Of a DNA stretch of 64,000 nucleotides, positions 1 through 64,000 are shown piece by piece (the first letter of the stretch is position 1; the number at the start of each line of letters is the position of its first letter). The DNA comes from Octopus sinensis (lineage: Eukaryota). The translations under genes and the position numbers were made by a program. Below the pieces are notes generated by a model that saw nothing but the letters and a program-made list of their open reading frames with translations, was not told the origin of the DNA and made no database searches. The stretch lies in the NCBI RefSeq assembly GCF_006345805.1, contig NC_043008.1, forward strand, positions 62,992,001-63,056,000. Direction: 5' to 3'.

Positions 1-200
1 AGATGAATAATCTTGTTGCAGATTAATCAAAAGTTTAACTGATACCTTGGTAGCAAAATCACAGCAGAAGACAGCACGGTTGGAGGTACAACCATATGGT
101 GTTGCAACCGTGCGTTGGTGCGGATAATTGAATTTTAATTATTATTAGTGAATTGAAGAAATGGAGTTGAACGAAGATTGAACAGAAATCGTTTTATGCA

Positions 201-279
201 TTCTACACGTGTTTCGAAAGGCACAATTTACAAATTCCGATTGAATAAGGAGACCATATTGTGTCTTTCTCTTCAGGAA
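201..279 (-). ncRNA. Type I hammerhead ribozyme (minimal, PLE-type)
   Basis: Minus strand reads TTC-CTGAAGA-GAAAGACACAAT...ATTGTGCCTTTC-GAAAC-ACGT-GTA-GAA: intact core, 12-bp stem II with one mismatch, palindromic stem III ACACGTGT, 3-bp stem I. Confidence 0.8.
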
Positions 280-930
280 GAAATAAGAAATCCATTGGAA
301 AAAACAAAAACAGAACAGAGGGGCGAGCAAAACAAATCGAACGAGGCTCCTAAGAGCCCATGGCCAACTGTTTATCAATGTATGTTGAAAACTGGTGTGG
401 TGTGGTGTGCGTGAAGGTTTTGACGGGTCAAGCAGCGGTCATTCCGGTGCTTAGATGTTCTTTGTGACCGAGACTAAAGTTCTGACTATTTAAAGAATAT
501 TAGGTGTATTATATGGGGCGGGAACAAAATCTACTTAGAAAAGTGTGTGTGTGCTGGTTCTATGTGTTCGTATGTGCGTTTGATCACGTGGCCGTCATTG
601 GTTAAAACAGCCCTACCCACTGGTCACTGCTGTAAGAAACAGAAATCTAAGAAATCTACTTAGAAACACATGTTTCTAAGTAGATTTTGTCCCGACCCAT
701 ATAATACACCTAATATTCTTTAAATAGTCAGAACTTTAGTCTCGGTCACAAAGAACATCTAAGCACCGGAATGACCGCTGCCTGACCGTCAAAACCTTCA
801 ACGCACCCACCCCAGTTTTTCAACATACATTGATAAACTGTTTGGCCATGGGCTCTTAGGAGCCTCGTTCGATTTGTTTTGCTCCGCCTCTGTTCTGTTT
901 TTGTTTTTTCACCAACGGATTTCCTATTTC

Positions 931-1010
931 TTTCTGAAGAGAAAGACACAATATGGTCTCCTTATTCAATCGGAATTTGGTAAATTGTGCCTTTCGAAAC
1001 ACATGTAGAA
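931..1010 (+). ncRNA. Type I hammerhead ribozyme, inverted sister copy
   Basis: TTT-CTGAAGA-GAAAGACACAAT...ATTGTGCCTTTC-GAAAC-ACAT-GTA-GAA; the stem III palindrome is broken by one substitution. Confidence 0.7.
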
Positions 1011-1181
1011 TGCAATAAAACGATTTCTGTTCAATCTTCGTTCAACTCCATTTCTTCAATTCCCTATATATATATATATATATAATATATATATACACAT
1101 CTATATTGATATATATATATATACACATCTATATTGATATATACATATACACATCTATATTGATATATATATATATACACA

Positions 1182-1215
<34 letters not shown>

Positions 1216-1479
1216 CCTGCTTCTGCTATATACATATAGTAGAGTGTATGTCTGTATGCAATATATTCACAAAATATTTCTCAAAATGGACATTAGTATA
1301 AACACATTATCAGCTACATTTCTGTTTACTTCCTATGGGAGTAGTTTTTGATACCCATTACACCTTTGCAATCATTTAGTAAAAGTTTGTATCGATCTCA
1401 CAGTATGGTGAAGCATTATGCATACATAGTTTTCTGAATTAACCAAAGCATAATGCATTGAATTTTGGTTTGTATTTCT

Positions 1480-1870
1480 AAATATATATTTCTGCATTGT
1501 TTTGTTGCTGTCCCATTATTGAGTCAGCAGAAGGGGAAGACAAAATAGTTTGTTTTCACTCAGATTTGTCGACAGTGTACATCATTGTTTTTCTGAGTGT
1601 CATACCTGTTTGACCAATGTAGTGTTTTGGGCAACCTCTCTGTGTTATAAGGTAAATTAAGTAGTCTGAGTCGCAGGAAAAATTGATTTTAATTTTGAAG
1701 TTAGGTCTCTCTTCGAAGTGGCATTCATGACCCTCCAATAGTTAGCTCCATACCTATCAGTTTGGTCAGTTATATTTACTTATTTTAGAGTTCACCATTT
1801 GTGTAAGTAGTCTTGCATTAATCAATATACTTTGTAGGAATTTTGTTGGCCCTTACTTTTTACATTTTAC
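1480..1870 (-). pseudogene. Penelope-like element GIY-YIG endonuclease remnant
   Basis: ORF 1556-1738 reads FSCDSDYLIYLITQRGCPKHYIGQTGMTLRK, matching the PLE pattern C-x-S-x-N-LIY...C...YIGQT; degenerate linker upstream. Confidence 0.8.
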
Positions 1871-2231
1871 CCTTTTGTATTCTGTAATAATTCCCCCTCC
1901 AAAAGAAATGCCTAAACATACTTACTCCTCACAATCACCTCACTTACACATATATTTATTAAGCATCTCTTGTTGCATTTCAGCTAACTCAAGTGTTTGA
2001 GTATCAAGGGATGTTAACTCTTGATTATATATCTTGTTTAATTGGATCCAGCTTCTTTTCTTATTTCTCACAGCTCTCACAACTTGGATTGACACTTTCT
2101 CACTCTCCTAATAGAGCACAGGTGCCATATTTTGTCCATACCTGCCATCATAGAAGGGCATGAGTATCAGATAACAGTGCAGTTACCTAGCATCCAATGC
2201 TAAACTGATAATGGATCAACAATATTGTATA

Positions 2232-2746
2232 CTGTAAATCCTTGAGTATAGTCCGCCCTTGAGTATAATATGCAGGGGATTTTTAGGGGGCTGTACCTAT
2301 GAAAAACCTAAACCTTGTGTATAATACACACCCTTTCTCTAACTTGAGTCAAGAATGTTTACATAACATCCTTGGTTTGTAAAAATGTATATGGTAACGT
2401 CCTTTATTATTATTGTATATATAACATAATGCAAATGTGTAGCTTTTTTGTGCATTTTGTTTGCAGAAAATAAAGAAATAACAGTAATAACGTTTAATAA
2501 ATGTTGCTTACTGCAAGTTATGGATGATTCTTTTATGACTTCATTGCTTTCAGGCTTAGCTTAAGGCATTTTTGCACCCAACATCACAAAATGCATCTGA
2601 ATAAACATTGCCGGACAGCAAATAGAGACTCAGACATTGCTTGGAAAATATTTTTCATTATTAACCACGTTAATATATAGTACGCACTAGGGATTTTGAC
2701 CTTTAAATTTTGGGAAAAAGTGCGGATTATACTCGAGGATTTATGG
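2232..2746. mobile_element. MITE, Tc1/mariner superfamily (Tc2/pogo-like termini)
   Basis: TA-CTGTAAATCCTTGAGTATA ... TATACTCGAGGATTTATGG-TA; 19-bp TIRs with 3 mismatches and a TA TSD. Confidence 0.75.
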
Positions 2747-2770
2747 TACCTGTATAATTTGATTAATGCA

Positions 2771-2965
2771 TACAAGGGAGTGCTGAAAGGTTCCTGGCTT
2801 TGGGTAATGGAAAATACAGGAGGATCAAGTAATTATAATTTTATTCAACATATTTCCCTCTCAGAGTCACAGATTTATTGCAGCAATCCTTCAGTTTTTC
2901 CAACTCCAGTAAAAGAACTTGGAAGTTTGGGCCTCCAACCAGGCCTTTCATGATACCCTTAAAGC
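2771..2965 (-). mobile_element. Mariner 3' end remnant with TIR
   Basis: TIR-like TACAAGGGAGTGCTGAAAGGTTCC; minus strand encodes ...AWLEAQTSKFF/LEKLKDCCNKSVTLRGKYVE*, a typical mariner C-terminus. Confidence 0.7.
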
Positions 2966-2994
2966 TGGAACTTTTCAACATCCTGTCTTATACA

Positions 2995-3161
2995 TGTGTG
3001 TATGTATGTATGTATGTATGTATGTATGTATGTATGTATGTATGTATGTATGTATGTATGTATGTATGTATGTATGTGTGTATGTTTGCATGCATGTATG
3101 TATATGTTTGTATGTATGTATGTGTGTATGTATGTATGTATGTATGTGTGTATGTATGTAC

Positions 3162-3192
<31 letters not shown>

Positions 3193-3260
3193 TGTATGTA
3201 TGTATGCATGTACATATAAGTATGTGTGTATGTATGAACGTGTGTATATGTGTACGTGCA
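2995..3260. repeat. (TATG)n microsatellite
   Basis: Direct reading. Confidence 0.95.
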
Positions 3261-3779
3261 TGCGTCTCCTTGTTTTAACACTGTATAATGGTAGTCAGTG
3301 GGCAACAACATAATGCAAGAAATGTTGGTCACCTCACATCTTATGTGGTAAAACATATCTGGTCATGGGAAATACCATGTCACTTGATAGCAGGTTATGG
3401 TTAGTAAAAGGAAGGGCATTGAAAAGTGGAGAAGTAAATGCTGAAATGACATGACCCCATCATTGATGATGATGGTAATGATGACGATGATGACGACAAC
3501 AACAACGATGACAACGATGATGATGATGAACTTACTTTAACCGTTAGACAGTATGTAACTGTTAATCACATTAGATTTTTTTCCTTAGATATATTGTCAA
3601 TGATTAATTAAAGTGATATACAAAAAAAAAAAGAAAAGAAAAAAAAAAGCATTCTATTCCTTGTCTTCAGAGACTTATTATATGAAAGGAAATACTTTCA
3701 TTTATTTATGTTTTCAATCTGAAGAATGTTGATGTCAATGAAATAAAAACAGCCATTGTAAGAAATAAATATTGGTTGT

Positions 3780-4090
<311 letters not shown>

Positions 4091-4938
4091 AATCACTGTA
4101 TTGTGCATGATTCAAGATTCTCTTGAACCATAACAGTTACAAGAAAGTATCAGATGTGAAGCAGTACAACATATTTCATGAGAATAATTAGCAAACTCTC
4201 TGCTTGTTGCTACTTCAGCTTCTAAAGATTTTTCAAAGAGAAATATACATGAGAGACATGAAATGGATATTTTCTTTATGAAGCTATGCAAGCACTGAGC
4301 ATTTTAAGTTCTTTAATGCCTAAATATACTTCGAAAAAATAAGAATGGTTATGTAGTTATAGTCTATGGGTACAAGTATAGTAATAGCTGTTGTGAAAGT
4401 GGAAATTGTTAAGATAAAACGAATGAGAGTAATTTTGATATATGTTGGGAGCTTTTATCCAAGAGAGGGAAATAAGGGTATAAATCTATAGAGGTAACTA
4501 ATATCTACACGCTGTCAAAGATCTTTTTATAAAATATTAATATAGAAGAAAATTGGGATCATAAATTTTCTTTAATTTCCCTCACTAAGAAATATTTATT
4601 TCCTGCTTTCACATCTCAAGGAAATATTTTTCTTTTGAAGCCTGTGAGTTTCTTCAAATGCACTCCATTATTTTGATAAGATTAACAGTATGTCATCATT
4701 TTAATGTTTGTTTTTAAATATATTGGCATGGATTAAATAATTCTGCAACCTGAGTTCAGATATTATGAATGTCACCTTTGCATTTTACTCTTTGGTGATT
4801 GATGAAATTGCACCAATCCAAAGTTGTGGATATGCGGAATTGGAAGAATGTTGGACCAGATACCTCGGGGATATTTGTTCCGGCATTTTGCATTCTGAGT
4901 TCAAATCCACCCATGACTTACTTGGATAGCAGACTTAA

Positions 4939-5159
4939 CCCATTCGTTACTGTATTTATTTTGAGATGCTCTGTGTTTCTTTCATTTACTTTAAATATAA
5001 CAAAGAATTTAGTAAAATAACTTAGTTATCATTAAGCTAGTGTTAGGAACATAAAATTTCACTAAGGTTTGGTGGAAGATTTTAATTCAGAACTTTTGAA
5101 AGCAAGACATTTGTCCTACAAAGCCAGAGCCGGTTTCAGCCAGGTTGGTAGCGAAAGGG
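4939..5159. mobile_element. piggyBac-type MITE
   Basis: TTAA-CCCATTCGTTAC ... GTAGCGAAAGGG-TTAA; second copy at 53798-54018. Confidence 0.85.
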
Positions 5160-6537
5160 TTAACCCCACAACTTCACACATTAGGTGCCTTCAGTAGAAT
5201 CAGTTCTGCTGCAAATATTCAGATTAGTTTTCAGTTTGACTATACCTTACTGTCTCTCTTTACCATCAGTCATGGAGACTTTATAATTGGACATTATTTT
5301 CCCTAGGAACTTAAAGATAAAAAAGAAAAATATCAATCTTTACTTTCTGTGATCTCATAACCAGTATCCTATGATTTAGCTTCAGCTCTACTCTTCATGT
5401 TATTATCATTAGCCTTCTAATAAAGGTACCTTTCACTGGCAACACAATAGATGTTTCCATTTTCTAAATGTCATACATAGTGCTTTTCATGTAAGTTAAT
5501 ACTGGTTTCAAATTTTCGTATGAGGCCTGCAATTTCAGGGGTGGGGGTAGGCAATTACAAGAGATCAGTGCTCCACTGGTACTCATTTTATTGATTCTGA
5601 AAGGTTGTTCTCTGTGGAATTTTAGCTTAGAATGTAAATGCCACTAAGCATTTTGCTTGGCATGCTAATAATTTTGTCAACTCACCACTCTTAAAGCATT
5701 AATTAATAATGGTTTTTAAGCTCTGGCACAAGACCAGCAATTTTGGGGGAAGAAGTTATGTTAATTACATTGACCCCAGTGCATAAGTATTACCTATTTT
5801 ATTGATTCTGAAAGAATGAAAGACAAACTCAATGACAGAAGAATTTGAACTCAGAACAGGAAGACGGTATCTGGCAAATTTGTCTTCCACAATTCTTTGA
5901 CAACAATTCATATACCACAATTTATCTACAGATACAATTTATTTAAAACTACACACATACACACACACAACTACACAAAAACACACGCATTAAACCACGC
6001 ATACACACACATACAACCACACACATACAACCACACACATGCACACACACATACAACCACACATGCACATTCAGCCACACACCCATACATACAACCACAC
6101 AGGCACACACATATACAGCTACACACACGCACATACAACCACACACACATACACACACACACACATACAATGTAGATGAATTGTTGTAGACAAATTGTTG
6201 TAGACGAATTCACCTAGTACCCATGAAGACAGATGAAATGCCAGTAGGCATGCTAACCATTTTACCCACTCAACACCTTTATGTAAGTTAATATTAAAAA
6301 ATTGCACATAACAGAATAAAATTTTCTCCCAACGCTCTGCAGTAGTTAAACATCCAATTTCACTTAGAACATCCAATGCAGAAATTTCAAAGAACCACAA
6401 CAGTGAAATGTATACTAGTAACAAAAGATATAAATCTGTGTTTATGATCATTTCTCCTGCATTTGCTCTGTATACCATAACCAGCAATAGTACTAAGTAT
6501 AATATTAACCAAACCACTATAGAAACAGGCTCTATAA

Positions 6538-7450
6538 TACAAGGTGACACCAAAAAAACTGAACCCATAAAAATTTTATTAAATCTGACAAAGGTCCAGC
6601 AAATTACTTGAAATTTGCTAGACTTAAACTTCAGTCTGTGTTTGATCATTCCCTTAGCATAAAAGTCCTGTTCTTTTCAAAATATGTTTCAAATGGCATA
6701 TGTCATGCAAGCACATGCATATGTCATGCAAAATTGTCAAATACTCGAACACATTCCTCTTTGAGGATTTCCTTGATTTCTGTTATGATTGCTGCCTTCA
6801 GTTCACTAATCGTTTGAGGGTTGTTCTGGTAAACATTATCCTTGAGATACCCCCACAGATAAAAATCTGGTTTGTTTGTTCCTTATCGAGCCATGCTTGG
6901 CTCATAAGGGCCGGTTTCCTGGTTTCTTTGGCATATAGGTTCCCACCTGGATGGGATGCTGGTCCGTCGCAGGTGAGCTGGAAGATGCAGGAGGAAAGAG
7001 TGAGAGAAAGTTGTAGCAAAGGAGTCAGCAGAAGTTCACCATTACCTTCTGCTGGAGCCGCGTGGAGCTTAGGTGTTTCGCTCATAAATACACACATCGC
7101 CTGGTCTGAGATTCAAAACCGCGATCCCTCGACTGCAAGTCCACTGCTCTAGCCACTAGGCCATGTGCCTCAACAAGTGGAATCATTACCTTCTGTCTGA
7201 GCTGCATGGGGCTTAGGTGTTTCACTCATAAACACACACATCGCTCTGTCTGAGATTCAAACTTGCGATCCCTCGACCACGAGTCTGCTGCTCTAACCAC
7301 TAGGCCATGTGCCTCCTCAAGTCCAGTGAACGCAGTGCCCACTCAATGTCACACTTCCTGCTGATCAGTCTCTCCTGAAATTGCTCTCTCAGCCAGGCTA
7401 TGGAGTCATATGATGCATGAGGGGAATCTTGCTGGAACCACTGTTCATCT
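6538..7450 (-). pseudogene. Tc1/mariner-superfamily transposase 3' remnant interrupted by SINEs
   Basis: 7320-7445 encodes QWFQQDSPH..AWLREQFQERLISRKCDIEWALRSLD; 6870 downward continues PDFYLWGYLKDNVYQNNPQTISELKAAI; TIR-like TACAAGGTG at 6538. Confidence 0.8.
6870..7318 (-). mobile_element. tRNA-derived SINE family C (one full copy plus a partial duplicate)
   Basis: Head GGCACATGGCCTAGTGGTTAGAGCAGC..., V-SINE-like tail (CTGCGACGGACCAGCATCCCATCCAGG); homologous to 39394-39688. Confidence 0.8.
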
Positions 7451-7569
7451 TGATCTATCCTTCTATGTCATTTTATTCAAATAGTATTATTCAAAGATTT
7501 GTGGGTTCTGTTTTCTGTACAATGTATGTGAAACCCTAAACTCACCAGTGGCAGAAACTGACTTATTGG

Positions 7570-7795
7570 AAGTCCACCTGAAGATTGTCGATCAAGACAA
7601 GAAACAATTGTAGTGGCGGTTTTTTTGACTATTTATTAAAATTTTATGTATTGATTAAGTCTTTCCTTGTTTGTTTTGCAAAATAGTGGTTTTGTCTCTA
7701 ATAATATTTTATAATATTTTACTATAAAATTGGATTTAATCCTAAATCTGATTTTTTCCCTGTAAATTTGGATTTATTCCCTAATATTTATTATA
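7570..7795 (+). mobile_element. PLE pLTR-like 3' fragment
   Basis: Closely similar to 50898-51125; ends in (TA)n. Confidence 0.75.
7574..7616 (+). ncRNA. Minimal type I hammerhead ribozyme
   Basis: CCAC-CTGAAGA-TTGTC-gatcaa-GACAA-GAAAC-AATT-GTA-GTGG: perfect stems I and II, palindromic stem III ACAATTGT. Confidence 0.85.
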
Positions 7796-9737
7796 TATAT
7801 ATATATATATATCAGTGAGCTGGCAGAATTGCTAGTGTGCCAAGCTAAATGTTTAGCAACATTTTGTCCATTTTTATGTTTTGAGTTCAAATTCTGCTGA
7901 GGTTGTCTGTGCCTTCCATCTTTTCAATATCAATAAAATAAGTACCAGTTGAGTACTAGGGTTGATGTAATTCACTTACCCCCAACCCTGAACTTGCCAG
8001 CCTTGTGCCAAAATTTGATATGAATACATATAATATGCATAATATATGCATATGTAGTGTGTGCATGCGTGTGTGTATTTGTGTATGATAGTGTGTGTGT
8101 GTGTGTCTGTGTATATGTGTGTGTGTGTGTGTGTGTGATATTGTTGCCAACAGATCCAATTGTCCTTCATGTCAATAGTAACATTTTAAGATATTAAAAT
8201 AAATCGAAGAAATATGGGAATGCTCCTCCACATGGAAATAGAAACTTGCATAATTGCTCTCCTTTTTCGTTTTTTTCAGGTTTTCTTTTTTCTTTTCCTC
8301 TATGTTGACTAATGCATCTGCTTCTTAATGTAATGATATTCTTTGTGAAACATCTCCTGTAGGGGATGTTCTGCATCACCTTTTGCAGAACTTATCATAT
8401 ATGATACCGACTATTTAATTGGTCCAGGCTCAGTTATACATTTACAAAATGAAATGTTTCTGCCCATCAATTAACTTTAATCACAACTTGCAACCTTTCA
8501 ATCACTTCTTTAGCTTAAATAGGCCAACACTTTTAGTTGCACACTCAATGATACCAACTGCGATATCCTCTGTATGCAATCATATTTAGAACCATCATGC
8601 TAACAGTGTATCGTCAATGCAATCAACATGATTACATTGATCCTACACAACATTACTGTGCCAACTGTTCTTCCAATCATACCAAGTATTCATCTGCTGC
8701 ATGTCTTGAAGCATTCTGCTATATACCACATTATATATTAGCTGCAAATATCTGTTACATCACTGTAACTATTAGCACGACCGTTCGAATATGCAGCAGC
8801 ATCAAACTTCATTGCAATCGTTTCCTTGCATAATTATTACCACTTCGTCTACCACCAACATCAATCATTACCATGCCATCCTATTGTAAAAAAAAAATAA
8901 TAATAAATAAAGCCACAACAGCAGCAGCTACAGTAACAGCACACACTTCTGTAATAACGCTGCATATATAATAACTTCCAACATCTCTCTGCAGTAACTA
9001 TCAAAACACCAACTACACCCCTTTCTATAACATTGGCTCCACTATCACTGCTAAACATACATGTATAACCATTACTGTTAACCACAACCATAATCACTAC
9101 CATTACTAACAAGAGCAATGCCACTGCTATTACTCTTACCACCTTCACCTCTACCAACTGTCCATAAAATATGAAGCAAGAGCCTCTTCATTTTCCAATT
9201 TGCAGACTATGTAATTGTTTTAAATACAGAAACACTGCAGTATTGTTACAAATTGTTCGGCCCTAATTATAACTGTCAGTTGATTCTTTTATATTTTCAT
9301 AATTGATCTCTCCTGAATATAGTTCAAAGTAGTCTTTTAGAGAATTATATTTTACATAACTCAGACTGCATTCATATTTTCCATGTAATATTGCTTTACC
9401 AGAATCATAGATTGTGTGTTAAGCATCAACTATGCAGTCCTGTGTATTCACTTATGCTTTTCTCTACGGGCTTTGGTATTATATTTCATTAGCCTTCATA
9501 GTAAAATATAATAGAAGATAGCCATGACGATCCATGCTGTATATGCATATATAAGGTTGTTTGCATGCTTATAGTAGCTTGTGTTAAAACTAAGAAGATA
9601 AATCAAAACCATTTTATAGATAATAGAAATGGATTGAAGACACACACGCACGCACACACACTCACACACACACACACACACACACCACACACACACACAC
9701 ACAAACATACACACTCACATGCGAGCATGTATATATA

Positions 9738-9769
<32 letters not shown>

Positions 9770-9993
9770 GGAAAATAAAATACAAAATGGGACAAGAACT
9801 CAAAACATCCGGACAACTAGATGATATAAAAAAAAAAACACAGACAGGTCTTTTGAAATCTTTTATTTTCAGTCAAGAACCAGATCATCCTTGCAATTTC
9901 GCCTGATTAATCTTGACAAATATATATATATTTCGTTTGGCGATTTGGTTGGCAAGATTCTTTATATGTGTCCGTGTGTTGGATCATATTCTT

Positions 9994-10257
9994 TTGTGTC
10001 CGGAGTGAGTCATTTTATTTTTGTGCCTTATAATGTAACACACTCACCGGTAAAATTTCCACTTATTTTTTATTTTTATTTTCCTAAAATTTTCGTTGCA
10101 TCTTGCAACCTTTTCAATACGGAGTCAAGACTATTGAAAAGGTTGCAAGATACAACGAAAATATTAGGAAAATAAAAATAAGAAATAAGTGATAATTTTA
10201 CCAGTGCGTGTGTTAAATTATAAGGCACAAAAAGAAAATGACTCTCCCCGGACACAA
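9994..10257. repeat. Fold-back inverted repeat of a dispersed repeat (~125-bp arms, 12-nt loop)
   Basis: 9994-10119 is the reverse complement of 10132-10257; the same family occurs at 57230-57368 and 57778-57900. Confidence 0.85.
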
Positions 10258-10374
10258 CAGTATATATAGATGGATAGATAGATAGATAGATACATACATA
10301 CATACTTACATACATACATACATACATGCATACATACATACATAAATAGATGTAGATAGATAGATAACAGAAAA

Positions 10375-10980
10375 TGAATTTTTAAGCATATCAATACTAA
10401 TTCTAACCACTGTAGAACCAAGCTAAATAACCTTGTCAACAGCATTTCCATCAGAATCGCTACCCTGTCTGAAGACATTTTTTTTAATAATCCTACTTTA
10501 CTTGCTAGCAGATTCTCAGACAAAATAGAATTTTGTCTGACAGCAAGCTTAAGAATTATTTAGCTCAGCAGAATCCTAAATCTAAACATACAGCGGTAAT
10601 CCACAATGCTTCTGGCTCTATTGTAAACACCAACAGTGCTAACAATAGCAGATCCCACCCCAACATTACATCCCATCATCGAAGCATGCATATGAAAACC
10701 CTAAAACAAGGACAAGATGTCTAATACCTACCAAGCACTCTAAATCTTGAGCCACAGGATTATCTAACACTAGAAAACTACACATCTATTGTTCTACATC
10801 TTCCTTCTCCTTAAAGGTAAAGATATTGCCGAAATAGTTTTAAAGTACTATTAAATCAAATTTCTCTCCTACAGCATAAGCAACAACACAAATTCCAACC
10901 TGTCCACAATTAAAATCTCCTACTCAGTTACAGCTAACTTTCGATCAATTACAGCAGCTTCAAATAGGCATAAATTCTGC
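10375..10980 (+). pseudogene. Penelope-like RT C-terminal/thumb-linker remnant
   Basis: Decayed frames KHINTNSNH..KLNNLVNSISIRIATLS and STIKISYSVTANFRSITAASNRHK resemble the PLE SNHP...ISRRIS and TIKISYS..PN motifs. Confidence 0.65.
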
Positions 10981-11140
10981 TGATAAACCTCACACAAATT
11001 TACCCATAACAATATTAATAACTATCACTCAGCTATAAACTATAATTGCAGGAGAGTAAACATTGGTGAAAGCCGCTAAATTAACTGGAATAATCATAAA
11101 AATAACATTAATAATAATAATGATAATAATAATAATAATA

Positions 11141-11548
11141 CTCTCTTTTACTCTTTTACTTGTTTCAGGCATTGGACTGCAGCCATGCTGGAGCACCACC
11201 TTTAATCGAGCAACTCGACCCCGGGACTTATTCTTTTGTAAGCCCAGTACTTATTCTATCGGTATCTTTTGCCAAACCGCTAAGTAACGGGGACATAAAC
11301 ACACCAGCATCGGTTGTCAAGCAATGCTAGGGATCAAACACAGACACACAAACACACACATGCATATATATATATACATATATACGACAGGCTCCTTTTC
11401 AGTTTCTGTCTACTAAATCCACTCACTAGGCTTTGGTCGGCCCGAGGCTATAGTAGAAGACACTTGCCCAAGGTGCCACGCAGTGGGACTGAACCCAAAA
11501 CCATGTGGTTGGTAAACAAGCTACTTACCCCACAGCCACTCCTGCACC
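11141..11548 (-). mobile_element. tRNA-derived SINE family A
   Basis: Head GGTGCAGGAGTGGCTGTG.GGTAAG...GGTTCAGTCCC (A/B boxes), central TTGGGCAAGTGTCTT, internal (TA)(TG) tract, (GTAAAAGA)n tail. Confidence 0.9.
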
Positions 11549-11549
11549 T

Positions 11550-11579
11550 ATAATGATGATGATAATAATAATAATAATA

Positions 11580-11650
<71 letters not shown>

Positions 11651-11686
11651 CGATGATGATGATGATGATAATAATAATAATAATAA

Positions 11687-11727
<41 letters not shown>

Positions 11728-11744
11728 CGATGATGATGATGATG

Positions 11745-11805
<61 letters not shown>

Positions 11806-11820
11806 CGATGATGATGACGA
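11550..11820. repeat. (AAT)n/(GAT)n microsatellite
   Basis: Direct reading. Confidence 0.95.
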
Positions 11821-11821
11821 T

Positions 11822-12228
11822 TTCGTTTATTTGCCACAAGGGTCAAGGATACAAAGATAGACATAAAGTGTTGGGGTTTACTTATAATGAAATGATTTAA
11901 AAAGAAGTTAAGTATACACGGTACATACTGAAAAAGAAGGAACAGATGCACACAAAGGTTAAAAAAAATGTGTGAGGAGGATGATAGAGATGTAGCCCTC
12001 CTGATGCAGAAGGGATAAATGAGGAACCCCACTGTCCAAGATTTCTCTGAAACCCTAAAGGCAAGTGCCTTCTCCAGTCCCTTCTCTTTAACTTACAGGT
12101 TTACTCTGAAAGAGGCACCATCCACTCTTGCCCTTTTTGCAACATTCACCAACCTGTCAATAAACTCAATCGAGGACAGTATTTCTCCCTCCACTCTCAA
12201 TTTCCTTTTCAAGTGAAACTTAAGAAGT
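11822..12228 (-). mobile_element. LINE 3' end remnant, probably L1/Tx1-like
   Basis: Minus strand 12228-12093 encodes LLKFHLKRKLRVEGEILSSIEFIDRLVNVAKRARVDGASFRVNL*, followed by a UTR ending at the microsatellite; clade assignment is from recollection. Confidence 0.45.
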
Positions 12229-12237
12229 CAATGAGAG

Positions 12238-12626
12238 CTCATTTGACTGCGACCATGCTGGAGCACCACCTTTACTCGAGCAAATCGACCTCAGGACTTA
12301 TTCTTTGTAAGCCTAGTACTTATTCTATCTGTCTTTTTTGCTGAATCGTTAAGTTATGGGGACACAAACACACCACCATCAGTTGTCAAACGATGTTGGG
12401 GGGGTCAAACACAGACACACAAGCATATACACACACATACATACCTATATATATACATATATATGATGGGCTTCTTTCAGTTTCCGTCTTCCAAATCCAC
12501 TCACAAGGCATTGGTCAGCCTGAGGCTATAGTAGAAGACACTTGCCCATGGTGCCACGCAGTGGGAATGAACCCACAACCATGTGGTTGGGAAGCAAGCT
12601 ACTTACCACACAGCCACTCCTGTGCC
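12238..12626 (-). mobile_element. SINE family A
   Basis: Homologous to 11141-11548. Confidence 0.9.
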
Positions 12627-13356
12627 TATATATATATATTGTTTCTTTTATGTATATTTGCATTTTCTCCTATATGTAAGTAAGTATAAATATGCTAAAA
12701 TGACTTCATACCTCTTGACTGTGTCTCTGTGTCTTTCTTCTATTACACACATACAGACGTGATATAGCTGTGCTGCTGACAGCCAAGCTCCATTTAGGCA
12801 GGCATCGCACTCCTATCTAATAAATTTATGCTTTTTAATTAATATTTTCTTATGGTGCTGAATCATGGAATCCAATATAAAAAGAAAACTAACAAGCAAC
12901 CTATAAAGGAAGGAAGGGTATTAAGCCATAGAAAATTAACTTCAACGAACTCTGGCCAAAAAATGCAAACATGGAAAAGTAGATGTTAAACAATTGAAAA
13001 TGTGAATGATGATGATATACATATAGATACATACACACATATACACATATGTATTCACACATTGACACACATTTACACGCACATGTACACATATGTGTCT
13101 ATATATGTGTATGTGTGTGTTGTGCGCATATATATTTCTATACTGCTCAAAATATAACACTTGAGTTATATTTGACGCAAATAAATATTATTATAGAATC
13201 AGGCAGTTAGTGAATCGTTTCAAAAATAACTTTCACAAACGATACAAGATCAATAAATATATGTTATATATATTTGAAAAGGTTAGATATTCGTATATTT
13301 GAAAAGTGAGGCTATATATTTAAACAGGGTTATTAAATGTAATGTCAATATTAATA

Positions 13357-13734
13357 GGCGCAGGAGTGGCTGTGTGGTAAGTAGCTTGCTTGCCAACCAC
13401 TTGGTTCCGGGTTCATTCCCACTGCGTGGCACTTTGGTCAAGTGTCTTCTAATATAGCCTTGGGCTGACAAAAGCCTTGTCAGTGGATTTGGTTGACGGA
13501 AACTGAAAGAAGCCCATCGTATATATGTATATATATGTATGTGTCTGTAGATGTTTGTGTGTCTGTGTTTGTACCCCCCAAGTCCCTGTAACTTAGCGGT
13601 TTGGCAAAAGAGACCAATAGAATAAGTACTAGGCTTACAAAGAATAAGTCCTGGGGTCAATTTGCTCGACTAAAGGTGGTGCTCCAGCATGGCCACAGTC
13701 AAATGTCTGAAACAAATAAAAGAGTAAAAGAGTA
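13357..13734 (+). mobile_element. SINE family A
   Basis: GGCGCAGGAGTGGCTGTGTGGTAAG head through AGAGTAAAAGAG tail. Confidence 0.9.
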
Positions 13735-14451
13735 TTAACAAAATTTAGGCAGCAGGCTGGTAGAATTGTTAACATGATGGGTGAAATGCTTAGTGGCATT
13801 TCGCCTGTCTCATGTTCTGAGTTCAAATTCTGCAGAAGTCAACTTCACTTTTCATTGTTTAAGGGTCAATAACATCAGTACCAGTTGAGTACTGGGGTTG
13901 ATATAATCAGCTTACTCCATCACCCCAAACTATTGGCCTTGTGCCAAAATTTACGGCTAATATCCTTTTCTACTCTAGGCACAAGGTCCAAAAGTTTTGA
14001 GGAGGGGGCCAGGCGATTAGATCGACTCCAGTATGCAACTGGTACTTAACTTATCGACCCCAAAAGAATGAAAGGCAAAGTCGACCTCAGCGAAATTTGA
14101 AACAAATATTAACTAGATTTATGTTCTGATTTCAAATTCAGCTGTAGATAACTTGGACTTTCATTCTTCCAGGTGTTGATAAATTCAATGCCAGTGACAC
14201 GTAAAAGCACCCATTACACTCTCAGAGTCATTAGCATTTGGAAGGGCATCCAGCTGTATAAATACAAAATCAGACTGGAGTCTGGTGCAGCCTTCCAGCA
14301 TGCAAGCCCAGTCATACTGTTCAACCCATGCCAACATGGACAACAGAAATTAAATGATGATGATACACACACACACACATACACACATATATACACATAG
14401 TATGCATTATGTAGGCACTACATATGTGTATATATATGTATATAGATAGAT

Positions 14452-14486
<35 letters not shown>

Positions 14487-14907
14487 CATACATACATACA
14501 TACATACATAGACACACACATACACACACACATACACACACACACTGACACACACATACACAAAAATACATACATATATGGGCTTCTTTCAATTTCCATC
14601 AAACAAATCTACTCACAAGTCTTTTATAAGTCCATGTCCATAGAAAAATACACTAGCTCAAAATACCACATTGTGGGACTGTGCCCCAAGCCATGTATCA
14701 GAGAAGCAAACTTCTTTGTCTCACAGACATGCCTGTGTCTATGCAATGAGCTGCTGAAAATATTAACTCAAAGATATATATTGATTTAATGTAAGCCTAA
14801 TGAGAAATTCAGACAGGTTTCATCCAGTCTTATTAGATCTCTTCAGCAAACCATGATATTTCACAGTGCTTCCCAGATGTTGCAATCAGGATCACTATGT
14901 AGGTGCA

Positions 14908-14942
14908 ACACACACACACACAAGCTCACACACACACACATA

Positions 14943-15041
<99 letters not shown>

Positions 15042-15052
15042 CACACACACAT
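14908..15052. repeat. (CA)n microsatellite
   Basis: Direct reading. Confidence 0.95.
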
Positions 15053-15666
15053 ATATATGAGTTTTGTTATGATATGTGGTTTGTGCCTGAAGAATATGCT
15101 TGAGTTTTCTCAACATATGAAACTATTAGTAATATTTTAATACATCTATTGTGACTTTAAATAAATAATATTTATCTCTCACCAGATGGAGTACATTTTT
15201 TGTTGAATTTTCTATCACAGAATTGGATGATGATGATGATGATATACATATATATAATATATATTATATAAATATATGCATATAGGTAAATACCTACATA
15301 TATATGTATATATACATGCCTATATGGGAACAGGACATAAAAAAAACGTTGAACACAATGAGAAACGAAAACATAAAGACAAAAACATAGAGAACAAATT
15401 TTTTTCGAACAACGGAAAAACAAGCAAACAGAGAAACGAGACTGACAACATAAAGAATATTCCCCTTCATCAGTTGTCCCTATTTATATATTGTTTATAT
15501 TATTATATGATTGAACGCCACACATACATTTCCAAGTAAGTTTTATCTCTCTCTCTCTCTTTGTCTGTCTGTCTGTCCGTCTATCTCTCTCTTTCTCTCT
15601 CTCTCTCTCTATACATATATATATATTTCTTCCAAGTAAGTTTTATATATATATATATATATATGT

Positions 15667-15885
15667 CTTTTACTCTTTTACTCTTTTACTTGTTTCAGTC
15701 ATTTGACTGTGGCCATGCTGGAGCATCGCCTTTAATCGAGCAACTCGACCCTGGGACTTATTCTTTTGTAAGCCCAGCACTTATTCTATCAGTCTCTTTT
15801 GCCGCTAAGTGACGGGGACATAAACACACCAGCATCGGTTGTCAAGCAATGCTAGGGGGACAAACACAGACACACAAAGATATAT

Positions 15886-15935
<50 letters not shown>

Positions 15936-16092
15936 GACAGGCTTCTTTCAGCTTCCGTCTACCAAATCCACTCACAAGGCTTTGGTCGGCCCGAGGCTAT
16001 AGTAGAAGACACTTGCCCAAGGTGCCACGCAGTGGGACTGAACCAGGAACCATGTGGTTCACAAGCAAGCTACTTACCACACAGCCACTCCC
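15667..16092 (-). mobile_element. SINE family A
   Basis: Homologous full-length copy. Confidence 0.9.
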
Positions 16093-16474
16093 ACATCTAT
16101 CTATCTATATATATATATAACGGGAAGCTTTATGAAAATAAACAAAAGACGAAATGTATATGCATACACGCAGAAGTTGCCATGGCAACATGGCTGAAGA
16201 AAAATCAGACTTAACAGTTGAATGAGTATTCATACACATAATGAAATGAGTAAGCAAAACTTAATTCCAGCCAATTAAATTTACCTTTAAATTGAGGAGA
16301 GTTAAACATAACCCCAAGAAGAGATGAAAACAATTTGGATTTCCATCTCCTTTGTCTTGGCTAAATTTGATTAACTTTAATGATCAAACCTTCGTTATGT
16401 CCTCAGCTCCTTACTGTCAAAGAAATCTAATAATCAGAATCGTTTTTTTGCTTCTCATAATTACTACTGCTACC

Positions 16475-16510
16475 AACACCACCACCACCACCACCACCAC
16501 CACCATTATC

Positions 16511-16549
<39 letters not shown>

Positions 16550-16559
16550 GTTATCATTG

Positions 16560-16590
<31 letters not shown>

Positions 16591-16950
16591 TATCATCATC
16601 GTTATCATCATCGTTATCATCATCATCACCATCATCGTTATCCTCCTCCTCCTCCTCCTCCTCCTCATCATCATCATCATCGTTATCATCATCATCATCA
16701 TCATTGTTATCATCATCATCATCATCATCATGATCGTTATCATCATCATGATCGTCATCATCATCATCGTCATCATCATCATCGTCATCCTCATCATCAT
16801 GATCATCATTATCATCATCATGATCATCGTTATCATCATCATCATGATCATCGTTATCATCATCATCATCATCATCGTCGTCATCATCATCATCGTCATC
16901 ATCATCATTGTCATCATCATCATCATTGTCATCATCATCATCATCAACAT
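16475..16950. repeat. (ATC)n microsatellite, expanded tail of an RTE 3' fragment at 16950-17160
   Basis: Direct reading; the adjacent sequence matches the RTE 3' end on the minus strand. Confidence 0.9.
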
Positions 16951-17615
16951 CGTCTACGTCATCTACAGTTTGTTTTCCATGCTGGCATGTGTTGGAAGGT
17001 TTGACAGGAGCTGGCTGACTGGAGAGTAGCCCAGGTTGCCTGTTTCGGCATGGTCGCTACAGCTGGATGCCCTTCCTAAAACCGACCACTTCACAGAATG
17101 TACTGGGTGCTTTTTTTTACATGGCACCAGATTGGACCCTTAGATGTGGCACCAGCACACCTACTTTTACATAGCACCAGCAAGCACTCAACTATTGCAC
17201 TTCATGCAGATGGCATTCCTAAGAAATTCCTATTACCATTTCTTAAACATTTAGCCAACTTGCTTCTGTTTACAGGCTCCAAGATCTGTGTATCACAATG
17301 ATATTGTTGACCAACATGTTTATTATTTCCTTGGCCTGTAACCATGATGTCTTCAAAATGTTACTTAATGGAATATTCTAGATTATATTAGCTTTGCTAC
17401 AATTGATGTCATTCTACCAATCTCCATTTCATCGGAAACATTTCTCTACATCATTATCAATTTGTTTGACAATAGATTCTACTCCATATAGAAGTAAATG
17501 TGAAAATGAAATTAGAAACTCTGGCAGGCTTGGCACCATTTCCCCATGCTACTTAAATTGCTAAAATTCTTCTTTCTTTGTATATATCTAGATCGAAGAT
17601 TTTAATCCAAAATAG

Positions 17616-17660
<45 letters not shown>

Positions 17661-17711
17661 GTTACAGCTGCTGCTGATATTAATACTAAAACTACTACTA
17701 ATGATAATAAA

Positions 17712-18239
17712 TATTTCTACTCTAGGCACAAGGCCTTGAAAATTTTGCGGGCGGGAGACTAATCGATTTCATCAACCCCAGTGTGTAACTGGTACTTATT
17801 TCATCGACCCCTGAGAGGATAAAAGGCAAAGTTGACCTCGGCAGACTTTGAACTCTGAAAATAGTGGTAGACGAAAAACTGCTAAGCATTTCGCCTGGTA
17901 TGCTAATGATTCTGCCAGTTCACCACTTTAATAAAAATGATAATAATAATAATGGTTTCAAATTTTGGTATAAGGCCAGCAATATTGGGGCTGGGGTAAG
18001 ACGATTATTTCAGCTCTAGTGTTGAATTGGTACTTATTTTATCATGCCTGAAAGGACGAAGGGCAAAGTCAACATCGGAGGAATTTGAACTCAGAATATA
18101 AAGACGGATGGAATGCCACTAAGCACTTTGCCTGGCATGCGAATGGTTCTGCCAGCTTACCACCTTAATAATAATAATAATAATAATAATAGTAATAATA
18201 ATAGTAATAATAATAGTAATAGTAATGATAATAATAATT

Positions 18240-18282
<43 letters not shown>

Positions 18283-18555
18283 TAATAATATAATAACAAC
18301 AACAACAATAATAATAATAATAGTAATAATGAAACAAGCCTTTCTAATTTTGGTACAAGGCCAGCAATTTTGAGTGTAGGAGGATGTTGATTACTTTGAC
18401 CTCAGGGCTTGAAAGGTACTTAAGTTATCATCCATGTAAGGATAAAAAGCAATTTTGAACTTGGCAGAATTTGAACTCAGAATGTAAAGAGCCAGAAGAA
18501 ATGACAGTGAGCATTTTGTTTGATAAGGTAAACAGTTCTGCCAGGTCACCACATT
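17712..18555 (-). mobile_element. Cluster of three SINE family B (MetaSINE-like) copies with (AAT)n spacers
   Basis: Each carries GGTACTTATTT.ATC...GGCAAAGT..AC.TCGG..GAATTTGAACTC. Confidence 0.8.
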
Positions 18556-18636
18556 AAAGAAAAATGTAATAATAGGAATAATAATGCTGCTGCTGCTGCT
18601 GCTGATGATGAGAATTATGATAAGGATGATGATGAA

Positions 18637-18701
<65 letters not shown>

Positions 18702-18730
18702 GAAGAAGAAGAAGAAGAAGAAGAAGAATT

Positions 18731-19030
18731 GCTACCTAACTCAGATACCAGGAAACCCAAAAATGGCAGAAATTCAAAAGATAGTGCTCATGGGAACTGT
18801 TCATATCCTACGCAAAATACTTTCTATGTAATCTCAGGGTTTAAAACAAACATAATTTTCGTTTTTTTCTTTTTTTTTTGACATTCACTAGTACAACACC
18901 GAAAAAAAACCAAATATATGGCACACTAGGCATAACAACAACATGAACTTCCAACCTGTTGTCTCTTGAGGTCTCTGGGTGAGACTTGGAGCCAGCTTGT
19001 ACAAATATAAAGCAAAAGTCAAACATAGAA
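18731..19030 (+). mobile_element. R4/Dong-like LINE 3' end
   Basis: YLTQIPGNPKMAEIQKIVLMGTVHILRKILSM* then UTR; flanked by (TAA)n on both sides. Confidence 0.75.
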
Positions 19031-19092
19031 TAATAATAATAATAATAATAAAAATAATAATAATAATAACAATAATAATAATAATAATAATA

Positions 19093-19123
<31 letters not shown>

Positions 19124-19124
19124 T

Positions 19125-19485
19125 CAATTCAAACATATGGCAATGTATCTCTAAATGAAACAGAGAAACTCTCAAAGAACAAAGATCTGGCAATAGAAAC
19201 AACCTGAATGTGGAACCTAAAAACAGAAAAAAATCCTTATAATAATAGGTGCATTAGGTATGATTAAAAAACATTTAGATAAATACATAACCAAAACACC
19301 TGAACTTACAGATTTATATATAACGTACAGGAAATAGTACTATGAGGCAGCACACACATCCTGCATAAAACACTTTCATTACAGAGAAAATACCAACACC
19401 AAGACAAACCACTACACATACCGAAGGACATGGAACTGCACTTGGTAGTGCAGCAAAAGTACATGATAAAAATGACACTACTAAA
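19125..19485 (+). mobile_element. R4/Dong-like LINE restriction-like endonuclease remnant
   Basis: NVSLNETEKLSKNKDLAIETT*MWNLKTE / IIIGALGMIKKHLDKYI / VQEIVL*GSTHILHKTLS matches the RLE pattern EK..KY.DL...W...P...GALG. Confidence 0.8.
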
Positions 19486-19654
19486 TGATGATGATGATGC
19501 TAATATTTTCTACTATAGGCATATAGCCTGAATTTTTGTATTGGAGGGGATAATCGATCATATTGACCACAGTACTTAACTGTTACTTAATTTATCAACC
19601 TTGAAGGGAGGAAAGGCAAAGTCCATCTTGGTGGGATTTGAACTCAGAACATAG

Positions 19655-19886
19655 TTATTTCTTTACTACCCACAAGGGGCTAAACACAGAGGGGACAAAC
19701 AAGGATAGACAAAGGGATTAAGTCGATTACATCGACCCCAGTGCGTAACTGGTACTTAATTTATCGACCCCGAAAGGATGAAAGGTAAGGTTGACCTCGG
19801 CTGAATTTGAACTCAGAACATAGTGGCAGATGAAATACCGCTAAGCATTTCACCCACCATGCTAACGATCCTGCAAGCTCACTGCC

Positions 19887-19888
<2 letters not shown>
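19655..19888 (-). mobile_element. SINE family B (MetaSINE-like)
   Basis: Full copy homologous to 32479-32712. Confidence 0.85.
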
Positions 19889-19931
<43 letters not shown>

Positions 19932-20585
19932 GCAACAATAGTAAACAAATAAGAAGAGAAAAAGAGACATAAATCAAAATATATTTTATATTCTTAGTTT
20001 TATTTCTATTAACATTCCGGCTGATGTCATATCGACATTAATTTCAATTGATGTGAGTGTGTCATCAAATGTATGTGTGTGTGTGTGTGTAAGTGTTTGA
20101 GTTAAGTATATTTCTGTATGTGTTTGTGTAAGTATGCATTAAAAATTCAGAGACAGTTACATTAATTGAAACCCATAGAAATAGTATAACCAAATAAACT
20201 CGATGTTTAACCAAAATATTATTAAGCAGAGAAACCTGCAAAGATTCATAAAATTTCGCTAAAATAGAACTGTTTAAGGGTTTAAATAGAAACCATATAT
20301 TTTTGCTCAACAAATGGGTGTATGTTAGTTTCCATGTCATAGACGGAAATTTAATCTAGTGAAATTGTAAGAATAAATGAATAGTTATGATTTGTAAGGT
20401 GATAGAAAAAGAATTTTAATTTGGAATTAAATTTTTAAAAATCCCATATTTCAAAAGTGAACAAAGAAATCAAGATAATAAATATCTGTGTTGGAAAATT
20501 GTTATTTACACACACATAGGTACGTATATTTACATTATTGCTCATGTATATATGTGTGTGTGTGTGTGCATGTGTATATATAGAC

Positions 20586-20628
<43 letters not shown>

Positions 20629-22674
20629 TATGATATATATATATAGATAGATAGATATATGTACACACACACATATATTACTTATATGCAACATAGATAC
20701 ATGTATGTGTGTATATATAATGTATATGAATATAGGTGTGTAAATGAAGTGTAGAAACATCAATAGTTATAATTTTTTGTGATGTACCAGCCAATATGCA
20801 CTGCATACACACAAACACACAAGCACAGACACATCCACAAACACACATACACACATATCCACAAACACACACACACACACAAACATAAACTTATGATGTA
20901 TTTCCAAATAAAACTAATATGTGTATTTGCTTTTATATATTGGAAATAAAAATTCCTTTATATTTTCATGTATAGAAAATATGTGTATAGATACACACAT
21001 ACACACAGAGGCACACAAAATGTATCATATACTATATGAATTGATTAATTCCTATGCAAAACATACTTTTATTAAACACTTTTAGGGTTGCTCCACACAC
21101 ACATACACACACATTGTATTTTCTACAATGGAATAAAATGGAAACAAATACATGCTAGAAGAAAGCACTGAGAAAACGTCAAACACCGTATCTAATCTTG
21201 GTGTAATATTTATTAGACCCATATATTCAATTAAATTCAATCCACTACTACTTTCATACTCAACTTCATGAATGTGTTTTGGAGACAGAATCACTTCAGA
21301 TGACATTCTTTTAATACAGAGGTGGGTATTTCTTGGCAAATTTGGAGACATGCCATGACCAACTTTTAATTCTCTTGGAAAATTCTTTTCAGCAATGTGT
21401 AAGGTATTTGTAAAAAATATCTTTAAATATTTTTCATCTATTCCTTCTCTGGGTTCAATAAAATATCATTATGTAGCTACTAATGCCTCATATTTCGACA
21501 CCTTGCATAATTCTATGACGACCTCATTCATGCTAATGTAAAGTCGTTGATATTAAGAACGGCATCTAACCAGAGATCTAACTGTAGAAACCATGGCAAA
21601 ATTGAGATACTGCAGCAAACCATGGTCTTCAACCTGTTGCATCCTGTTGAGCCTAACAGCCCAAACCAGTATGGGAAGTAGAGAATGATGATGATGATCC
21701 TGATGATCATGATGATGATAGCAGTAGTGGTGGGGGTGGGGTGTTGATGGTGAGTGTGACGATGGTAGTGGGGGTGGTGATGTGATGGTGGTTAAAGTGA
21801 TGTTGATGCTACTGATGATGACAATGGTGATAACAAGAAAGGAAAATCATCATCATCATCATCATCATCATTATCATCATCATTGTCGTCGCTGTTGTCA
21901 TATTTGTCATAACCACCATCAAGGTTATAGTGATGACGGTGAGGCAATGATGATGATGTGATGATGATAATGATAAGGATAATAACATTTCAGTTTGTAG
22001 AAAAGACCTTAAACTGTTTTTCATCTGTGTATATATATATAGGTAGATATATAGATATAAGTATACACACACATATATACTACTTATATGAAACACACAT
22101 ATATATATATATATGTATGTGTGTATATATAATGTATATGAATATAGGTGTTCAATAAAATATCTAACCAGTCATTTTTTTTGTGTGTGCTTTTTTTTTT
22201 TTAGATAATTGATACAAACATTGTTTCAGTCGCCTTTAGACTTGAAGAAATTCTATTGAATGTGTTCAATTATGTAACATATTTACAGAATATTTGCATA
22301 CACAGTTAGAATTTAGAATTACTATGTTTAAGTAGAATCATCTGGAAATACTTCATATTTATAAAAGCAGACAAATAAAACAGCGGCAGAAAGAAAGACT
22401 CTGACATTCTACATTTCAACTTTTCTCTCTGTAAAAATGTCCTGACACTTCACTTGGCATCATTTATGATTTCTCTGATAGTCTGTGATATGTTACTATG
22501 CATGGGTTCTTCATCCTCACCGTTGTACGAAATGAAAAACAGAGACCCTGTGGAACTTTGCTGAAATCTTTTGTTGGTCTACATGAATTAATAATAAATA
22601 TTTCTTTGCATTCTATGCTCCTATTATAAATATCATTTTCTTCCTTTCCTCCTCCCTCTCTCTCTCTCTTTCCG

Positions 22675-22709
<35 letters not shown>

Positions 22710-22754
22710 GTGGTGTGTGTGTGTGTGTAGATGTATATATATATATATAATATA

Positions 22755-22795
<41 letters not shown>

Positions 22796-23001
22796 AAATA
22801 TTATTAGAGACAAAACCACTATATGTATATATATGTATATGTGCATATATATATATATGTATATGAGTATGTATATATATATATGTGTGTGTGTGTAAGA
22901 CACACACATTCTCGCTCTTTCTCACTATCTCTATCTCTCTCTGTCTATATATATATATATATATATCTTACACACATACACACATACACTCTCTCTCTCT
23001 C

Positions 23002-23045
<44 letters not shown>

Positions 23046-23334
23046 GCATATATTTAATTAGTTTTTGCATTTATAACTGATATTAAATTTACATTCATAT
23101 ACACTTTGGATTGCATTTAAATAAATAATGCCACAGAGAGGATGTATTGTGAAATATCAAACAATATACAACCTTTCCAGCAGTTTCTTTTGGAATATTG
23201 TCTGGAATGAAATAAAGAAATAAATGTTTTCCAAATGCATTTGTTTAATCTGATTCAATTTTCTGAGTCCATATAAAAACCACAAATCCTAAACATTTTA
23301 TAATTCTAGATTTCACTAGTTGAATTGGTACAGT

Positions 23335-23576
23335 TGTTAGAGAGTTGGATAAAATAACTCACAAGATGCAGTGCAACACCAGGTTCAAATCCTGCTGAGG
23401 CCAACTTACTTTTCCACCATCTTGGGATCGATAAAAAATTACTTATCCAGAGCAGTGTTAGAGAGTTGGATAAAATAACTCACAAGATGCAGTGCAGCAA
23501 CAGGTTCAAATCCTGCTGAGGCCAACTTACTTTTCTACCATCTTGGGATCGATAAAAAATTACTTATCCAGAGCAG
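23335..23576 (+). repeat. 121-bp tandem duplication of a decayed SINE B
   Basis: 23335-23455 and 23456-23576 are nearly identical. Confidence 0.9.
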
Positions 23577-24516
23577 TGAATTAACCAAACACTTAGAACA
23601 TCAGACAAGATAACTTTCAGTATTTTCTTTGTCTCTTAATGATCTGAGTTCAAATCCTGTAATAGCTTGCTTTATTGGTAGACATAATCTATGCCTGGTT
23701 CAACCACCTGACCTGGCACTCGAGTGCCTTTAACAGAGTTCAATCTGGGACAAGTATGTGGGCCAGGTCACTAGTATTAGGACATTGGCTTCCTCCTAAC
23801 TAAAAGATATCTAAGGAGAGAAACATTGAATGCCACAACAATGATTAGTTAGGATAAAATTGTAAAATAAACTTTAGAACTATTGAAGCTTATGTATAGT
23901 ACATGCTTTAAAAATACTTTTTAAAATTTGTAATATGATATTTTTATTAATTTTTTCTTAAATTTTATAAATTACTTAGAAAAAATTTATTATGTTTATG
24001 ACTTAATTCATTAAAATCAATTAATTATTCAAATATATAACTGCTAAAATTGCATCTCTGAGATCTGGTTCTTTTATTAGTGTTCCTGATGTGTGTGTTT
24101 GTATGTATAAATATATATATTCTTTTTTACTCTAGACATAAGGCCTGAAATTTTGGGGAAGTGAACCAGTCAATCAGATTGACCCAGTATGCAACTGGTA
24201 CTTAATTTATTGACCCCAAAAGGTTGAAAGGCAAAGTCGACCTTGGTGGAATTTGAACTCAGAACATAAAGACAGACAAAACACTGCTAAGCATTTTACC
24301 CGGTGTGCTAAAGCTTCTAGCAGCTCACCACCTTGCGTATAAATATATATTGTATATAGGCATGAATGGGTGGGAAGAAGCTTACTTCCCAACCATACTG
24401 TTCCAGGTTCAGTCCCACTGCATGGCACCTGTGAAAAGTGTCTTCACTCTAGTCTTGAACCCACCAAAACCTTGTGAGAGAATTTAGTAGACGGAAACTG
24501 AAAGAAGCTCATCATG

Positions 24517-24551
<35 letters not shown>

Positions 24552-24559
24552 ATACATAT

Positions 24560-26190
24560 ATCATCATCATCATCATCATCATCATCGTTTAGCGTCCGTT
24601 TTCCATGCTAGCATGGGTTGGACGGTTCTACTGGGGTCTGTGAAGCCAGAAGGCTTCATCAGGCCCAGTCAAATCTGGCAGTGTTTCTACGGCTGGATGC
24701 CCTTCCTAACGCCAACCACTCCGTGAGTGTAGTGGGTGCTTTTTACGTGCCACCCGCACTGGTGCCAGACAGAGCTGGCAAACGGCCACGAACGGATGGT
24801 GCTTTTTATGTGCCACCGGCACGAGGGCCAGGCGAGGCTGGCAACGGACACGAAACGGGGCGGTGCTGGCAACGGTCGCGAAACGGAAAGTTCTCTTACA
24901 TGCCACCGGCACTGGTAACACATCTGCAATTTCCATTGATCGATTTCCATTGATTGATTTCGATTCTGATCCTCACTTGCCTCAACGGGTCTTCACAAGT
25001 AGAGTTTCGACATGCCACCGGCACTGGTAACACATCCGCAATTTCCATTGATCGATTTCGATTCTGATCCTCACTTGCCTCAACACGTCTTCACAAGTAG
25101 AGTTTTGTGTCCCAAGAAGGGAAGGTATGCATACGTAGGCTGGCTCCATCCCATGTAGAAGGCCACGAGTTATGGACTCACTTGTCCTGCCGGGTCTTCT
25201 CGCACACAGCACACTTCCAGAGGTCTCGGTCTCTAGTCATTTCCTCAGTGAGACCTAAAGTTCGAAGGTCATGCTTCACCACCTCGTCCCAGGTTTTCCT
25301 GGGTCTGCCTCTTCCACAGGTTCCCTCAACCGCTAGGGTGTGGCACTTTTTCACACAACTATCTTCATCCATTCTCGCCACATGACCATACCAGCGCAAA
25401 CGTCTCTCTTGCACACCACAACTGATGCTTCTTAGGTCCAGCTTTTCTCTCAACGTACTTACACTCTGCTGAGTGTGAGTACCGGCATTACACATCCACC
25501 GGAGCATACTGGCTTCATTTCTAGCGAGCTTACACATATCCTCAGCAGTCACGGCCCATGTTTCACTGCCATGTAGCATGGCTGTTCGTACACACGCATC
25601 ATACAGTCTGCCTTTCACTCTGTGCGAGAGGCCTTTTGTCACCAGCAGAGGTAAGAGCTCTCTGAACTTTGCCCAAGCTATTCTTACTCTAGCAGTTACA
25701 CTTTCAGCACACCTGCCCCCGCTGCTGACTTGGTCACCTAGGTAACGGAAACTATCAACTATTTCTAGTTTTTCTCCCTGGAAAGTGACGGAAGTTGGTC
25801 TCAGAGAATTTTCAGTGTTTATTGTTCCTCAGCATCTGCCACATACAAAAACCATCTTCCTAGTTAGCCTTCCTTTGACATTGCTGCATCTCTTATGTGT
25901 CCATAGCTTACACTTGGTGCATCTTATAGAGTTTCTACCTACACCTTTTCTACAGATCGAGCAGGGCCATCTACCTGAAGGTGTTTGTGATTTGTCTACC
26001 TTCCTACTGATTATGACTTTGGTTTTAGCTAGATTGACTCTGAGGCCCTTCGATTCTAATCCTTGTTTCCACACCTGAAACTTCTCCTCCAGTTCTGATA
26101 GCGACTCAGCAATTAGAGCAAGGTCATCAGCATAGAGGAGCTCCCAAGGGCATCCTGTCTTGAATTCCTCCGTTATTGCCTGGAGGACTA
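24560..26190 (-). mobile_element. 5'-truncated RTE LINE
   Basis: Minus ORF remnant 26190-25178 (YADD, PHD-like finger, RRLRWYGHV, GRGRPRKTW) with an internal stop; 3'UTR with repeat units ending in (GAT)n. Confidence 0.93.
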
Positions 26191-26618
26191 TATATATATA
26201 TATATGTGTGCGTGACTTTGTGTCTCTATTTGTTCCCCATCATTGCTTGACAACCGATGTTTGTGTGTTTATGTCCCTGTAATTTAGTGGTTTAGCAAAA
26301 AGAGTCCAATAGAAAAAGGACCCAGGCTTCATAAAATGTAAGAACTTGCGTCAATTTGCTCAACTACTAACTCTTCAATTTAGTGCTCCAGCATGGCCAC
26401 AGTCTGATGACTGAAATAAGAAAAAGTATACATACACACACACGTATCTATCTATCTATCTATCTATATATATATATATATATGTATATATCTACACACA
26501 TATACATATTTACACACATACATACATATATACATATAATTGTTAAAGAGGACAACAAATGTTAAGACAAGACAAACATCTCAAGTCATATATGTTATTA
26601 TTACTACAAAAATTCAAA

Positions 26619-26674
26619 GTCTTACAGCTGTTTCTGGGATATCCCAGAGTATGGGACATTCCGTCATCAGACAC
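26619..26674 (-). ncRNA. Type I hammerhead ribozyme in a PLE-like fragment (~26540-26760)
   Basis: GTGT-CTGATGA-C-GGAATGTCCCA-tactc-TGGGATATCCC-A-GAAAC-AGCT-GTA-AGAC: intact core, palindromic ACAGCTGT, one stem I mismatch. Confidence 0.75.
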
Positions 26675-26834
26675 AGAGAGGGAAAATGAGAAGAGTATAG
26701 ATTAATGAAATTATGACACAGAGGACAGGAGAAAATGAATAAGGAGATGAAGAAAGACATATCTATGTATATGTATACATATATACATATATATATATAT
26801 ATTATATATATATATATATATATACATATACATG

Positions 26835-26905
<71 letters not shown>

Positions 26906-27854
26906 TGTATGCATATATATATATATATACATATACATATACATATGCACACATATATATATATATACATATGCACATAGTTATGCATACATTATATACA
27001 TATATATGTTTTGTATGTATGTGCCTGTTTTTGCATCTGTGATTGTTCCCTGTCATCAATTGACAAGTGTTGATGTGTTTGTGTCCACATAACTTAGTGG
27101 TTTGGCAAAATGGTGAGATAGAATAGGTGGCAGGCATAAAACAAAAATAAATCCTGGGGTAAATTTGTGCGACTAAAATTCTTCAAGAGAGTTCCCAAGC
27201 ATGGCCAGTCTAATGACTGAAACAAGACAGATAAAAATATAAAAATATATTTATTTATTTATTTCTGTGTGTGTGTGTGTGTGTGTGTACAGACACACAA
27301 ACATGCAAATATATAAATGTATGCTGTTGACATCCTAATAATTTTATTAACTTAAAAAAAAACATGGAATAATATTTTGGCTTTTTTTGGAACATTAGCT
27401 CTGAAGGCACATCACATAAAGCTATAAATTTAAAGCTTCATGAGATTTGACTCAAGAGGCAATGTTTCAAAAGAAGATATAGCTATATGTTTGTGTCTGT
27501 GTGTGTGTATACATACATACACACACATATATATGGTTAACACATCACTGCAGTAAATACAATGACGAAATAAATTTAAATTTTACATATATATATACAC
27601 ACATGTATGTATGTATACATATATATGTATAGACAGATAGATAAATAAATAGGTAGACTGAGATATAGATAGATACTCGTATAAAAAGTATATATATATA
27701 TACATATATATGCATATATACGTATATATACACACACATATTTATATATATATGTATAAATCTATGTGATATTTGTAAATATCTATATATTAATGTATGC
27801 TTGTATATGTATATACACATAGTCTCATATATATGTGTGTGTGTTTGCAGATAG

Positions 27855-27909
<55 letters not shown>

Positions 27910-28491
27910 CAGAGATAAATGTATTTGTATTTTATGCACACATGTGTTTATGAACATAATTGTTGCACAACACTAGTAACATTTTTATTTCCTTTATTTC
28001 CTGTCTTTCAAAATAGAACAGCAATTATATGTATTTTGTGTTATGTCACCAAAAGAAGATATATATAAATAATTATAAATTATGGCTTAGTAAGAAAGAT
28101 ACGTTTGGAAAAAGCAACAGTAAATTTTCACAGTTGACAGTTGATGAAACCACAGACATATATCTTTATCAATAAATGTCTCATTCTGTGTTTAAATTCA
28201 AATCTGATTATTGCATTGCATACATACAATAGATAATACAGTTTGTTGGTAGAATACTTCAGTTGCAAGTCTGCAATGCAATTGCAAATCTGCACAAATT
28301 TATACATAGATGCAAGCATGGCTGTGTGGTAAGTAGCTTGCTTACCAACCACATGGTTCCGTGTTCAGTCCCACTTTTTGGCACTTGGGGCAAGTGTCTT
28401 CTACTATAGCCTCAGGCCGACCAAAGACTTGTGAGTGAATCTGGTAAGGAGAAACTGAAAGAAGCCCATCGTATATATATATATATATATA

Positions 28492-28817
28492 TCGGTGGCA
28501 CGTAAAAAGCACCATCCGAATCGTGGCCGAAGCCAGTGCCACCTCGACTGGCTTCTGTGCAAGTGGCACGTAAAATGCACCAATCCGACCATGGCCGATG
28601 CCAGCCTCACCTGGCTCCAGTGCAGATGGCACGTAAAAAGCACCCACTACACTCACGGAGTGGTTGGCGTTAGGAAGGGCATCCAGCTGTAGAAACATTG
28701 CCAGATAAGACCGGAGCCTGGTGCAGCCTTCTGGCTTCCCAGTTCCCCGGTCGAACCGTCCAACCCATGCTAGCATGGAGAACGGACGTTAAACGATGAT
28801 GATGATGATGATGATGA
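28492..28817 (+). mobile_element. RTE 3'UTR-only fragment
   Basis: GCACGTAAAAAGCACC units plus AGGAAGGGCATCCAGC...CCATGCTAGCATGG...(GAT)n; similar pieces at 14195-14363, 33180-33467, 59870-60275, 61935-62120. Confidence 0.85.
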
Positions 28818-28897
28818 TATATATATATATATATATACACGACAGGCTTCTTTCAGTTTCTCTCTCCCAAATTCACTCACAAGGCTTTATATATATA

Positions 28898-29127
28898 TAT
28901 TTCTTTACTACCCACAAGGGGCTAAACACAGACGGGACAAATAAGGACAGACAAACGAATTAAGTCGATTACATCGACCCCAGTGAACTGGTACTTAATT
29001 TATCGACCCCGAAAGGATTAAAGGCAAAGTCGACCTCGGCGGAATTTGAACTCAGAACGTAGCGGCAGACAAAATACCGCTAAGCATTTCACCCGGCATG
29101 CTAACGTTTCTGCCAGCTCGCCGCCTA
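28898..29127 (-). mobile_element. SINE family B with TSD
   Basis: Flanked by the direct repeat AAGGCTTTATATATATAT; interrupts a SINE A fragment. Confidence 0.88.
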
Positions 29128-29360
29128 AGGCTTTATATATATATGTGTGTGTCTGTCTCTGTTCCCATCATCACTTCACAACCAATGTTGGTGTGTCTAT
29201 GTCCTCGTACTTTAGTGGTTTGGCCAAAGAGACCAATACAATAAGTACTAGTCTTGCAAAGAATAAGTCCCGAGTAAAGGTGCTCCAGTATGGCCACAGT
29301 TAAATTACAGAAACAAATAAAAGAATAAAAGAATACATGTATATGTATGTATATATATAT

Positions 29361-29880
29361 ACAGAGTGCAATGGGTAAATTGTCACCATTTTATATTTTC
29401 AACTTCGTGTATGCATATTGTTTGTTTTTGACTTTGTCGACTACACATTATTGTAGGGTTAGTTTGGCACTGTCTGTCAGGAAAAACAGTACCATGACGC
29501 AATTCACTCTGCTATAAATTTGGAAACTACATGCTGTATTGTTTGGCATTAATGCCAGCTGCTCCAGTATGAACATTTCAGAGTTTTTGGGTGTCAATCT
29601 AAGGACAGTGAAATCTGAGGACATGTATCAAGAGTGTTAAAAATCAAACATGCAGTCAACGTCACGGTGTTTGGAGTGATCACTAGTGATGGTGACATTA
29701 TGCCTCCATTCAACTTTCCACACAGCCTCAGACTCAACATGGAGAATTACATGAAGTGCCTGGAGGAGGTAGTGCTGCTCTGGGTTAAGAGGTTGGCTGC
29801 TAGAAGACCCAATGTCTGGCAACAGGATTCTGCACTATGTCACATAAACAGGAAAACCCAGTCATGGCTGCTAGAAAATG
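29361..29880 (+). pseudogene. Internally deleted Tc1/mariner (maT/DD37D-like) transposon
   Basis: TA-CAGAGTG start; KHAVNVTVFGVITSDGDIMPPF...LEEVVLLW...VWQQDSALCH...TQSWL. Confidence 0.8.
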
Positions 29881-29904
29881 TGCCTGCACCAATATATATA
29901 TATA

Positions 29905-31447
29905 TAGCCTAGTCACCTGTATAGTTAATCAGGTGATACATGAAGGAGTCATACCCAATGACTGGTGTAGCAGCATAATAGTCAACTGCTACAAAGGTAA
30001 AGGTGATGCCCTAGATACAAATAATTACAGAGGTATCAAGCTGTTGGATCAGGTGATGAAGGTTACAGAGAGGGTCATAAGCCAACTAATTAGAGAGAGA
30101 GTTAGTTTAGATGAGATGCAGTTTGGTTTCATGCCAGGGAAAAGTACCACTGATGCTATATTCCTGGTAAGGCAGCTGCAGGAGAAATACCTAGCCAAAG
30201 ATAAGGCCCTGTACCTGGCTTTTGTTGACATGGAGAAAGCCTTCGACAGGGTCCCCCGATCCCTCATATGGTGGTCAATGAGGAAACTAGGAATAGAAGA
30301 ATGGTTAGTGAGAGCTGTGCAAGCCATGTACAGGGACGCTGCTAGTAAGGTGAGGGTTGGAAATGAGTACAGTGAAGAATTCCGGGTAGAGGTAGGGGTC
30401 CACCAAGGCTCAGTCCTCAGCCCCCTCCTATTTATCATAGTCCTCCAGGCAATAACGGAGGAATTCAAGACAGGATGCCCCTGGGAGCTCCTCTATGCTG
30501 ATGACCTTGCTCTAATTGCTGAGTCATTATCAGAACTGGAGAAGAAGTTTCAGGTGTGGAAGCATGGTTTAGAATCGAAGGGCCTTAGAGTCAACCTAGC
30601 TAAAACCAAAGTCGTAATAAGTAGGAAGGTAGACAAATCACAAACGCCTTCAGGTAGATGGCCCTGCTCGATCTGTAGAAAAGGTGTAGGTAGAAACTCA
30701 ATAAGATGCACCAAGTGTAAGCTATGGACACATAAGAGGTGCAGCAATGTCATAGGAAGGCTAACTAGGAAGATGGTTTTTGTATGTGGCAGATGCTCGG
30801 GAGCATTAACCTCTGAAAATCTGCAGAAAACAACTTCCGTCACTTTCCAGGGGGAAAAACTAGAAGTAGTTGATAGCTTCCGTTATCTTGGTGACCAAGT
30901 CAGTAGTGGGGGTGGGTGTGCTGAAAGTGTAACGGCTAGAGTAAGAATAGCCTGGGCAAAGTTTAGGGAGCTCTTACCTCTGTTGGTGACTAAAGGCTTC
31001 TCGCTCAGAGTAAAAGGCAGACTGTATGATGCATGTGTGCGAACAGCCATGCTACATGGCAGTGAAACATGGGCCGTGACTGCTGAGGACATGCGTAAGC
31101 TCGTGAGAAATGAAGCTAGTATGCTCCGTTGGATGTGTAATGTCAGTGTTCATAGTCGACAGAGTGTAAGTACCTTGAGAGAAAAGTTGGACCTAAGAGG
31201 AATCAGATGTGTGCAAGAGAGACGATTGCGCTGGTATGGTCATGTGGTGAGAATGGATGAAGATAGGTGTGTGAAAAAGTGCCACACCCTGGCATTTGAG
31301 GGGACCTGTGTAAGAGGTAGACCCAGGAAAACCTGGGTCGAGGTGGTGAAGCACGACCTTTGAACTCTAGGTCTCACCAAGGAAATGACCAGAGACTGAG
31401 ACCTATGGAAGTATGCTGTGCGTGAGAAGACCCGGCAAGACCAGTGA
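29905..31447 (+). pseudogene. RTE-clade reverse transcriptase (5'-truncated LINE ORF)
   Basis: NYRGIKLL, QFGF, AFVDMEKAFDRV, GVHQGSVLSPLLF, YADD, FRYLG, RRLRWYGHV; two premature TGA codons near the C-terminus compared with the minus-strand copy. Confidence 0.95.
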
Positions 31448-31496
31448 GAACAATCAAAATCAAATCATATATCAGAAAGCAGGGGTTAAGTGACCC

Positions 31497-32272
31497 ATCT
31501 GTTCGTGTCCGCTGTCAGCCTCGTCTGGCACCCGTGCCGGTGATACGTAAAAGCACCATTCGCTCATGGCCGTTTGCCAGCTCTGCCTGGCCCTGTGTCG
31601 GTGGCACGTAAAAGCACCATCCGTTCATGTTCGTTGCCAGCCTCGCCTGGCCCCGTGCCGGTGACATGTAAAAGCACCGTCCGTTCGTGGCCGTTGGCCA
31701 GCTCTGTCTGGCTCCGTGTCGGTGACACGTAAAAGCACCATCCGTTCGTGGCCGTTTGCCAGCTCTGTCTGGCCCCGTGTCGGTGGCACGTAAAAGCACC
31801 ATCCGTCCGTGTCCGTTGCCAGCCTCGGCTGGCCCCCGTGCCGGTGACACGTAAAAGCACCATCCGTTCGTGGCCATTTGCCAGCTCTGTCTGGCCCCGT
31901 GTCGGTGGCACGTAAAAGCACCATCCGTCCGTGTCCGTTGCCAGCCTCGGCTAGCCCCCGTGCCGGTGACACGTAAAAGCACCGTCCGCTCGTGGCCGTT
32001 TGCCAGCTCTGTCTGGCAACCGTGTCGGTGGCACGTAAAAGCACCATCCGTTCGCGTCCATTGCCAGCCTCGGCTGGCCCCCGTGCCGGTGACACATAAA
32101 AGCACCGTCCGTTCGTGGCCGGTTGCCAGCTCTGTCTGGCCCCGTGTCGGTGGCACGTAAAAGCACCATCCGTTCGTGTCCGTTGCCAGCATCGCCTGGC
32201 CCCGTGCCGGTCCGTTCGTGGCCGTTCGCCAGCTCTGTCTGGCACCTGTGCAGGTGGCACGTAAAAAACACC
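31497..32272 (+). repeat. GC-rich ~61-bp minisatellite (~12 units) in the RTE 3'UTR
   Basis: GTAAAAGCACC recurs every 60-62 bp; the element ends with (GAT)n at 32420-32462. Confidence 0.92.
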
Positions 32273-32420
32273 CACTACACTCGTGGAGTGGTTGGCGTTA
32301 GGAAGGGCATCCAGCCGTAGAAACACTGCCAGATCTGACTGGGCCTGACAAAGCCTTCCAGCTTCACAGACCCCAGTTGACCCGTCCAACCCATGCTAGC
32401 ATGGAAAACGGACGCTAAAC

Positions 32421-32462
<42 letters not shown>

Positions 32463-32478
32463 ATTTATATATATATAA

Positions 32479-32706
32479 AGGCAGCGAGCTGCCAGAGACG
32501 TTAGCACGCTGGGTGAAGTGCTTCGCGGTATTTCGCCCGTCGCTACGTTCTGAGTTCAAATTCCGCCGAGGTCGACTTTGCCTTTCATCCTTTCGGGGTC
32601 GATAAATTAAGTACCAGTTACACACTGGGGCTGATGTAATCGACTTAATCCGTTTGTCTGTCCTTGTTTGTCCCCTCTATGTTTAGCCCCTTGTGGGTAG
32701 TAAAGA

Positions 32707-32712
<6 letters not shown>
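32479..32712 (+). mobile_element. SINE family B (MetaSINE-like)
   Basis: tRNA-like head GGCAGCGAGCTG...GAGTTCAAATTCC, central GACTTTGCCTTTCATCCTTTCGGGGTCGATAAA, tail GTAGTAAAGAAA. Confidence 0.9.
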
Positions 32713-32753
<41 letters not shown>

Positions 32754-32756
<3 letters not shown>

Positions 32757-33175
32757 TGCAGGCATTGGTGTGCAGTAAGAAGCTTGCTCTCAACCACATA
32801 GTTCCAAGTTCAGTCCCACTTCATGGCACCTTGGGCAAGTGTCTTCTACTGTAGCCGCAGGCTCACCAAAGCCCTGTGAGAGGATTTGGTAGATGGAAGC
32901 TGGAAGAAGCCTGTTGTATAAATATGTATATATATTTATGTGTGTCTTTATGTCTGTATTTGTCCCCCCACCACCACCACTGTTTAACAACCAGTGTTGG
33001 TGTGTTTGCATTACCATAACTTAGCAGTTCTGAGAAAAAGACCAATAGGATAATTACTAGACTTAAAGCAAAGAAGAACTACTGGGGTTGATTTATTCAA
33101 CAAAAATTTCAAGGCTCTGCCCCAGCATGGCCACAGTATAATCACTGAAACAAGTGAAAGACAAAAGATAAAAGA
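32754..33175 (+). mobile_element. SINE family A, older subfamily
   Basis: Diverged homolog. Confidence 0.8.
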
Positions 33176-34299
33176 TACAGCAAGGTCATTGCCAGTGCCA
33201 CTTGACTGGCTCCTTGGCAGGTGGCCGGTAAAAAACACCATTTGAGTGGGGCTGTTGCCAGTACCACCTGATTGGCCCTCATGCCCGTGGCATATAAAAG
33301 CACCCACTACACTCTCAGAGTGGCTGGCGTTAGGAAGGGCATCCAACTGTAGAAACTCTGCCAGATCAAGATTGGGGCCTGGTGCAGCCATCTGGTTCGC
33401 CAGTCCTCAGTCAAATCGTCCAACCCACACTAGCATGGAAAGAGGACGTTAAACGAAAAACGATGATATGTAAGTGTGTCTGTGTACCATACTTTTTTGA
33501 TAGCTTGTGGGTCGATGATGTTAGTAAGCCTTAGCGAACAGCCTAAATTATCTACCAAATTTGTGTACATGTACCAGGGGTGGGGGTCACTATTTGTATT
33601 GTTTAATATTTTATGGAATACATGAAGTTGATGTCGCCAGAAACTATGAGAATATTACAAGCATTTTATATGAAGCTCAAGAATATTCAAGTGTGAACTT
33701 CTGGTTGAAGATCAAAGCAACAATATCAAACAGCCAGAGAGCTTTATGACTACAGGGATGTATAAAAGTAATGTTTATATTGTTCAACTGTGTGATTCAC
33801 TATGTCGCTATAATAGTTTATTGACAACTGGATGTCTGTGAATTGTCTTTATGAGTTTTATTGTTGATGCGACCAGTAGATTATAGAATGTATTTTTATT
33901 CACCACCATTTTTGTTTAAAATTTTCAAAAGACTTGTTTATCTATAATTTGTCTATGAATGTCAGAATTGTTGACCCAGTTATCTCAAAGGTTTTTGCAG
34001 GTATTAATGTTCTCAACCACCTCTAGAATAGTGTTTTCTTCTTTGAAATGATTAAGCATACATCACCTTATCCAACTTACAAGTTACTGTTACCTTTCAT
34101 CCTTATATTTCATCAAATATTTATCACATTTTTTCATAACATTTACCTTAATTACATGTCTCCACAAACAATCCCTTTTGAAAAGTCCTTCTTACCAATG
34201 TTTTCCTATCAGCTACACATCTACAAGAATTTGAAACAAGCAATAATTGTATCAATCTCCCAATGATATTTATTTATTTATTTTATTTATTTATTTATG

Positions 34300-34600
34300 C
34301 ACCCTTTTCAAGCCTAGCCAAGCTCATGGGCCCGATTTCCCTGTTTCTGTGGCGTATGTGTTCCCCCCAGCTGGACGGGACGCCAGTCCATCACAGCATT
34401 ACTCAAGAAACAGGAAGAGAGAGTGACAGAAAGTTGGGGTGAAAGAGTACAACAGGGGTGGCCACCACGCCCTGCTGGAGCCTCGTGAAGCTTTTAGGTG
34501 TTTTTGCTCAATAAACACACACAAAGCCCGGTCTGGGAATCGAAACCGCAATCCTCCAACTGTGTGTCTGTTGCCCTAACCACTGGGCCATTGCACCTCC
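34300..34600 (-). mobile_element. SINE related to family C
   Basis: tRNA-like head GGAGGTGCAATGGCCCAGTGGTTAGGGC...GGTTTCGATTCCC; V-like tail; (AAAT)n end. Confidence 0.75.
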
Positions 34601-35068
34601 AATAATATTTTAGTCATATAAATTTAGAAGTTTCTAGAAAAATTAACTTCTGTGCATTTATCAAAATGTGGTTCTGTATGTGTTCAGGTCATTTTTAATA
34701 TCCACAGCTTATGCTTCAATATCCTTCTGCCATTTTAATTTTGCTTTCATAAAAAAATGAAAATAAAATACAATATGAAATATTCTAATGGACTAAATAG
34801 ACACGTGTTTATTTATGTCATTTACAATTAATTATTCTGGAGAAATATCTTAATTACAACCTTTTTATAAGAATTAGCAACGACTTAAGTCTACTCAATA
34901 TTTATTATCCTGATATATCTGGCAATTATTACATGGATAATAATGAACATCCTGGTAATTCTAAAGGATGTCCTCTTGAAGTTTGTTTTTAGGTTACTCT
35001 CTGCAAAGTCTAGACCAATTAGGAATCACATTAGCTTGAGACAATTTGGTTCTCTTAACACAGCGATA

Positions 35069-35139
35069 TTAGACTTGTCTTCGCAAAATTATTTTTATTT
35101 TGCTTTTGTCGTTATTTTTGTTACTTCTCATTGACCATC
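35069..35139 (-). CDS. Candidate terminal coding exon of an unidentified gene
   Basis: Acceptor taatttaacag; phase-1 frame GWSMRSNKNNDKSKIKIILRRQV*; phase-compatible with the micro-exon. Confidence 0.2.
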
Positions 35140-35244
35140 CTGTTAAATTATATAAATACTCAATCAATATGTTTACTAATGAAATGTCAAAAGTCATTTC
35201 ATAATTTATCAATTTCAAAATAAAATTTTTGAAAAATAAATTAC

Positions 35245-35270
35245 CTGGTGAGGAAAAGAGTCGGGTGGAA
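35245..35270 (-). CDS. Candidate 26-nt micro-exon
   Basis: tctcttgtttttag|TTCCACCCGACTCTTTTCCTCACCAG|gtaatt; a GC-richer island in AT-rich DNA. Confidence 0.3.
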
Positions 35271-35467
35271 CTAAAAACAAGAGATATTAAATTTAAGACT
35301 ACTTCATTTCTTCTTACTATAATTCAAATTTCAGAATTTTTTCTTTAAGTACTTTCAACTGTGAACTGAATAATTATGCTAATTAATGTTAAATTTAGAT
35401 TTCTTGTATAGATAGAGACAACTTCTCAGATTTATAAGTGAGGAAAATTATGGTGATGTGATAAATT

Positions 35468-36312
35468 CTCTTTTACTCTTTTACTCTTTTGCTTGTTTCA
35501 GTCATGTGACTGTGGCCATGCTGGAGCACCACCTTTAGTCAAGCAAATCGGCCCGAGGACTTATTCTTTGTAAGCCTAGTACTTATTCTATTGGTCTCTT
35601 TTGCCGAACCGCTAAGTTACAGGGGACGTAAACACACCACCATCGGTTGTCAAGCGATGTTGGGGGGACAAACACAGACATACAAACATACACACACACA
35701 CACATATATATATATACACATATATACGACAGGCTTCTTTCAGTTTCTGTCTACTAAATCCACTCGCAAGGCTTTGGTTGGCCCAAGGCTATAGTAGAAG
35801 ACACTTGCCCAAGGTGCCATGCAGTGGGACTAAATCCGGAACCATGTGGTTGGTAAGCAAGCTACTTACCACACAGCCACTCCTACACCTATACCAGGTA
35901 CTTTTATCCTTTATCTGTTTCAGTCATTAGACAGTGACCATGCTGTGGCACTAGCTTGAATAATTTTTAGTCAACTGAATCAGCCCCAGCACTTTTTTCA
36001 TTTTTTAAGCCTGGTACTTATTCTATCAGTCTCTTCTTAAATTCAGAGAGGTAAACAAACCAGCACCAGTTGTCAAGCAGTAGTGAAGGACAAACACAGA
36101 TACAAAGACACACACACACATGCACACACACATACACACACGCATGCACATATATAAAATAGGATTCTTTCAGTTTCTGTCTACCAAATCCAGACACCAG
36201 GCTTTTGTCAGCCTGAGGCTATAATAGAAGATGCTTGCTCAAGGTGTGAAGCAGCTGAACTGAACCTGGAACCACGTGGTTGGAAAGCAAACATCTTATC
36301 AGACAGCCACAC
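35468..36312 (-). mobile_element. Two tandem SINE family A copies
   Basis: 35468-35889 and 35903-36312. Confidence 0.88.
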
Positions 36313-36564
36313 CTTGTAAAAATATTAATAAAACTTAGCTAATTCTGGGATTATGTACTACAATCTGACTCAGCATACTATTCTACACTGTTCACCTTTT
36401 ATTCCAAGTGTTAATTCTTGGAGCTCAAGGGCGATGATAAAATCTAAATTTCTGATATACCAGCAGTGATAACTTTACTTACTAAAGTTTACTATGGGAT
36501 ATACACAAAACTTTGAACCATCACAGCTTTCAGAAATTAAATATCATCCTACCATGGCTTTGAT

Positions 36565-36780
36565 CTCGTTTAATGCAGCAGCTGTGGGCTGGAAGAGGCC
36601 CACACCAGATGACTGGGCGTAGTTAGGAAAGAACTCCAGAAGCTTCATGTCACTTTGGAAAATGCAGGGGGCCTGACATGGGACTGCCAGCGATGGAGAG
36701 CAGTAGTGAACCACTAACCTGGGATGACCCCTGCCTGATCAAACAAAGGCATGAAACAAGAAGCAAGTAGCAAGCATATA
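36565..36780 (+). mobile_element. Old RTE-type LINE 3' remnant (different family)
   Basis: FNAAAVGWKRP / TR*LGVVRKELQKLHVTLENAGGLTWDCQRWRAVVN; short CAAG(T)-repeat tail. Confidence 0.6.
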
Positions 36781-36927
36781 TACTTGATCTATAGGTCGTG
36801 TTTATCATAAATCCCATTACAGAGAATAAAATAAGGACCAACTGTACAAAAGTATCCTTGGTTGACTGTACCCTTATCAATAAATGAAAACTCTACATTT
36901 TAATGGGTACAGTGAAATTGCGTTCAA

Positions 36928-37330
36928 AGCACAGGCATGGCTGTGTGGTAAGAAGCTTGCTTCCCAACTACATGGTTCTGGGTTCAGTTTCACTGCATGG
37001 CACCTTGGGCAAGTGTCTTCTACTATAGCCTTAGGCTGACCAAAGCCTTGTGAGTGGATCTGGTAGATGGAAACTGAAAGAAGCCTGTCATATATATATG
37101 TATATGTATATGTGTGTGTGTTTTTGTGTTTGTGTTTGTCCCCCATCATCTCATGACAAACGATGCTGGTGTGTTAACATCCTTGTTCACTTAGCGGCTC
37201 AGCAAAAGTGACCAATGGAATAATTACAAGGCTTAAAAAATAAGTTATGGGATCGATTTATTTGACCAAAAACCCCTCAGGTTGGTTCCAGCTTGGCTGC
37301 AATCAAATGACTGAAACAAGTAAAAGAATA
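36928..37330 (+). mobile_element. SINE family A
   Basis: Homolog. Confidence 0.85.
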
Positions 37331-37361
37331 AGGCTTCTGTTGTTAAACTGATTTGAATAAA

Positions 37362-37685
37362 CTGGCACTCCATCGGTTATGATGACAAGGGTTTCCAGTT
37401 GATCTGATCAGCAGAACAGCTTCCTCATGAGATTAACATGCAAGTGGCTGAGCACTCCAGACATGCATGCCTCCTTCGCATACTTCTGAGGGAGATTCAG
37501 CATGACACAGAGTGTGACAAGGTTGGCCCCTTGAAATACACGTACTACTCATTTTTGTCAGTTGAGTGGACTGGAGCAATGTGAAATAAAGTGTCTTGTT
37601 CAAGGACACAACACACTGCTGGGAATTGAACTCATGTCCCTATGATCACGAGCCTAATACCCTAACCACTAAGCCATATGCCATC
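37362..37685 (-). mobile_element. tRNA-derived SINE family D
   Basis: Homologous to 43080-43403; head TGGCTTAGTGGTTAGGGT...GAGTTCAATTCCC, central GTGTCCTTGAACAAGACACTT. Confidence 0.8.
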
Positions 37686-39393
37686 ACTGATTTGAATACT
37701 AGACACTTATTTGGTTGTTAGTTCTGCAAGTTACTGCCATGCTAGCAGGGTTTATATTTCATACTTAGAGTATACTATTAAAAAGAAAATACTTGTACAG
37801 CAGGAGCAATTACTTTCCTGATGGGAAATAATGAAATGATAGTATGAGTTAAGAAATTCAGCATCTCAACTCCTTAGTATGTATAAACTAAAATTGTAGA
37901 AGCCATGTGTATAGATTTGTATCTTTCTCTCTATATCTCTCTATATCTCTCTCTCTATCACTATCTCTCTTTTTCTTTCTCTCACTCTTTCTCCCTCTTT
38001 CTCTTTCCTATCTGTCTCGTTCCCCCACTCTCTCCTCTATATATGTATGTATCTATGCGTTGAACAAACATATACACACACATACAGATCGATGTATAAT
38101 ATATCTATTTATTATACACACACAAATATATACATAAATGTACATGTATGCATGTGTGTATATGTGTTTCTTTATAACTGCTTTTCCCTGAATACCATGA
38201 GCTAGAAGCAATATCTTTGTTATCTTTTCTTCTCTTAAAAATTCATCCAGATCTGATGGCTTTCCCCTTCAAAGACATGTAAAATAAGAAATCTCTTACT
38301 TGCAAAGCAGGTAGGGATTACAGATATAAAGGCTATCTGTCTCTAAAGCAATATTTCACTGATATTATTTCCTAACCCATACTTGAATAGATAAACTGAG
38401 GTAAAAACGAATGATGCTTTTATAGTGTAAATATTTTGAACTTTTTGTAAAGGATGGTCTTTCAAGTATATTAGATTGTTATTTCGTTTTGTCCAGTTTA
38501 CTTTTACAGTATATAAAGCTATATAATTGCTTTGTACATTGACACAATCCAAAAATTTGTTTTGAGAGTAAATACTAAATGAATTTCGGATCCAGCTTTA
38601 AGAGGGATAAAAGTCAACCTCTGAAAGTTTGAACTCATGTGAGTGCATGCATGCATGCGTGCATGTGTGTGTGTGTGTGTGTATGTGAGAGAATGTGCAC
38701 ATGTACGTAGACTTATAACATGCAGTCATTGATATATACGTCCTCTTCTTCGTTATCATTATTATCATTTAACGTCCGTGTACCATGCTGGCATGAAGTG
38801 GTTGATTTCACAGGATCCAGTGGGCTTAAGGACTATACCTTGCTCCAGTGTCTACTTTGTCACGGTTTCAACACCTGGACATCCTTCTTAACACCAGCAA
38901 AAGCATGTGCTGAGTGATTTTTCTGTGCTACCAATTCTTGTGAGGTCAGCATACAGCTTGTAATAACATAAACTCCAGAGGGAAAAGAAGCAGCTTTATG
39001 TTACAAAACGAGAGGGTAGAGGTGGATAAAATATGAGAGAAAACGACCAGAGCAGAACAGACTTGTTGTAGAGGAGGAGCAGCATTGACAGCTTACACTT
39101 CAGAAAAGAGAGGGGAAGTGATTAGGCGGAGCTCAAAAGCAATAAGAATTAGTAATAATGAGGTGTGCTTGAACAGATTGGCTAACTGCTAGGAGCTGTG
39201 TTTGACTGCTGATGTTGGGAGCTGGCTCTTATTTCTAGCAGTGGAGGACAACAGTTGTACAGAGAAAAAAAAATGACAAAAGCTGTTGGGATTTAATGAA
39301 CAAACTTTATTTCTTGTTGAGATAGTTTGGATGTTATTGTTCTTGGTGTAATTAAAATAGCATTTTAAAAGTTATTGCTTGTCAATGTGTTGT

Positions 39394-39688
39394 GTGGAGG
39401 CACATGGCCTAGTGGTTAGAGCAGCAGACTCACAGTTGAGGGATCGTGGGTTCAAATTTCAGACCGGGCGATGTGTGTGCTTATGAGCGAAACACCTAAG
39501 CACCACATGGCTCCGGCAGAAGGTAATGGTGAATTTCTACTGACTCTTTCGCCATAACATTCTCTCACTCTTTCCTCCTGCATCATGCAGCTCACCTGCA
39601 ATGGACCAGCGTCCCATCCAGGTGGGGAACCTATATGCCAAGGAAACCAGAAAACTGGCCCTATGAGCCAGGTAGGAACAAACAACAA
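39394..39688 (+). mobile_element. SINE family C
   Basis: GGAGGCACATGGCCTAGTGGTTAGAGCAGC...GGTTCAAAT head. Confidence 0.85.
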
Positions 39689-40253
39689 ATGTGTTGTTGT
39701 GGATAGTTTGTTATGATGATATTAGCTCAGTTCAGTCACTTCCTGTGTCTGTTCACCATCCATCTTCCTAGTCTCTAATGCTCTCTCTGTTACATTTCAA
39801 AGCTCTCTGGGTGGTGGTCATATGTGTGTGTCATTTTATACTGATTGAGAGGCTCAGAAAGGAATGCCTCAAAAACTGATATGATTGCTGGAGACTATTC
39901 CACATGAAGTTGTGGTCAGGTTTTTATATCATATCCTATAGGTAATATACTTTCTAGGTGAAATTACAATTGACCAGATTTGCTGATCATGTGTGCACCA
40001 TTCCAGCAAATCACTATAGGTCATTGCTGAATATTCTGCTCCAGACATTTCAGAGGTTACTTTCAAGGTGTGAATAGGTGAAGCAGTGGAGTCCAAGAGT
40101 GAGTGGGGAGGTAGGGGATGTTAGATAATGTGGAACAGCAGAATGGTAAAGTATACACGATAAACTAATCAGAGGGAGGTAAGAGAGATGAAAAGACATA
40201 ACATGTTGCTGGGTTGGTCGCAGGAATGGATGGGGAAGAAGAAGCAAGCCTAA

Positions 40254-40435
40254 TACAAGGTGTTCAAAAAGTCTCTCCGCAGTAAATATTTAATGGGTTT
40301 TGGCTGATACTTATACACTGACCCTATACTTGCTCCCCAGAAAAAAAGTCTGATGGTGTTAAATCAGGTGATCTTGGTGACCAAAGTCGCTTCGAAATAA
40401 TCCGTTCACCGAAAAACTTTTGAAGTTGCACCATG
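40254..40435 (-). pseudogene. Tc1/mariner-superfamily transposase fragment
   Basis: LQKFFGERIISKRLWSPRSPDLTPSDFF motif; TIR-like TACAAGGTG. Confidence 0.7.
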
Positions 40436-41531
40436 ATGATGTGCAGAATGAAAGAAAAATCACTGAAGAGCTACAGACAATTACGTAAGTAATTTTGCAT
40501 AAGTGTTAATAGTGAAACTAGTTTATGATTAATCTATATTTTGTTTCTTTTCATTTGTTTTTCTCACTTACATTCTGGCATTTGCTAAATTTCTTGAGAA
40601 CATTCCTTTCTTAGAGGTAAGACCAAAGTGGATCTACTTCTTGCATAATGGATGTCCACATAGTGATCATCCCTGTTATATGTATATATATAGATATAGA
40701 TATATATCTTTCTATCTCTCTATATATATATGTGTGTATGTGTGTGTATGTGTGTATGGGTGTGGAAAGTATCTACATATGTGTGTGTGTGTGTTAAAGA
40801 GGGAGAGAGAGTTCAAGTGTAGGAATGAGAGAAGTAAATACTTAGATATTCTTTCTTATTCAGTGCAATGCTGTACATTTTCTGCCAATCTATCATTGTC
40901 TTTGTAGATTCAATAGTTAAAAACGTCTGAAATTGGTACATTACAGTGGCAAGAATATGCTGATTTCTACTAACCACTTAGTTAGATGTCCACTATGTTA
41001 TTAACTTAGCTGTCTACACTCCTTGAATTGTAGAAATTGTGTATATAATGTTATTTAATTGGACAGGATTTTAAGATGTCATTTAAATGTAGACTGTCTA
41101 ATTCATTTTGTCAATCTAGCTTTGTTCGTCTTAGAGTGTATGGAGACCTGCATAATTGATAGAATGTGGCTGTCTGTTTTACAAAGACAGTGGAGAGTGA
41201 TTTGAGTGGTATATGGTTGTTATTTCTAGCAAGTTGAGTGACTGCTTATAGGTTCCCTTACTGATCTTTTTTGATTTAGATGAAGAATAAAATGTCATTA
41301 CTTCTTGTGAAATCAATTGTTATTCTATCTGCAGTGACGGTTGCATTGGGGCAGTTGGTCAGATCAAAATAAAGAATGCCATTGATTTTTAGAATTGTTG
41401 ATACTATCTATTGACTATAACCCCTCATAAAAGTGATATTGATTTTTGCAGACTGGGTGGAATTTGAACTCAGGAGACAGAGAGCCAGGGTAGCTAGCAC
41501 AAGGAATCTGTTTTAGTACACCAACAATTCT

Positions 41532-42113
41532 TATTTCTTTATTGTCCACCGGGGGCTAAACATAGAGGGGACGAACAAGAACAGACAAAGGGATTAAATC
41601 GATTACATCGACCCCAGTGCGTAACTGGTACTTAATTTATTGACCCCGAAAGGATGAAAGGCAAAGTCAACCTCGGCAGAATTTGAAGCCAAAATGTAAC
41701 GGCAGACGAAATACCTATTTCTTTACTACCCACAAGGAGCTAAACACAGAGGGGACAAACAAGGACAGACAAACGGATTAAGTTGATTATATCGACCCCA
41801 GTACATAACTGGTACTTATTTAATCGACCCCGAAAGGATGAAAGGCAAAGTCGACCTCGGCAGAATTTGAACTCAAAATGTAACAACAGACGAAATACCT
41901 ATTTCTTTACTACCCACAAGGGGCTAAACACAGAAGGGACAAACAAGGACAGACAAACGGATTAAGTTGATTATATCGACCCCAGTACATAACTGGTACT
42001 TATTTAATCGACCCCGAAAGGATGAAAGGCAAAGTCGACCTCGGCAGAATTTGAACTCAAAATGTAACGGCAGACAAAATACCGCTAAGCATTTCGCCCG
42101 GCATGCCAGCTCC
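41532..42113 (-). repeat. Head-to-tail trimer of SINE family B (184-bp period)
   Basis: Units start at 41532, 41716 and 41900 with identical junctions GAAATACC|TATTTC. Confidence 0.92.
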
Positions 42114-43079
42114 AACAATTCTGCTAAACCACCTCCCTAGATTAGTACTATTTTTTTACAGGCCCTGAAAGAGTAAAAAAGTGAAGTTGAGCTTGGTATG
42201 ATTTGAACACAGAGAATAAAAGCAAATACTGGTATTATATCCAGTGCTCTATCACCTTTGCCACTTCACATTGAGATCTTCACATTGACAAAATACGCAA
42301 TTATTTAGATTTTCATATTTAACCAGTCTGACATGAATCTGAACAGTAATAAAAAAGTAATTACTCATCAGTTATGAAATAATTCCTTATAGAAGTTTAC
42401 ATTTTCCCCTCTCTTAATAACAGATTATTTTCTAAAATCTTTGTGAATTCTCACAAAATCTTCAAAAAATTTATAGAAAAATGCTAATATCAGATTTTCC
42501 AACTGCAACTGAGCAGTTATTAAACTGCTCCATAAATAAATGCAAATCTAACATACAAAAAACCATTTAGGCTGTCTATCAATAACACACACATATATAA
42601 CTTATTTCCAGTATAGCTGTGCTCTGATATATTAACTTTCACATTGCTGTAACATAAGTTTGCTTGGTATGAATGAAAAATATTACATAATTATTGGTGA
42701 ATCAATTAGCTCTTATTTTACTGCATTTGATTATGCAAGCTATTCTAGACAAATGATTTAATTTTTTTATAAAATTTTGCTGTTTGTTATTGCAGCGATT
42801 ATCAGAAATAAATCAACGCAATTATAGACTGACAGACATTTGTTTAATGTTAAATTAATTGAGGGAGAAAAGACAATGTTTATGAGATTTGCAGGCCATT
42901 TTATACAGTGGAATACTAAAAGTGTGAACCACCTAGGACAGCCTCTAAATTTGAAGCCCCAGCCTTAGCTATGCAACCATACATGATTATACACAAGACC
43001 CTAAATTCCTGTCCCTATAAAAGCATTGCCCTATGTGAACTGTCCTCTGCCCCCTTGCCAGCTACACTACTACTGTGCT

Positions 43080-43403
43080 GTGGCACTTCGATGCTTATGG
43101 TAATGAGGGTTCCAGTTGATCCATAAAGTGGAACAGCTTCCTCAAGAAATTAACATGCAAGTGGCTGAGCATTCCACAGACATGTGTGCCCTTAACATAG
43201 TTCTCAGGGAGATTCAGCATGATACAGAATGTGACAAGGCTGGCTCCTTTGAAATACAGGTACTATTCATTTTTGCCAGTTGAGTGGACTGGAGCAACGT
43301 GAAATAAAATGTCTTGCTGAAAAACATAATGCATTGCCAGGAATTGAACTCATGAACTTACGATCGTGAGTCATATACTCTAACCATTAAGCCACATGCC
43401 TTC
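43080..43403 (-). mobile_element. SINE family D
   Basis: Homolog of 37362-37685. Confidence 0.8.
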
Positions 43404-44269
43404 AAACTGCTTATATATTGGTGAAGACATTGAGACAACTGATGCCAAGATTGAACCTGAGCAAGTGAATGCTTTTGGGGTCGGTTATGTACTGGGGTCA
43501 ATGTAATAAACTTAATCTTTTTGTTTGTCTTTGTTTGTCCCCTCTATGTTTAGTCCCCTGTGGGCAATAAAGAAATAAAATATAGGTAAAAAGGACTCTA
43601 AGAGGGACCTGGAAGGCTGCAAGAAAAGGATCTTTGTTAAAAGCAGCCAAGTATCTGGTGAGAGTATCAAATGTTGCTCTTAAATTTTGGTAGAAGGTCA
43701 GCAATTTTGGGAGAGGGGTAAGTCAATTACATTATCCCAAGTAATCAACTGGTGCTTATTATATCGATCCCAAAGAGATGAACGGCAAAGTCAACCTCAG
43801 TGGAATTTAAGGGCACCAAATATTAGTTTCGAGGGAGTGCTTGACTTATTAACCTGCTAGTCATAGTGTGCGTGTGTGTGTGTTTGTGTGCGTGTGCTCC
43901 TTTGCCTTGATATTCCATGATAGTAGTAAACAAGTGCCACAGTTATATAAGTGGTGTCATTCATTTCTGATTATCCATGATAATGGCGGTGGTGATGGTG
44001 GTGGCAGTGATGGTGAGGATAATGTTGAGGAGGACAATGATAATTAACTGTTTTATTTACTGTAAAATGCTACATCGATGCCTTTCATCAAGAGATCAAA
44101 TATTTGTTAAGTTGGTGATAACATAGTTAACGAGATATTCAATGATATTTTTAATGACACATTTAATGATATATTCATTATCATATTCAATGTCATGAGC
44201 ATAAAATTGATAACTAGAAATAATTTTCAAGTTTGGAAAAAACGAAGGGAATCCATGACAGATATTTTA

Positions 44270-44677
44270 CTCTTTTTACTCTTTTACTTGTTTCAGTCAT
44301 TTGACTGCGGCCATGCTGGAGCACCGCCTTTAATCGAGCAACTCGACCCCGGGACTTATTCTTTTGTAAGCCCAGTACTTTTCTATCGGTCTCTTTTGCC
44401 GAACCGCTAAGTAACAGGGACGTAAACACACCAGCATCGGTTGTCAAGCAATGCTAGAGGGACAAACACAGACACAAAAACACACACACACGCATATTAT
44501 ATATACATATATACGACAGGCTTCTTTCAGTTTCCGTCTACCAAATCCACTCACAAGGCTTTGGTCGGCCCGAGGCTATAGTAGAAGACACTTGCCCAAG
44601 GTGCCACACAGTGGGACTGAACCCGGAACCATGTGATTGGTAAACAAGCTACTTACCACACAGCCACTCCTGTGCCT
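44270..44677 (-). mobile_element. SINE family A (young, CpG-intact)
   Basis: Full-length homolog. Confidence 0.92.
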
Positions 44678-45154
44678 ATTATTTTCATTTCTTTTGTTTC
44701 TATAATTTTAACTCCTTTCTTCCTTTTTTCTCAAACCTGTTGCTATTCCATTCTCTCTCTCCTCTTCCATGTCATCCGCTCCCATCCTCTCTTCTGCCTA
44801 GAATCATTCTCATTTCTCTCCTCTTGTCTTCTTTAGTCATGGGAGAAAATTTCGACCCTTAGTCAGGCAAGTTACAAGATGATAATCATTCATATATGTT
44901 CTATGAGAAATGAACCAGTACAGTCTGCTTATTAGTTGGCAGCAGGAAGAGCATCCAGCTATAGAAACTCGTGCATAATGCAGTCCGAGGATTTGTTAGA
45001 TGCTTTCAAGTCATTCATCGCATGCCAGCACAGGCTCCAGATGTTAATCGTGCTGCTGATGATAATTTTGATGAATTAGTGTGGGACAACTTTGTGAATG
45101 AGAAAAATTACTATTTTTAAATCTCACAATGTGAGATATTCAGCAACAGTACTT

Positions 45155-45348
45155 TGTAGTAAAGATTGTCTGCCAACAAAACATAGCAGTCCTGGTTTAG
45201 GACGAATGCTGCTGTAATTTATAAGGACACAGATTGTGTCATATAGTCATATAGTGAGCTGGAGATGATGACTCCTGGGGCTAAATTACAACAACATTCG
45301 TCCTAAAACAGGACTGCCATGTTATGTTGGCAAATAATCTTTACTACA
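45155..45348. mobile_element. Fold-back MITE-like element with TGT...ACA ends and 4-bp TSD
   Basis: ~67-bp TIRs (45155-45221 and 45282-45348); ACTT on both flanks. Confidence 0.65.
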
Positions 45349-45371
45349 ACTTTGTGAATGTTTAGATACTA

Positions 45372-45757
45372 CTAGCAGTATCGCCCGGCGATGCTTGGGT
45401 TTGTAAGGGAAATAACTATATAAGCATTTTTAGAGAGTTATAGCCAAAAAATAGCAAAAAAATGCATTAAAAATGGGAAAATATTTTTTTAAATCGTTGA
45501 CTCATCGTAGACATTTTTAGAGAGTTACTTCCCTTATATAATAGCGAAAAAAATGCATTAAAATGGAAAAAAATGATGGTAAATTTTTTTTTAAATCGTA
45601 GACTCATCGTAGATGCATGCTAATACCCAGAAGGGCTCGATATGAATCACGACTATAAGATACCCGGTTTTGGTTAAACTGCACCGCAAAATGTGGGAGT
45701 AGTTAAGAATCTAAATCGTAGGAGACAGACACACAACCTCTCTTTTATATATAAAGA
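45372..45757 (-). mobile_element. Non-autonomous Helitron
   Basis: Minus strand A|TCTTTATATATAAAAG...CCCAAGCATCGCCGGG(hairpin)CGATACTG-CTAG|T; internal direct repeat. Confidence 0.85.
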
Positions 45758-46146
45758 TTAGAATCACATAAACAAATCCAAAATTCTACCATATTTGATA
45801 TAGGTCTCATGAAAGCATTCATTGTTCTTCAGTCATTCACATTTGAGTGTGATTCTCCATGCCAGCATGGTTCACACAAATATATTATTGAGACATTGTT
45901 TTAGTCAGTTGTTCTTCATTTAAGGAAACGGTTTACTGCTTTTCAAGTAAAGGGTCTCGTATTCTACATGTCTTTGAATATGTAAGTCCAGCAGATCATT
46001 TATTGACAAAGAAAATGGCAACAACAAAGCTGCTTCTAGTTAAGCAATTTTCGAAGAAGTGCAGATGTAAAAGAGACATACAAACACACATATGTGCACA
46101 CATCCATACACATACACACACACTTATGTGTGTGTATATCTACCTG

Positions 46147-46182
<36 letters not shown>

Positions 46183-46190
46183 AGCATATA

Positions 46191-46576
46191 CTCTTTACTT
46201 GTTTCAGTCATTTGACTGCGGCCATACTGGAGCACCACCTTTAGTCGAGCAAATTGACCCGAGGACTTCTTCTTTGGAAGCCTAGTACTTATTCTATCAG
46301 TCTATTTTGGCAAACTGCTAAGTTAGGGGAAGTAAACACACAACCATCGGTTGGCAGGCGACAGAAGGGGGGACAAACATATACACACACGTATATATAT
46401 ATATATATACATATATACGACGGGCTTCTTTCAGTTTCCGTCTACCAAATCCACTCACAAGGCTTTGGTCAGCTCGAGGCTATAGTAGAAGACACTTGCC
46501 CAAGGTACCACGCAGTGGGAATGAACCCGGAACCATGTGGTTGGTAAGCAAGCTACCACACAGCCACACCTGCACC
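46191..46576 (-). mobile_element. SINE family A
   Basis: Homolog. Confidence 0.88.
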
Positions 46577-46592
46577 TATATATACATATATA

Positions 46593-46639
<47 letters not shown>

Positions 46640-46648
46640 ATCTATCTA

Positions 46649-46735
<87 letters not shown>

Positions 46736-48317
46736 TGAAAGGACTAAGTGGAGCAGGAGCATACATGAAGATAGATAGTATCTGTGAAGAGGTCACAGAT
46801 GTGTGATGAAAGATATCTGAACAATGGATATGAGTTAAAATAAGAACAGTAACAAATGAGTGAAGAGTTAAATATATAGTGCGTGTGCTTATTTAGCAAA
46901 AAAAAATGACCATTCCAAAATACAACATATATATATACATTTATCTGTATATGCACAAATACACTCACTTATGAGTGAGTGAGAGATGGAGCAAAATTAA
47001 GAGAGAGGTGGGGAGAAATGTGGGTGGAGAGAAAAGAAGTGAGGAGTATAATAATACACTAAGGCCAAATGTATCACATGGTTAGTTGAATGGATAGGTG
47101 AAAAGTGAGAGAAAAAGTGGGAGAAAGGAGTGTTGATGGCATGTAGTAGGGTGGGGAGGGAAGGTCAAGGGAAAGAGAGAAATGTTACAGACATGAAGAG
47201 GGGAATTACATGGTTAAAATTTTTGTTGAAGTGGTAGAGAGAAAGAGAGATATTTTACAGATAAGAAGAGGAGAACTACATAGTTAAAAATGTTTGTTAA
47301 ATTGGTAGAGAGAAAGAGGAAAATTACACGATTAAAATGTTTGAAGTGACAGGGAGAAAGAGAAAAATATAAAGTGCTTAGCAGAAGGAAATTTTAAAAT
47401 CATATATCTTATCGTGACTAGAAATGAAATAATTTAGCAAAAAAGCAATGAAAATTATCCTTTCTTTCTTAAAAAAACTTTTCTTAATCCTTTTCATTCT
47501 GTGGAATTTCCACAGGTCCCACTAGTTTTTACATGAATGGCACACCTGACTTACTCATTTACTATGCCGCAAAATATTCAATTCATTTCTTTTGATTAAC
47601 ACTAAAATCAAACATCTGTATCATTCCAAGGTTAGAGCATTAATTGGGATATTAGCGAAGACAAAATTTTCTGTTTATCTCAAAGAAAATGAAAAACAAT
47701 CTCACTGGAAAGGGAATTTCAATTATTTATCCAATCACTTGCTAATTATTGATAGATGCATAATTAAATAGCATTTTATGGACAACAGTATCGCTTTCAT
47801 CCCATTATTAGCATATTAGGATATGTTAGCTCTTTGATGAGAAATTGAGATATACGATGTTATTAGACAGTTTATATATCTAAAGATAATCAAGTTTAAT
47901 TCTGTGCTTATTGACGCCTGAAATCCAACATGAGAATACTCTTCATACTCACAAAAGTTGAACTATGGGCGTAGGCATGGCTGTATAGTATGGAGCTTGC
48001 TTCCCAACCACACGGTTCTGGGTTCAGTCCTACTGTGTGACAACTTGGGCAAGTGTCTCCTACTATAGTCTTGAGCTGACCAAAGCCTTGTGAGTGAATT
48101 TGGTAGACAAAAACTGAAAGAAGCTCATCATATATATGTATGTATGTATGTATATACATATATATATATAGTCTTTATGTTGTATGTCACGTTTCTCTGT
48201 TTGATTTTCTCGTTGTTCGAAAAAAAGTTCGTTTCTATCATCATTTTTTTATGACCTGTATCCATATATGCATGTATATATATATATTTATATATTATTT
48301 ATATTATATATATATAT

Positions 48318-48360
<43 letters not shown>

Positions 48361-48750
48361 TATATATACATATATATATACATATATATATATGTAGAAT
48401 CATAGAATCATGGTTTTGATTCCTAGACTGGGCATTGTGTGTGTTTTATTGAGCAAAAACGCCTAAAGCTCCACAAGGCTCTGGCAGTGGGTAGTGGAAA
48501 ACCCTACTGTACTCTTTTACCACAACTTTCACTCACTCTTTCTTCCTGTTTCTGTTGTTCCTGCATTTCAAGGGGCCAGCCTTGTCACACACTGTGTCAT
48601 GCTGAATCTCCCCTAGAATTATATTAAGGGTGCACGTGTCTGTGGAGTGCTCAGCCACCTCCATGTTAATTTCATGAACAGGCTGTTCCATTGATTGGAT
48701 TGACTGGAACCCTCATCATCGTAACCATGATATATGTATATGCATATGTG

Positions 48751-48801
<51 letters not shown>

Positions 48802-48885
48802 TTAGAGACAAAACCACTATTTTGCAAAATAAACAAGGAAAGACTTAATCAATACATAAAATTTTAATAAAAAGTAAAAAAACCG

Positions 48886-48929
48886 CCACTACAATTGTTT
48901 CATGTCTTCAAATGACAATCTTCAGGTGG
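48886..48929 (-). ncRNA. Minimal type I hammerhead ribozyme
   Basis: Reverse complement of 50902-50945. Confidence 0.8.
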
Positions 48930-50901
48930 ATTTCCGATCTAAAATATCAATATTTTAAAATATAAGTTTAAAAAATAATTTTAAAATAATAAAAGTATCA
49001 ATGAAAAAATATAAATATATAATCTATATATAACCTATATATAATCCATATATAATCAATATATAATCTAAAATAAACCCTATCAACAATTAAATATAAA
49101 ACAAAATAAAAATAAACTATATATACACACATACGCATACACATATAACTAAGTATATATAACCATATCTAAATACATACACTAACTCACACACCTATAT
49201 ATATATCCCTATACATACACATAAAAACGTCTAGGCAACGATAAATAAATAAAATAGCCAAATACTTCAACACATTACTTATTCATACTCCCTCACACAC
49301 ACATACAACCCACATTCATAAACAATATACATATACCCGCTCACACATACATATACATACATACAGAACTCGATATATACACCAATATATTCACACCCAC
49401 ATCTATACAGATAAATAAATTACGCAAACAATCACACACACACATTCACACATACATAAACACTCAAAAGAAAAATAAACAATTCTTTGCACGTGGTGAT
49501 CGAACGTTTTTTTAAAATTATGAATGGAATAATATATAATCAACGTAAATATACAGAATTTACTCCAAATCATTAATAAACCATCATGATAAATGAAACC
49601 CATATATACATATAATGATAAAACTCCCTTTACCATACACAATTATATCTATATAGCAATCTCCATATATACATTCACACACAAATACACATACGTATAC
49701 CCCCTCACATATACATATACATACGTACTAAACTCGATTTATTCCATTCATAATGTTAAATGACGTTCGTTTACAGAGCGCGAAGACTTTTTATACATAT
49801 GTTAGGTTCCTATGGTAACGTAATTTTGTTTGACGTTATAACGGCTAGAGTTTAATTTCACTTCATAAATTGAAACTGATTTGAAAGTATGTATATTTTT
49901 TCTCCTTATGTTAATCTTGTTAATTATGATATTCTGGTTACTTATGAAGTATTTTATATATCGTATTATGTGTAGTAATGTTGTTTTTCTTTTGAGTGTT
50001 TATGTATGTGTGAATGTGTGTGTGTGTGCGTATTTTGGTTGTGTAATTTATTTATCTGTATGAGTGTGGGTGTGAACATATTGTTGTATATATCGAGTTT
50101 AGTACGTATGTATATGTATATGTGAGGGGGTATACGTATGTGTATTTGTGTGTGAATGTATATATGGAGATTGCTATATAGGTATAATTGTGTATGGTAA
50201 AGGGAGTTTTATCATTATATGTATAAATGGGTTTCATTTATCATGATGGTTTATTAATGATTTGGAGTAAATTCTGTATATTTACGTTGATTATATATTA
50301 TTCCATTCATAATTTTAAAAAAAACGTTCGATCACCACGTGCAAAGAATTGTTTATTTTTCTTTTGAGTGTTTATGTATGTGTGAATGTGTGTGTGTGAT
50401 TGTTTGCGTAATTTATTTATCTGTATAGATGTGGGTGTGAATATATTGGTGTATATATCGAGTTCTGTATGTATGTATATGTATGTGTGAGCGGGTATAT
50501 GTATATTGTTTATGAATGTGGGTTGTATGTGTGTGTGAAGGAGTATGAATAAGTAATGTGTTGAAGTATTTGGCTATTTTATTTATTTATCGTTGCCTAG
50601 ACGTTTTTATGTGTATGTATAGGGATATATATATAGGTGTGTGAGTTAGTGTATGTATTTAGATATGGTTATATATACTTAGTTATATGTGTATACGTAT
50701 GTGTGTATATATAGTTTATTTTTATTTTGTTTTATATTTAATTGTTGATAGGGTTTATTTTAGATTATATATTGATTATATATGGATTATATATAGGTTA
50801 TATATAGATTATATATTTATATTTTTTCATTGATACTTTTATTATTTTAAAATTATTTTTTAAACTTATATTTTAAAATATTGATATTTTAGATCGGAAA
50901 T

Positions 50902-50945
50902 CCACCTGAAGATTGTCATTTGAAGACATGAAACAATTGTAGTGG
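50902..50945 (+). ncRNA. Minimal type I hammerhead ribozyme
   Basis: CCAC-CTGAAGA-T-TGTC-atttgaa-GACA-T-GAAAC-AATT-GTA-GTGG. Confidence 0.8.
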
Positions 50946-51341
50946 CGGTTTTTTTACTTTTTATTAAAATTTTATGTATTGATTAAGTCTTTCCTTGTTT
51001 GTTTTGCAAAATAGTGGTTTTGTCTCTAATTAATATTATATAATATTTTACTATAAAATTGGATTTAATCCTAAATCTGATTTTTTCCCCTGTAAATTTG
51101 GATTTATTCCCTAATATTTATTATTATATATATATATATATATACATATACGGGGGAGAATTCACAAAAAAACAAAAGATGAAGACAGGTGGTGTAGACA
51201 ACAAACTGATGCATTAGTTAGATACTCGGAAAGTGAAAAAGTCTTTAACATTTCCAACCTACACTCTTCCACAGAAAGGAACACAGACAGAAACAAGGAG
51301 AGTAAATTTTTTTAAATGTTTTATTAGAAAATAACAACTAA

Positions 51342-52554
51342 TTAATGAATAATGTATTCAGCCTTTTGGCTTACAACTTCTTCCCAACATTCAACAAGAT
51401 TTTCAATATTTTGTTGGTAGAAATCACCCAATTTCGACTCGTAAAATTGATCTAACCAAGCTCTCAATTCTGCATCAGTATTGAACAAACTCTGAGCATA
51501 GCAATTGAAAGAGATCGAAAGAGGTGGAAATCCATTGGTTCCAAATCAGGAGTGTATGGTGGATGTGGCAGCACTTCCCAGCCATTTGTTTGAATGGTTT
51601 CCTTGGTCATATTGACAATATGAGTGCGGGCGTTGTCATGCAGCAGAAGAACTCCATGCTGCCGATTAGGTCTTTTCTCTTGAATAGCGATGTTGAGTCG
51701 TTCCATCTGTTGAACATAGAGTTCTGGATCGACCATTTGGTTCTGTTCAAGAAATTCGTATTGGATAATCCCTTCCCATTCCAACTATACGCACAACATC
51801 ATTTTATGCTGATGAAGATCTTGTTTCACACACGGTATCACTTGTTTATCGGGGCTAAGCCATTCCTTACACTGCTTCATATTGATGTACAGGTACCATT
51901 TTCCATTGCCAGTAACGATTCGCTAAAGAAATCGTTGTTTCTGTCCATGAGTTGGGTGGTGATGAGCAAGCAAACCAGTGGAGATTGTGGCTCGTTGATT
52001 TTTGTTGTTGTCACTTAAAGCATGCAGAACCCAGGCTCCATACTTCTGAACCTTTCGCATCGAATGAAGATGCTTCTCTATAGATGTGTGGGAACATTCC
52101 ATTTTCTCTACCAGTTCCCTTGTCATTTGATGAGAATTTTCATGCAAAAGTTGGTTTAATCACTCTTCATTGAACTCAAATGGATGGCTAGAACAAGGTG
52201 CGTCTTTGAGGTCAAACTTTCCATTTTTGAACTTAGCATATCAATCACGAGCGGTTCTTACAGCTATGAAACCCTCTGCATACACAACACAAACGTCGCA
52301 AGCAGCATTTGAAGCCTTAAAACGTTGATTAAAAGCAAAAAGAAGATGTCAAAAATGCTCATTTTTCTTAACTTGACATTCCATTTTAATGATCTGAAAA
52401 TAAACAAAAATTAACTAAAATTAACTAGAAAAAACAAAATAAATTCCAAAATGATTCAAAAATAGAATTCCAAAAACTAGATTCCAAAATTTAAAAATGC
52501 AATAAATTCCAAAATTAAAAAAAAAACAGTGGGAACTTAGTTGCCAACCCAATA
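51342..52554 (-). pseudogene. Mariner (DD34D) transposon with decayed transposase (ATG 52384 to stop 51342)
   Basis: WVLHALSDNNKNQR, LLLHDNARTH, HPPYTPDLEPMDFHLFRSL, EYIIH*; TIR TATTGGGTTGGCAACTAAGTTCCC at 52531-52554; frameshifts and stops. Confidence 0.93.
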
Positions 52555-52584
52555 TATATATATATGTATGTATGTACACTTATG

Positions 52585-52976
52585 CTCTTTTACTTGTTTC
52601 AGTCATTTGACTGTGGCCATGCTGGAGCACCACCTTTAGTCGAACAAATGGACCCCAGGACTTATTCTTTGTAAGCCTAGTATTTATTCTATTGGTCTCT
52701 TTTGTCGAACCACTAAGTTATGGGGATGAAAACACACCAGCATCGGTTGTCAAGTAATGTTGGGGGGGACAAACACAGACACACATGTATGTATATATAC
52801 ATATATATATACATATATATGACGGGCTTCTTCCAGTTTCCGTCTACCAAATTCACTCACAAGGCTTTGGTCGGCCTGAGGCTAAAGTAGAAGACACTTG
52901 CCCAAAGTGCCACACTGTGGGACTGAATCTGGAACCATGTAGTTGGTAAGCAAGCTATTTACCACACAGTCACTCC
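52585..52976 (-). mobile_element. SINE family A
   Basis: Homolog. Confidence 0.88.
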
Positions 52977-53492
52977 ATATAAAGAGATTAGGATTCAAGT
53001 GAATCTGGTACTTAAATAGTATCAGGTCAAAAAGTAAAATGTGTACACAACAAAAATAGAGGAATATATACATGGGTACCGAATTACAGACAGAAAGATA
53101 TTCAGGTTATGTATATAATTAACTGCATCCAACAGAGTATATCAATAGCCCTGATGCTAATCAAGAAGCACATATTGCACTAAATGTATGGTATATATAT
53201 CTATGTATGTATGTGTGTGTGTGTGTCTTTGTGTCTGTGTTTATCCCTCACCCCCACCACTTGACAACTGGTGTTGGTGTGTTTACATCCACTTAACTTA
53301 TCAGTTCAGCAAAAGAGAGCAATAAAATAAGTAACAGGCGTTCAAAAATACAAGTCCCAGGGTTGGTTTGTTCAACTAAAAGAAAAATACCCTTCAAGGC
53401 AGTGCCCCAGTATGGCCACAGTCAAATGACTGAAGCAAGTAAAAGACAAAAATTAAAAGGTATATCATTTTACTGATAACTTTCGGTTTTAC

Positions 53493-53633
53493 CTGTTAAT
53501 TACCAATGTAGAAAGTACCTTGAAGAATTCTTCTTCATTATATATTCTATCAACTAAGATTGAATATATAAAGAAGAACAATTTTGTTTTGGGATGTGTT
53601 TTATGGAAGATAAACATGTGATCGATTGCCCAT
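53493..53633 (-). CDS. Candidate internal exon (141 nt, phase 2-2) of an unidentified gene
   Basis: cttcctttctatttccag| ... AACAG|gtaaaa; only one frame is open: WAIDHMFIFHKTHPKTKLFFFIYSILVDRIYNEEEFFKVLSTLVIN. Confidence 0.45.
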
Positions 53634-53797
53634 CTGGAAATAGAAAGGAAGTTAAAAGCATAAAACAAAAGTCTGAAAAAAATGTGTTTCTTTATCAGCG
53701 AAATTGGTCTTCATGCAGGTAAAGTTATACCTGCTTAGCATCAAATATTTAATTACAATCTTCATCTTAATTCCCCTATTGCATACTGTGTAGTTAA

Positions 53798-54018
53798 CCC
53801 TTTTGTTACCAACCCGGCTGAAACCGGCTCTAGCTCTGTTGTACAAATGTCTTGTTTTCTTAAGGTTTCAATTAAAATCTTCCACCAAACCTTAGTCACA
53901 ATTTATGTTCCTAATACAAGCTGAATTATAACTAAGTTATTTTACTAAATTCTTTGTTATATTTAAAGTAATTGAAAGAAACGCCGAACATCTCAAAAAA
54001 AATACAGTAACGAAAGGG
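53798..54018. mobile_element. piggyBac-type MITE (opposite orientation to 4939-5159)
   Basis: TTAA-CCCTTTTGTTAC ... GTAACGAAAGGG-TTAA. Confidence 0.85.
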
Positions 54019-54196
54019 TTAAACCACCTAGCCAAAAATACCGAAATTCATGATTTTAATTTTTAAAAACTGGTTAATTTGGTTTTTAAATAGTAGTCCT
54101 AAGTGTAAACAAGGCTTTAGAGCAGAAACCTACTTTCTGTACCTCAAAACAACCATCAGCCTTTCCTTTTATAAACAACAATGTGTGTGGATATAC

Positions 54197-54592
54197 TCTT
54201 TACTCTACTCTTTTACTTGTTTCAGTCATTTGACTGTGGCCATGCTGGAGCACCGGCTTTAGTCGAACAAATCGACCTCGGGACTTATTCTTTGTAAGCC
54301 CAGTACTTATTCTATTGTTCTCTTTTGCCGAACCGCTAAATGACAGCGACGTAAACACACCAGCATCGGTTGTCAAGCAATGCTAGGGAGACAAACACAG
54401 ACACACAAACACACACACACATACATATATATATACATATATATGACAGGCTTCTTTCAGTTTCCGTCTACCAAATCCACTCACAAGGCATTGGTCGGCC
54501 TGGGGCTATAGCAGAAGAGACTTGCCCAAGATGCCACACAGTGGGACTGAACCTGGAACCATAGCAAGCTACTTACCACACAGCCACTCCTG
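54197..54592 (-). mobile_element. SINE family A
   Basis: Homolog. Confidence 0.88.
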
Positions 54593-54881
54593 ATGAAATA
54601 CTGAAAATTCAGTCTGTAATATGTCATTTAAGTTATAAGATATACACATTTATCAGAAAAGAAGATTGTCACACAATTATTGTTTACACACACAATAAAT
54701 TTATGTGTGTGATTGATTTACTGGATGAACCACTTTATAAAATCCATGTTCACTCAAAAAAATTTTACCACCATCTTATTTTCCATTTTCTCAATATAAT
54801 GGTAATACAACCATAGCTTTTATTCCCATGTAATGAACCTGAGAAAACATCAAGCATAAAGCTTAGAGATTTCGAAGTGCG

Positions 54882-55421
54882 TGTAGCAGCTCTGCGTCTG
54901 ATATTGGCTTGCATGCGAATATACATTTCTCCATTTCAAAGTTGGCTCAATTGACTTTGTGTGGTTGCACCTTTTGTGTCATTCTCTGTGATTGGTCAGA
55001 ATGGACCGTTTCCTTCTGCTTCCAGTTTGGCATTTGTATAAAGTGTGACAGTCACCATTTCTCACTAGAGAGGTTTTCTTCCTTCACTTTAGAACTCTCT
55101 TGGCACATAGTTCTTTCACTCATGTCAACAAGTTGTCTCGATCAGCCAGCGGACCAAACAAACAATGTGGTCTTCTTGGAGGCATTCTTGTGCACACTAC
55201 TAGCGCTGCAGTTGCCTCCCTGTTGTTTCATTCTGGACCAACCAACCAACCAACCAACCAGCCAACCATCCATACTGGAAGAAGGTTTTAGCCAAGCATC
55301 ACACACTCAACTATCAGACACACTTACAGACCACTAAAAGTGTTGAGCATTTGGCCAAATATTGGTGGCCCTGACGTGATTTGAACATGCAAACTTCTGA
55401 TCTGGAATCAGAGCTGCTACA
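54882..55421 (+). mobile_element. Solo-LTR-like insertion ending in antisense tRNA-Trp sequence
   Basis: 13-bp perfect terminal inverted repeat TGTAGCAGCTCTG/CAGAGCTGCTACA, TSD TGCG/TGTG, ATTGG boxes and TATAAA inside. Confidence 0.8.
55363..55420 (-). pseudogene. tRNA-Trp(CCA) 3' three-quarters including the CCA tail
   Basis: Minus strand TCTGATTCCAGATCAGAAGTTTGCATGTTCAAATCACGTCAGGGCCA-CCA; about 5 differences in 50 nt from the metazoan tRNA-Trp sequence as recalled. Confidence 0.85.
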
Positions 55422-55914
55422 TGTGCATTTCTGAAGCACTCATAAGATCAGATAAAATCTAAGTCAGCCAAAAGAGAACGCCCATCACTAAGCACAGGGG
55501 AAAGCCAATTACTGGCCTAAAATCCAGAGAACCAACAGCTCCAATACCAAACAGGTCAGACTGTATGGATGCTGTTGATCATTGGCCCCCATGCATGGAA
55601 AGCAGCAGGAAAGGCAGCAGTAAGAGTCTAGGTTGTGAGTCCAAGTGTTATCTGTGATAAATGAAATAGTAGCCTTTGTTTTACTGCAAAATTAACTCTT
55701 TCAAACACATTCACACTGAATGAAAACAGCTTTTGTTTCTCCATATATTAAGCAGACACTTTTTATTACTATTCTTGTATTTTTACATAGGCTTGATGTG
55801 ATAATAAATTATATTTCGAGTTTCTATTTACATGTTTTGCTATACTTTCTTTACATAATGTTGTTTTAAATTAACGAAGCTCAAAATGTCCAAATATTCA
55901 CATTTATTTTTTTG

Positions 55915-56346
55915 CTCTTTTACTTGTTTCAGTCATTTTGACTGTGGCCATGCTGAAGTGCCAACCTTTAATCAAAGGAAGCAACCCCTAGAGTTATTCT
56001 TTGTTAGCCTGGTACTTATTCTATCGGTCTCTTTTGCCGAACCACTAAATTACAGGGACGTAAACACATGAAGATCGGTTGTCAAGCAATGATGGGGGAC
56101 AACCACAGACAGAAACACACAAATACACACACACACACACGCGCACACACACATGCACACACACACATATGCACATATATATATACGACAGGCTTCTTTC
56201 AGGTTCCATCTGCCAAATTCACTTACAAGGCTTTGGTCAGCCTGAGGCTATATTAGAAGACACTGGCCCAATGTGCCACACAGTGGAACTGAACCCAGAA
56301 CCATGTGGATAGGAAGCAAGCTTCTTACCACAAAGCCAAATCTGCG
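55915..56346 (-). mobile_element. SINE family A
   Basis: Diverged homolog. Confidence 0.85.
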
Positions 56347-57229
56347 CAAAAATTTGCATTGATTCATTTTTCTGCTATGGATTATGATTGCTTTTCAGTA
56401 AAAATAATTTGTTTGTGTCTGTCCTTAATAATTCATAGGGTTAAACTGAGTATTAATTATCATGTCTGTCCTTGCATTGTATGAAATAATTAAAATAGAG
56501 AAGCAATTCCACGAATGGCAAGCTATAAAAAGAATTAAATTATATCACTTGATATATATGGTTCATAGATATGTTTATTTAAGTGTATGTTTTGTGTTAA
56601 CTGAAAGCCAATTTATATTCAATTACCTTAAATGCCATGGTATATATATAACCTGTTTCTGTATATAGAATTATATTAGATATTTATGATATATAAATAG
56701 GCTTGATGGCTTGACATTGTAATCTCAAATAATGGCATTTTTACTACAAAGCTAAATATTAGGCTTAAAGAATATTTGTATTATAGATATGAAAGCCTCG
56801 ACAAAAAGAAACTTATTGCCAATGACAAGAAAGTATTAATTTCTTTGGAAAACACTTGAATGAAAAATCTGTGTTGTTAAGTTAGATGGAAATGGTCAAA
56901 TCCAAGCAAAGTAGATTTGGTCTTCATAACAGTTATCAGCTATCTTCCTTTATGAGACTTTTCCCTGAAGCCTATGATACTGTCATAGACTTCACCTGGC
57001 ACCCTAGACTTCAGCCTACCAAGCCTGAAATAGTAAATCCAGTGCTGATGATGTACATTGGTACCTAGTTAGAATAGAATATTTGCCAAATAAATTATAT
57101 TTGCATTAAGACAGAATAGATCTGATGCTTCTTACAGAATCTTTCATCAAAGAAATGCCCTCTGATTAAGTGCCATTCCCAAAACGTAAAATTTTCCCCC
57201 TTTTTCATTTTAAACTAACTTATATCATG

Positions 57230-57905
57230 TTGTGTCTGGGGAGAGTCATTTTCTTTTTGTGCCTTATAATGTAACACACTCACAGGTAAAAATTTTCATT
57301 TTTTTCCTTATTTTTATTTTCCTAAAATTTTTGTTGCGTCTTGCAACCTTTTCAATAGTCTTGACTCTGTCCGTTATTTACACTGCGTTCCCTTTTGTTT
57401 GTTTGTGCGCATGTGTGTGGATCAGTGTGTGTGTGTGTGCCTATACATGCATGTATGTACATATGTATGTATGTGTGTGCATCTGTATATACGGATTCTG
57501 CATATTTATGTGCTTGCATGTCCGTGTTTGTGTATTTTCTATGTATGTGTGTGCTGAGCATGTGTTTGTATATGTATGCACCTCTGTCTCCTTGTGTGTG
57601 CATGTCTGTGTGTGTGTGTTATGCAACTATGTACCATGTTTGTATGTATGGATGTGCGTCTTTATATGTGTGGATCCGTGTCTCCATATGTGTCTGTTCT
57701 TATAGCCTATATACCTATTCGTCTCTATGTTGATCTGTTTATTTTCATATCTATATGCTTACATACAGAAAAAAAAATTACCGGTGAGTGTGTTACATTA
57801 TAAGGCACAAAAAGAAAATTACTCTCCCCAGACACAACAGAATATGCTTCAACACACCAACTCATATAAAGAATCTTGCAAACCAAATCCAAAAACGAAA
57901 TAACT
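57230..57905. repeat. Inverted pair of the 9994-10257 repeat family around a decayed (TG)n spacer
   Basis: 57230-57368 (+) and 57778-57905 (-). Confidence 0.8.
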
Positions 57906-58344
57906 TATATCAATTTACGAACTTGCTGTTGAGCTCATCTTTTGTGAAGAGCTCTTATGGAAAAAAATTACACAGGAAATAGAATATTCACTGAAAAAAA
58001 TAAGGAGTTAATAGATTATTTATTCTCTCTTTGCCTTGTAAGTCAATCTCCCCATTATTGCTTTATGTGTTTTCATATAAATTAGACTTACTTTGATTTT
58101 CATTCCTTTAAAAAATTTCTAAAAAAATATTTGAGAAATACATATATTCTATTAAAACTTGGTTGACAGAAAGTAATTTTTCTTCCAAACTTGACAGATA
58201 ATAAAATAGTTTGAAGTTTCATACTGAAGTAATTAATGAAAGTTTCTAAGTTTATCAACACAAGTAGACTTGTCACATTTAATGAATATTTTCTTTTCAA
58301 TATTATCTATGTAATATTAATTAGCATTCCATGGCACTTATTAC

Positions 58345-58423
58345 TTTATAAAACTCGGATATCTTTGGATTTCTTGTTTTAGTCGTGCATTCATTGTTCT
58401 TTTGTCTGGAAGTTCAATGAATT
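58345..58423 (-). CDS. Candidate exon (phase 1-2)
   Basis: ttttag|...|gtaata; EFIELPDKRTMNARLKQEIQRYPSFIK; weak acceptor. Confidence 0.25.
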
Positions 58424-58539
58424 CTAAAATTACTGCTTTTATTTTATTTCATCATTAAATGTCTTAATCTGCTTTCTCTTTTAAAGAACACTTTAGATAT
58501 CTGTTTCCCTTAGGGGAAAAAATTTAATCCTCTTAATAC

Positions 58540-58585
58540 CTATCGTGTTTTCTCCTCGAGTACGAAATCTAATTATGTAATCATT
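58540..58585 (-). CDS. Candidate exon (phase 0-1)
   Basis: atttcctag|NDYIIRFRTRGENTI+G|gtatta. Confidence 0.22.
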
Positions 58586-60244
58586 CTAGGAAATTTAACT
58601 AGTAATGGTTGAATTTTTTATTATGATTTCACAAATATTTCAGTTCTGAAATGTCAAATACCCCTTTATTACTGCTTGATCAACCATGTTTTGAATATGG
58701 AAATTAACTTCAATAACATTAAAAAAGAAAGGTTCTAATCAGACTGCCAACTTAGCATTATCAAGCAAATTAATTTTGAAAATATCTCGAAGGATAATTC
58801 AAAATTCAAACCTTATTCTAATATCTTCTTCCTCGATTTTTAGACATAAAGAAGAATTGTGAATATGTGTGTGAGTGTGTGTGTGTGGGAGGTGTTGTAG
58901 CAGCGGTGGCGCTGGTGGCGGTGGCAGCAGCATCAGTGGCAGTGGTGGTGGTGGTGTGTGTGTGTGTGGAAAAGGATCTTGGGCAGAATTTCCTATGATG
59001 ATTGCTCAATTGTTCAATTAACAAGACTACAAGTCTCACTGAATTAGCATTTAAAAGGATGAATACAAACATGTGCATTAAATTCTAGCATGACTCAAAT
59101 GGTTACAACAGGACCATTTCAAGTCACAGGAGAACTTGGAAGTTGCCCAGAAGCCTCATAGATCCTGAGGACCAGTTCAAACTTATATATGTTGTAGCTT
59201 GCTGTCAATAAATACTATAGGGCCCAGTGCATTGATTTGCCCAGGGACCCCACTATGCTGCTAAGGTGATTCGGAGTTAGACAATATCCAATTGTTTGGA
59301 TGAACATTTATTGATCCAGGGTCTCTGTATAGGTATCCTTCTATTGCAGGGGCGTTGTTCCTATTACCAACCACCTCACAGAATGTATTGGGCGTCTTTT
59401 GTTCAGGATACTGGCACCAGTCAAGTTACCTTGTAATTCGCAGTACTAAAGAGCCAACCTGCCTGAGAGAGAAAAATAAATGAAGGTGGTGCTCCAGCAT
59501 GGCCACAGTCAAATGACTGAAACAAGTAAAAGAGTAACGTTATGTAAGGTGTTGAGGGGTTAATGTATGATGTAAAGTAAGTAAAGTTACCTTCTTGAGT
59601 CATGGCAAAACATAGGGATCAGTTTCCCAGTTTCCATAGCATATAAATTCCCTACCTGGATGGGATGCCAGTGGACTGGAGCAATGTGAAATGAAGTGTT
59701 TTGCAGTAAGCAGAAGTTTGCCATTACCTTCTACCGGAGCCACATGGAGCTTAGGTGTTTCGCTCATAAATACATGCATCGCCCGGTCTGAGATTTGAAC
59801 TCGCAATCCCTCGACCATGAGTCTGTTGCTCTAACCACTAGGCCATGTGCCTCCACAAGTGAAATCACAGTCATTGCCAATGCCAGTGCTGTCTGACTGG
59901 CACCCATGCCAGTGGCATGTAAAAAGCACCATTAGAATACTGGGCCTCACAGAAGCAGTGACAAGTGACTGAGACCTTTGGTGATATACGATGCTTGTGT
60001 CGACCTGTCAAGCCAAGTGAGATCATAATTATGACAGATGCCAGTGTCACATCAATGGCACCCATGCTGGTGGCACGTAAAAAGCACCCACTACATTCTT
60101 GGAGTGGTTGGCACTAGAAAGGGCATCCAGCCATAGGAACCTTGCTGAATCAGAGTGGAACCTGGTGCAGTTCCCTGGCTTACCAGTTTTCAATCAAACT
60201 GTCCTGCCTATGCCGATATGGAAAGCAGACATTAAAGAATGATA

Positions 60245-60275
<31 letters not shown>

Positions 60276-60639
60276 CTTTTCTGTTATTTCTAGCAGCTCG
60301 TACAATGTAGAATCTTGTTTTTCATTGGTTAGCTGCAGTAAAAATAGTGTCAACCATAAAAAATAATTGTCTTTAAAGCATACAAATGTCTGAATGTTCA
60401 AAAATCACATATGTTAAACAGAGATAATAAATGTCTTAGGATAGAGTACAGTGAATTTATGAATATTAAATATCCAGCCTGACTCTTTACATACAGAGAA
60501 TATATTTGATACTGTAAAATATTGAAAAATAGAAGAAATCGGTTAACTGAGATCACTTCTGTAATCTTTTGGTTCTTTCAGTCATTGGACTGTGGCCATG
60601 CTGCAGCAACCCTTTAAAGGATTTAGTTGAACACATTGA

Positions 60640-60871
60640 AAGGTGGCGAGCTGGCAGAAACGTTAGCACGCCAGGCGAAATGCTTTGCGGTATTTCGTCT
60701 GTCGTTACGTTCTGAGTTCAAATTCCGCTGAGGTCGACTTTGCCTTTCATCCTTTCGGGGTCGATAAATAAAGTACCAGTTTCGCACTGGAGTCGATGTA
60801 ATCGGCTTAATCCGTTTCTCTGTCCTTTTTTGTCCTCTCTATGTTTAGCCCCTTGAGGGTAGTAAAGAAAT
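60640..60871 (+). mobile_element. SINE family B nested in an older SINE A
   Basis: TSD ACATTGA; SINE A sequence on both sides. Confidence 0.9.
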
Positions 60872-61135
60872 ACATTGATTGCAGTGTTTATTTTTTTCTT
60901 TAAATCTTGTACTTATTCTAATGGTGTTTTTGCTGAACTGCTGATGTTATGAAGGCATAAACAAACAAACACCAGTTGCCAAGAGGTGGAGCGACAAACA
61001 CAAAGCATGTGCAAGTACACACACATCTACACACACACAAACATGCACATACATATGTGTGTGTGTATGTATATCTCTATATCTATATCTCTATATCTAT
61101 CTCTCTATATATATACATATTATTGTTGTTATCTT

Positions 61136-61239
61136 TAACCTGAAGAGTGGCTATATTTATGTAGAATTGATTTTATTAATACTACTATTATTTTTACTAT
61201 TATCATGTCTTAAATATAGCCACAAAACATGTGTTGTTA
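61136..61239 (+). ncRNA. Decayed hammerhead ribozyme in a pLTR-like fragment (~61120-61500)
   Basis: TAAC-CTGAAGA-GTGGCTATATTTA...TAAATATAGCCAC-aAAAC-ATGT-GTt-GTTA; perfect 13-bp stem II, core G12 mutated to A. Confidence 0.7.
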
Positions 61240-61646
61240 TTCTACCAAATATATACCTTTTATTTATTATTTTGCACATTACTTAATCATCGTTATATGT
61301 TTTATCTTATATTTAATCTTTCTATAATATGTAATTTTTCTAAATGGTGTAATTTAATTTTTCATTATTGAGTTGATAGAAGGTTGTTTTTTTCTAATTT
61401 ATATATATATATTATATTTTGTGAAATTTGATTTAGTATTTTTAAATTGAATTTTTCCCTGTAAGTTTGGAATATTATTCCCTCATATCATTATTATTAT
61501 TATTTTATATATATATATATATATATGACAGACTTCTACAAAGTTTGTGACTCCCAGATTCATCCACAAGCCAACTGACAGCTGGGGTTGTGGTAGAAGA
61601 CACTTGCCCTAGGTATTACAAAGGTTGGCACTCTTGACAGTGGAAC

Positions 61647-61854
61647 GTTAAAAGCACATCCAAGCTTGACCATTGCCAGGGCCACAGATTGGCTCCTGTG
61701 CCGGTGACACATGAAAAGCACCATTCAGCATGATCGTAGCCAGTGTCACCTTATGCTGGCTACGATCATGCTTGAATGGTGCTTTTCATGTGTCACTGGC
61801 ACAGGAGCCAATCTGTGGCCCTGGCAACGGGTCAAGCTTGGATGTGCTTTTAAC
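61647..61854. repeat. Near-perfect ~97-bp-arm hairpin made from RTE 3'UTR units
   Basis: 61647-61743 versus 61756-61854. Confidence 0.92.
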
Positions 61855-63289
61855 ATGGAAATGGTTTAAGAAAGAAAGGTAACTGAGAAAGCTAGAATAT
61901 GATTAGGACATCTTGTTATTAGTGAACATAAATATCATCATCATCATCGTTGTCTTTTAGCATTCACTTTCCATGCTGGTATGGGTTGGACAGTTTGATA
62001 GGAACTGGCAAGCCAGAAGACTGCACCAGGCTTCACTGTCTGATTTGGCATGGATTTTACAGCTGTCTGCCCTTCCTAACAGCAACCACTCAGCAGAGTG
62101 TACTAAACGCTTTTTACATTGCTCCAATTACTAATAAACCTCTGCACTAATTTGTCTGTCTTTGATTACATTAAATTTCCATTATTTTTTTGTCTTTAAA
62201 AATACGGTTGGCTCTGTTCTAAAAGGCTACATGCAGAAAGGAAGTGCATTTGTAAGAAATCTCTCAGTAAAATCTTTCACCAAAAGTGTGTCACATCACA
62301 AAATGTTGGTAATATTTGTTTTGAATAATTAAAATCTTTAAGACATTTAATATCAATTAAGTAAAGCAGATGGATTCTTAATGTTGATGTTTCTATTTTT
62401 GGCAGAAATGACATTATAATGGCACATGCACAAAAATATCCCTAATGCTGCAATGATGAGCTTCTCTCAACAGCTTTCTACTTCATTAGAATTTTATAAG
62501 CTGTATCACTATCTGAGTAAATTATTATTCTGGTTAGTTTTATTAAAAACTATAAAACAATATAACAACTTGGTTTCATTATCTTTAATTTATGGAAGGA
62601 AGTTAGTGACAGAAATTTTAGCAGAAGGATATTTCAATGCTCCATACAGTTCCTCATTTCTAGTAGTTACTTTATATTATGTCACATAGTAATTTGAATG
62701 TGTAACTATGTTGCTGCGTATCTGTGAATACAGAAAGGAATTTGATAGAAGAAAAATACATGAAAAAAGAGAAAGAATTTTAGTAATGCGAAAGTGCAGG
62801 GATGATTAACCGAAATGGAATTAAGAGGTTTAACGTCATCATATCTTGACGGTTTAAGACATTTGTGCGTTTGTTTTATTATGGCTTTTCTTTTTCTAAT
62901 ATGATTATTGTTGTAAGGTTGTCAGGGAAATAGTTTAATCTACAATCAAATTTAGATAAAACATTTAAATTTTATGGATGAAATGATATTAACTTCAAAA
63001 GAAAACCATTAGCAACTGATTATATCAGAATACGAATTTCAATACAACATTTGTTTTTAATCTGAAAATTTCAAAAAAAAAAAAATAAATAAATAAATAA
63101 ATGCTAATTTTATTGTATTTATTATCTTAATCTTATTTTGACTCTGTTGTATTTACAAACCAGATATTTTTATATTCAAATTATAGTTTTCAATAAATTT
63201 GGATAATTAGCAAAATCTGTTCAGCAGTTAAATGTTTGCCATTGTAACAGGAGGTTTATTGTCTGTTACACGATGTAGATTAACAGAGA

Positions 63290-63291
63290 TT

Positions 63292-63322
<31 letters not shown>

Positions 63323-63575
63323 CCATCATCGTCCTTATCATCATTATCATCATCGTCATCAACACTGTTATCAATATTTTTATCATGATGATGATGATCA
63401 TCATCATCATCATCATTATCGTCGTTATCATAATCATCGTTATCATCATCATCATTATCATCATCATCACCATCATCATGAACACTGTTATCAATATTTT
63501 TATTATCATCAACATCATTATCATTGTTGTTGCTGTTATTATTATTGTTTTTGTTGTTGTTGTTGTGGTTATTGC
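63290..63575. repeat. (ATC)n/(TTG)n microsatellite
   Basis: Direct reading; (CTA)n at 63944-64000. Confidence 0.93.
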
Positions 63576-63589
63576 TATTATTTCCTTTA

Positions 63590-63935
63590 CACACAACATA
63601 TTAGATTATGCAAAAATATTCCTAACATCAGGCTGCAACAAGTAACCTTAGATGCCAGGAACCTTCCTTTGTATCCTAGCTGTCCCTAATAACACTGCTT
63701 TCTGGAGCTGTATTAAACTTGGTTTTATGCCAATTTCCTCTATCCATCTGTGCAAATCTTTAGGGACAGTTTCCAATGCACCTATAGCTACAGGGATATA
63801 TTCCACCTGCACTTCCCATCGCCTCTACAACTCAATGGCTGGGTTCTGATACCTTGCCGTTTCCTCTATGCCTCTCATATTGGTTTTCTCATCATTTGGG
63901 ACTGCAAAGGGAATTACCTGGCACTTTCAAATTTT
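63590..63935 (-). mobile_element. R4/Dong-like LINE 3' end (third family)
   Basis: CQVIPFAVPND...EETARYQNPAIEL*RRWEVQVEYIPVAIGALETVPKDL...LQKAVLLGTARIQRKVPGI*. Confidence 0.8.
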
Positions 63936-63944
63936 TTGTCTACA

Positions 63945-64000
<56 letters not shown>

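Follow-up and report, generated by a model that had tools for sequence, protein, structure and literature searches.

Among the known systems closest to the element reported here are members of the CsRn1 lineage of Ty3/Gypsy retrotransposons, including PwRn1 and AgCRs, which are described as having a primer-binding site (PBS) for tRNA-Trp, 4-bp target-site duplications (TSDs) and LTR termini of the form TGT...AAA or TGT...ATA (PMC2582038). The use of a tRNA primer has been followed biochemically in other systems. According to a study of HIV-1, plus-strand synthesis copies the primer past the PBS and normally halts at m1A58; minor stops, position 37 among them, lie deeper in the tRNA, and the over-extended products cannot make the normal second jump (PMC13191261). 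Likewise, dead-end strong-stop DNA of the plus strand (+sss DNA) from Ty1 and Ty3, in which the primer is also copied past the PBS to modified bases, is reported to accumulate in Ty particles through repeated priming at the polypurine tract (PPT) (PMC5371799). Both m1G37 and m2,2G26 are described as causing stops and misreading by reverse transcriptase (RT) (PMC5066629), and m2,2G26 is given for 127 of 160 eukaryotic tRNAs with G26 (PMC10275265). Aberrant proviruses with one bad end have been reported, in which template switching at short homology leads onto viral sequence in either orientation (PMC5041404). Small-RNA sequence is also associated with the LTRs of the Helenus, Ajax and Cassandra TRIMs, described as multi-copy, two-LTR elements that carry boxes A and B inside both LTRs, unrelated to the primer (PMC10886601). 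In addition, a long CCA-bearing tRNA copy at a Gypsy PBS is found in cqgypsy_1 of Culex, a full element with two whole tRNAs and a 26-nt duplication, which its authors read as an insertion (PMC3286476).

The window analysed here is a stretch of 64,000 nucleotides of the Octopus sinensis genome (contig NC_043008.1, positions 62,992,001 to 63,056,000). It harbours an insert of 540 bp (54882-55421) with inverted termini identical at 13/13 positions and flanks TGCG/TGTG. Similar to the CsRn1-lineage elements, the insert has a tRNA-Trp PBS, a 4-bp TSD and LTR ends TGT...AAA. However, it has only one LTR, carries a tRNA tail, ends in U3 on both sides and is missing the internal region. By its PBS, TSD and LTR ends, the LTR appears to fit the CsRn1 lineage. 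The order U3-R-U5-PBS followed by mature-tRNA complement beyond nt 58 is that of over-extended +sss DNA, with stops and misreading seen at the level of the class and by position only. In contrast to the HIV-1 and Ty intermediates, described in vitro or in particles, the copies studied here are fixed germ-line insertions with an extra stop at G26 and rescued ends. We propose, with a probability of roughly 0.78, that the insert is a one-off integrated dead-end product of reverse transcription, composed of the 478-bp LTR, a 50-nt copy of tRNA-Trp and an inverted copy of the LTR start.

Table 1. Features of the insert and its flanks, in window positions.
Feature	Position	Strand	Basis
Host repeat, left part; decayed piggyBac-like transposase remnant (weak label)	54679..54877	+	69-85% to six paralogues
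Left TSD, TGCG	54878..54881	+	empty site shorter by 4 bp in paralogues L032, L034
Single Gypsy-type LTR, 478 bp, TGT...AAA	54882..55359	+	10 solo copies with both ends
3-nt spacer from U5 end to PBS	55360..55362	+	same spacer in L016, L018
18-nt PBS complementary to the CCA end of tRNA-Trp	55363..55380	+	compared with tRNA-Trp gene L029
Probable read-through copy of primer tRNA-Trp, nt 58 back to nt 27, stop right before G26	55381..55412	+	45/50 versus gene complement over 55363-55412
Second U3 end: the LTR's initial 13 bp in inverted copy	55409..55421	-	13/13 identical; single copy in genome
Right TSD, TGTG, one CpG-type change	55422..55425	+	same empty-site comparison
Host repeat, right part	55426..55720	+	69-76% to the same six paralogues

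Comparison of the insert with the tRNA-Trp gene, numbered from the ARAGORN fold, revealed a 50-nt complement of the mature tRNA, identical at 45/50 positions, which extends as far as nt 27, in the anticodon stem's 5' strand. The tail opens with the complement of CCA in the exact PBS register, 3 nt past the U5 end; the tRNA genes lack CCA. Both A58 and G37 are copied without error in this tail, which counts against the scheme proposed below. At the very end of the insert, 9 nt match the tRNA at 5/9 positions and the inverted LTR start at 9/9, and the four bases 55409-55412 are common to the tRNA copy and the inverted U3, forming a 4-nt microhomology. The terminal CA derives from the inverted U3 copy and not from the tRNA, though the tRNA D-arm resembles that U3 end. 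The LTR ends at 55359, since the solo copies of the family stop at 478 bp; the tRNA tail consequently lies outside the LTR, and box A is absent from it. The initial annotation of this DNA had recognized the tRNA-Trp PBS, which agrees with the gene, and had read the last ~58 nt as tRNA-Trp complement into the D-arm. The long CCA-bearing match holds, but the alignment carries it over 50 nt only, and two further claims fall away: the tRNA part is not within the LTR, and the terminus is not built from tRNA, since its last 13 nt are the inverted LTR start. Searching the window with ARAGORN found no tRNA, and Rfam gave a sub-threshold tRNA match of 25.2 bits.

The boundaries of the insert were examined against the host repeat. 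In six paralogues both flanks were matched and the insert was not. At the empty site, two of them (L032 and L034) have exactly 4 bp fewer than the flanks in the window; therefore, the TSD of the window insert is real. The right junction was bridged by one contig per run in 4/4 runs, with 0-4 differing letters, and the left junction in 2/4 runs among the pieces shown; the four runs carry four organism labels and come from three studies, and one of them is possibly the source of the assembly. Therefore, the insert is no assembly artefact, and it is old. The 540-bp extent, the 13-bp inverted termini and the 4-bp TSD given at the outset are thus borne out by the empty-site paralogues and the contigs. 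It had also been stated that removing the insert with one TSD copy restores the frame of a piggyBac remnant. Translated separately, the flanks do fit one continuous frame (LRDFEV / ISEALI in the window versus LRDFKMNISESL in L032), but the name has sub-threshold matches to PF13843 behind it (E 0.012 and 0.029, in 2/9 fragments, none of them from the window), and with Pfam support below the cut-off only, the host repeat resembles a remnant of piggyBac type. It is flanked by a SINE-like repeat that is present in two copies (window about 54210-54590 and 55910-56340) and holds a CA/TA microsatellite at its centre. Elsewhere in the window, long open frames at 29804-31360 (+) and 25181-25828 (-) resemble by eye pieces of a non-LTR retrotransposon reverse transcriptase.

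A genome DNA search with the 540-bp insert yielded at least 46 matches (40 of 54 candidates scored) of two kinds: LTR-like copies of 73-93% identity, which cover the query from position 1 up to about 480, and genes or tails of tRNA-Trp, which cover about 476-539. Ten solo LTRs of the form TGT...AAA retain both ends, with the TSD matching at 4/4 in seven, 3/4 in two and 2/4 in one; together with the empty site, this agrees with the 4-bp TSD typical of Gypsy that had been noted before. The junction of tRNA to terminus gave one genome match at up to 3 mismatches. The junction of U5 to PBS is present in only three family copies, the window, L016 and L018, and continues differently in each: L016 has a 42-nt tail followed by a truncated fold-back, the remainder of whose inverted arm was not found in the 10 kb past it, and L018 has a degenerate PBS with a stretch behind it that is single-copy in the genome. 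Neither a two-LTR element with PBS, PPT or gag-pol nor a full-length coding parent of this LTR was found among the at least 46 matches (40 of 54 candidates scored) or behind the L018 PBS. The family may already carry a name in Repbase or Dfam. Two of its solo LTRs, L011 and L013, are fold-backs free of tRNA. Each is bounded by two U3 ends, the TSD matching at 4/4 in the first and 3/4 in the second, and both switch near LTR position 460.

The initial annotation had explained the insert as a mobile family in which a tRNA copy became the fixed U5 end, either a single-LTR mini-element or a TRIM with a tRNA in its LTR. Perfect TG..CA inverted ends with a TSD are what such a family would present, and inherited tRNA tails do exist in this genome, at six loci sharing a 32-nt tail and the sequence behind it. 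However, the junction occurs once, the solos end at the 478-bp LTR end rather than at a tRNA-derived CA, the three U5-PBS copies diverge, and a second LTR, a PPT pair and box A are all absent, which refutes a mobile family in this assembly and leaves it highly improbable. Identity with a Helenus-like TRIM was also rejected, as no two LTRs surround a PBS-PPT core, the tail stops at nt 27 and it is missing from the solos. Different from the TRIMs, the tail in the window is the primer itself, outside the LTR and in a single copy.

The source genome, 2.7 Gb in size, was searched with a 28-nt pattern for CCA and the tRNA-Trp complement; 81 hits were obtained, against 0 in the control. The 48 hits starting with TGG or a one-letter variant were examined, and the remaining 33 were classed as genes from their first letters and excluded. 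All 48 are CCA-bearing tRNA-Trp tails of 24-51 nt. Most adjoin an LTR-like end, the ends representing five or more multi-member families as well as several singletons, and two (L099 and L102) lack an obvious upstream LTR end. Nine of the 48 tails end at position 39 (before G37), three at 50 and one at 51 (G26), and none further. With five of six inherited-family loci and three loci ending below 29 left out (n = 40), and against a background of 0.065 per base, stops at 39 occurred in 9/22 tails at risk (p = 5e-6) and at 50 in 3/4 (p = 0.001); the tested positions were chosen after viewing the data, though they are those predicted by known chemistry. The base opposite A58 is wrong in 10/48 tails, compared with 29/907 other non-CpG cells (p = 8e-6). 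With an independent pattern for the anticodon arm, 56 hits were obtained (control 3). Those inspected numbered 18 and consisted mostly of tRNA genes, decayed genes or chance matches; a new tail was present in one of them, L197, in which A58 is misread, one base is skipped at G26 and 8 more tRNA letters follow. Both copies that pass G26 are altered there, L197 by the skip and L095 by a substitution that is also explicable as CpG decay. Metagenome contigs gave four hits, two stopping at 50, one at 49 and one (L154) running 69 nt and called a tRNA gene, and 0 hits were obtained in the viral contigs searched. These positions suggest that the tails likely stop where the tRNA is chemically modified. 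The modified bases in this animal's tRNA-Trp would then be m1A58, m1G37 and m2,2G26.

Normal short PBSs were also recovered. Among exact-PBS loci, 28/30 extend only 19-21 nt, and by eye 11 of the 100 listed of 226 exact PBS hits coincide with tails. Two loci, L143 and L150, are Trp-primed two-LTR Gypsy elements with RT, RNase H and integrase; both are young, with LTR pairs 98.7% and 100% identical, and their coding regions are frameshifted. A pattern for the tRNA-Lys(TTT) PBS gave 15 hits, 12 of them with a gene-like start, and none of the 3 inspected had an LTR-type tail.

Based on these data, we propose the following scheme for the window insert. Plus-strand strong-stop DNA likely ran past its normal stop at A58 of the primer tRNA-Trp. 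The CCA-bearing tail in the PBS register, which points to a mature tRNA, supports the origin by plus-strand read-through suggested in the initial annotation. Having passed A58 and G37, the molecule likely stalled at a methylated G26. Its last four bases would then have paired with U3 bases 10-13, and a template switch at this 4-nt microhomology would have allowed copying back to the LTR start. The second strand could have been completed by re-priming at the copied polypurine tract or by a second displaced plus strand. The resulting double-stranded product, with two U3 ends, was likely inserted by the element's own integrase in a concerted integration. The true stall may lie further in: the microhomology is short, and the D-arm copy that results from the G26 skip of L197 is almost the same as the inverted U3 end. 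Because the skipped product nearly equals that end, a read of about 58 nt into the D-arm, whose copy would have annealed to the similar U3 end and been corrected accordingly, has to be weighed. The skip with 8 more tRNA letters in L197 and the 5/9 tRNA matches left in the last 9 nt of the window copy agree with it. However, the last 13 nt follow the inverted U3 start letter for letter, and L054, L099 and two metagenome hits stop at 50 with no likeness to an inverted U3. We consider it quite improbable; it is a variant of the best explanation and differs only in the stall point.

The sequences following the tails were sorted into classes. A complete second integrase end was found in 6/48 loci, being an inverted U3 in the window, L045, L047 and L054 and a regenerated U5 end in L039 and L104. 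Their TSDs match at 3/4 in the window, 3/4 in L045, 4/4 in L047, 2/4 in L054, 4/4 in L039 and 4/4 in L104. A match of at least 3/4, expected by chance at 0.06, is thus reached by five of the six two-ended loci (p = 5e-6). L047 has the same design in another LTR family, with a 37-nt tail and a 63-bp inverted U3, and L045 is a full fold-back. L054 has a 50-nt tail and, despite a complete inverted arm, a TSD of only 2/4, which argues against the proposed scheme. Incomplete fold-back arms follow the tail in 4/48 loci (L016, L046, L095 and L096), and in 6/48 the tail runs into gag or pol (L040, L043, L050, L051, L052 and L090). An apparent TSD at L051 was rejected because gag-like sequence follows the tail. 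Another 6/48 loci (L056, L058, L064, L065, L093 and L097; also L126) have in common a 32-nt tail and the downstream sequence, with differing LTR ends and repeated PBS-like units behind the tail; judged on this shared sequence, the read-through tail seems to have been inherited within a lineage. The remaining 26/48 tails fit no class, and a second end was not identified in them.

A one-ended integration might account for L054 and many of the 26 unclassed tails. Here the integrase would have inserted the normal U3 end, while the read-through end would have been extended by host repair on the U3 of the same element and then linked to the chromosome. This route is reported for retroviral DNAs in which one end is bad; through short homology, that end is often fused to viral sequence, in either orientation, but the same report describes long duplications or deletions as the usual result (PMC5041404). 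In the window, an exact integrase end, placed at the first LTR base and accompanied by a TSD of normal length, forms the second terminus, the empty site differs by exactly 4 bp, and exact ends are likewise found in L047, L039, L104 and L011. One-ended integration, the main rival, is thus unlikely for the window insert.

The contigs and the tails also bear on a rearrangement after insertion, in which the interior of an ordinary element was exchanged for a LINE-made retrocopy of a tRNA or lost to gene conversion from a tRNA gene. The same genome does contain a LINE-type processed copy: L228 (1501-1580) holds a whole tRNA-Lys(TTT) retrocopy with CCA, a short A-tail and about 13-bp direct repeats as a long TSD, and A58 is misread in it. 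In contrast to L228, an A-rich tail and a long TSD are absent from the window insert, and its identity as a LINE-processed tRNA pseudogene was rejected. Moreover, the tails always stand in the PBS register after a U5 end, the same right junction occurs in the contigs of four runs, and a rearrangement leaves unexplained why an inverted U3 end abuts the original 4-bp TSD. A rearrangement is thus extremely improbable, and integration of a rescued read-through product, as proposed above, remains our preferred reading.

The window copy, itself old, inert and single, belongs to a class of reverse-transcription accidents that recurs and is informative about mechanism. The single steps are known from HIV and Ty biochemistry; full-text searches, which reached few subscription and older papers, found integrated read-through tails nowhere described as a genomic class. 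More tentatively, at somewhat less than an even chance, Trp-primed Gypsy elements may routinely rescue and integrate read-through strong-stop DNA across animals, giving a class of single-LTR, tRNA-tailed and sometimes inverted-repeat-bounded insertions. The ends and errors of the tails would then form a germ-line fossil record of primer methylation at A58, G37 and G26, and tails could become inherited, opening a route to tRNA-bearing LTR elements and SINE-like heads. Over-extended plus-strand DNA has been treated as a dead end, and the exact integrase ends and TSDs found here suggest template-switch repair and germ-line integration. As an in vivo readout of RT stalls and errors on the natural primer, the tails can also serve in animals for which tRNA modification data are lacking. 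In annotation, one LTR enclosed by TG..CA inverted ends does not necessarily indicate a new family or a MITE.

An intermediate of the tRNA-tail kind has been proposed for the birth of tRNA-derived SINEs, and such tails are possibly relevant to tRNA-bearing TRIMs as well. Ohshima et al. reportedly put forward in 1993 a model of SINE origin from strong-stop DNA with its primer tRNA, and Colicelli and Goff are said to have described in 1986 a retroviral circle with tRNA sequence between the LTRs. Similar to both, the tails join the 3' part of the tRNA with CCA to the reverse of U5 in DNA. However, they stop short of box A and show no SINE amplification.

Other arrangements were noticed at related loci. 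In L095 (G000:C25:2846759-2846848), two U5 ends stand head to head via tRNA-Trp sequence, with duplicated flanks; one strand is copied about 65 nt into the D-arm, and the switch falls at a 6-nt match. This structure is compatible with intramolecular as well as intermolecular switching and does not separate them. L142, L119, L138 and L144 are short two-LTR elements with large internal deletions, and in L142 the PBS directly abuts the RNase H region, which suggests mis-targeted second jumps with no read-through. Tandem PBS-like repeats lie right behind the PBS in L049, L059, L061, L091, L094 and L127. In addition, about 20 tRNA-Trp genes are clustered at about 69.58-70.14 Mb of G000:C6.
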